Source of the DNA: a virus
Lineage: Duplodnaviria > Caudoviricetes
Strand: one strand, 5' to 3'
DNA length: 24,914 bases
IMG/VR virus record: IMGVR_UViG_3300025571_000022
Location: 1-24,914 of that record
Shown: piece by piece, positions 1 to 24,914 of the stretch
How positions within the stretch are numbered: position 1 is the stretch's first letter
How the letters are laid out: each line of letters starts with the position of its first letter
Program-made: the position numbers and the translations under genes
The notes under the pieces: generated by a model
What the model saw: the letters and a program-made list of their open reading frames with translations, nothing else
Databases searched by the model: none
Told to the model about the DNA's origin: nothing

Positions 1-2
1 TT

Positions 3-509
3 GAAGGTGTATCTTACATTCCGCTTCGTGCGGCGGGCGAACTTTTTGGCGCGCAAGTCTCGTGGCTGGACGGTGAAATAATCATGGAGAAGATAAACGA
101 AAATGTAGGTGTATTACCCCCAACCGCTGAAGAAATGGCGGAGGTTGCACGGATCGAACAGGAGCGATTGGACAGGGAAGCACAACAGAGAAATGAAATT
201 GACAGGCAAATCAATCAGTTGCAAAGTGAAATCAAGACCAAAATTATACGCAAACAAGCGGATATCTCCGCCAAGAAAGCAACCATTAAGGAAATCGAGG
301 AAAAAATCGAGGAAAACCCTGAATATATATCTGTTGAGGGGCCTGTTCGCTACAAAGATACACCGCAGTACCAACGGGATTTAGAACGGACTGCACAACT
401 TAAATCGGAAATCGAAGCAATCCAAAGTGAAATTGATGCTCTCGAAGCCGAACTCGCCGAACTCGATCAGCAAAAAGCCGAGCTTGAACAACAACTCGAA
501 ACGCCCTAA
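3..509 (+). CDS. Stalk (copper amine oxidase N-terminal-like) domain protein with coiled-coil C-terminus; 5'-truncated by window edge
   Basis: Frame of ORF 84..509 stays open to the window start and reads EGVSYIPLRAAGELFGAQVSWLDG, resembling the stalk-domain 'YxPLR..E..G..V.W' motif; heptad-rich C-terminus. Confidence 0.7.
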   Translation, partial: EGVSYIPLRAAGELFGAQVSWLDGEIIMEKINENVGVLPPTAEEMAEVARIEQERLDREAQQRNEIDRQINQLQSEIKTKIIRKQADISAKKATIKEIEEKIEENPEYISVEGPVRYKDTPQYQRDLERTAQLKSEIEAIQSEIDALEAELAELDQQKAELEQQLETP

Positions 510-524
510 TCCGGGGCGTTTTCT
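499..524 (+). terminator. Intrinsic terminator between convergent genes
   Basis: AACGCCC-loop-GGGCGTT followed by T-run. Confidence 0.6.
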
Positions 525-527
525 TAT

Positions 528-860
528 TCACAAAAACGGTCTGCCTTCTGGCTTAATTCGGTATTCGCCAGGTGGCAAACGATCATTGTCATATCGTCCC
601 ACCTCAATATATCCTTTTTTTCCGAGGTCGCGGATATAGCGCCCATTATATATACAGGCAAAGATGATCCAAGGGATGATTATTCCGACGAAATATGTGA
701 TAAGGGCGACGAGACCATTGGTTATGAACATCACAAAGAACCATTTCAGGTCTCCGCGAAATAACGGGACGAAGGCTCCGAAGAAGAGCGTGGTCCATGA
801 GAATCCCTTTTTAACTACGATCTCATGCCCGCTCTGATAATGCCGAAGAACAACCTTCAT
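528..860 (-). CDS. DUF2628-like small membrane protein (moron)
   Basis: GFSWTTLFFGAFVPLFRGD motif plus hydrophobic helices; ATG at 860 after AAAGGTGA; lower GC; opposite to the tail operon. Confidence 0.7.
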   Translation of the reverse strand: MKVVLRHYQSGHEIVVKKGFSWTTLFFGAFVPLFRGDLKWFFVMFITNGLVALITYFVGIIIPWIIFACIYNGRYIRDLGKKGYIEVGRYDNDRLPPGEYRIKPEGRPFL

Positions 861-927
861 GGCTATCACCTTTGAAACGATTTTCCCACATTTTACACAA
901 TAATTTGACGGTTGAATAGTTTTTTCA

Positions 928-952
928 ACCCTCCTATCGCGGAGGGTTTTAT
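928..952 (+). terminator. Hairpin/terminator
   Basis: ACCCTCC-TATCGC-GGAGGGT then TTTATT. Confidence 0.5.
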
Positions 953-976
953 TATTGCCAAATATGGAGGTGCGAC

Positions 977-1201
977 ATGCCTAAAATCACACCCTTTATC
1001 CGGGCCGAGATCGACCTGTCCCAGCAGCCCGTGCAGGAACTATGTGACGTGATCGCGGCGGTGTTGCAGGGGTATCCGGGGCGGGAGCGGGAAATCCTTG
1101 TGAAGTTGCGTGACGCAATCGACGGACATTTGAGAGCGCTCGAAAAGGAGGCAGAACAACGTGGCGCAAATCGAATTGCTGCAGCCGACCGAAAAGATTA
1201 A
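977..1201 (+). CDS. Hypothetical phage protein, 74 aa
   Basis: GGAGGTG RBS; ORF. Confidence 0.7.
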   Translation: MPKITPFIRAEIDLSQQPVQELCDVIAAVLQGYPGREREILVKLRDAIDGHLRALEKEAEQRGANRIAAADRKD

Positions 1202-1697
1202 AGATTCCTACGGCAAAATCAACACCAGCCTGACAAACCTGAACAATGATAAGCTTGAAAAGTCTGGCGACACAATGACGGGGCTCTTGACCGCTTTGGG
1301 CGGCATCGACCTTGAAGTGACCTCTTTGCCGACCGGGAAGGTCGGCAGGATGCACGCGAACGGTGCCACAAAGCAGGTGTACTATCACGACGATGTGAAT
1401 TGGCGCGAGATGTGGCACAACGGCAACAACCCGGCCAGCGTCGCAGCTAACGGGTACCAAGTATTGGCTAGCGGGCTGATCGTCCAATGGGGGTTTGCCA
1501 CGGTAGCCGGAAACAACGTCGGAACGCCGATCACCTACCCGATCACTTTTCCGAACGTCGTCGCAAATGTACTCACAGTCCCGCGAGCGAATATAGGGGT
1601 CGCTGCCAGTCCAGAAAACCCTACGACGAGCGGGTTTACCTGTTATCAAGGACACTCGACGGATCTCACAGTCCACTGGATCGCGATTGGATGGTGA
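1161..1697 (+). CDS. Short tail fibre/receptor-binding protein (gp53-like C-terminal domain)
   Basis: AAGGAGG RBS; KSGDTMTG and NGYQVLASGLIVQWG...ITYPITFPN...VHWIAIGW tail-fibre motifs. Confidence 0.8.
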   Translation: MAQIELLQPTEKIKDSYGKINTSLTNLNNDKLEKSGDTMTGLLTALGGIDLEVTSLPTGKVGRMHANGATKQVYYHDDVNWREMWHNGNNPASVAANGYQVLASGLIVQWGFATVAGNNVGTPITYPITFPNVVANVLTVPRANIGVAASPENPTTSGFTCYQGHSTDLTVHWIAIGW

Positions 1698-1702
1698 AGA
1701 AA

Positions 1703-2065
1703 ATGCAGGAGCAATATTATGTCGAATTCGATGAGACCGGCAACATCTCCGGTTTTTATGTTGACACAATCCACGTTGACATCCCCGCGAGCGCCGTCCC
1801 TATCACGCAGGAACAGTGGGAGACGTACTCCGCCGCGCCGCACCGATACAAACTCGATGGCGAGACGATCCGGGAGAAGACGCAGCAGGAGATTGACGAC
1901 GAGATTGCAGCACGGCCGCCGGTGCCGAAGTCACGGACGGAACTGCTGGAGGAAGAAAACGCCCTGCTCGCCCTAGAACTCGCACAGACACAGCTCAGGC
2001 TCGATCAGGCCGAACAAGAGCAAGCCGCACTGCTCTTGGAACTCGTCAATAAGGGGGTGCTGTAA
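1703..2065 (+). CDS. Tail fibre assembly/XkdW-like protein
   Basis: Follows tail fibre; YYVEFDETGNISGFY N-terminus and coiled-coil C-terminus; start reassigned to ATG 1703. Confidence 0.65.
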   Translation: MQEQYYVEFDETGNISGFYVDTIHVDIPASAVPITQEQWETYSAAPHRYKLDGETIREKTQQEIDDEIAARPPVPKSRTELLEEENALLALELAQTQLRLDQAEQEQAALLLELVNKGVL

Positions 2066-2212
2066 GTGGACTGGTATGCAATCGTAAAGCGTCACTATGA
2101 CGCCGGGCGTTACAATGACGCACAGGTCGCCGTGTTTGTCACGGCGGGCAAGATCACGCCGGAGCAGTATCAAGCCATTACAGGAACGGAGTATCAGGGC
2201 TCTGCCGAATAG
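2066..2212 (+). CDS. XkdX-family protein, 48 aa (absent from ORF track)
   Basis: MDWYAIVKRHYDAGRYNDAQVAVFVTAGKITPEQYQAITG, XkdX signature; GGGGGTG RBS. Confidence 0.85.
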   Translation: MDWYAIVKRHYDAGRYNDAQVAVFVTAGKITPEQYQAITGTEYQGSAE

Positions 2213-2225
2213 GCGGGGCCTTTTT
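2196..2225 (+). terminator. Intrinsic terminator
   Basis: GGCTCTGCC-GAATA-GGCGGGGCC then TTTTT. Confidence 0.6.
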
Positions 2226-2242
2226 GTATTGGAGGGGATAAC

Positions 2243-2644
2243 GTGGAAAACTGGGTCAAACCTGTTGTAGCTGTGAGCGGCGCGGCCGCCTCTTATCTTT
2301 TCGGGGGGTGGTCGTCGTTGCTTTCGATTCTGCTGACGTTTGTTGTGTTGGATTATGTGACCGGGTTCGCAGCCGCCGCAAAAGAAGGAAGGCTGAACAG
2401 CGAAGTCGGCCTCTGGGGCATCGCGCGGAAGGTGGCGATCTTCGCGGTTGTGGCCGTGGCGCACCTGGTCGACTCGGCACTTGGCGACGCGCATCTCTTC
2501 CGGGATGCGGCGGTGTTTTTCTATCTGGCCAACGAGCTGCTGAGCATCACAGAAAATCTCGGCCGTGTTGGTGCGCCGATCCCGCCGGCTGTTCAAAGGG
2601 CGGTCGAGATCCTGCGCGGGAAGTCGGAGGGGGACCGGCCATGA
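2243..2644 (+). CDS. Phage holin (toxin secretion/phage lysis holin family)
   Basis: LFGGW...DYVTG...LNSEVG..GIARK...FFYLANELLSITENLGRVG signature; TM helices; upstream of lysin. Confidence 0.92.
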   Translation: MENWVKPVVAVSGAAASYLFGGWSSLLSILLTFVVLDYVTGFAAAAKEGRLNSEVGLWGIARKVAIFAVVAVAHLVDSALGDAHLFRDAAVFFYLANELLSITENLGRVGAPIPPAVQRAVEILRGKSEGDRP

Positions 2645-3306
2645 GCGCGGCATCTTTCATCGCCCAAATCGCCCCGATCGCCGTCCAACTGCGCATTGAA
2701 GGATCGCCGATCTTCCCGTCGGTCCGGATCGCGCAGGCGGGGCTGGAGACCGGCTGGAAAATCCCGGCCTGGAACAACCTCGGCGGCTACAAGGTCGGCA
2801 GCGGCAAGCTCACACCGTACTGGCGCGGCAAGGTCGTCAATAAAGGCACATGGGAAGTGTACGACGGCGAGCGCGTGGATGTGACGGCCGCATTCCGGGC
2901 GTATGACAGCGTGGAGGATTTCTTCCGGGATCAAGACCTGCTCTTCCAACTCCCGCGCTATGAGCGCGTGCGGACGGCGAAGACGCCCGAGGAGCAGGCC
3001 GAAGCGCTCCGGCTCTGTGGCTATGCCACGGATCCGGAATACGGTCTCAAGCTGTGCAACATCATCAGCATGTACCGGCTGGAAAAATACGACGAGGAGG
3101 CATGGAAGGTGCTCCAGGAGATCAAGGATCTGAAAAGGAAAGTCGAAGAGCTCGAGAAGCAGCAGGAACGCATCCCGGCGCCGGCGTGGTTCGTCCAGCA
3201 GTTCGGCAGTGCCGATCTCGGCGGCCTGATCAGCGATCCGCATTTCAGCCTCGAGGGCTGGCGGACGCTGGCCGTGGCGCTGCGGGCGCAGAAGGCCCAG
3301 AAATGA
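2641..3306 (+). CDS. Endolysin, GH73 glucosaminidase
   Basis: AQAGLETGW, NNLGGYK, FRAYDS, GYATDPEY motifs; ATG 2641 overlaps the holin stop. Confidence 0.9.
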   Translation: MSAASFIAQIAPIAVQLRIEGSPIFPSVRIAQAGLETGWKIPAWNNLGGYKVGSGKLTPYWRGKVVNKGTWEVYDGERVDVTAAFRAYDSVEDFFRDQDLLFQLPRYERVRTAKTPEEQAEALRLCGYATDPEYGLKLCNIISMYRLEKYDEEAWKVLQEIKDLKRKVEELEKQQERIPAPAWFVQQFGSADLGGLISDPHFSLEGWRTLAVALRAQKAQK

Positions 3307-3309
3307 GCG

Positions 3310-3345
3310 ATCCCCGCTCAGCTATGCGCTGGGCGGGGATTATTT
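3310..3345. terminator. Terminator hairpin between lysin and the convergent accessory operon
   Basis: ATCCCCGCTCAGC-TATGC-GCTGGGCGGGGAT. Confidence 0.7.
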
Positions 3346-3347
3346 GC

Positions 3348-3545
3348 TTACAGACCTTTTTGCTGTTTATACCGTCGAACCTCATCCAGATCCCACATCG
3401 GCCCCTTCGGCGTGATGGTGACGGGGCGTGGAAAGTTTGAGCGCGAGCGCGGGGACTGCATCCGTTTCCATCGGTCGTAGATCGCCCCGCGCGTGACGCC
3501 CAGAATCTCCGCCACCGCCTGGTATCCGCCAAGGGGCCGATTCAC
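3348..3545 (-). CDS. Small HTH DNA-binding protein (AlpA/excisionase-like fold)
   Basis: GYQAVAEILGVTRGAIYDRW...FPRP...PMWDLDEV. Confidence 0.75.
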   Translation of the reverse strand: MNRPLGGYQAVAEILGVTRGAIYDRWKRMQSPRSRSNFPRPVTITPKGPMWDLDEVRRYKQQKGL

Positions 3546-4081
3546 TCCCCCGAGGGTTCCACCCGGATGCTCAGGCGGTCCGGGAACGCGCTTGCCACCT
3601 CAATACCTCTGTCGCGGAGCCGCTGCTCGAGCTCGATCGCATTCGCCGGCGTCTTGAGCCGGATTTGCCGTGCCGGAAACGTCCGTTCAGCCTGTTTGCC
3701 ATAAATGCTGCCCTTCGTGTCAGCGAATACCGGCGAGATGTCGTCCTCGGTCAGCCCATACTCCGCCACCAGCTCGTCCCATTCCTGCGCCGTGATCGGC
3801 CGGCCCAGCTCCACCGGGTACCCTCCGCGCGGAATCAGACCGCAGATCCAATATTGCCACGCGCCGGCCGGGCGGTACCAGTCCTCACCAATTTTTTTCC
3901 TGTACGGCTGGAGGTCTTTCTCCTGCAGGTTGACGATCTCTTGATTCATCCGCGTGTAGGTGTTGATTTTGAACCATTCACCGCCGATCCTGATGATGAC
4001 GTGGTTGGGGAGTGCCGGATCATACACCATTTCGTCGACGACCAGCTTGCCGTTGACATATTCGAGAATTGGCACGATCAA
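3542..4081 (-). CDS. Hypothetical protein, 179 aa
   Basis: TTG start after GAAAGGA; stop overlaps next start. Confidence 0.75.
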   Translation of the reverse strand: MIVPILEYVNGKLVVDEMVYDPALPNHVIIRIGGEWFKINTYTRMNQEIVNLQEKDLQPYRKKIGEDWYRPAGAWQYWICGLIPRGGYPVELGRPITAQEWDELVAEYGLTEDDISPVFADTKGSIYGKQAERTFPARQIRLKTPANAIELEQRLRDRGIEVASAFPDRLSIRVEPSGE

Positions 4082-4110
4082 TCATCCTTTCTATGTGGAT
4101 TCCTGCCTTC

Positions 4111-4175
4111 GCAGGTTGAGCGGAGGCCGCTTGATGCGGCCGCGCCGGGATTCTCGGCGCTCTCCCTAGCCCTGC
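4111..4175 (-). ncRNA. Twister-sister-like self-cleaving ribozyme (three-way junction)
   Basis: Minus strand: GCAGG GCUAG GGA GA GCGCCG-AGAAUCC-CGGCGC GGCCGC-AUCAA-GCGGCC UCC GCUCA A CCUGC; all stems pair; GCNAG and GCUCA internal-loop strands; predicted cut C4118/A4117. Confidence 0.75.
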
Positions 4176-4180
4176 TGGGT

Positions 4181-4438
4181 TCATCTGATTTCCCATGCGC
4201 CATCCACAAACTCACAGTGCGGATATCCATCTTCAAACTTTTTGACCATTTCCCGCGTATTCTCAATGGAATACGTTTTGTTCATCTCTTCCATGACCTC
4301 GACGGCCTTTTCGAGGTCGGGAAGGTGGAGAGATTCCAAGGCCGGTCGCATGGTCTTGATGAAGGGTGAGCGGTACTTAGTCTTTCGAATGAATTCATCC
4401 GCCAACTCATTGAATTTTTGGATCAGCTTTTCTTTCAT
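4181..4438 (-). CDS. Hypothetical protein, about 85 aa, flanked by two ribozymes
   Basis: GGAGG 9 nt upstream of ATG 4438; lower GC than neighbours. Confidence 0.75.
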   Translation of the reverse strand: MKEKLIQKFNELADEFIRKTKYRSPFIKTMRPALESLHLPDLEKAVEVMEEMNKTYSIENTREMVKKFEDGYPHCEFVDGAWEIR

Positions 4439-4466
4439 TCGAATCATCCTCCCATGGTTTTTGTTG

Positions 4467-4531
4467 CGGCTTCCCGCGACCGCCCTGCGGGGCGGTTTCG
4501 GCCCGGAGCCGCCGGGCCATCGTCAGGCGGG
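4467..4531 (-). ncRNA. Type I hammerhead ribozyme with loop II/3'-tail pseudoknot
   Basis: Minus strand: CCCGC CUGACGA U GGCCCGG-CGGCU-CCGGGCC GAAA CCGCCC-CGCA-GGGCGG UC^ GCGGG A AGCCG; intact core, GUC triplet (cut 4478/4477); loop CGGCU complementary to downstream AGCCG. Confidence 0.92.
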
Positions 4532-4912
4532 GTTGTTAATCTCAACTCCGCGCCGCCGAAGCTCCATGATCAGCTCGTCCGTGCTGTACTTCGCTAGCGG
4601 CAATTCTTGCTCCTTCTGGCGACCTTCCCAGTGCTCGAAGGCCTGAACCTTGTCGACCTCCAGCAGGTTGCCGTCCTGCTGAACGATATACAGGTCGTTG
4701 CTGGTGTGCCCGCCCCGGTGATCCCGTTGGCCGCTGGCGACGATGTCACCGGGCTCGCACTTGATGTACACCACGCCACCGCGATCGTCACCGAGGTATG
4801 CGCCGGCGGAGAAATCATACACCGGCTTCGCGCCCTCGAACTTCACCAGCGCGCCCCACGGTTTGCCGTACCGCCGCGAGTTGTATGCCGGATACTTGAT
4901 TTGGACTCTCAT
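4523..4912 (-). CDS. Hypothetical protein, about 129 aa; first gene of ribozyme operon
   Basis: AGGAGA RBS 8 nt before ATG 4912; its TGA lies in the hammerhead CUGA core. Confidence 0.75.
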   Translation of the reverse strand: MRVQIKYPAYNSRRYGKPWGALVKFEGAKPVYDFSAGAYLGDDRGGVVYIKCEPGDIVASGQRDHRGGHTSNDLYIVQQDGNLLEVDKVQAFEHWEGRQKEQELPLAKYSTDELIMELRRRGVEINNPA

Positions 4913-4946
4913 CTTGATCATCTCCTGTTCCGTTCTTCTTGTCTCC

Positions 4947-4978
4947 ATTATACAGATAACCCTATACGGTGTATAGGG
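4947..4978 (-). promoter_or_regulatory. SigA-type promoter with palindromic operator over the -35
   Basis: -10 TATAAT (4952-4947), 17 bp spacer, -35 TATACA (4975-4970); inverted repeat CCCTATAC-GGT-GTATAGGG at 4960-4978. Confidence 0.65.
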
Positions 4979-5048
4979 GAACAAACTGTCGAATATACGA
5001 ACAAATTGTTACAAACATGTGAACAAAATCGAGCCAAGGACGCATCTC

Positions 5049-5057
5049 TGATATAAT
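5049..5057 (+). promoter_or_regulatory. Extended -10 promoter for the small Cys-rich gene
   Basis: TG-A-TATAAT. Confidence 0.55.
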
Positions 5058-5117
5058 CGCATCAGGGCCGTCGAGCGGAAGCACCGCCGCGGCCTCTTTG
5101 CGTTGGAGGTGGTCAGC

Positions 5118-5300
5118 ATGCGACCCTATCTCGGACCGATCCCGACGTGCCGCTGCATGACGCTCATGCGTGCCAGGTGGACCCGCGACCGCTGGCCGCA
5201 GGCGTATGTCTGCACCCGGTGCGGGCGGCCGGTGCCGGGGTATGAGGGGCTTTGGCTCAGGCGGCAGCGGGCGATCGAAAAAGGAGAGCAGCAGGCATGA
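5118..5300 (+). CDS. Small Cys-rich protein, 60 aa; candidate recombination directionality factor
   Basis: GGAGGTGG RBS; CxC and CxxC motifs; converges on attP opposite the integrase (function inferred from position). Confidence 0.55.
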   Translation: MRPYLGPIPTCRCMTLMRARWTRDRWPQAYVCTRCGRPVPGYEGLWLRRQRAIEKGEQQA

Positions 5301-5322
5301 GCCCGGCTGCTCTCCTATTTTT
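5278..5322. terminator. Bidirectional terminator
   Basis: A-run, AGGAGAGCAGC...GCTGCTCTCCT, then ATTTTT. Confidence 0.7.
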
Positions 5323-5327
5323 CTTGT

Positions 5328-5377
5328 GTACGTGCCTACGTATAGACCATTGAGCCGGCATATACGCAGGAGCGTAC
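5328..5377. other. Candidate attP site
   Basis: 50-bp imperfect inverted repeat GTACGTGCCTACGTATA-N16-TATACGCAGGAGCGTAC (14/17 paired) abutting the integrase stop; central dinucleotide GA at 5352-5353. Confidence 0.75.
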
Positions 5378-6786
5378 TATGCCAATATTATCTGTATGAT
5401 GGACCATGCGGCATCTTTACGAATCGTTATCGATTTGAATAAAGACTGAACGACTTGCTTTCGGGTTGTTTGACTGAGCATGTCCCAGTTTTTCTCCAGC
5501 TGATTCAACGCCTCTCGCGCATCGTCTGCCGAAATGGAGGAGGGTGTAGCCGTCGGAAGTTCGGTTAGTCTCTTTTCCAACTCGGCTGCTCGCTCCATTT
5601 CTTCCCTCATGAGCTTCGCGAAATCCTCATATGGCATGTTGCCGTCGCCAAAAGCCATCTGCCATCGATTACGACGCATCTCGCTCTGTTTGAGTTGACG
5701 AAGGATCTCGTCGCGTTCGGTCGAGGATTCCTGTTGATCGTCCCAGGATAAAAGCTCGGGGATCAGGTGGGTTGAGTTAAAAAGCAGCTTTGTTAAGTTT
5801 CGCTCAGAAATGCCGGATTGATCGCATGTCCCGTACTTCGCATTGTTCGTGCATTCATACCCGCGATATAACTGGTTTCCGCGCTTCTTGTTGTATTTGC
5901 CTTTATAATTCCCTCCGCATTTCCCGCATCGTATGATGCCGCTAAAGACATAATCATACGATGTTTTGGATGCCATTCCAGCTTTTCGCCGTTCCAGGAG
6001 TCGTTGCGCGGCTTCGAAAGTTTCAACGGATATGATCGGTTCGTGGCTTCCGTTAACTATGATCCGTTCATCGTCAGATTTGCTCGCGTCCTTCCAATGT
6101 ACCCGGCCGATATAGTGCCAGTTCGTCAGTGTCATCATAACCTTATGTTGATCCCATTTTGCGCCGCGGTTCCTTCTCACGCCCATCTCATTTAAGCGCT
6201 TGGCTATGTTCGTTGATCCTATCCCTGCAAGATATTGTTCAAATATCCAACGTACCCATTTGGCCTCGGAGGGCTTCACGATCAGTTTCCCGTCTTCCGT
6301 TCTCTCGTATCCGAATAGGGGGACAGTAATGTTATGCAGCCCTTTCTTTGCTCTCGTGCTCATGCCCTTTTTGACTTCCTCACTTAAATTTTCTCGGTAC
6401 CATTGGGCGATGATCCCGAGCATGAAAACAAACATCCGACCCATGGCCGAAGATGTGTCGATGTGTTCTGTTACGGATATAAACTTTACATTGTGCTTTT
6501 CGAATAGCTTCATAAGCTTGTGGAGATCGCCGACATTTCGTGTTAAACGGTCCAATTTATGAACCACGACTGCATCAATATTTCCCCGCTCGATCTCCGC
6601 AATGAGTTTCTGAATACCGGGACGTTTCAGATTTTTGCCGGAATAACCGGGGTCATCAAAATATCCAACAAGCGTCCAGCCTTCCTCCTGAATGCGTTTC
6701 AAGTTCCTTTCGCGTTGGGCATCCAACGAATGCCCTTCGCTGGCTTGCTCTTCGGTGCTGACCCGTCCGTACCCTACTGCTCTCAC
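5377..6786 (-). CDS. Large serine recombinase (phage integrase)
   Basis: YGRVST catalytic Ser, DRLTR, recombinase domain, CGKC...C...C zinc ribbon, coiled coil. Confidence 0.96.
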   Translation of the reverse strand: MRAVGYGRVSTEEQASEGHSLDAQRERNLKRIQEEGWTLVGYFDDPGYSGKNLKRPGIQKLIAEIERGNIDAVVVHKLDRLTRNVGDLHKLMKLFEKHNVKFISVTEHIDTSSAMGRMFVFMLGIIAQWYRENLSEEVKKGMSTRAKKGLHNITVPLFGYERTEDGKLIVKPSEAKWVRWIFEQYLAGIGSTNIAKRLNEMGVRRNRGAKWDQHKVMMTLTNWHYIGRVHWKDASKSDDERIIVNGSHEPIISVETFEAAQRLLERRKAGMASKTSYDYVFSGIIRCGKCGGNYKGKYNKKRGNQLYRGYECTNNAKYGTCDQSGISERNLTKLLFNSTHLIPELLSWDDQQESSTERDEILRQLKQSEMRRNRWQMAFGDGNMPYEDFAKLMREEMERAAELEKRLTELPTATPSSISADDAREALNQLEKNWDMLSQTTRKQVVQSLFKSITIRKDAAWSIIQIILA

Positions 6787-6790
6787 AACC

Positions 6791-7402
6791 TCACGCCTCC
6801 TTCTCCGGTCTGAAATGACCCAAATATACGCCGCATATCGTCATTTGATTGGGTTGGACCTCAATGGCTTCGTAACTGTCGTTAGCCGGTTCCAGTCTGA
6901 TCATTGGGGATTCAAGGGACCAGCGGATCCTTTTTAATGTCCCTTCTTCCTGATCATTGATAAGGGCCGCTACAATTTGCCCGTTGTAGTCGGCCCAGGA
7001 TGCTTTTTTGAAATATACTATGTCGCCATCTTCTATCCCAGCACCGATCATGCTATCGCCCTTGACTCGAAGTGCAAAATCCGGCTGCCGTTTCCCCATC
7101 AACGGATATCTTACGTACTCCTCAATATTCTGCTCCGCGAGCAAACCATCGCCCGCGCATATCGTCCCAACAACTGGTATCTCTTCCGAAGATCGTCCGA
7201 TCCCTAATATGCGCTCAATCGTGGTGTCCAAAGCATCCGCATAAAGACCGACATCGTTTATAGGAAACTCTCTTTGCCCGTTTTCATATCTGGATAGTGT
7301 GGATTTAGCCACGCCAACTCTTCGTGCTAGATCATCAAGCGACCAGCCTTTGGCTTCGCGCAATTTCTTGATTTCCCAAATGACTTCCTTCGAACTTCTC
7401 AA
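6791..7402 (-). CDS. CI-like repressor (XRE HTH plus S24 autopeptidase), about 203 aa
   Basis: TTG start after GAGGTG; HTH SLDDLARRVGVAKSTLSRYENG; CAG cleavage site, GDSM Ser, TLKR Lys. Confidence 0.93.
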   Translation of the reverse strand: MRSSKEVIWEIKKLREAKGWSLDDLARRVGVAKSTLSRYENGQREFPINDVGLYADALDTTIERILGIGRSSEEIPVVGTICAGDGLLAEQNIEEYVRYPLMGKRQPDFALRVKGDSMIGAGIEDGDIVYFKKASWADYNGQIVAALINDQEEGTLKRIRWSLESPMIRLEPANDSYEAIEVQPNQMTICGVYLGHFRPEKEA

Positions 7403-7421
7403 TTTGATCACCTCGGGAACA

Positions 7422-7505
7422 ATTTTAACATAAGTGTTCCAAATAGGCAACAAAAATATGCGATTGAATTTTGTCGTTGACAAATGGGAACAAAAGCGAT
7501 AAGAT
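7422..7505. promoter_or_regulatory. Divergent promoters with operators TGTTCCC-N4-GGGAACA
   Basis: Rightward TTGACA(7477-82)-17-TAAGAT(7500-05); leftward TTGCCT(7450-45)-17-TAAAAT with TG; operator-like sites 7435-7452 and 7475-7492 overlap the -35 boxes. Confidence 0.8.
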
Positions 7506-7529
7506 AGGCTCACAAGGAGGTGAACGGAT

Positions 7530-7766
7530 TTGCGATTCAACTTGCAGAAGCTTCGCTATGAAAGGCTCTCTCGACAAATTTCTCAAGATGTAGTAGCTTC
7601 CGCGCTCAAAATCTCCCGCTCCTACTACCACAAAAAAGAGACCGGAAAGGCAAAGATGACAGTCGATGAATTCGCCAAGGTGCTTGAAGTCCTCGAAATA
7701 TCCGAATCCGAAGTTCCAAAATTTTTTACCCTCGATGTTCCCAAACGGGAACAAAACACGGCATGA
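7530..7766 (+). CDS. Cro-like XRE HTH protein
   Basis: AAGGAGGTG RBS; SQDVVASALKISRSYYHKKETG; divergent from repressor. Confidence 0.9.
   Translation: MRFNLQKLRYERLSRQISQDVVASALKISRSYYHKKETGKAKMTVDEFAKVLEVLEISESEVPKFFTLDVPKREQNTA
7736..7753. promoter_or_regulatory. Perfect operator palindrome inside the cro 3' end
   Basis: TGTTCCC-AAAC-GGGAACA. Confidence 0.7.
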
Positions 7767-7776
7767 GGTGGGTGGC

Positions 7777-7917
7777 ATGACTGATAAGCAAGCAGAACGC
7801 GGAGCGGATGGGAAGTTCGTCATTCGGTTCTCGCTTCCGGATTGGCTGGTTCGAAAAATCGTCCTGGAAGTGCGAGCGGCAAAAGAATCCACCGGGAAGG
7901 AGGTGTCCACCGCATGA
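7777..7917 (+). CDS. Hypothetical early protein, 46 aa
   Basis: GAGGTG RBS; coupled to next gene. Confidence 0.6.
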   Translation: MTDKQAERGADGKFVIRFSLPDWLVRKIVLEVRAAKESTGKEVSTA

Positions 7918-8150
7918 CCACGCACATCACCATGATCGCCCGCCTGATCCACCGGGACACCGGCGCCGCCTACCACGGCACGTTCGAAGCGCCGCTCGAT
8001 CCGGCCGACGCGCTGATCCGGGCGCATGAGCGATTCGGTACCGATCACGAGATCCGGGTCGTGTACCCGGAGGAACCGCGCTGGCGGGTCGGGTGGCACA
8101 TGAGACTCGCGGCCGCCATGATGGGGCCGCTGGAGGGGAGGAACGCCTGA
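7914..8150 (+). CDS. Hypothetical early protein, 78 aa
   Basis: AAGGAGGTG RBS; ATGA overlap. Confidence 0.65.
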   Translation: MTTHITMIARLIHRDTGAAYHGTFEAPLDPADALIRAHERFGTDHEIRVVYPEEPRWRVGWHMRLAAAMMGPLEGRNA

Positions 8151-8410
8151 TGGGTGACAAAGCGATCGAGAAAATCATGGACGAGCTCCGCCCGAACATG
8201 ACTGGCGATGCCGCTGACTGGGCATACGTGCTCGGGGTGATTGAGCACATTGCCAGCCGGGACGGAAATCCCTATGAGCAAGTGTGGGAAATCCGGGACG
8301 TGCTTAAGGCGTTCGATCGGCTGCGGGCGGAGCGACAGGGGCAAATTGTCGAGGCTGATCTGGACGAGATTCGCGGAGATTTCTGCGGAGGGGAGGTGAA
8401 CGGCCGATGA
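8150..8410 (+). CDS. Hypothetical early protein, 86 aa
   Basis: GGAGG RBS; TGATG overlap. Confidence 0.7.
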   Translation: MGDKAIEKIMDELRPNMTGDAADWAYVLGVIEHIASRDGNPYEQVWEIRDVLKAFDRLRAERQGQIVEADLDEIRGDFCGGEVNGR

Positions 8411-8652
8411 ACAAACGCGACCATCTCATGCGGGCAACTATCAAGCTGGAGGAAGCCATTGCCAAGCTGCGCATCGCAAAACAGGAGCTCCTCCACGCCC
8501 GCTCCGACCAGCACGTCCGGTTGGCGCTGGCGCTGGCTGAGGCGGAGGAAATTTACGAGATCATCACGGACCCGGTCTGCACGCCGGAGATCACAGAGGC
8601 TGATCTCGACGAGATCAGGGGCAACTTTTGCGGGGAGGTGAACAGCCAATGA
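8351..8652 (+). repeat. Imperfect direct repeat, about 60 bp (8351-8410 and 8596-8652), forming the 3' ends of two adjacent genes
   Basis: Encodes EADLDEIRGDFCGGEVNGR* and EADLDEIRGNFCGEVNSQ*. Confidence 0.85.
8407..8652 (+). CDS. Hypothetical early protein, 81 aa
   Basis: GGAGGTG RBS; ATGA overlap. Confidence 0.7.
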   Translation: MNKRDHLMRATIKLEEAIAKLRIAKQELLHARSDQHVRLALALAEAEEIYEIITDPVCTPEITEADLDEIRGNFCGEVNSQ

Positions 8653-8882
8653 GGGATTACATGGAGAGGTTCCTCCGCGCCATGCCCGCTCTGCGCAATC
8701 CTGCCCGTGGCACGCGCCCCCGGAGCCGCGGCGTCAATGCCCCGTACCGGCCCGGCACGCTCGGCGTATCCTCTGTGTCCGAAGCGATCAAACGCGACTA
8801 CGGCGCAATCCTGAGCCGCCGGGTACGCCGGCAGCTGGCGAAGCAGGGCATGCCGTTCAGGCCCTACTACAACTGGAGGTGA
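8649..8882 (+). CDS. Hypothetical basic protein, 77 aa
   Basis: GGAGGTG RBS; ATGA overlap. Confidence 0.65.
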   Translation: MRDYMERFLRAMPALRNPARGTRPRSRGVNAPYRPGTLGVSSVSEAIKRDYGAILSRRVRRQLAKQGMPFRPYYNWR

Positions 8883-8886
8883 TCGT

Positions 8887-9150
8887 ATGGTTCCCAAATG
8901 GTACGGAATCGGCTGGTACAAGGACGCCGACGGAAACCGGAGACATGTCATCATCCGCGATCTCCGCGCTGAACACCGCCACGAAGCCGAGCGCGAAGCA
9001 CGCCGGGTATGTCGAGCCCGTGGCTACCTCTTCGAGGGCGTCTACCCGGTCCGACCGCAGCGCTACCAGCAGCGGAAGAAAGGCCGGCAGAAGCAAGGGC
9101 AAGCGAATCTCTGGTGGAAGCAGCCGGCGAAGGAGGTGACAGGGCAATGA
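8887..9150 (+). CDS. Hypothetical protein, 87 aa
   Basis: GGAGGTGA RBS. Confidence 0.7.
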   Translation: MVPKWYGIGWYKDADGNRRHVIIRDLRAEHRHEAEREARRVCRARGYLFEGVYPVRPQRYQQRKKGRQKQGQANLWWKQPAKEVTGQ

Positions 9151-9320
9151 CGGCACTGGAAGAGTACCGCGCCGCGCTTGCCGAACACCGGGCCGCACAG
9201 GCAATGTTCGACGCAGCCGAACCGGACCGGGTAGACGAGGCGATCCACCGGCTGCGGGCGGCGGAGCTGCGGTTGGGTGCAGCGATCCTGGCGCTGAAGG
9301 AAGAGCAGCGGGCGGGGTAA
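9147..9320 (+). CDS. YaaL/DUF2508-like protein, 57 aa
   Basis: AAQAMFDAAEPDRVDEAIHRLRAAE resembles DUF2508; AAGGAGGTG RBS. Confidence 0.6.
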   Translation: MTALEEYRAALAEHRAAQAMFDAAEPDRVDEAIHRLRAAELRLGAAILALKEEQRAG

Positions 9321-9829
9321 TGGCCGTGCGCAACCCATACGACTGGTATATCACGCCGGAAGAGTACGAGACGGCCGCGGCAAATGGCATCTCCGCGGGC
9401 ACGCTCGAAACCCGTATCCGCAGACTGGGGTGGCCGAAAGAGCTCGCCATGACCAAGCCGCCGAGGAAGTTGTCGAAAATCCCGCGCGAAATCGTTGAGC
9501 TCGCCCAGCGCAACGATATCCCATATCAAACCCTGTACTGGCGCATATACGCCGGCTGGGCGCCGGAACGCGCAGCGACGGAGCCGGTCGCGGATCGAGC
9601 GGAGCGCGTCAGACGGGCACACGATGCCCGACGAAAGATTCCCGCCGATATTATCGAGCTCGCCAACCAAAACGGAGTCAAGTACACGACGCTATATAAG
9701 CGAGTATCTGAAATGGGTTGGGACCCAATGACGGCCGCCACGACGCCGATCATGACGAAGAGTGAAAGCGGTCGGCTGGCCAAAGCGAAGCGAGAAATCG
9801 TACACAAATGGATTTTTGCGAGGAGGTGA
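9320..9829 (+). CDS. Phage protein with three HTH-like repeats (PVL ORF50-like)
   Basis: Three copies of A..N(G/D)(I/V)...TL..R(I/V)...GW....A.T.P. Confidence 0.7.
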   Translation: MAVRNPYDWYITPEEYETAAANGISAGTLETRIRRLGWPKELAMTKPPRKLSKIPREIVELAQRNDIPYQTLYWRIYAGWAPERAATEPVADRAERVRRAHDARRKIPADIIELANQNGVKYTTLYKRVSEMGWDPMTAATTPIMTKSESGRLAKAKREIVHKWIFARR

Positions 9830-9836
9830 CCGGCCC

Positions 9837-10010
9837 GTGCAAGCTGACGCGCATTGGCAAGAAGTTCTGAAACTGGCCGAGAAACACGGTTTCATCGTGC
9901 GGGCCCACGGCGGCGTTGCGGTGTTGGCAACGCATGCAGCGCAGAAAGAACAGTTCGGCGAAGAAGGCTACCGCCAGATTCAGAAAATGAACGGGCGGGA
10001 GGTGAACTGA
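9837..10010 (+). CDS. Hypothetical protein, 57 aa
   Basis: AGGAGGTGA RBS; GTG start. Confidence 0.6.
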   Translation: MQADAHWQEVLKLAEKHGFIVRAHGGVAVLATHAAQKEQFGEEGYRQIQKMNGREVN

Positions 10011-10013
10011 GCA

Positions 10014-10148
10014 ATGTCGAGAAAGCAGCGACTCCGCGTCTGCGGCAACCTGATGCAGCTGATGTGCTGCGCGCAGTCGCCGGCAGCCCGACGGGTGTAC
10101 AAACGGCAGCTGGAGCGGACGGCGGCTGGGCTGGCGAGAAAGAAATGA
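10014..10148 (+). CDS. Hypothetical protein, 44 aa (absent from ORF track)
   Basis: GGAGGTGA RBS; MSRKQRLRVCGNLMQLMCC...; ATGA overlap with next gene. Confidence 0.55.
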   Translation: MSRKQRLRVCGNLMQLMCCAQSPAARRVYKRQLERTAAGLARKK

Positions 10149-10312
10149 CGCAGGAAAATCTCATTAACTGGATTCGTGAGCAAGCGCAACGCGTATCTGT
10201 TTGGGCGTTTCTTGAGCGGATGAGTAGCGAGGGCGGAAGATACCACGCCGGCTACCTACAAGCGCTGGAGGATGTGCTGAAGATTCTGAAAGGAGGTGAA
10301 CAAGCAAAATGA
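10145..10312 (+). CDS. Hypothetical protein, 55 aa
   Basis: ATGA coupling at both ends. Confidence 0.6.
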   Translation: MTQENLINWIREQAQRVSVWAFLERMSSEGGRYHAGYLQALEDVLKILKGGEQAK

Positions 10313-10683
10313 GCATTACGACGCAAGAAGCTCGCGTGCGCAAGGCGTTGAGGTTCGTCAGGTCCCCCAAGCTGAGCGACCTCGAAGGCCTGAAGATCAA
10401 CGACAATCGATTCGTGATTGGAACTGGTCTCTTCGTCAAAGACGGCATCATTATGGAAATTCCCGAGGCGTTCCGGTTCCGCACGAGACTCGAAGTCGCT
10501 TCTACCGAAAACGGTGACCAGTTCCTGATTCTCTCGCAATTCCTGACGAGAGGTCCGGAAGCCTGGGACATGGAGGCGGCTTTCTACCGGATCGGATTCA
10601 AGGATCCGGAAATCGAAATTCAGCTCCGAGCGCTCTGTGACGAGCTCGTGTCCCGCGGGCTCGCGGAATGGGTGGAAGAATGA
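10309..10683 (+). CDS. Hypothetical protein, 124 aa
   Basis: AAGGAGGTG RBS. Confidence 0.75.
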   Translation: MSITTQEARVRKALRFVRSPKLSDLEGLKINDNRFVIGTGLFVKDGIIMEIPEAFRFRTRLEVASTENGDQFLILSQFLTRGPEAWDMEAAFYRIGFKDPEIEIQLRALCDELVSRGLAEWVEE

Positions 10684-10708
10684 CCGCAAAAGGAGGTGGA
10701 CAGAGCCA

Positions 10709-11158
10709 ATGGGCGACAACAAGTGCGCCCGCTGCGGCCGAAAGCTGAAAGACCCGAACGCCGAATACGGCCCGATCTGCGCGCGGAAGGTGGCGGCTGA
10801 ACAGGGCATCGCCGAGCAACCGGCCAGCAGCATCACGATCCAGACGACGATCCGCGACGGATACGCCGGCATGCGGACGCCGGTCGGTCCGGTGGTGGTG
10901 CGGATCCGGAACGGCGTGCAGAAGCCGCTGCGGCATCTCGTCCATCACAGCCCGTACGGATTCAACTGGGGCTACGGCGGCAGCGGACCGGCGGATCTGG
11001 CGCGGAGCATCATCGCCGACGCGCTCGGAACGACCGACCCGGCCATCTATCAGGAGTTCAAGCGTGAATTTGTGGCCGGCTGGGGCGATCGGTGGGAGAT
11101 TTCGCTGGATGAGATCCGCGCCTGGCTGGAAAAAAGAAAAGCGGCCATTGAAGCATGA
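10709..11158 (+). CDS. Zn-finger (DUF6011-like) plus DUF6166-like protein
   Basis: CARCGRKLKDP...YGPIC and HHSPYGFNWGYGGSGPADLA motifs; AAGGAGGTG RBS. Confidence 0.7.
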   Translation: MGDNKCARCGRKLKDPNAEYGPICARKVAAEQGIAEQPASSITIQTTIRDGYAGMRTPVGPVVVRIRNGVQKPLRHLVHHSPYGFNWGYGGSGPADLARSIIADALGTTDPAIYQEFKREFVAGWGDRWEISLDEIRAWLEKRKAAIEA

Positions 11159-11217
11159 CCGCCAAATGAAAAATACCCTGCTGTCATTATATCACACCGC
11201 AAAGGAGGAATCATCCC

Positions 11218-11757
11218 TTGCCCATCACGATCACCATCACGGCGAACAACGCGGCGGAGGCCGCGCAACTTGTGCACGACCTGGCTGACACGATCTCCCG
11301 GATGTCGCCCGCCGACATCCCGGAACATACCGAGGTTTCTACCGTCGACCAGGGGCCCGCGACGCCGACCATGCCGGCGGGATCGACACCGCAGCCGGTC
11401 GGTCAAGCGCCCGCACCGGTGCCGAACAGCACGCCACCGGCTCCCGCAGCTGTTCCGACGGCTGCGCCGCAACCCGCAGTACCTACGGCGGTATCGGCCG
11501 GAGCACCGCAAGCAGCTGCACCGGCTCCCGCGGCGGCACCGCAAGCACCGCAGCCTCCTGTCGCTCCTGCCGCGCCGACGTCGGCACCGCAGTACGATTT
11601 TAACCAAATCGCCACGGCAACTATGCAGCTGCAGCAGGCCGGTCAAAACATCTATGAGATATGGGCTCCGTTCGGCATCCAAGCGTTGAACCAACTGCCG
11701 AAGGAGCGCTACGCCGAATACGCAGCGGTTCTCCGGCAAAGGGGCGCGAAGATATGA
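11218..11757 (+). CDS. Pro/Ala-rich replication-module protein
   Basis: AAGGAGG RBS; long P/A linker; C-terminal FGIQALNQLPKERY helix typical of genes preceding DUF2800. Confidence 0.75.
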   Translation: MPITITITANNAAEAAQLVHDLADTISRMSPADIPEHTEVSTVDQGPATPTMPAGSTPQPVGQAPAPVPNSTPPAPAAVPTAAPQPAVPTAVSAGAPQAAAPAPAAAPQAPQPPVAPAAPTSAPQYDFNQIATATMQLQQAGQNIYEIWAPFGIQALNQLPKERYAEYAAVLRQRGAKI

Positions 11758-12932
11758 TGGCAATTTCGCACGCGGAGCGCGAGCATGCGCTCCTCTCCGC
11801 CAGCGGAGCCCATCGCTGGCTGGTCTGCACGCCGAGCGCCCGGTTGGAAGAGACGCTGCCGGAACGAAAGTCCAGCTACGCCGACGCCGGCCGGCTGGCG
11901 CATGAGATGGCAGAGCTCAAGCTCCGGAAATATTACACGGACCCCATCGGGCCGAAGAAGTTCAACAGCACGATGAAGAAATTCCGCGAGTCCGAGCACT
12001 ACACGCCGGAGCTGGAGAAGATCGCGGACACCTTTGTTGAGTATTGCAAGGCGGTCGGCACGCAGGCGTTTAGCGCCAGCCCCTACGTCATGATCGAGAC
12101 CCGCGTCGACTATTCCCACATCGCGCCGGGCGGATTCGGAACGGCGGACTTTATCGCCGTCGGCGACGACCTGCTCGTCATTGCCGACCTCAAGACAGGA
12201 CAAGGCAAACCAGTGTCCGTCCAGGGAAACCCGCAAATGCGGCTGTATGCGCTCGGCGCGCTCCAGCTTGTCGAAGGGATTTTCCCGGTCCGGCGTGTCC
12301 GAATGACGATCATCCAGCCGAAGGTTTACGACGAACCGCAGGAGGAAGAGATCACGGTCGAGGAGCTCGAACGCTGGGCAGCCGAGATTGCGCCTATCGC
12401 ACAAAAGGCGTGGAATGGCGAGGGCGAATACGTCGTCGACGATCATTGCCAGTTCTGCCGGGCGCGGGAGACGTGCCGGGCGCGAATCGAGCAGTATTTC
12501 GGCGCGGCCGAGCTGATGCCCGCCGTGCCGCCGATCATCGGCTGGGACGAGGTAGGCGAAGTGCTCCGGAAAGCTGAGGGCATCGTCGGCTGGTACAACG
12601 ACCTAAAGGAGCTGGCGTTGTCGCACATCCTCGACGGCGGCGAGGTACCGGGCTGGAAGGCGGTCGAGGGGCGCGGTAGTCGGGCCTACTCCGACATCGA
12701 CAAAGCATTCGAGGCGCTGAAAGCCGCCGGCATTGACGAGGCGATCATGTACGAGCGGCGACCGTTGACGGTTGCGCAGCTCGAGAAGGCGTTGGGGAAA
12801 GAGCAGTACCGGAAACTGCTCGAGGAACCCGGCTACGTGGTGAAGGAGCCCGGCAAGCCAACGCTGGCGCCGGCGGAAGATAAGCGGCCGGCATATTCGA
12901 AAGCAGCAGCGGTATTCGCTGATGCCCAATAA
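11757..12932 (+). CDS. DUF2800 Cas4-like PD-(D/E)XK nuclease
   Basis: HALLSASGAHRWLVC, E.RVD..GFGTAD, ADLKTG, NPQMRLYALGA, HCQFCRARETC. Confidence 0.9.
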   Translation: MAISHAEREHALLSASGAHRWLVCTPSARLEETLPERKSSYADAGRLAHEMAELKLRKYYTDPIGPKKFNSTMKKFRESEHYTPELEKIADTFVEYCKAVGTQAFSASPYVMIETRVDYSHIAPGGFGTADFIAVGDDLLVIADLKTGQGKPVSVQGNPQMRLYALGALQLVEGIFPVRRVRMTIIQPKVYDEPQEEEITVEELERWAAEIAPIAQKAWNGEGEYVVDDHCQFCRARETCRARIEQYFGAAELMPAVPPIIGWDEVGEVLRKAEGIVGWYNDLKELALSHILDGGEVPGWKAVEGRGSRAYSDIDKAFEALKAAGIDEAIMYERRPLTVAQLEKALGKEQYRKLLEEPGYVVKEPGKPTLAPAEDKRPAYSKAAAVFADAQ

Positions 12933-12959
12933 ATCACACGATAAGGAGTCGATCAATCA

Positions 12960-13700
12960 ATGAGCCAAAGTGCAACGAGCGTCGTAACGGGCGAAGTGCG
13001 TCTGAGCTACGTCAATCTGTTCCAACCGCGCGCAGCGCAACAGGGTGGAGAGCCGAAGTACAGCGTGACGATCCTGCTGCCGAAGAGTGACACGGCGACA
13101 TACAACCGGATTCAAGCGGCAATCCAGGCGGCGTACGAAAAGGGCGTGACCGAGAAGTGGAACGGTGCGCGGCCGCCGCTCAAAACGACGATCCACGACG
13201 GCGACAGCGTGCGGCCGAGCGGCGAGCCGTTTGGGCCGGAGTGCCGCGGGCATTGGGTGTTTACGGCCAGCAGCAAACAGCAGCCGGAGATCGTGGACGC
13301 GCAGCTCAACCCAATCATTGACCAGTCGAAGGTCTACAGCGGCGTTTATGGCCGGGTGCATGTCAATTTCTTCGCTTACTCGCAGTCCGGTAACCGCGGC
13401 ATCGCTGCCGGCCTCGGCCCGGTGCAGATCCTGCGCGACGGCGAGCCGCTCGGCGGCCGCGTATCGGCAGCCGATGCGTTCGGTGCCGCTCCGGCGTCGG
13501 CAGCTCCGCCGGCATACGGCCAGCCGGGGGTGAATATGCCGCCCGCGGCCCAGCCGCAAGGGTACGGTCAGCCGGCTCCCGGTTATGGGCAGTCTGCCGC
13601 GCCGCAGCCTCCGGCATACGGCCAGCCGGCGCCGCAACCGCCGCAGCAAATTGATCCTATCACCGGGCAGCCGCTGGGCGGCGGCATCTACGGGATCTGA
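12960..13700 (+). CDS. DUF2815 single-stranded DNA-binding protein
   Basis: VVTGEVRLSY, PKYSVTILLPKSD, VYSGVY, DGEPLGG; P/Q/YGQ-repeat tail. Confidence 0.9.
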   Translation: MSQSATSVVTGEVRLSYVNLFQPRAAQQGGEPKYSVTILLPKSDTATYNRIQAAIQAAYEKGVTEKWNGARPPLKTTIHDGDSVRPSGEPFGPECRGHWVFTASSKQQPEIVDAQLNPIIDQSKVYSGVYGRVHVNFFAYSQSGNRGIAAGLGPVQILRDGEPLGGRVSAADAFGAAPASAAPPAYGQPGVNMPPAAQPQGYGQPAPGYGQSAAPQPPAYGQPAPQPPQQIDPITGQPLGGGIYGI

Positions 13701-14224
13701 TGAGTGTGGAGATCTGGAAAGACATTCCGGGATATGAGGGGCAATATCAAGCGAGCACGCTCGGCCGAATTCGAAGTGTCGATCGCCAAATAACCCAAAT
13801 GGGCCGTTTCGGAAAGCCTTTTACCAGAACGATGAAGGGGCGCGTTCTGCGCCCCGGGCGCTACTGCAAAAGCGGCCATGTGTCAGTCACACTGGGAAAA
13901 GGAGCGTTTGGAAAACCTGTACACCAGCTCGTCATGCTTACCTTTGTTGGGCCGCCGCCAATGGGTATGGAAGTAAGGCACTTGAACGGAGACCCGACAG
14001 ATAACCGGCTCTGCAATCTTGCTTATGGCACGAGATCTGAAAACATCCTCGACGTGTACCGCATCGGAAAACGCTGGAGGAAGCTCTCGAAAGCAGAAGC
14101 CCTCGAGATTAAGAGGCGTCTTGCTGCTGGTGAATCTGGCGCAGCACTTTCTAGGGAATTTGGCGTGTCCGAAACTTCGATTTCTAGGTTGAAGGTTGGT
14201 GTTACATTCCAGTGGCTAGGTTGA
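13700..14224 (+). CDS. NUMOD4-HNH homing endonuclease
   Basis: EIWKDIPGYEGQYQASTLGRIRS; VHQLV...VRHLNGDPTDNRLCNL; C-terminal HTH. Confidence 0.92.
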   Translation: MSVEIWKDIPGYEGQYQASTLGRIRSVDRQITQMGRFGKPFTRTMKGRVLRPGRYCKSGHVSVTLGKGAFGKPVHQLVMLTFVGPPPMGMEVRHLNGDPTDNRLCNLAYGTRSENILDVYRIGKRWRKLSKAEALEIKRRLAAGESGAALSREFGVSETSISRLKVGVTFQWLG

Positions 14225-16185
14225 GCTGCGACATTGAAACTTATTCCAGCGTCGACCTGTCGAAATCGGGCCTGTACAAATACGTGCAGGCCCCCGATTT
14301 CCAGGTGCTCCTGTTCGCATACAGTCTCGATGGCGAGCCGGTTCAGGTGGTGGATCTCGCGCAAAGTGAGCAGATCCCGCCGCATATCGTTCAGGCGCTC
14401 TTTGATCCGGCCGTTGAAAAGCGCGCCTGGAATGCGGCCTTTGAATGGTACGCGCTCGGCCGGCACTTCAGCCTGCCGCACGATCAGCTGCTGACGTGGC
14501 TGTGGCAGTGGAAATGCAGCATGGTCCACGCCTACTACTGCGGATATCCGGGCAGTTTGGCGGCGGCCGGCGAGGCGGTCGGGATCGCTCAGGACAAGAA
14601 GAAAATGTCCGTCGGCGGCGCGCTGATTCGGACGTTTTGCGTACCATGCAAGCCGACGAAGGCTAACGGCGGCCGGACACGCACGCTGCCGCACCACGAG
14701 CCGGAAAAGTGGCAGCTGTTCAAGCAGTACTGCGCCGGCGACGTGTTGGCGGAAATGGCGATCGCCGAAAAGCTCGACGCCTTCCCGGTGCCGGAGCAGG
14801 AGTGGGCGCTCTGGCGCCTCGATATGACGATCAACGAGCGCGGCGTGGAATGTGATTGGAATCTCGTATGGTCAGCAGTTCGGATGCTCGAAACGGAATC
14901 ATACGTGCTTGTTTCTGAGGCCATCGGGTTGACCGGCATCGAAAACCCACGATCCGTCCAGCAACTCATCAGCTGGCTGGAGGAAGAGACCGGCGAAGAG
15001 GTGGCCGACTTGCGGAAGGGCACTGTCGCGAAGATGGTCGAGAAGCTGGAGCCGGGAAAGGCTCGGCGGGTGCTGGAGATTCGGCAGGAGCTGAGCAAGT
15101 CCAGCACCAAGAAGTACGCCGCCATGCTCGAGACGATCTGCGACGACGGCCGCATTCGCGGGCTGCTGCAATTCTATGGCGCCAACCGCACGGGGCGCTG
15201 GGCCGGCCGGCTGGTGCAGGTGCAGAACCTGCCACGGAACAGCTTGCCCGCCATCGAACTGGCGCGCGCACTGGCCGTCCGGGGGGATGCAGCGGCGCTC
15301 AAACTGCTCTACGGCAGCCTGTCGGACACGCTCTCGCAGCTCATCCGCACGGCGCTGATCGCCCGGCCGTTCACCCGACTGCATGTCGCGGACTTTTCCG
15401 CGATTGAGGCCCGGGTGCTCGCCTGGCTTGCCGGCGAACAGTGGCGAATCGATGTGTTCAGGACGCACGGCAAAATCTACGAGGCATCGGCCAGCCAGAT
15501 GTTCGGCGTGCCAATCGAATCGATCACAAAGGGCTCCGAACTGCGCCAAAAGGGCAAGATCGCGGAGCTGGCGCTCGGCTACCAGGGCGGTGTCGGCGCG
15601 CTGATCAGCATGGGCGCGTTGGACATGGGGCTATCCGAGGACGAGCTGCCTGAGATCGTCGAGCGGTGGCGCAATGCCAACCGTGCTATCACGGAGTTCT
15701 GGCGCAGCATCGAGGCCGCAGCGCTGCATGCCGTCCAAACCGGGGAGGCTGTGGGGCTCCGCGGGCTGGTGATCGCTCGGGAAATGGACAGCCGGACCGG
15801 GCAGGATTTTCTGACGATTCGTCTGCACAGCGGCCGGAAACTTTACTACCCACGCCCGCACGTCGTCGAAAACCAGTTCGGCCGGCCGGCGGTGCATTAC
15901 TACGGCACCGAGGGCGGCAAGTGGACGGTGCTCAGCACATATGGCGGGAAGTTGACGGAGAACATCGTGCAGGCGATAAGCCGGGACTGTTTGGCAAACG
16001 CCATGATGAAGCTGAACGCGGCCGGTTTCGAGATCGTCATGCACGTCCACGACGAGGTCGTGGCGGAGGTAGAGGGCGACCTGCTGGACGAGATGCTCGA
16101 CATCATGCGCGAGCCAATCCCGTGGGCACCAGGGTTGCCGCTGGAGGCGGCCGGCTTCATCACCGACTTTTACATGAAGGATTGA
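14212..16185 (+). CDS. Phage family A DNA polymerase
   Basis: ExoI DIET; motif A DFSAIEARV; motif B RQKGKIAELALGY; motif C HVHDE. Confidence 0.95.
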   Translation: MARLSCDIETYSSVDLSKSGLYKYVQAPDFQVLLFAYSLDGEPVQVVDLAQSEQIPPHIVQALFDPAVEKRAWNAAFEWYALGRHFSLPHDQLLTWLWQWKCSMVHAYYCGYPGSLAAAGEAVGIAQDKKKMSVGGALIRTFCVPCKPTKANGGRTRTLPHHEPEKWQLFKQYCAGDVLAEMAIAEKLDAFPVPEQEWALWRLDMTINERGVECDWNLVWSAVRMLETESYVLVSEAIGLTGIENPRSVQQLISWLEEETGEEVADLRKGTVAKMVEKLEPGKARRVLEIRQELSKSSTKKYAAMLETICDDGRIRGLLQFYGANRTGRWAGRLVQVQNLPRNSLPAIELARALAVRGDAAALKLLYGSLSDTLSQLIRTALIARPFTRLHVADFSAIEARVLAWLAGEQWRIDVFRTHGKIYEASASQMFGVPIESITKGSELRQKGKIAELALGYQGGVGALISMGALDMGLSEDELPEIVERWRNANRAITEFWRSIEAAALHAVQTGEAVGLRGLVIAREMDSRTGQDFLTIRLHSGRKLYYPRPHVVENQFGRPAVHYYGTEGGKWTVLSTYGGKLTENIVQAISRDCLANAMMKLNAAGFEIVMHVHDEVVAEVEGDLLDEMLDIMREPIPWAPGLPLEAAGFITDFYMKD

Positions 16186-16203
16186 AGATGAAGGGGATTG
16201 AGG

Positions 16204-17508
16204 ATGAAACAACTCGATCTATTCGCAGGTATCGGAGGGATCAGCCTGGCCGCAGAATGGGCCGGGATTGAAACAATAGCATTTTGCGAAAAAGAGTCAT
16301 TCTGCCAGAAAGTTCTCCGTGCCAGGTTTCCCGGCAGGCCGATTTATGACGACGTTTTTGATCTGACGGCGGAGGTGTTGCGAAAAGATGGAATCGACAA
16401 AATTGATATCGTCTCAGGGGGGTTCCCCTGCCAACCATTTAGCCACGCTGGCAAACGAACCGGAACAGCTGACGATCGATATCTTTGGCCTGAAATGTTC
16501 CGAATCATCGGAGAAATCAAACCCTCTTGGGTTGTTGCTGAAAATGTTGAGGGGCTCATCAGTATGGCGCAGTCAAATTGGAAGCCTGTCATGGAAGACG
16601 AAGCAGTTGTATGCGAAGAGGCGGAGATGGTGCTCGAAACAATCCGGAAAGACCTTGAAAAAGCAGGATACCAATCCGTCCCAATTGTTATACCGGCTGC
16701 AGCTGTCGGTGCCTCGCATCGAAGATACCGGGTCTTCATTGTGGCCCACAGTTACGGCGACAGCGGGGGACGGTCGAAGCGAACAAGACCCCGAGGTTTG
16801 GAAGGCCAGGTACGACCGGACGCTGGCGGAGAAGGGGATACGGAATGGATTGCCGATCAATGTGGCAGTCAAGATGTGGCCGACCCCGCGGGCAAACGAT
16901 GCGGAGAAGCGCGGGGACGTATCGGACGACCCCAGGAATGGGCTGCCGGGCGCAGTGAAATTGTGGCCGACACCACAAGCACACGACGCGAAGCCAGGTT
17001 CAGCGGACAGAGTGGGGAGATTCGGGTCGAAGCACGGCGGACGAAACCTGAACGATTATGTGATGCTTTGGCCCACACCAACGACGAACGACGCGAAGAA
17101 TGCCACACTCCCGCCAGCAGCGAAAGATTGGGATATCATCCCTGGGGCGTTGATGCGGGAAGGGTACACATCGCAGGAGGGGCAACTGAATCCAGAATGG
17201 GTGGAGGTGCTGATGAACTTTCCGCTTGGTTGGACGGACGTGGAATGAATCCGCTGGATGCGCTGAAAGGCTTCATCGACGCCTACCCGCAGCCTGCGCT
17301 CATGGGTCAGCCGCAGCACGAGTGGGAGCCCCCGAGGGTGGCAACGGGCGTGAAAAACCGGGCGGCGCGGCTGAAAGCGCTCGGGAACGCGGTTGATCCG
17401 TTGCAAGTATTCCCTATCTTTTATGGTATTCGCACCATCCATGATTATCTCTCGCAGGGGATGCTGAGGTGCCGCTTAAACGACATCGTCGCAAAGGATG
17501 ACCAATAA
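16204..17508 (+). CDS. C5-cytosine DNA methyltransferase, catalytic polypeptide (no recognisable motif IX)
   Basis: Motif I DLFAGIGG, IV GGFPCQPFS, VI ENV, VIII HRRYRVF, X RLKALGNAV. Confidence 0.9.
   Translation: MKQLDLFAGIGGISLAAEWAGIETIAFCEKESFCQKVLRARFPGRPIYDDVFDLTAEVLRKDGIDKIDIVSGGFPCQPFSHAGKRTGTADDRYLWPEMFRIIGEIKPSWVVAENVEGLISMAQSNWKPVMEDEAVVCEEAEMVLETIRKDLEKAGYQSVPIVIPAAAVGASHRRYRVFIVAHSYGDSGGRSKRTRPRGLEGQVRPDAGGEGDTEWIADQCGSQDVADPAGKRCGEARGRIGRPQEWAAGRSEIVADTTSTRREARFSGQSGEIRVEARRTKPERLCDALAHTNDERREECHTPASSERLGYHPWGVDAGRVHIAGGATESRMGGGADELSAWLDGRGMNPLDALKGFIDAYPQPALMGQPQHEWEPPRVATGVKNRAARLKALGNAVDPLQVFPIFYGIRTIHDYLSQGMLRCRLNDIVAKDDQ
16388..17248 (+). CDS. Overlapping-frame second methyltransferase polypeptide with four WPT(P/V) modules and motif IX-like end
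   Basis: GGAGGTG (16371-77) before ATG; 286 codons open; LWPTV, MWPTP, LWPTP, LWPTP; GQLNPEWVEVLMNFPLGWT. Confidence 0.75.
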   Translation: MESTKLISSQGGSPANHLATLANEPEQLTIDIFGLKCSESSEKSNPLGLLLKMLRGSSVWRSQIGSLSWKTKQLYAKRRRWCSKQSGKTLKKQDTNPSQLLYRLQLSVPRIEDTGSSLWPTVTATAGDGRSEQDPEVWKARYDRTLAEKGIRNGLPINVAVKMWPTPRANDAEKRGDVSDDPRNGLPGAVKLWPTPQAHDAKPGSADRVGRFGSKHGGRNLNDYVMLWPTPTTNDAKNATLPPAAKDWDIIPGALMREGYTSQEGQLNPEWVEVLMNFPLGWTDVE

Positions 17509-19940
17509 TGCTCTACAACCGAGAGCTGACCATATCCACCGCCGGCGACCGGCACAGCACAAACTGGCAGAATCAAACCATCTGGTGGTCCGAGCTCATC
17601 GAGCGCCTGCGCGTGACCGTGCGCGGCACGGAGACGCTGGCCGAGTATCTGGCACTGCCCAAACGCCAGCAGGACGATCTCAAGGACATCGGCGGCTTCG
17701 TCGGCGGTGCGCTGAATGGCCGTCGCCGCAAGGCGTCCGCTGTCGCCGGTCGCGACCTCATCACACTCGACATTGACACCATCCCGCCGTTTGGAACGGA
17801 CGACGTGCTGCGGCGGATCGACGGCCTCGGCTGTGCTTACGTCGTCTATTCCACCCGCAAGCACTCGCCGGACCGGCCGCGGTTACGCCTGATCGTGCCG
17901 ACGGATCGTACGATGACGCCGGACGAATACGAGCCGATCGCGCGCAAGCTGGCCGAAATGATCGGCATCGAAATGTGCGATCCGACGACGTTCCAAGTGA
18001 CGCGGCTCATGTACTGGCCGAGCTGCTGCGCGGACAGCCAATACATCTACCATTACGGCGACAAGCCGTTCCTGAGCGCGGACGGCATGCTGGCGCTCTA
18101 TGCAGACTGGCGCGACTGGATGAGCTGGCCGCAGGTGCCGGGCGCCGACGCCCAGCACGTCCGCCTGGCCGCGAAGCAAGGAGATCCGCACACCAAGCCG
18201 GGAGTCGTCGGGGCGTTCTGCCGGCAGTACGACGTGCTGACAGCCATAGAGACGTTCCTGCCGGGCGTCTACGCACCCACGGACGACCCGACGCGCTGGA
18301 CGTACGCGGCCGGCAGCACAACCGGCGGCGCGGTGATCTACGATGACGGCAAGTTCCTGTACAGCCACCACGCCACTGACCCGTGCAGCGGCCGCCTGGT
18401 CAACGCCTTTGACCTCGTGCGCCTGCACAAGTTCAGCGACCTGGACGATGACGCAGCGCCCGGAACGCCGACCAACAGGTTGCCATCTTACAGCGCAATG
18501 GTCGCCTTCGCGCTGCAGGATGCCGGCGTGGCAGCCGCCATGCAGCAGGAGCGGTACGAACGCGCGGTCGAGGCGTTCCAGAGCGCGGTACCGGCCGGCG
18601 GCCTGCCCGGCGCCGGCGAGCAGCCGGCAGAGCAGAGCACGGACTGGATTCGCCTGCTGGAGCTCAGCCCGACCACGGGCCGGCCGGCGAAGACGCCGTA
18701 CAACATCCTGACGCTTCTCCGCCACGACCCGGCGGTGGCCGGCAAAATCTACCGCGACACGTTCGCGGAGCGGATCATGGGCCGCGGTCCGTTGCCGTGG
18801 GCCCGCCGCGCCAATACGCACGGCACGTTCGTCTGGGACGACTCGGACGACAACGGGCTCGGATTGTACGTCGATCGCGTGCTCGGCTTCAGTTCGGAGC
18901 GCCCGCTGCGCATGGCGCTGTCCGAAATCGCTGAAGCAAACGCGATCAACCCGGTAGCCGCGTATCTGGAGAGTCTCACCTGGGACGGTGTTCCGCGGCT
19001 TGATACCATCTATATCGACTATTTCGGCGCGGAGGATTGCCCGTTCGTCCGGGCTGTCGCCAGAAAGGCGTTGGTGGCGGCCGTCGCACGAGCGATGATC
19101 GGAAAAGTCAAGTTCGACTACATGACAGTCTTGTACAGCCAGCAGCAGGGGATCGGCAAGTCTACGCTTTTCCGCCGCCTGGGTAAAGAGTGGTTCACGG
19201 ACAGTATCAAGTCCTTCGAGGGCAAGGAGGCCGAGGAGCTCATACAGGGCAAATGGATCGTCGAGATCGCGGAGCTGCAGGCGTTCAACCGGGTCGACAT
19301 CAACCGGATCAAGCAGTTCCTGAGCAAAGAGGACGACCAGTACCGCGAGGCTTACGGTCGGAATGTGAAGAACCAGATTCGGCGTGCGGTTTTCTTCGGC
19401 ACGACCAATGACCACGAATATCTCCATGACCCGACGGGGAACCGCCGATTCTGGCCGATTGATGCACGGCCGGAGAAAGCGACCAAAAACGTTTTTCGGG
19501 ATCTCACCGAATACGAGATTGACCAAATATGGGCCGAGGCCGTCGTTCGGTGGCGGGAAGGTGAGGCGCTGTATCTGTCTCCAGAGCTGGAGGCCGAGGC
19601 GGAGCGGCGCCGTCAGGAGCACATGGTACGGGATCCGCTGGAGGGCATTATCGAGGAGTTTCTGGAGCGGCCTGTGCCGGAAGACTGGCTGAAGTGGGAT
19701 CTGGAGCGCCGCATGATCTTCTGGGGCGGCGGGATGCAGTACAATGGGCCGCTGGTTCGCCGGGACCGCGTTTGCGCGGCCGAAATCTGGCGGGAATGCC
19801 TGGGCGAGCGCAAGGCCATCCCGCGGCAGGACGCCGCCCGGATCAATGCCGTCCTTTCAAAGATGAAAGGCTGGAGGCGGGCCGGAGTGATCCGGATCGG
19901 CGCGAACTACGGCAGCCAAAAAGGGTTTGTGCGCGAATGA
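17508..19940 (+). CDS. VapE-like primase-helicase
   Basis: AEP-like LDID/YSTRKH/RLRL; Walker A QQGIGKST; EIAEL; FFGTTN..YLHDPTGNRRFW. Confidence 0.92.
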   Translation: MLYNRELTISTAGDRHSTNWQNQTIWWSELIERLRVTVRGTETLAEYLALPKRQQDDLKDIGGFVGGALNGRRRKASAVAGRDLITLDIDTIPPFGTDDVLRRIDGLGCAYVVYSTRKHSPDRPRLRLIVPTDRTMTPDEYEPIARKLAEMIGIEMCDPTTFQVTRLMYWPSCCADSQYIYHYGDKPFLSADGMLALYADWRDWMSWPQVPGADAQHVRLAAKQGDPHTKPGVVGAFCRQYDVLTAIETFLPGVYAPTDDPTRWTYAAGSTTGGAVIYDDGKFLYSHHATDPCSGRLVNAFDLVRLHKFSDLDDDAAPGTPTNRLPSYSAMVAFALQDAGVAAAMQQERYERAVEAFQSAVPAGGLPGAGEQPAEQSTDWIRLLELSPTTGRPAKTPYNILTLLRHDPAVAGKIYRDTFAERIMGRGPLPWARRANTHGTFVWDDSDDNGLGLYVDRVLGFSSERPLRMALSEIAEANAINPVAAYLESLTWDGVPRLDTIYIDYFGAEDCPFVRAVARKALVAAVARAMIGKVKFDYMTVLYSQQQGIGKSTLFRRLGKEWFTDSIKSFEGKEAEELIQGKWIVEIAELQAFNRVDINRIKQFLSKEDDQYREAYGRNVKNQIRRAVFFGTTNDHEYLHDPTGNRRFWPIDARPEKATKNVFRDLTEYEIDQIWAEAVVRWREGEALYLSPELEAEAERRRQEHMVRDPLEGIIEEFLERPVPEDWLKWDLERRMIFWGGGMQYNGPLVRRDRVCAAEIWRECLGERKAIPRQDAARINAVLSKMKGWRRAGVIRIGANYGSQKGFVRE

Positions 19941-19943
19941 TAA

Positions 19944-20120
19944 CGTCAACCACGCGTCAACCAACACGTCAACTTTGTCAACCTTCCATAAACTGTCAGA
20001 GGTTGACAAGGTTGACGCGCCAAAACCCGAAATCCCTTGATATATAAGGCTTTATATATTGTAAACCTTGTCAACCTTATATTTGAGAAGAACGCAGTTA
20101 GAGAATTTAAAGAGAATAGA
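19944..20120. other. Probable replication origin
   Basis: GTCAAC at 19945, 19956, 19968, 19977, 20070; GTTGAC at 20002, 20011; AT-rich tract; non-coding, directly after the primase-helicase. Confidence 0.7.
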
Positions 20121-20210
20121 GCGGATAAATACCGCCTAATCCCTCAAATGCGCGCCTAGATCGCGCGCGTAAGTAATTTGGTTTACGCCGAACAGATGGA
20201 GGGTTGGACC

Positions 20211-20492
20211 ATGAGAGAGAAGAGCATCGAGACGTACCTCCGGGAGCAGGTGCGCAAAGCCGGCGGGGCAGCCATGAAGTGGGTCAGCCCCGGCAACAAC
20301 GGCGTCCCAGACCGGATTGTATTCCTGCCTGGTGGCCGGGTGGTTTTCGTCGAGCTGAAAGCACCGGGCCGGAAGCCGACGCAACTGCAGAAGTATCAGC
20401 ATGAGCGCCTGCGCGTGCTGGGCTGCGACGTGCGGGTGATCGACAGTCGTGAAGGCGTAGACGAGCTGATCGAGGAGCTGACGGGAGGCTGA
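20211..20492 (+). CDS. VRR-NUC domain nuclease
   Basis: MREKSIE, KWVSPGNNGVPDRIV, FVELKAPG. Confidence 0.92.
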   Translation: MREKSIETYLREQVRKAGGAAMKWVSPGNNGVPDRIVFLPGGRVVFVELKAPGRKPTQLQKYQHERLRVLGCDVRVIDSREGVDELIEELTGG

Positions 20493-20496
20493 TGGC

Positions 20497-21009
20497 ATGA
20501 TTGCAGTAACTTGCGCCTGGTGCGGAACGGGATTTCACATCAAGCCGAGCAAGGTGAAGGAGTCGAATTTCTGTTCCCGTGAATGCTATTTCAGGCACAA
20601 GGCCAGAAACCAGATCCGAACCATCTGTGAACAGTGCGGCAAACCGGTAGTAAAGCCGCCGTCGAAAGCGACGGAGCGAAATTTCTGCAGCCGCCAGTGC
20701 TTGATGAAAACCATCAACGTCGAATTGAACCCAACGCGCATGACCCCTGAAACCAGGCGGAAGCTGCGCGAAGCGAGACTGGGTTCAGGTGAAGGGAAGT
20801 CGTACGAGAAGACTTACGGCCGTCACACGCATCGAATTGTTGCCGAGCAGATGCTGGGCAGACCGCTTAAGCCTGGCGAAGTGGTACACCACATCAACGG
20901 CAACAAACGGGATAACCGTCCAGTGAATTTGCGCGTTTTCGCATCTCAAAAAGAGCATGCCGCATGGCATGTCGCCGAGGAAAGATTTTTCCGAGGTCAG
21001 AGGGGGTGA
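20497..21009 (+). CDS. Free-standing HNH homing endonuclease with two N-terminal Cys4 repeats
   Basis: CxxCG...FCSRxC twice; HRIVAE..LGRPL..GEVVHHINGNKRDNRPVNL. Confidence 0.88.
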   Translation: MIAVTCAWCGTGFHIKPSKVKESNFCSRECYFRHKARNQIRTICEQCGKPVVKPPSKATERNFCSRQCLMKTINVELNPTRMTPETRRKLREARLGSGEGKSYEKTYGRHTHRIVAEQMLGRPLKPGEVVHHINGNKRDNRPVNLRVFASQKEHAAWHVAEERFFRGQRG

Positions 21010-21013
21010 TGCC

Positions 21014-22386
21014 GTGGAAAAGTTCATACCGCACCCGTATCAAAGATATTGCATCCATCGCGTTGTGACGGATCCAATTCTCGGGTTGTTTTTGGATATG
21101 GGCTTAGGTTAGGAAAAACGGTTGTTTCTCTAACGGGGATTAACGATCTCATGTACAACCGGTTCAGCGTTCGGAAGACACTGGTTGTGGCGCCGAAGAA
21201 AGTCGCCGAAGCCACCTGGACGGATGAGGCGGCGCGGTGGGAACATCTACGGTTGCTGCGAGTGCAGACGGTCCTGGGGACGGAGCGGCAGCGGCTGCGA
21301 GCGCTGGCGACGCCGGCGGATATCTACGTGATTGGCCGGGACAATCTGCAATGGCTTGTCGATCATTACCGACAGGCGTGGCCGTTCGATATGGTGGTGC
21401 TGGACGAGCTCAGCAGCTTTAAAAATCCGAGCTCCAACCGGTTCAAGGCCATGCGGCGCGTCCGGCCGAAGATTCAGCGCGTGTTGGGACTGACCGGCAC
21501 GCCGGCGCCGAACGGGCTGATGGACTTGTGGGCGCAGGTGTACCTGCTGGACCAGGGGCAGCGGCTGTATCCGCGATTCGAGCAGTACAAGGAGCGGTAT
21601 TTCAGCAAGGCGACATGGCTTGATTATCCCAAATACGACGTCAAGGCCGGCGCGGAGGACGCGATCAAGCGGGCCATTGAGGACATCTGCATCAGCATGA
21701 AGGCGGAGGATTATCTGGAGCTGCCGGAGTTGGTGCAGAACCGGATCCCGGTGGAGCTGGACGCGAAGGCGCGGCAGGCGTACCGGGATTTCGAGCGCAA
21801 GCAGGTGCTGGAGCTGGACGGCGAAGTCATCACCGCCGCCCAGGCGGCCGCGGTCACGAACAAGCTGCTGCAGATGTGCGCCGGTGCCGTGTATGACGAA
21901 AACCGCGAAGTCCATGAGGTCCATGACGCGAAGATTGAGGCGTTTCTGGAGTTGGTCGAGAGCCTGCAAGGCAAGCCACTGCTGACGTTCTATGGCTTCC
22001 AGCATGATCGGGATCGGATCATGCAGGCGCTGCGGAAGCACAAGGGGCTGGAAGTTCGGGAACTGAAGGGGCCGGAAGACTACGCGGACTGGAATGCGCG
22101 GAAGATTCATGTCGGCCTGGCGCACCCGGCCAGCACGGCGTACGGCCTGAATCTTCAACGAGGCGGCAATCATATCTGCTGGTTCACCTTGCCCTGGTCG
22201 CTGGAGCTGTACGAGCAGGCCCAGAAGCGGCTTCACAGGCAGGGACAGGAGGAACGGGTGATCGAGCATTTCCTGATGGTTCGGGATTCAATGGATGAAG
22301 AAGTCGCGAAGCGCCTTGAGAGCAAGGCGAAGACGCAACAGGCGCTGATCGACGCACTGAAGGCGCGGATCGAAAAAGCGGCGTGA
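21014..22386 (+). CDS. SNF2-family helicase interrupted at Walker A by a 5-nt duplication (recoded gene, pseudogene or assembly error)
   Basis: GTG 21014 with GGGGGTG RBS gives MEKFIPHPYQ...LFLDMGLG* (TAG 21110-12); other frame continues LGKT...DELSS...LTGTP...YGLNLQ...RLHRQGQ; removing one TTAGG restores DMGLGKT, about 455 aa. Confidence 0.85.
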
Positions 22387-22400
22387 CGGGAGGAACCGAC

Positions 22401-22508
22401 ATGACCTTCGGACAATGGATCTGGCGGGCACAAGGTTGGGTCCGCAGGAAGATGCGCTGGCTGCGGCGCGAAATCGAACGGATGGAACGGGAGGAGATGG
22501 GACGATGA
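22401..22508 (+). CDS. Hypothetical peptide, 35 aa
   Basis: GGAGG RBS; ATGA overlap with next gene. Confidence 0.5.
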   Translation: MTFGQWIWRAQGWVRRKMRWLRREIERMEREEMGR

Positions 22509-22765
22509 AGTGCGAAGTGTGTGACGGTCGCGGAGGATGGTATGACGGTATCGGACCAAATGCGGAGCCGATATCTTGTGAGATTTGCGGCGGTCTGGGT
22601 GAGATCACAACCTACCTCTGCAAACAATGCGGCCGCCCGGGGCGGATCACCGAGGACAGCCAGACGTACTGTGAGCACTGCGGCCCGGGCGTGGAGCTGG
22701 TGGCGGCGCCGGATGAGGCGAGCGTGTACGGGATGGACTGCCGCAGCGGGAGGTGTGAGTGGTGA
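22505..22765 (+). CDS. Cys-rich Zn-finger protein, 86 aa
   Basis: CxxCxGxG twice plus two more CxxC; GGAGGAG RBS. Confidence 0.7.
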   Translation: MKCEVCDGRGGWYDGIGPNAEPISCEICGGLGEITTYLCKQCGRPGRITEDSQTYCEHCGPGVELVAAPDEASVYGMDCRSGRCEW

Positions 22766-22945
22766 TTTACAAACAACTGAACCCCGGCGACAAATACCGC
22801 CCGATCGTGACAGTGTTGAAGGTAAAAAAAAGGGGTCCCGACCGTAATCCGCGTCTCCGGGCGGGAGTATGTGCTGCGGACGCCGGATCAGTTCAACCAG
22901 CGGAAGAAGGGAGCGGTGAAGCGTGACCGAACAACAAGCCATTGA
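22762..22945 (+). CDS. Small phage protein, probably frameshifted at an A8 run
   Basis: GGAGGTG RBS, GTGA overlap; with A7 it reads ...VLKVKKGVPTVIRVSGREYVLRTPDQ. Confidence 0.45.
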
Positions 22946-23528
22946 ACTGCTGTCCAGCTACCGCCAGAAGCTGGCCCGCCTGCAGGTGCTGTCGACGTAC
23001 AGTGTCGGCGCCGGCATCACGATCAGCCGCCTCAACGAAGACGACCACCTGCAGGAGCTGCATCGCAAACTGCGCGGGCTGCCGAGCTACATGTACCTCA
23101 GCGCGAAAGAGCAGCGTCTGGAAGCGACCGCGCATGCGTACCTCGAGCGGTACCCGGCTGGCACCCGGGCGCAGCTGGCGGCGGTGCCGCGTGAGGGCGC
23201 GGACGAAGAGGACGAGAAGCTGCTGCGGGAGCTGCGGGCGAAGATCCGGAAGGTGATCGCGGCGCGCGGCTGGGACATCCGGGACGACATCGACGCGGTG
23301 CTGGACCGGCTGGCCGAGTACCAGGACCTGAAGGCGGAGATCGAGCGGGTGGATACGGTGCTGAGCGCGCTGGAGCAGTACAAGCCGGATCTGGCGAAAG
23401 TGCTGCGACTCATCTACATCGAGGGGAAGACATGGGGTGAAGCGGCGTCCGAGATGAGCATCTCCACGGCAGCGTTTTACCGTCGGAGACGTGCGGCACT
23501 TGAGAAGTTCGCGGAATTGGCGGGTTGA
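22923..23528 (+). CDS. ArpU/RinA-like late transcriptional activator
   Basis: C-terminal sigma-region-4-like HTH VLRLIYIEGKTWGEAASEMSISTAAFYRRR; last gene of the replication module. Confidence 0.8.
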   Translation: MTEQQAIELLSSYRQKLARLQVLSTYSVGAGITISRLNEDDHLQELHRKLRGLPSYMYLSAKEQRLEATAHAYLERYPAGTRAQLAAVPREGADEEDEKLLRELRAKIRKVIAARGWDIRDDIDAVLDRLAEYQDLKAEIERVDTVLSALEQYKPDLAKVLRLIYIEGKTWGEAASEMSISTAAFYRRRRAALEKFAELAG

Positions 23529-23537
23529 TAAAAAATA

Positions 23538-23602
23538 GAGAATGAAACGAGAATGAAACGAGAACAAAATGCGAACAAAAGTCAAAATTTGCGTGCTAAA
23601 AT
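23538..23602 (+). promoter_or_regulatory. Late promoter with 11-bp tandem repeats (probable activator sites)
   Basis: GAGAATGAAAC x2, GAGAACAAAAT, GCGAACAAAAG, then TG-C-TAAAAT (23594-23602); no good -35. Confidence 0.65.
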
Positions 23603-23630
23603 GGTATTGTCGAAGTAGTGTAGATGTACG

Positions 23631-23664
23631 AGGTCGCCGATCAACCGGCGGCCTTTTCTATTTT
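23631..23664 (+). terminator. Terminator-like hairpin early in the late transcript
   Basis: AGGTCGCCG-ATCAAC-CGGCGGCCT then TTTCTATTTT. Confidence 0.55.
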
Positions 23665-23668
23665 CGTC

Positions 23669-23737
23669 CAGCCGCCTCGCGGGTGAGTAGCGGCCCTCAC
23701 CTCCTCCTGCCGAGTCCGGATCGGTGCGGGGCGGCTG
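23669..23737 (+). ncRNA. Three-way-junction RNA displaying unpaired CCUCCU
   Basis: 12-bp stem 23669-80/23726-37; 7-bp stem 23681-87/23696-702; CCUCCU linker 23703-08; 5-bp stem 23709-13/23721-25. Confidence 0.55.
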
Positions 23738-23831
23738 TCCGGTGTTTCTTCGAGATAAGAAAAACCGCCGGGTGCTTCCCGAGCGGTCAATGAGATAATA
23801 CCAGGAATTAATACAACGGTCAATTGGTGAG

Positions 23832-24050
23832 GTGGCGCGAGTGAATGAGCAACTAGAAAAGATCAAGAAAAATATGCTGATTTTGGACATGTCGCTCGAT
23901 GATGCCCCATACTTTGGTGCCACAAAAGATTTTGTGAACGGGGCGCGTTTTGCCATGAACAAGATTTTTGAGGGAACGGGGTTAACATTAGAGAAATTGG
24001 CAAAGGAAAGAGGCTCGATACTCAAACAGGGAGAGGGGAGCAATGTATGA
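23832..24050 (+). CDS. Hypothetical protein
   Basis: ORF; GAGGTG RBS favours GTG 23841; lower GC. Confidence 0.6.
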   Translation: MARVNEQLEKIKKNMLILDMSLDDAPYFGATKDFVNGARFAMNKIFEGTGLTLEKLAKERGSILKQGEGSNV

Positions 24051-24327
24051 TCTTGTCGTCACAAAGCACGCACATGAACAATATTGCCGGCGAGTAGAAG
24101 AGATTGACCGGGACGAACTTATTAGGCGGCTCAAGTCCGAAATCAAATTGGACAAGCCGCCTTATTACCTGTTCCGTGCACTCAATAGTTGGTGGGTGTT
24201 CGAGGTAAGCGGAAAAACCATCGTGGTCGTGACTTGCTACGGTAACGGGTACATGGACATACCGAAAGCGTTACGTTGGGCAAAGATGCACAATGACAGG
24301 CTGAGGTTGGACGACGATGCCGTATAA
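24043..24327 (+). CDS. Hypothetical phage protein, 94 aa
   Basis: GAGGGG RBS; VTKHAHEQYC.RV...VVVTCYG. Confidence 0.7.
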   Translation: MYDLVVTKHAHEQYCRRVEEIDRDELIRRLKSEIKLDKPPYYLFRALNSWWVFEVSGKTIVVVTCYGNGYMDIPKALRWAKMHNDRLRLDDDAV

Positions 24328-24676
24328 GCCACTTAGACCATGCAACCATCCGGGGTGTCGCGAACTGACGCGGGAAAGGTTTTGCGAAGCGCACCGCAAG
24401 GAACGAGAGCGAGAGAAAGATAAAGGCAGACCGACAGCCGCACAACGCGGATATGACAGCAGGTGGAGAAAGGCACGGGCGTGGTACCTGAAACGAAACC
24501 CGCTATGTGTGGAATGCCAGAAGCGAGGGAAACTGACGCCTGCGACGGTGGTTGACCACGTGGTTCCCCACCGGGGAAACAAGGAACTGTTTTGGGATAT
24601 GTCGAACTGGCAGTCGTTATGCAAGCAGTGCCATGACAGGAAGACTGTGAGAGAAGATGGAGGGTTTGGGAGATGA
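24317..24676 (+). CDS. Terminase-associated HNH endonuclease
   Basis: RGYDSRWRKAR..YL..NPLCVEC...ATVVDHVVPHRG...NWQSLCKQCHDRKT. Confidence 0.92.
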   Translation: MPYKPLRPCNHPGCRELTRERFCEAHRKEREREKDKGRPTAAQRGYDSRWRKARAWYLKRNPLCVECQKRGKLTPATVVDHVVPHRGNKELFWDMSNWQSLCKQCHDRKTVREDGGFGR

Positions 24677-24871
24677 TCAAAAAAGAAGTTCATTATTGAG
24701 TTGGATGGGGCGCCCGCGCTGATGTTTATCCAAGAGAAGGGGAACCGGCCCCCGAAGATATACCAAGATGGCAAAGAAGTTAAAGGCGTTCGCGCTATTA
24801 GGATTGATGCTGGAGTGGAATCCCTCACGACCCACATGATCGAATATGCGACCGGGCATACCGAAGGATAG
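24677..24871 (+). CDS. Small hypothetical protein, start uncertain
   Basis: Open frame KKFIIELDGAPALMFIQEKG...IEYATGHTEG*; the RBS-preceded ATG 24673 is out of frame by one A. Confidence 0.45.
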   Translation, partial: SKKKFIIELDGAPALMFIQEKGNRPPKIYQDGKEVKGVRAIRIDAGVESLTTHMIEYATGHTEG

Positions 24872-24914
24872 GGGTAGGGGTGGGTCAAATCCCTGGCAGG
24901 CTCGCGCCGGAGAC
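24871..24914 (+). other. Probable cos-proximal packaging region
   Basis: G-runs then GGGTCAAATCCCTG...GGAGAC after the HNH gene, where cos usually lies in HNH/terminase siphoviruses; inference. Confidence 0.45.

What the first reader, a model, noticed from the sequence alone, without database searches (positions are those of the whole stretch)
4100..4531. Two different self-cleaving ribozymes bracket one small gene in an accessory operon
Seen: on the minus (sense) strand of the four-gene operon 4912->3348, the first gene junction holds a complete hammerhead (cut 4478/4477) and the second a twister-sister-like fold (predicted cut 4118/4117). Known: both classes leave a 5'-OH and a 2',3'-cyclic phosphate, and self-cleaving ribozymes cluster in such small-gene regions, with largely unknown purpose. 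Inference: the mRNA self-processes into three pieces. The middle 360-nt piece carries the RBS and whole 85-aa ORF and has RtcB-compatible ends, so it could be a stand-alone or circular mRNA. The outer pieces could also be rejoined, skipping that gene.
Basis: partly seen in the sequence, partly recalled or inferred. Interest (0 to 1): 0.88.

Follow-up and report, generated by a model that had tools for sequence, protein, structure and literature searches.

The report
Phage ribozymes making hairpin-capped mRNAs
A bacterial virus carries two different self-cutting RNA sequences between its small accessory genes, and each predicted cut would leave the next gene's message starting with a conserved hairpin that likely shields it from decay, a testable purpose for such phage ribozymes.

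Summary
Both elements are real, on the minus strand of a temperate phage: a type I hammerhead with pseudoknot (cut 4478/4477) and a three-way twister-sister (cut 4118/4117). Rfam misses both here; relatives show compensatory changes. Ribozymes flanking single prophage genes is published (Perreault 2011), where circles and splicing were sought and not found. The unit is not a bracket. Bracketed genes are unrelated (36 families in 40 cases), and a sister phage has the hammerhead alone. Each ribozyme abuts the upstream stop codon, and its downstream product is predicted to start with a hairpin at the cut, then a spacer and ribosome site. This hairpin occurs in 34 of 49 twister-sisters and 110 of 143 long-stem hammerheads (shuffles 21% and 38-41%), and in twister-sisters it changes with the P1 stem. 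It is not enriched in a short-stem hammerhead subclass, partly from phages resembling those of Bacteroidota, where RNase J was not found. Best reading (0.6): natural RiboJ-like insulators that make RNase-J-resistant short mRNAs. Circles or gene skipping are unlikely (0.06). Cleavage was not tested. This scan noted a similar insulator idea before on other DNA.

The parts
4947..4978 (-). Sigma-70-type promoter-like site (TATACA-17-TATAAT) overlapped by an 8-bp inverted repeat (4978-4960), possibly an operator for ORF4
   Evidence: 1 found, shuffles 1.0, so the pattern alone is weak; position 35 nt before the ORF1 start; the sister phage has a promoter-like site at the same place; operator role is inference
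4523..4912 (-). ORF1, 129 aa, unknown function; its UGA stop is the UGA of the hammerhead CUGA core
   Evidence: 66% relative in a Paenibacillaceae genome; confident model, no fold match at E<=0.001
4467..4531 (-). Type I hammerhead ribozyme with an extra U after A9 and a loop II / 3' tail pseudoknot; predicted cut 4478/4477
   Evidence: (covariation of stems I-III and pseudoknot, 59 sequences)
4466..4477 (-). Predicted 4-bp hairpin at the very 5' end of the hammerhead's downstream product (0-nt overhang), built from the stem I 3' strand and the pseudoknot tail
   Evidence: in-register covariation is modest
4439..4465 (-). A-rich spacer and Shine-Dalgarno site of ORF2
   Evidence: sequence
4181..4438 (-). 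ORF2, 85 aa, near-orphan, unknown function
   Evidence: (one full-length candidate relative, P0005, 41%)
4111..4175 (-). Three-way-junction twister-sister ribozyme (L1 GCUAG/GCUCAA; T2 pair G4162-C4149; SL4 A4154.U4150); predicted cut 4118/4117
   Evidence: (T2 29 C-G / 18 G-C of 48; SL4 pair 21 A-U / 21 U-A); PMC5660989
4102..4115 (-). Predicted 5-bp hairpin two nucleotides from the 5' end of the twister-sister's downstream product; its 3' arm repeats the P1 5' strand and competes with P1
4076..4101 (-). Spacer and Shine-Dalgarno site of ORF3
   Evidence: sequence
3542..4075 (-). ORF3, 177 aa, unknown function
   Evidence: 3 relatives at 46-58%, none named
3348..3545 (-). ORF4, 65 aa, AlpA/excisionase-like helix-turn-helix; relatives lie in the same operon in four sister phages
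   Evidence: (below curated cut-offs)
3309..3341 (.). Terminator-like hairpin between the operon and the convergent endolysin gene
   Evidence: z -4.9; 97.5% identical over 40 nt in sister phage G336

Best explanation
The two sequences are a hammerhead and a twister-sister ribozyme that are predicted to cut the operon mRNA just behind each upstream stop codon, and each downstream piece would then refold into a hairpin at its new 5' end that likely blocks the host 5' exonuclease RNase J and gives the next gene a fixed, context-free leader. The working unit is ribozyme + product hairpin + A-rich spacer + Shine-Dalgarno + gene, a natural counterpart of the synthetic RiboJ insulator, not a pair of ribozymes around a gene. 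The bulk of each ribozyme stays on the upstream piece as stable 3' stem-loops ending in a cyclic phosphate (predicted). The product hairpin also takes away the strand that would re-form the closing stem, so it would drive product release and oppose re-ligation. The likely benefit is that small accessory genes, which are swapped in and out of this slot among sister phages, are expressed as stable one- or two-gene messages whatever their neighbours. Shown: sequence, covariation, position, hairpin enrichment, gene swapping, host-enzyme distribution. Inferred: cleavage in cells, hairpin formation, protection from RNase J, benefit.
For: Stop codon of a >=50-codon frame ends within -11..+5 of the core start in 236 of 291 ribozymes, against 8.7% at random positions. 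It is the UGA of CUGA in 53 of 242 hammerheads and the UAG of GCUAG in 18 of 58 twister-sisters. Shine-Dalgarno plus start within 60 nt of the cut: 40 of 49 twister-sisters, 97 of 143 long-stem hammerheads. 5' hairpin (<= -3 kcal/mol, starting within 3 nt of the cut): 34 of 49 twister-sisters vs 21% in tail shuffles (max 29%); 110 of 143 long-stem hammerheads vs 38-41% (max 45%), also when stem I and pseudoknot letters are held fixed. Starting the same test 10-30 nt further on gives 6-18% and 19-25%. After stricter de-duplication: 19 of 29 and 70 of 96. In twister-sisters the hairpin's 3' arm is the exact complement of the ribozyme's own P1 strand in 24 of 49 (permutation mean 11.1, max 19 of 2000), across four P1 types (16/27, 2/5, 4/4, 2/2). 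RNase J over cut-off in 28 of 31 genomes carrying such hammerheads and 41 of 41 genomes of the likely host family, but in 0 of 61 Bacteroidota genomes. The short-stem hammerhead subclass shows no hairpin enrichment (5 of 51 vs 8%), and 3 of 4 of its contigs tested have Bacteroidota phages among their nearest named relatives. Literature: RNase J1 degrades the 5'-OH product of the glmS ribozyme, and 5' hairpins or ribosome sites stabilise B. subtilis mRNA (PMC3997798 section 7); RiboJ raises mRNA twofold and protein 2-10-fold in E. coli (PMC6206723 passages). Sister phage G336 (integrase 95% identical) has ORF1-hammerhead-different gene-terminator and no twister-sister hit.
Against: No cleavage, RNA ends or half-lives were measured. 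The hairpins are small: 4-5 bp, -5.7 and -7.7 kcal/mol in the constrained measure; whether that stops RNase J1 is untested. For hammerheads the hairpin partly reuses the pseudoknot tail, and its in-register covariation is modest: the two outer pairs hold in 35 and 33 of 59, the two inner pairs were fixed by my row selection; position 2/11 Fisher p 0.01. Sequences are related and were gathered with patterns that fixed part of P1 or stem I, so counts are not independent. The six GCAAG-type (four-way) twister-sisters show no enrichment (3 of 6 vs 54%). The hairpin-less subclass differs in structure and is AT-rich, so lineage could explain it; its host calls rest on 24-40% protein identity, and one of four (G348) was not Bacteroidota-like. 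In the uncut twister-sister the hairpin outcompetes P1 in secondary-structure terms (P1 0.99 falls to 0.05; below 0.5 in 20 of 49 relatives), so cleavage there may be partial. The predicted Shine-Dalgarno is not fully open (mean pairing 0.37-0.44).
Confidence: 0.6

Rival explanations
1. Cleavage serves mainly to uncouple and grade expression, possibly to destabilise pieces as with glmS; the hairpin is only a product-release and anti-religation device and gives no real nuclease protection.
For: 5'-OH ends are RNase J1 entry sites (PMC3997798). The hairpins are short. The hairpin uses exactly the strand that closes the ribozyme. Differential stability of processed pieces has been proposed before (PMC6765202 passages).
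Against: Release alone does not need the hairpin to sit within 0-2 nt of the cut (offset 0 in 79 of 110 hammerheads, offset 2 in 27 of 34 twister-sisters). It does not explain several different hairpin designs at that place, nor the lack of enrichment in a subclass partly tied to RNase-J-less hosts.
Confidence: 0.15
2. The ribozymes are gated switches: the competing hairpin, and ribosomes terminating on stop codons inside or next to the core, set how much transcript is cut, so processing reports on translation or transcription speed.
For: The hairpin displaces P1 once 4102 is transcribed. ORF1's stop lies inside the hammerhead core, and ORF2's stop ends 5 nt before P1. Stops inside cores are common.
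Against: The folding model has no Mg2+ or tertiary contacts (T1, T2, pseudoknot), which favour the active fold. Hammerhead stem I stays formed (0.80-0.99). Stops in cores may reflect compact phage coding.
Confidence: 0.12
3. The main role is at DNA level: near-identical ribozyme cassettes act as homology arms that let accessory genes recombine in and out.
For: A twister-sister plus leader 88-97% identical to the window's, over 65-98 nt, flanks different genes in other phages. 118 bracketed proteins fall into 93 families.
Against: Recombination needs identity, not catalytic cores and compensatory changes. Two unrelated classes fill the same slot. It is more likely a side effect that complements the best explanation.
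Confidence: 0.07
4. One reading: the excised ORF2 piece is circularised, or the outer pieces are rejoined, by host RtcB, and this is the selected function.
For: End chemistry fits RtcB (PMC8782182 passages). RtcB is in 32 of 61 genomes of the likely host family and 17 of 31 hammerhead-bearing genomes. The excised piece's 3' end can pair with the ORF2 ribosome-site region (pair probability up to 0.41). Own-end duplexes are slightly stronger than cross pairs in the mixed pairs (-13.5 vs -11.6, n=6; -14.2 vs -12.5, n=4).
Against: No ribozyme-catalysed route (0 and 1 bp). The 5'-OH is buried in a hairpin. No own-end advantage in 56 hammerhead-hammerhead or 13 sister-sister pairs. Piece lengths are random modulo 3 (13/15/12), and ORF2 keeps its stop in a circle. 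A single ribozyme suffices in sister phage G336. No RtcB in 5 sister phage records. Perreault 2011 detected no spliced or circular products.
Confidence: 0.06

Closest known systems
Clustered hammerheads flanking genes in prophages (Perreault et al. 2011, PMC3088659; passages read)
   Same: Ribozymes near an integrase flank single genes or short blocks whose identity varies; processing into short mRNAs was proposed and cleavage shown for three clusters; the pseudoknot is the same type.
   Different: Here two unrelated classes fill the slot. The passages read say nothing of a hairpin at the product 5' end, stop-codon abutment or RNase J (0 occurrences of 'RNase' in the text).
Twister-sister ribozyme, Rfam RF02681; three-way form PDB 5T5A as described in Zheng et al. 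2017 (PMC5660989; parts 1-4 of 7 read)
   Same: P1-L1-P2-P4(SL4)-P5 layout; G5, C6, A8, G9 and GCUCA with C^A cut; single Watson-Crick T2 pair between the junction and SL4.
   Different: A7 is U (tolerated in that paper's A7U mutant); U64 is A; T2 is G-C instead of C-G; the SL4 U30.A34 pair is A.U; C32 is A. This copy scores below Rfam's reach.
RiboJ synthetic insulator (sTRSV ribozyme plus 23-nt hairpin; PMC6206723, passages)
   Same: Self-cleavage leaves a hairpin-containing, uniform 5' end in front of the ribosome site.
   Different: Natural; placed between genes, not after a promoter; the hairpin is built from the ribozyme's own closing strand and starts 0-2 nt from the cut; two ribozyme classes.
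RNase III processing of the T7 early transcript (PMC4858673, passage)
   Same: A phage polycistronic message is cut into mono- and dicistronic mRNAs.
   Different: Protein-free cutting, 5'-OH and cyclic-phosphate ends, temperate phage accessory slot.
glmS ribozyme of Bacillota (PMC3997798, section 7 and passages)
   Same: Self-cleavage upstream of a gene leaves a 5'-OH in a host with RNase J.
   Different: The glmS product is degraded by RNase J1; here the product is predicted to start with a hairpin, the opposite outcome; no metabolite cofactor.

Membership tests
Hammerhead ribozyme, type I | Core C3-U4-G5-A6-N7-G8-A9, G12-A13-A14, A15.1-U16.1 pair, cut after H17 | tested here: met
   CUGACGA, GAA, A-U, GUC. 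One extra U after A9, shared by many relatives; tolerance of an extra base there is recalled (only the title of De la Pena and Flores 2001 was seen)
Hammerhead ribozyme, type I | Three stems with covariation, stem I open | tested here: met
   94.6% of cells paired, 13 of 20 pairs with two-sided changes, slid controls 28-42%
Hammerhead ribozyme, type I | Stem I - stem II tertiary contact (pseudoknot) | tested here: met
   5-bp complement 4511-4507/4471-4467; pair 27-76 has 29 two-sided changes; >=4 bp in 103 of 143 long-stem relatives
Hammerhead ribozyme, type I | Rfam clan CL00010 gathering score | tested here: not met
   only a partial type II hit, 16.5 of 37 bits. The hammerhead loci of the same pattern among the 20 sources were missed too, so this looks like a model gap
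Hammerhead ribozyme, type I | Mg2+-dependent self-cleavage at the site | not testable with these tools
   needs in vitro transcription
Twister-sister ribozyme (RF02681) | L1 internal loop with G5, C6, A8, G9 and G59-C60-U61-C62-A63 | tested here: met
   against the numbering in PMC5660989; A7U tolerated there; position 64 is A, as in relatives that Rfam accepts
Twister-sister ribozyme (RF02681) | P4 with SL4 closed by G-C, with G31 and A33 and a U30.A34-type pair | tested here: met
   G-C closure invariant in 48 of 48; pair swapped to A.U in 21 of 48, U.A in 21
Twister-sister ribozyme (RF02681) | T2 long-range Watson-Crick pair of the three-way form | tested here: met
   G4162-C4149; 29 C-G and 18 G-C of 48; described as G27-C14 in PMC5660989
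Twister-sister ribozyme (RF02681) | Rfam gathering score 34 bits | tested here: not met
   no hit for this copy; relatives from the same pattern search pass at 37.6-49.4 bits
Twister-sister ribozyme (RF02681) | Divalent-metal-dependent cleavage at C^A | not testable with these tools
   needs an assay; the SL4 variant AGAAUCC has not been tested in the papers read
Ribozyme-flanked circular RNA / exon skipping (Tornado-like; name recalled) | Ends held together by a ligation stem, or able to re-form a ribozyme | tested here: not met
Ribozyme-flanked circular RNA / exon skipping (Tornado-like; name recalled) | RtcB-type ligase available | tested here: inconclusive
   0 of 5 sister phage records; 32 of 61 genomes of the likely host family; the actual host is unknown
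RiboJ-type insulator (works-like comparison) | Hairpin between cut and ribosome site, conserved beyond chance | tested here: met
RiboJ-type insulator (works-like comparison) | Raises or standardises downstream expression | not testable with these tools
   needs reporters

The most novel reading that the evidence does not exclude
Phages of RNase-J-bearing bacteria have converged, in two unrelated ribozyme classes, on a self-installing mRNA cap. The ribozyme cuts behind a stop codon, and its own closing strand snaps into a 5'-terminal hairpin that makes the cut irreversible and blocks RNase J. Accessory genes thus travel as plug-in cassettes with a built-in insulator, and the hairpin is dropped where hosts lack the enzyme. 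This would be the general purpose of the orphan self-cleaving ribozymes of phage small-gene regions.
Probability: 0.4. Interest if true: 0.82.

Novelty: new variant of a known kind. Interest (0 to 1): 0.62.

Why it matters
Reviews call the role of bacterial and phage self-cleaving ribozymes largely unknown (PMC6765202, PMC6155905, passages). In Bacillota a 5'-OH cut should invite RNase J1, as with glmS, which makes mRNA processing look self-defeating. A conserved hairpin at the cut, found in two unrelated classes and tracking the host enzyme, would resolve that and can be tested with a few point mutants. It also offers compact natural insulators for Gram-positive engineering, and shows that Rfam misses a twister-sister branch and a type I hammerhead branch common in phages.

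Tried and rejected
Rfam on the window and on the 621-nt region: no useful hit. Protein-seeded locus searches with ORF2 and ORF1 in viral contigs: nothing. blastn of the operon against annotated phages: only hammerhead matches. RNA-run contigs (4 runs): depth 2-5, short pieces on ORF1, ORF3 and ORF4, none over 4065-4575, no joints; uninformative for expression, cleavage or circles. No read-level comparison of DNA runs is available. The twister-sister model found nothing in 36 Paenibacillaceae genomes (no positive control, so this shows little); the hammerhead model hit 8 of 36. Function of ORF1, ORF2 and ORF3: Pfam, PHROGs, phmmer, atlas and fold searches gave nothing usable. Only 8 of 92 bracketed proteins have a Pfam hit (3 ArdC-type, DUF932, amidoligase, GNAT, 2 DUFs), so an anti-defence label for this operon is not shown. 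Rolling-circle translation rejected. Target-site duplication as the source of the repeated 5-mer around the twister-sister was rejected by reasoning: the upstream copy is the P1 strand and must pair inside the ribozyme. A Terminase_6N search to place hairpin-less phages mostly failed (1 of 10). blastn of a hairpin-less locus against named phages: no match. Rows dropped: 8 of 41 loci judged chance from their folds; 88 of 124 genome loci failed the structure filter, then 4 same-contig repeats and L308 were left out, giving 31; alignment A1 holds 48 of 49 rows (window copy in place of L423, L011 omitted); A2 holds 59 of 66 pre-selected rows; the Pfam scan had 92 of 118 proteins.

Full report
Setting. 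The window is a 24.9-kb virus record of a temperate phage: holin 2243-2644 and glucosaminidase endolysin 2644-3306 on +, serine integrase 6786-5377 and cI-type repressor on -. Between them, on -, lies a four-gene accessory operon with a promoter-like site at 4975-4947 and a terminator hairpin at 3341-3309. The host is probably in or near Paenibacillaceae (inference): the DNA polymerase has relatives at up to 66% identity in 35 of 301 genomes of that family, and ORF1 has a 66% relative in a Paenibacillaceae genome. Other families were not searched.

The hammerhead. Stem I 4531-4527/4477-4473, core CUGACGA, one extra U, 7-bp stems II and III and a GUC triplet give a cut at 4478/4477. Loop II is complementary to 4471-4467, the pseudoknot type of Perreault 2011. 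Pattern scans gave 128 and 124 viral loci (about 370 and 410 stretches estimated) and 124 genome loci. On 59 aligned copies, 94.6% of cells pair and 13 of 20 pairs, pseudoknot included, show two-sided changes, against 28-42% paired in slid controls. Rfam gives only a partial sub-threshold hit.

The twister-sister. A pattern from the window found 41 viral loci, 33 of which fold alike; a looser pattern found 61. Against the structure paper (PMC5660989, parts 1-4 of 7) the L1 residues match. A7 is U, which that paper found tolerated. The single long-range pair of the three-way form is present but swapped: 29 C-G and 18 G-C of 48; the SL4 pair flips between U.A and A.U, 21 and 21. Rfam RF02681 accepts relatives from the same search (37.6-49.4 bits) but not this copy. 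So it is a three-way twister-sister of a branch that Rfam partly misses, not only a minimal TS-like loop (PMC11620745, passages). Descriptors for both classes gave 0 hits in 200 random windows, and my own models find only these two sites in the window (by construction).

The bracket is known and is not the unit. Perreault 2011 (passages) describes hammerheads flanking single genes or short blocks in prophages with changing gene identity, shows cleavage of three clusters, and reports no spliced or circular products. A review notes that different classes share these places (PMC6765202, passages). In my loci there are 79 adjacent pairs, the window included: 56 hammerhead-hammerhead, 13 sister-sister, 10 mixed; 40 enclose one gene, 30 several, 9 none called. 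My descriptors see only two classes and missed some copies that Rfam found (for example a third twister-sister in L020), so multi-gene counts are upper bounds. The 40 single genes fall into 36 families. Sister phages fill the same slot differently. The complete phage G336 (integrase 95% identical, 90% DNA identity over 1.9 kb) has an ORF1 relative, the hammerhead, a different 80-aa gene and the same terminator, with no twister-sister hit and no ORF2, ORF3 or ORF4 match. G337 and G339 have two and three ribozymes with other genes.

What is conserved instead. Upstream, a stop codon ends within -11..+5 of the core start in 236 of 291 ribozymes (random 8.7%), often inside the core itself, as ORF1's UGA is here. 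Downstream, the product starts with a predicted hairpin, then an A-rich spacer, a Shine-Dalgarno site and a start codon about 37-40 nt from the cut (median). In the window these are a 4-bp hairpin at offset 0 (4477-4466) and a 5-bp hairpin at offset 2 (4115-4102), both with a GAAG loop. Enrichment: 34 of 49 GCUAG-type twister-sisters against 21% in shuffles, and 110 of 143 long-stem hammerheads against 38-41%. It is specific to the cut position and survives stricter de-duplication. In twister-sisters the hairpin's 3' arm follows P1 through four sequence types (24 of 49 exact; permutation maximum 19). For hammerheads the in-register covariation is modest, and several hairpin designs are used. 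Against: no enrichment in six four-way twister-sisters, and all sets are related and pattern-biased.

Link to RNase J. RNase J1 attacks the 5'-OH left by the glmS ribozyme, and 5' hairpins stabilise B. subtilis mRNA (PMC3997798, section 7 and passages). The 31 named genomes with such hammerheads are, by record title, 20 Bacillota, 6 cyanobacteria and 5 others or unnamed; 28 have RNase J and 17 have RtcB. In the likely host family RNase J is in 41 of 41 and RtcB in 32 of 61; in Bacteroidota RNase J was not found in 61 searched. A short-stem hammerhead subclass lacks hairpin enrichment (5 of 51). Five contigs of that subclass and one hairpin-less twister-sister contig use almost no Shine-Dalgarno sites, and three of four tested resemble Bacteroidota phages at 24-40% identity, while the fourth does not. 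This fits the protection idea but is confounded by lineage and base composition.

Circles and skipping. The end chemistry suits RtcB (PMC8782182, passages). But neither ribozyme can close its stem on the other's product (0 and 1 bp), the middle piece's 5'-OH is paired, and own ends are no more complementary than foreign ends in same-class pairs, with a small edge in the ten mixed pairs. Lengths are random modulo 3, and RtcB is absent from five sister records. Low-level ligation by a host RtcB is not excluded. The RNA contigs laid were too shallow to say anything.

A caveat that may be biology. In the uncut twister-sister, the product hairpin outcompetes P1 as soon as it is transcribed (0.99 to 0.05; 20 of 49 relatives below 0.5). 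The model has no Mg2+ or tertiary contacts. Either the active fold is trapped during transcription, or cutting is partial or gated. The hairpin would sit before the ORF3 ribosome site in both cases.

Novelty and verdict. The ribozymes are new members of known classes, and the arrangement is published. I found no paper on the product hairpin, stop-codon abutment or the RNase J link in searches (listings only). The library lacks most subscription papers; I did not read Weinberg 2015, Roth 2014 or Liu 2017, and no supplements, which could bear on this. Best explanation 0.6; interest 0.62; new variant of a known kind.

Noticed in passing
window 4170-4166 and relatives in alignment A1: The A7-to-U form of L1 (GCUAG) creates a UAG that is the upstream gene's stop codon in 18 of 58 twister-sisters, which may explain this variant; in the window the stop lies 10 nt earlier.
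   Followed up: partly
window 4978-4960: 8-bp inverted repeat over the -35 box; ORF4-type HTH genes sit in this operon in four sister phages, and G336 lacks both the HTH and this repeat, hinting at autoregulation. No matching repeat was found before the operon in G339 or G340.
   Followed up: partly
L017:4744-4833 and L099:1385-1474: A DUF3800-VII RNA (67 bits) lies on the opposite strand about 1 kb from the ribozyme cluster.
   Followed up: no
L485, L493, L494 (Paenibacillaceae genomes): Hammerheads whose product hairpin is followed by a second GC-rich hairpin and a U-rich run, resembling a terminator or attenuator directly after the cut.
   Followed up: no
L006, L018, L027, L007 (twister-sister products): The product hairpin is lengthened by an inserted inner stem while the outer pairing with the P1 strand is kept.
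   Followed up: partly
L091-L093, L104, L115: Gut-type phage contigs with four or more hammerheads within 5 kb.
   Followed up: partly
L226, L193, L466, L066; also L015, L035, L039, L006, L032: Ribozyme-punctuated arrays hold ArdC-type and DUF932 genes and genes whose N-termini look like ArdA and RadC (recalled resemblance, not scanned), suggesting anti-restriction cargo in some arrays.
   Followed up: partly
window 16198-17508 and 16388-17248: A DNA methyltransferase-like ORF overlaps a 286-aa ORF in another frame on the same strand; not examined.
   Followed up: no
window 13700-14224 and 20497-21009: Two HNH-endonuclease-like ORFs (by eye) lie next to the DNA polymerase and helicase genes.
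   Followed up: no
window 528-869: 113-aa membrane protein on the - strand amid tail genes (phrog_4915), a possible second moron.
   Followed up: no

What the first reader, a model, noticed from the sequence alone, without database searches (positions are those of the whole stretch)
4102..4477. Both ribozyme 3' products begin with a GAAG-tetraloop hairpin that competes with the ribozyme's closing stem
Seen: after the hammerhead cut the RNA starts GCGG-GAAG-CCGC (4477-4466); after the twister-sister cut it starts AA-CCUGC-GAAG-GCAGG (4117-4102). In each, the 5' arm is the 3' strand of stem I/P1, so hairpin and active fold are mutually exclusive. An RBS follows within about 15 nt. Inference: a shared design that drives product release, prevents re-ligation and shields the new 5' end from RNase J, or tunes the fraction cleaved during transcription.
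Basis: partly seen in the sequence, partly recalled or inferred. Interest (0 to 1): 0.7.

Follow-up and report, generated by a model that had tools for sequence, protein, structure and literature searches.

The report
Self-cutting phage RNAs refold their ends
In this phage, two predicted self-cutting RNAs each leave a downstream message whose first letters can fold back into a small hairpin; the same fold-back recurs in about half of the related ribozymes surveyed and likely shields the freshly cut message from decay, a clue to why phages carry such ribozymes.

Summary
Observation confirmed; interpretation partly supported. A minus-strand operon of a temperate phage holds a type I hammerhead (4531-4473) and a twister-sister-like ribozyme (4175-4111). 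Both predicted 3' products begin with a hairpin (4477-4466; 4115-4102) whose 5' arm is the closing strand. The competing arm recurs beyond chance in relatives: 50 of 88 non-redundant hammerheads (shuffles 11) and 30 of 56 twister sisters (shuffles 10-14). It changes with the strand it pairs with, and its distance from that strand varies. Two corrections. GAAG is not a shared design (4 of 39 hammerhead loops). In the window's hammerhead, 3 of 4 arm bases are also the loop II pseudoknot partner, though 27 of 88 relatives place the arm clear of it. Type III hammerheads, whose product already starts paired, had no such arm (0 of 8); pistols gave only a weak signal. Most likely the arm refolds the new 5'-OH end after cleavage and slows 5' exonucleolytic decay, like the hairpins at Bacillus RNase Y processing sites; release and tuning remain rivals. 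No activity or RNA ends were shown. This scan noted the same design earlier on another genome (e1-5760942). Ten literature searches found no description of it.

The parts
4947..4978 (-). sigma-70-like promoter (10 of 12 matches, -10 TATAAT ending 4947) overlapped by an 8-bp inverted repeat (4978-4960), possibly an operator; inferred start of the operon
   Evidence: one such site is also expected by chance (shuffle mean 1.0)
4523..4912 (-). ORF1, 129 aa, no Pfam or PHROG family; its stop codon is the UGA of the hammerhead core and its last codons cover the 5' strand of stem I
   Evidence: 9 relatives, one from a Paenibacillaceae genome
4473..4531 (-). type I hammerhead ribozyme (predicted): stem I 4531-4527 with 4477-4473, CUGACGA 4526-4520, stem II 4518-4500, GAAA 4499-4496, stem III 4495-4480, cut after GUC between 4478 and 4477
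   Evidence: sequence; fold; Rfam gives only a partial Hammerhead_II match at E 5.9
4507..4511 (-). loop II (CGGCU), 5' side of the pseudoknot
   Evidence: complementary to 4471-4467; covariation in relatives
4467..4471 (-). pseudoknot partner (AGCCG), overlapping the loop and arm of hairpin 1
   Evidence: such pseudoknots are described in PMC3088659
4466..4477 (-). hairpin 1 at the 5' end of the hammerhead 3' product, 4 bp, no unpaired 5' base, about -7.4 kcal/mol
4448..4453 (-). Shine-Dalgarno-like GGGAGG of ORF2
4181..4438 (-). ORF2, 85 aa, no family; stop ends 5 nt before the 5' strand of P1
4111..4175 (-). twister-sister-like ribozyme (predicted), three-way form without P5: P1 4175-4171 with 4115-4111, L1 GCUAG 4170-4166 and GCUCAA 4121-4116, P2, P3 4160-4142, P4 4141-4125 with a shifted SL4 loop; cut between 4118 and 4117
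   Evidence: no Rfam RF02681 match
4102..4115 (-). hairpin 2 of the twister-sister-like 3' product, 5 bp after two unpaired A, about -8.8 kcal/mol
   Evidence: arm kept in all 7 homologous loci
4085..4090 (-). Shine-Dalgarno-like AAAGGA of ORF3
3542..4075 (-). ORF3, 177 aa, no family above cut-off
3348..3545 (-). ORF4, 65 aa, helix-turn-helix, weak AlpA/excisionase-like matches below cut-off

Best explanation
Two predicted ribozymes would cut this phage operon into single-gene messages, and each carries just downstream a short copy of its own 5' closing strand that likely captures the orphaned 3' strand after the cut, so that the new 5'-hydroxyl end is likely base-paired and slower to be degraded. 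Shown by sequence and comparison: the anatomy, the mutual exclusion, enrichment of the arm over chance and its covariation with the closing strand. Predicted by folding: stem I or P1 forms first during transcription, and the released product folds the hairpin with probability of 0.98 or more at 37-60 C. Inferred: cleavage in the cell; that the pseudoknot (hammerhead) or the L1-SL4 contact (twister sister) holds the active fold until the cut; that the hairpin slows RNase J-type 5' decay; and, as a side effect, that it makes release one-way.
For: Arm in 50 of 88 non-redundant type I hammerheads vs shuffle mean 11.4, max 22, and in 30 of 56 twister sisters vs 10.5-14.2, max 22. Genome-derived hammerheads: 21 of 39 vs 7.9, max 14. 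Arm wholly clear of the pseudoknot partner in 27 of 88 vs 6.8, max 15. Covariation: twister sisters with a CC-starting P1 strand have a GCAGG arm in 5 of 8 vs 1 of 47, and those with a GG-starting strand have CCC in 29 of 47 vs 0 of 8. In hammerheads the base after CCG is C in 34 of 40 when the product starts with G and 3 of 15 when it starts with A. Predicted pairing is concentrated in the first 2-5 nt of the products. Type III hammerheads, whose product starts with its own stem, have no competing arm (0 of 8). In one run, related contigs match the window only from 4533 to 4465, ending with the arm. PMC11780869 (passages, section 28 part 2) states that the 5'-OH glmS product is degraded by RNase J1 and shows that hairpins downstream of RNase Y sites set product level through RNase J1, not cleavage efficiency.
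Against: About 45% of relatives lack a strict arm, and hairpins are weak (median MFE of the first 25 nt -5.9 and -5.1 kcal/mol). With A at position 1 the first pair is usually lost rather than compensated (U in only 4 of 15). GCAG-starting hammerheads mostly lack the arm (3 of 7 with a CUGC or UUGC arm). The 21 genome hammerheads unlike any viral representative only equal the shuffle maximum (9 of 21 vs 4.4, max 9). Pistols, whose product also starts with an orphan strand, are enriched only under the strict test (10 of 32 vs 3.5) and not under two relaxed tests or by folding energy. Arms also occur in a Salisaeta phage and in cyanobacteria, where RNase J content was not checked. For the twister sister, nearest-neighbour energies favour the hairpin over P1 by about 2 kcal/mol even before the cut, which fits tuning as well. 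The type III control is small and from other lineages. No RNA ends were seen.
Confidence: 0.5

Rival explanations
1. The arm mainly drives product release and prevents re-ligation or re-annealing. It displaces the 5' product from stem I or P1 (and from the pseudoknot), making the cut irreversible and freeing the downstream ribosome-binding region from the ribozyme core.
For: The hairpin excludes both stem I and the pseudoknot in the window's hammerhead. The predicted duplexes holding the products (-10.6 stem I, -10.7 pseudoknot helix, -9.8 P1) are strong enough to slow release. Product 5'-end folding energy correlates with closing-stem strength (Spearman 0.41 and 0.47), although shared G+C content would also produce this.
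Against: Type III hammerheads also have a closing stem to release but show no arm (0 of 8). The upstream stop codon lies on or beside the 5' closing strand in 90 of 110 hammerheads and 46 of 54 twister sisters, so a terminating ribosome could strip the 5' product anyway (inference).
Confidence: 0.2
2. The arm is a kinetic attenuator. It competes with stem I or P1 in the uncut transcript, so only a fraction cleaves. A ribosome finishing the upstream gene would open the closing stem and the arm would then trap the ribozyme in an inactive fold.
For: Predicted pairing of P1 falls from 0.99 to 0.03 once the arm is transcribed (nt 14 to 17). For the hammerhead the hairpin state wins after nt 29, when the freed 5' strand can pair downstream with the SD region. 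Stop codons sit at the closing strand in most relatives, and 45 of 110 use the core UGA itself.
Against: These energies omit the pseudoknot and all tertiary contacts. Arm presence is not associated with a nearby stop codon (51 of 90 vs 8 of 20, p 0.22; 23 of 46 vs 6 of 8, p 0.26). Tandem hammerheads of prophages cleaved efficiently in 2-kb transcripts in PMC3088659 (passage); whether those carried arms was not checked.
Confidence: 0.15
3. The window's hairpins are by-products. In the hammerhead the arm is just the pseudoknot partner plus one base, and in twister sisters C- and A-rich linkers before the SD give short complements by composition.
For: 21 of 50 hammerhead arms have at most one base outside the pseudoknot helix, the window's among them. 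The pseudoknot covaries strongly (loop GG-C with G-CC 27 of 27; GG-U with A-CC 21 of 21). Local shuffles raise the twister-sister expectation to 14 of 56.
Against: 23 of 50 arms lie wholly outside the pseudoknot helix and 27 of 88 lie at +11 to +25 vs 6.8 expected. In G-starting products, partner CC-G is followed by the hairpin-completing C in 17 of 18. Twister sisters have no such pseudoknot, yet keep a 5-nt arm across the loops GAAG, GAGG, GGAAU, GGAA, UACA, UGGA, GAUG and AUG.
Confidence: 0.1
4. The arm keeps the freed strand from pairing with the downstream Shine-Dalgarno sequence, or it is a direct repeat left by insertion of a mobile ribozyme cassette.
For: The twister-sister strand CCUGC resembles an anti-SD, and two relatives without the arm fold CCU onto AGG (L394, L407). 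The arm is a direct repeat of the 5' closing strand.
Against: Forcing the arm unpaired barely changes predicted SD pairing (0.42 to 0.40; 0.46 to 0.50). Most freed strands are G-rich and cannot pair with an SD. The repeat does not extend beyond the paired bases (0.93 vs 0.90 matches in 3 nt, n=15).
Confidence: 0.05

Closest known systems
Tandem hammerhead ribozymes with a loop II pseudoknot flanking single genes in prophages (Perreault et al. 2011, PMC3088659; passages and one part of the text read)
   Same: Type I architecture, loop II pseudoknot, position between small genes of a phage operon, proposed processing into single-gene mRNAs.
   Different: The passages read do not describe a downstream arm that refolds the 3' product; supplements were not read.
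Twister-sister ribozyme, Rfam RF02681 (three-way 5T5A and four-way 5Y87 forms; PMC5660989, passages read)
   Same: P1-L1-P2 with GCUAG/GCUCA and the C-A cut step, a P4 hairpin with AAG in its loop, and the same phage operons as canonical members.
   Different: No P5. P3 is present. The SL4 loop is CAUCAAG, with AAG one place further 3' and no G at the G31 position. No Rfam match. Activity untested.
Stabilising hairpins downstream of RNase Y processing sites in Bacillus subtilis (cggR-gapA, glnRA; PMC11780869)
   Same: A cut after the first gene of an operon, followed by a hairpin at the 5' end of the downstream product.
   Different: Here the cut is RNA-catalysed, leaves a 5'-OH, and the hairpin is built from the catalyst's own closing strand, so it can form stably only once the active fold is given up. 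The hairpins are short (4-5 bp). The effect on decay is shown there and only inferred here.
glmS ribozyme
   Same: A self-cleaving ribozyme in a Bacillota mRNA leaving a 5'-OH downstream product.
   Different: The glmS product is degraded by RNase J1 (PMC11780869, passage); here the product is inferred to be protected and translated.
Synthetic ribozyme insulators such as RiboJ (search listing only; design recalled)
   Same: A hammerhead followed by a hairpin and an RBS gives a defined 5' end.
   Different: As recalled, the RiboJ hairpin is an added, separate element. Here it is natural and overlaps and competes with the closing stem.

Membership tests
Type I hammerhead ribozyme | Core CUGAnGA, GAAA and NUH around three stems, stem I open | tested here: met
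   the only one of 7 core-pattern matches in the window with three clear stems; fold
Type I hammerhead ribozyme | Tertiary contact between loop II and the stem I region (pseudoknot form) | tested here: met
   5-bp complement 4511-4507 with 4471-4467; 50 of 88 relatives have 4 or more pairs vs 20% with swapped loops; covariation 27 of 27 and 21 of 21
Type I hammerhead ribozyme | Match to an Rfam hammerhead model at gathering score | tested here: not met
   (partial Hammerhead_II, 16.5 bits vs 37); none of the related hammerhead loci given matched either, so Rfam appears to lack a model for this subfamily
Type I hammerhead ribozyme | Self-cleavage after the NUH triplet | not testable with these tools
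   RNA runs held only low-depth contigs with no cover at the site
Twister sister (RF02681) | P1-L1-P2 with conserved G5, C6, A8, G9 and G59-C60-U61-C62-A63 | tested here: met
   GCUAG and GCUCAA; A7-to-U tolerated per PMC5660989; invariant in 6 of 6 aligned copies
Twister sister (RF02681) | SL4 loop G29-U-G-C-A-A-G-Y-C37 | tested here: not met
   loop reads G-CAUCAAG-C: AAG shifted by one, G31 absent
Twister sister (RF02681) | P5 hairpin at the junction | tested here: not met
   junction is P2-P3-P4; P3 has 5 pairs with changes on both sides among 6 copies
Twister sister (RF02681) | Rfam match at gathering score | tested here: not met
   no match in the window nor for the same variant in L001 and L003, whereas 11 canonical copies among the 20 loci match
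Twister sister (RF02681) | Self-cleavage at the C-A step | not testable with these tools
   no assay; PMC11620745 (passages) reports that minimal L1-only relatives can cleave
5'-terminal stabilising hairpin of a processed mRNA | Hairpin begins at or within a few bases of the processed 5' end | tested here: met
   0 and 2 unpaired bases in the window; predicted pairing 0.98 or more at 37-60 C
5'-terminal stabilising hairpin of a processed mRNA | Product level depends on the hairpin and on a 5' exonuclease | not testable with these tools
   needs reporters with RNase J1 depletion

The most novel reading that the evidence does not exclude
Phage self-cleaving ribozymes of unrelated classes have converged on a portable mRNA-maturation cassette: ribozyme planted on the upstream stop codon, a self-folding cap made from its own closing strand, then an SD. 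The arm acts as a ratchet: it caps the product after the cut, but locks the ribozyme off if a terminating ribosome opens the closing stem first. Translation of one gene would then set how much of the next gene's message is released and stabilised.
Probability: 0.2. Interest if true: 0.8.

Novelty: new variant of a known kind. Interest (0 to 1): 0.6.

Why it matters
The role of the many self-cleaving ribozymes beside phage genes is described as largely unknown (PMC6765202, section 13). A selected element that belongs to the 3' product rather than to catalysis says that this product is meant to persist, which favours mRNA maturation over triggered decay. It offers single-base tests that separate catalysis from product fate. 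It also means ribozymes assayed or reused without their next 10-20 bases lack part of the natural unit, and it adds an untested twister-sister architecture that Rfam misses.

Tried and rejected
Rfam at gathering score found neither ribozyme. GAAG as a functional tetraloop was rejected: 4 of 39 hammerhead loops, and eight different loops in CCUGC-type twister sisters. A target-site-duplication origin was rejected. SD rescue as the general function was rejected. A link between arm and upstream stop codon was not found. The GUGG-with-CCAC covariation (4 of 5 rows, 2 non-redundant) is weak, because CCAC also occurs in 14 of 70 GCGG-type products. RNA evidence: 10 runs held small shares; the four laid were low-depth contigs, the three RNA runs had no cover at either ribozyme, and contigs cannot show ends. 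Pistol searches in 306 genomes gave 4 matches; the viral pattern scan gave a weak result. The first alignment had one sequence in the wrong orientation and was redone. No protein structure or complex job was run, as the claim concerns RNA.

Full report
Setting. The window is a virus record of a temperate phage: serine integrase 5377-6786, CI-like repressor 6791-7540, endolysin 2308-3306, and DNA polymerase, helicases and exonuclease further right. Between integrase and endolysin a minus-strand operon runs from a promoter-like site at 4975-4947 (chance expectation 1.0) through ORF1 (4912-4523), ORF2 (4438-4181), ORF3 (4075-3542) and a small HTH gene (3545-3348). ORF1-3 match no Pfam family above cut-off and no PHROG. 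One of 9 ORF1 relatives is from a Paenibacillaceae genome, so a Bacillota host is likely but inferred.

Observation. They are the only GAAG tetraloop hairpins with 4 or more pairs among 220 tetraloop hairpins in the window. The positional background is 3.0% and 1.2%. Rfam finds neither ribozyme at gathering score and only a partial hammerhead match at E 5.9. The hammerhead call rests on the complete core, three stems and many relatives. The second RNA has the twister-sister P1-L1-P2 core but lacks P5 and has a shifted SL4 loop compared with PMC5660989 (passages). It recurs in 7 of the 16 loci (5 distinct; the other 9 look like chance matches), with 5 pairs of P3 changed on both sides among 6 aligned copies. 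I call it twister-sister-like, not a member.

A missed feature. Hammerhead loop II (4511-4507) is complementary to 4471-4467. This is the pseudoknot that PMC3088659 reports for about 40% of hammerheads and shows to be needed for fast cleavage in a type II example (passages). In my set it covaries: loop GG-C goes with G-CC in 27 of 27, GG-U with A-CC in 21 of 21, GG-A with U-CC in 5 of 8. In the window, 3 of the 4 arm bases and 2 of the loop bases are this partner, and the first G of GAAG is the fifth base of stem I. The GAAG loop therefore needs no explanation of its own.

Hammerhead survey. Four phage records held 7 clear hammerheads, 6 with an arm pairing from base 1, with loops AUAU, GAGC, AAG, GAAG, AAGC and AGCG. 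One has the triple change CCGU/ACGG/CCGU. From loci L001-L311 I parsed 157 distinct type I hammerheads, dropped 1 for loop size, and reduced them to 88 with less than 60% identity downstream. A 4-bp Watson-Crick arm from base 1 occurs in 39 of 88 (controls: 6 far downstream, 8 upstream, shuffles 4.6-6.9, max 15). From base 1 or 2 it occurs in 50 of 88 (shuffles keeping the first 10 bases 11.4, max 22). Loops are 3-15 nt, GAAG in 4 of 39. Of the 50 arms, 23 lie wholly outside the pseudoknot helix and 21 have at most one base outside it. Arms at +11 to +25 occur in 27 of 88 against 6.8, max 15. When the product starts with G, CCG is followed by C in 34 of 40; when it starts with A, by C in 3, U in 4 and A in 8 of 15 (p 1e-5), so the C is lost but full compensation is uncommon. 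GCAG-starting products mostly lack the arm. A genome scan with stem I left free (124 loci of about 520) gave 58 hammerheads, 56 kept, 39 non-redundant: 21 of 39 against 7.9, max 14. The 21 unlike any viral representative gave 9 against 4.4, max 9, which is borderline. Cyanobacterial copies have longer arms, up to 9 bp, and several clostridial ones fold from base 3. These sets are samples biased by my patterns, and filtering by identity does not remove shared ancestry.

Twister-sister survey. Scans 13, 32 (38 loci) and 34 (131 loci of about 620) gave 132 distinct rows. I dropped 7 for short P1, odd length or, in two cases by hand, implausible P1, leaving 125 and 56 non-redundant. A 4-bp hairpin starting at base 2-4 occurs in 30 of 56 (far control 6, upstream 9, shuffles 10.5-14.2, max 22). 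The arm follows the P1 strand: GCAGG in 5 of 8 CC-type vs 1 of 47 GG-type; CCC in 29 of 47 vs 0 of 8 (p 9e-5 and 1e-3). These are two lineages, so this is close to one evolutionary event seen many times. The variable loops within each class are the added evidence. Canonical members of both classes match RF02681.

Other architectures. Of 70 loci from a type III pattern, 8 parsed as type III hammerheads. None has an arm against stem III, and 7 of 8 products are predicted paired from base 1 by their own stem I (0 of 8 vs 50 of 88, p 0.002). Pistols (126 loci, 38 parsed, 32 non-redundant, cut position recalled) gave 10 of 32 against 3.5, max 8, under the strict test. Two relaxed tests showed no excess (14 vs 11.0; 6 vs 4.9), nor did folding energy. 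The design is thus clear in two classes and at most weak in a third.

Folding. Without pseudoknot or tertiary terms, stem I is predicted at 0.99 until base 11, 0.79 at base 14 and 0.02 at base 29. P1 is at 0.99 through base 14 and 0.03 from base 17, the hairpin state being about 2 kcal/mol lower. The omitted pseudoknot helix is worth up to about -10 kcal/mol before loop costs, so the hammerhead precursor probably stays active; the twister-sister balance is open. Released products fold the hairpin at 0.98 or more at 37, 50 and 60 C, and removing the arm hardly changes SD pairing. In the family, pairing peaks in the first 2-5 bases of the product. Upstream reading frames end on or beside the 5' closing strand in 90 of 110 hammerheads (45 on the core UGA, as in the window) and 46 of 54 twister sisters, against 17 of 109 and 18 of 55 on the opposite strand (the control is imperfect because the core itself supplies a stop triplet). 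This is not associated with the arm.

Mechanism. The closing stem forms first, the tertiary contact holds it, the RNA cuts, and the orphan strand at the new 5'-OH end is caught by the arm. I put 0.5 on shielding from 5' decay as the selected effect, 0.2 on release, 0.15 on tuning, 0.1 on by-product and 0.05 on SD rescue or insertion scar; the first three can coexist. The analogy for shielding is PMC11780869 (passages and section 28 part 2): hairpins after RNase Y sites set product level in an RNase J1-dependent way, and the 5'-OH glmS product is an RNase J1 substrate. Whether 4-5 bp suffice is unknown. No RNA evidence was obtained. One compost run has contigs matching only 4533-4465, which suggests that the exchanged unit ends with the arm.

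Prior knowledge. Tandem ribozymes that split prophage operons are known (PMC3088659), and differential stability of the pieces has been suggested without a mechanism (PMC6765202, abstract and section 13). Ten searches of the held library (listings) and passages of PMC6154101, PMC5737381 and PMC11620745 showed no description of a conserved competing arm. The library lacks most subscription papers, the 2014-2015 discovery papers were not read, and no supplements were read, so this is not proof of absence. It is an unchecked AI note, seen after my surveys, and is not counted as support.

Verdict. A real, selected feature of known ribozyme kinds: new variant of a known kind, interest 0.6.

Noticed in passing
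window 4175-4111; L001, L003, L005, L006, L008: A twister-sister-like architecture with P3 but no P5 and a shifted SL4 loop (CAUCAAG), conserved with covariation in P3 and not matched by Rfam RF02681; activity untested.
   Followed up: partly
window 4525-4523 and relatives: The upstream gene's stop codon is the UGA of the hammerhead core in 45 of 110 hammerheads, and lies within about 15 nt of the core start in 45 more; 46 of 54 twister sisters likewise. Terminating ribosomes would cover the 5' closing strand.
   Followed up: partly
L018, L043, L149, L165, L180, L184, L200, L202, L214, L245, L313, L359, L372, L377, L429, L430: A recurring pseudoknot-like motif (CGGC ... GCCG with a second covarying helix) 10-15 nt after both hammerhead and twister-sister cuts, followed by an AT-rich stretch that resembles a promoter on the opposite strand. 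No Rfam match at E 0.01 in the 20 loci.
   Followed up: partly
L444, L454, L462, L474, L522, L541, L561: Cyanobacterial genomes carry type I hammerheads whose products fold long (up to 9 bp) 5' hairpins that bury the pseudoknot partner.
   Followed up: no
None of the pseudoknotted type I phage hammerheads given to Rfam reached any hammerhead family's threshold, although about 900 viral stretches hold one pattern alone.
   Followed up: no
window 4978-4960: An 8-bp perfect inverted repeat overlaps the -35 region of the operon's promoter-like site; a candidate repressor operator.
   Followed up: no
L006 (upstream copy), L008 (upstream copy), L003: Neighbouring twister-sister copies with a degenerate 5' half or a mismatched P1 still keep the downstream hairpin and SD.
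   Followed up: no
window 3309-3341: A 14-bp terminator-like hairpin between the endolysin and the convergent ribozyme operon could end both transcripts.
   Followed up: no

Follow-up and report, generated by a model that had tools for sequence, protein, structure and literature searches.

The window, i.e., the whole stretch of 24,914 nucleotides analyzed here, comprises positions 1 to 24,914 of a 24.9-kb virus record that is 53% complete. Genes for a serine recombinase, a repressor, a DNA polymerase A, a VapE-type primase, a VRR-NUC nuclease, an HNH endonuclease and an SNF2-type helicase are present, and from this content the phage is read as temperate. Its relatives among named genomes are nearly all from Bacillota (first 80 record titles listed, three MAGs being labelled otherwise). 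A C-5 cytosine methyltransferase gene (16198-17508) lies between the polymerase and primase genes. Besides the HNH gene there is a second free-standing nuclease gene, of the NUMOD4-HNH-HTH type (13700-14224), which overlaps the 5' end of the polymerase A gene and may represent a further homing cassette that has a tract of its own. The features of the helicase locus are listed in Table 1.

Table 1. Features of the interrupted helicase gene and its neighbors, in window coordinates.
Feature	Position	Strand	Basis or remark
VapE-type primase/helicase gene	17508..19940	+	PF05272; conserved neighbor; replication-module context
VRR-NUC nuclease gene (host backbone)	20211..20492	+	PF08774 (weak); phrog_93; precedes the helicase in relatives
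Free-standing HNH endonuclease gene, 170 aa	20497..21009	+	PF13392, E 2e-14; phrog_1271; motifs
Putative mobile cassette: HNH gene and replacement helicase 5' end with gap	20497..21141	+	comparison with L007 and L001
Helicase ORF1, 32 codons to DMGLG, then TAG	21014..21112	+	starts at GTG 21014; phrog_62 positions 692-721; dN/dS 0.06 against L006
Conserved context GAT ATG GGC TTA GGT, candidate cis signal	21095..21109	+	5' of the stop; ATG 21098-21100, GGC 21101-21103, TTA 21104-21106
Predicted take-off codon GGT (Gly 32)	21107..21109	+	GGT/GGC in 112/115 interrupted genes
5-nt coding gap TAGGA	21110..21114	+	TAG 21110-21112 overlaps the predicted landing triplet GGA 21112-21114
Helicase ORF2, 423 aa, beginning with the Walker A lysine	21115..22386	+	PF00176; phrog_62, E 2e-149; motifs DELS, TGTP, RLHRQGQ

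The helicase gene, the sole SNF2 match within this record, is interrupted in its Walker A motif. The preliminary description had given a GTG start at 21014, DMGLG followed by TAG, a pair of TTAGG copies (21104-21108 and 21109-21113) and a lysine-threonine continuation in another frame, and all of these coordinates proved right when the sequence was re-read; the HNH gene also ends, as it had stated, 4 nt ahead of the GTG. The stop follows immediately on the predicted take-off codon, as it does throughout the interrupted set, and the lysine codon AAA (21115-21117) lies in a different frame from ORF1, a frame that stays open to 22386. The phrog_62 profile runs contiguously over the gap, with positions 692-721 in ORF1 and 720-1142 in ORF2, and if joined the two parts give a full helicase of 455 aa (32 + 423).

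The interruption is no assembly slip. It is present without indel in contigs (contigs, not raw reads) of all four DNA runs, runs with a small share having been left out, and the gap-bearing contigs differ from the window by 7 letters in X2, 16 in 173 in X3 and 14 in 265 in X4; X1 may itself be the source of the window and is not surely independent. A second metagenome contig (L854) also carries the window's gap, and the relative L006 keeps the interruption with an altered first copy, TTGGG TTAGG. Because L006 carries this non-identical version, the exact tandem duplication is considered incidental and peculiar to the window allele, and the general form of the interruption, as read from the sequences, is GGY, a stop, a few further bases, and then AAR ACN.

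Interrupted Helicases in Other Phages

Pattern scans across SNF2-type helicases recovered interruptions at two sites of the Walker A motif, with 320 distinct junctions in total (259 + 61 contexts after filtering). The main scan was anchored on FLDMGLG plus TRR only, with the downstream side unconstrained; it listed 120 loci, and about 330 interrupted stretches are estimated from 24 of the 64 parts. The intact motif is estimated, from 3 of the 64 parts, to occur in about 2600 stretches, so that roughly 11% (about 1 in 9) would be interrupted at the main site, both figures being estimates. Profile matches identified 115 of the 120 listed loci as helicases, and four of the remaining five had the same shape by eye. 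Reading resumed on lysine-threonine in 115/115, after gaps of 1, 4, 5, 6, 7, 8, 9, 10 or 12 nt that span all three frames, including in-frame 6-nt gaps in 30/115. At least 40 distinct gap sequences occur at one site, of which TAGGA, the type found in the window, is the commonest among interrupted helicases. Within species-representative genomes about 170 stretches were found, and 116 of the 120 listed were confirmed.

The second site follows the first glycine of the motif. Its scan gave 102 matches, 91 of them profile-confirmed; eight were false and 83 loci were left, the pattern itself having forced a GGN landing. These eight site-A matches, intact genes that had been translated out of frame, were dropped before the counts, as were L405 and three divergent loci of site B whose upstream scores were too low but which are probably real; L405 and L420 have the normal spacing of 24 residues. 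Long gaps at the first glycine were real in one of 56 matches (L101). A scan for gaps that do not begin with T returned 47 matches, of which 24 were confirmed as helicases, mostly with CCA, CCG, CTG, AGG or CTA first. In L574, L578 and L648, a 4-nt stop-led gap precedes lysine-threonine in a gene that resembles a helicase (KTPTSLALAEV) but has no match to the profile. One-base versions, CTT CGG C and GGG TAA, were seen in L081 (~3580), L094 (~3535, identical with L623) and L647, and resemble +1 shift sites.

The frame after the gap extends over at least 380 residues in 70 of 72 full-length interrupted loci, compared with 76 of 79 intact genes. For 66 non-overlapping pairs that share a gap, dN/dS was 0.12 upstream and 0.06-0.08 downstream, and for 27 intact pairs it was 0.09 and 0.07-0.10, respectively; between the window and L006 it was 0.06 on either side of the gap. 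The interrupted helicase gene is thus alive, with both halves under purifying selection. A tree built from the sequence downstream of the gap, with 238 representatives among which gaps are enriched, shows interrupted and intact genes interleaved, with 43 state changes against a mean of 90.5 after shuffling. The window is the sister of the intact L001 on this tree, and gap lengths from 4 to 10 alternate inside one large clade with few intact members. Because gaps recur at the same loop while the helicase stays under purifying selection, ribosomes likely hop over them.

Sequence Signals at the Junction

Among 115 interrupted genes, 103 have GGT and 9 have GGC as the codon before the gap; among 120 intact genes, the numbers are 27 and 45, respectively. 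The last triplet of the gap matched GGY at all three positions in 34/115 and at two in 81/115, never at fewer; among distinct gaps of at least 4 nt, 39/39 matched at two or more positions where 13.9 were expected. A glycine-like gap end would, however, also result if gaps were born from a split or duplicated glycine codon. The mismatched landing triplets were AGC, GAC, AGT and GGA, presumably the pattern to be expected of a tRNA with the anticodon GCC. Against the hop, GGT at take-off and GGA at landing agree in only two bases of three in the window, and a fully matching GGT stands 8 nt further on in a dead frame. Of the two 5-nt hops suggested in the preliminary description, GGT to GGA fits the family pattern, and TTA to TTA would be workable only in the window allele.

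A T following the stop favours termination in E. coli. It was the next base in 4 of 150 gaps, compared with 41 of 166 true stops of the same genes. The bias to stop or slow codons, the preference for GGT and the avoidance of T at +4 read as translation-level signals. The context GGC-(TTA|TTG|CTC)-GGY characterizes 104/115 of the interrupted genes and is present in 8/120 of the intact ones, with codons further upstream varying freely; it is either a cis signal or a mark of shared descent. With take-off at about codon 30, the nascent peptide would fill the tunnel.

The hairpin of GTTAG with CTAAC proposed earlier can form, yet it gave z values of 0.38, -0.48 and 0.12 against shuffles, was 2.0 kcal/mol weaker than synonymous shuffles, and is no family trait, since CTAAC occurs with 4/40 representatives of TAG gaps, with 5/93 of the remaining gaps and in 3/72 intact genes. 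The family as a whole showed no 3' structure (mean -0.01 kcal/mol, SE 0.20). Neither the window nor the family folding tests gave a take-off stem-loop with a stable tetraloop, the 44-nt member L101 being the only one to have it, and no mini-Shine-Dalgarno stands 5-7 nt ahead of the landing in the window, where the triplets are TTA, CTT and GCT; this lack of the T4 stimulators counts against the hop. Pairing of the gap with upstream codons was rejected, 73 of 300 permutations being equally stable. A mini-hairpin of 3-4 pairs over the take-off codon, GGC-NNNG-GYY, may serve as a lead; gaps beginning with CC or CT and the preference for TTA/CTC agree with it, and TTG does not. A changed genetic code was discarded as unable to repair a 5-nt shift, and transcriptional slippage because the sole A-run is past the stop.

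The long gap of L101 (~3730-3780, identical with L826) lies at the first glycine and measures 44 nt; its GGT codons match, its stop is TGA and its tail is rich in A. A hairpin of 10 pairs covers take-off and stop, as in the layout of T4 gene 60.

The HNH Gene and the Putative Cassette

The HNH protein consists of two Cys-rich repeats (CxxC...FCSxxC) and an HNH_3 domain, and a PDB search found no related solved structure. Homologs are located between the VRR-NUC and SNF2 genes, and the window gene shows the pattern of free-standing homing nucleases: it encodes an HNH domain, occurs patchily in a space between genes that are conserved, and has a co-converted flank. Its start context is that of the helicase in the empty allele L007. 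As far as 21141 the window departs from the intact L001, and beyond that point the two sequences agree. GC3 is 23/45 over the first 45 helicase codons, compared with 330/410 for the rest and 36/45 in an intact relative. The AT-rich co-conversion tract of about 45 codons noticed at the outset is supported by both this contrast and the boundary at 21141.

The same boundary appears in cultured phages. Bacillus phage Carmen17, which forms plaques, and Wes44 are 95% alike overall (PMC6430321). Carmen17 has the HNH gene and the gap, and Wes44 has neither; their identity is 0.73-0.83 before the gap, 0.77 over 30 bases past the lysine codon and then mostly 0.9-1.0. The tract thus ends about 30 nt beyond the lysine codon in both Carmen17/Wes44 and window/L001, and the cultured pair makes the bypass and homing readings testable. 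Gaps that are not annotated were found in Paenibacillus phage Pd_22F (5 nt), Carmen17 (10 nt) and Ruminococcus phage NatCom_29429 (4 nt), and two further gap-bearing phages come from animal-associated hosts. In eight cultured phages like PBC1, both HNH-bearing members are interrupted, PBC1 is interrupted without HNH, and five are intact. Bacillus phage PBC1 (L861, 613-640) has its gap at a third site, from Leu to Leu, with the in-frame CTT TAG CTA; a 9-nt gap with matched CTT was seen at this third site in L284 (S4-5, 2994-3020), and these two gaps are likewise unannotated.

By profile, an HNH gene lies upstream of 11/71 interrupted and 0/69 intact genes. After de-duplication the counts are 10/46 and 0/55 (p 2e-4), the sequences being related, so that p overstates independence. 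An alternative count of 44/158 interrupted against 0/61 intact, in which longer gaps were richer in HNH, was set aside because its intact set contains hand-picked relatives and omits the HNH-bearing intact L025/L026. Seen from the nuclease, homologs stand beside the SNF2 gene in 30/80 loci; HNH-led loci are interrupted in 18/30 (9/14 lineages by eye), compared with 1 of 78 readable helicase-led loci. The expected co-occurrence of gap and nuclease therefore held in one direction and loosely: 60/71 interrupted genes have no HNH and 12/30 HNH loci are uninterrupted, which means that the nuclease predicts the gap, the gap needs no nuclease, and immunity would have other routes. Eleven of the 12 intact HNH-bearing loci deviate from DMGLGKT (WEMGLGKS, LEMGLGKS, DLGMGKT, AGMGLGKT). 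HNH has been deleted in L006, in L854 and at a joint in run X1, and the gap is retained in L006 and L854.

At the same G|K bond, L026 (2377-3006) and also L025 have a solution without interruption, where the HNH gene and a new helicase 5' end are inserted exactly after the Walker A Gly codon and the old 5' end is left as a 30-codon stub. This insertion right at G|K marks the likely HNH target, and the three gap sites lie within 9 nt of it. L283 (Corynebacterium phage StAB), L095 and L096 bear HNH, are uninterrupted and have the motif LGMGKT instead of MGLGKT, a possible case of immunity by substitution.

Proposed Ribosome Hopping, Its Alternatives and Known Systems

The reading we regard as probable overall is that ribosomes hop over the gap to make the 455-residue helicase, and that the gap was spread as the self-protecting end of an HNH homing cassette. 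Taken by parts, bypass is quite likely the way in which the full helicase is made, and homing immunity is a likely origin of the gap. Once GGT occupies the P site and the stop the A site, the peptidyl-tRNA-Gly would detach, aided by the 15 nt ahead of the stop; after a slide of 5 nt it would pair again at GGA, through two of the three bases, and reading would resume at AAA (Lys). With such a hop and re-pairing, gap length and frame would become immaterial, and a hop is alone among the mechanisms in yielding the same MGLGKT whatever the length of the gap. On the DNA level, the HNH enzyme would nick intact alleles at or near Walker A, and repair would copy the nuclease, the new 5' end and the gap as one unit. 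The gap would prevent re-cutting while leaving the protein unchanged, and the nuclease would often be deleted later with the gap remaining. The minimal bypass and homing cassette suggested by the preliminary description passed every comparative test applied, namely recurrence, gap lengths independent of frame, Gly take-off and Gly-like landing, purifying selection on the two halves, association with HNH, and the boundaries of the tract.

Frame-specific recoding, in which a -1 slip serves 5-nt gaps, a +1 shift 4- and 7-nt gaps and readthrough 6- and 9-nt gaps, leaving one to three extra residues in the P-loop, is unlikely. The one-base versions GGG TAA and CTT CGG are ordinary +1 shift sites, the 30/115 in-frame 6-nt gaps are open to readthrough, and weak stop contexts suit both readings. 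However, lengths of all frames alternate in close relatives, so that three mechanisms would be needed instead of one hop; 4-nt gaps would give products with S or D ahead of K; the -1 slip in the window requires GGT to re-pair at AGG; and sense in-frame insertions were absent from the 47 matches of the scan for gaps not led by T, inserts starting with TC or TT lying outside it. It is less likely still that the gap is excised from the mRNA, by a tiny splice or RNA processing, before normal translation. Each gap can be written as an insertion within the Gly codon (GG^N) that precise removal would restore, and RNA across the junction was not seen, the RNA runs X20, X23 and X24 and the probable-DNA run X21 being uninformative as no listed piece spans the junction; gaps of 1-12 nt, however, contain no ribozyme, their ends vary (A, C or T), and the translation-level signals described above speak against it.

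A split gene is equally improbable, whether it gave a peptide of 32 residues and a C-terminal protein with its own start, or whether the downstream frame supplied another N-terminus. Annotators call the ORFs in this way, many gaps resemble a Shine-Dalgarno sequence (TAAGGA, TGAGG), and insertions of MobA and MobE yield split proteins that reassemble, according to the available part of 10.1101/2022.08.31.505936. Start codons within 6 codons of the lysine are nevertheless not commoner in interrupted (50/133) than in intact genes (27/72), the window allele has no start before ATG 21151, lysine-threonine is retained in 115/115, an upstream start for the downstream frame exists in only 32 of 100 out-of-frame cases, and added tails are absent. 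There is also little probability that bypass is real and homing is not, the gap being a control of helicase dose merely carried by HNH cassettes. This would suit the absence of HNH from 60/71 interrupted genes and the large clade with varied gaps and few intact members; against it stand the 0/69 intact genes with HNH, the higher share of HNH with longer gaps, and the clustering of gap sites at the L025/L026 bond. Finally, the preliminary description had allowed for an assembly error or a recent inactivating duplication, i.e., a pseudogene, and the exact 5-nt tandem duplication of the window allele, known from contigs only and not from raw reads, agrees with it. It is refuted by recurrence and selection, with the gap in 4/4 runs, in diverged relatives and in cultured plaque-forming phages and dN/dS near 0.1 on both sides, and has a negligible probability.

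To our knowledge, T4 gene 60 and its homologs supply most of the proof that bypassing occurs naturally on bacterial ribosomes. The T4 gene 60/MobA cassette, as presented in the available part of 10.1101/2022.08.31.505936 (which cites Bonocora 2011 for it), shares with the locus studied here an HNH gene, a replacement stretch of the target and a coding gap, as well as Gly take-off followed by a stop or the rare AGG and a gap placed in a conserved stretch; the T4 insert blocks nicking by MobA and outlives loss of the nuclease. A word search of the same available text for "helicase" gave nothing. The target here is the Walker A motif of an SNF2-type helicase in Bacillota phages, in contrast to the split topoisomerase with added tails of T4, and gaps measure 1-12 nt at three sites instead of 20-50 nt in the gene 60 family. 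Landing here is often two-of-three, without take-off stem-loop, mini-Shine-Dalgarno or split-gene tails, with one 44-nt member as the exception. The analogy with T4 thus stands for the layout of the cassette and for a gap that travels with the nuclease and a replaced 5' stretch; because it does not extend to gap size, host gene, stem-loop and mini-Shine-Dalgarno, the window element is not filed under T4 gene 60/MobA.

Synthetic stop-hops in E. coli (Weiss 1987) have matched codons flanking a stop, with 9 nt decoded as one residue, as related in the available portions of PMC5009743 and 10.1101/2024.12.09.627546. The in-frame 6-nt gaps (GGT TAA GGC; CTT TAG CTA in PBC1) are 9-nt stop-hops of this type and meet the definition, whereas the window allele spends 8 nt per residue and has a stop that overlaps the landing. 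We take CTT TAG CTA of PBC1 to equal the Weiss 1987 construct, for which a phrase search gave no text. The Weiss stop-hops are low-level and artificial, whereas the helicase gaps are natural, selected and found in all frames; natural in-frame stop-hops were not known to a 2016 review, in the part available (PMC5009743).

Among other systems, the terminase of Streptomyces phage Hau3 has a 10-nt bypass with mass spectrometry support in E. coli, likewise a short insert in a phage ATPase gene; it differs in a rare UUA trigger and a proposed role as growth-stage sensor, and the available text reports no nuclease link and contains neither "homing" nor "helicase" by word search (PMC10732093). The mitochondrial byps of Magnusiomyces are similar in their many short inserts, imperfect take-off and landing and little context, and differ in that mitochondrial ribosomes, relaxed decoding and unused codons are involved, in contrast to bacterial ribosomes and stop codons here (PMC5009743, in part). 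Free-standing HNH genes of the mob type are likewise intergenic, beside a conserved target gene and with co-conversion (PMC2988022, in part); the difference here is that immunity apparently comes from a translated-over gap in most lineages. The 2024 preprint, in its available part, counts gene 60, the phage terminase and Magnusiomyces as bypass cases (10.1101/2024.12.09.627546), and a possible mycobacteriophage primase case was added in 2025 (PMC12646305, in part). No account of bypass in these SNF2-type helicases was found in the open-access literature, supplements aside.

It is conceivable, though on balance doubtful, that the gaps form a common minimal bypass class on ordinary bacterial ribosomes, found in about one in nine of the phage helicases of this type. 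Its elements would need a context of 15 bases, a stop and from one to nine bases beyond it; they could vary in length and frame, would land on two of three pairs, would have originated in homing immunity, and would persist after loss of the nuclease because the hop adjusts helicase dose to the release-factor and tRNA state of the cell. With at least 40 gap sequences, the family offers a natural mutational series on what ribosomes need for take-off and landing, with cultured phages at hand. If the reading of hop and homing is true, the gap would be a third route, beside introns and inteins, for selfish nucleases into the P-loop, and bypassing would no longer be a peculiarity of T4 but part of the ordinary equipment of phage ATPase genes. 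The annotations of many phage helicases leave out the Walker A motif. A separate duplication was noticed in L003 (4682-4768), where the last 29 helicase codons recur about 500 nt downstream of the gene.
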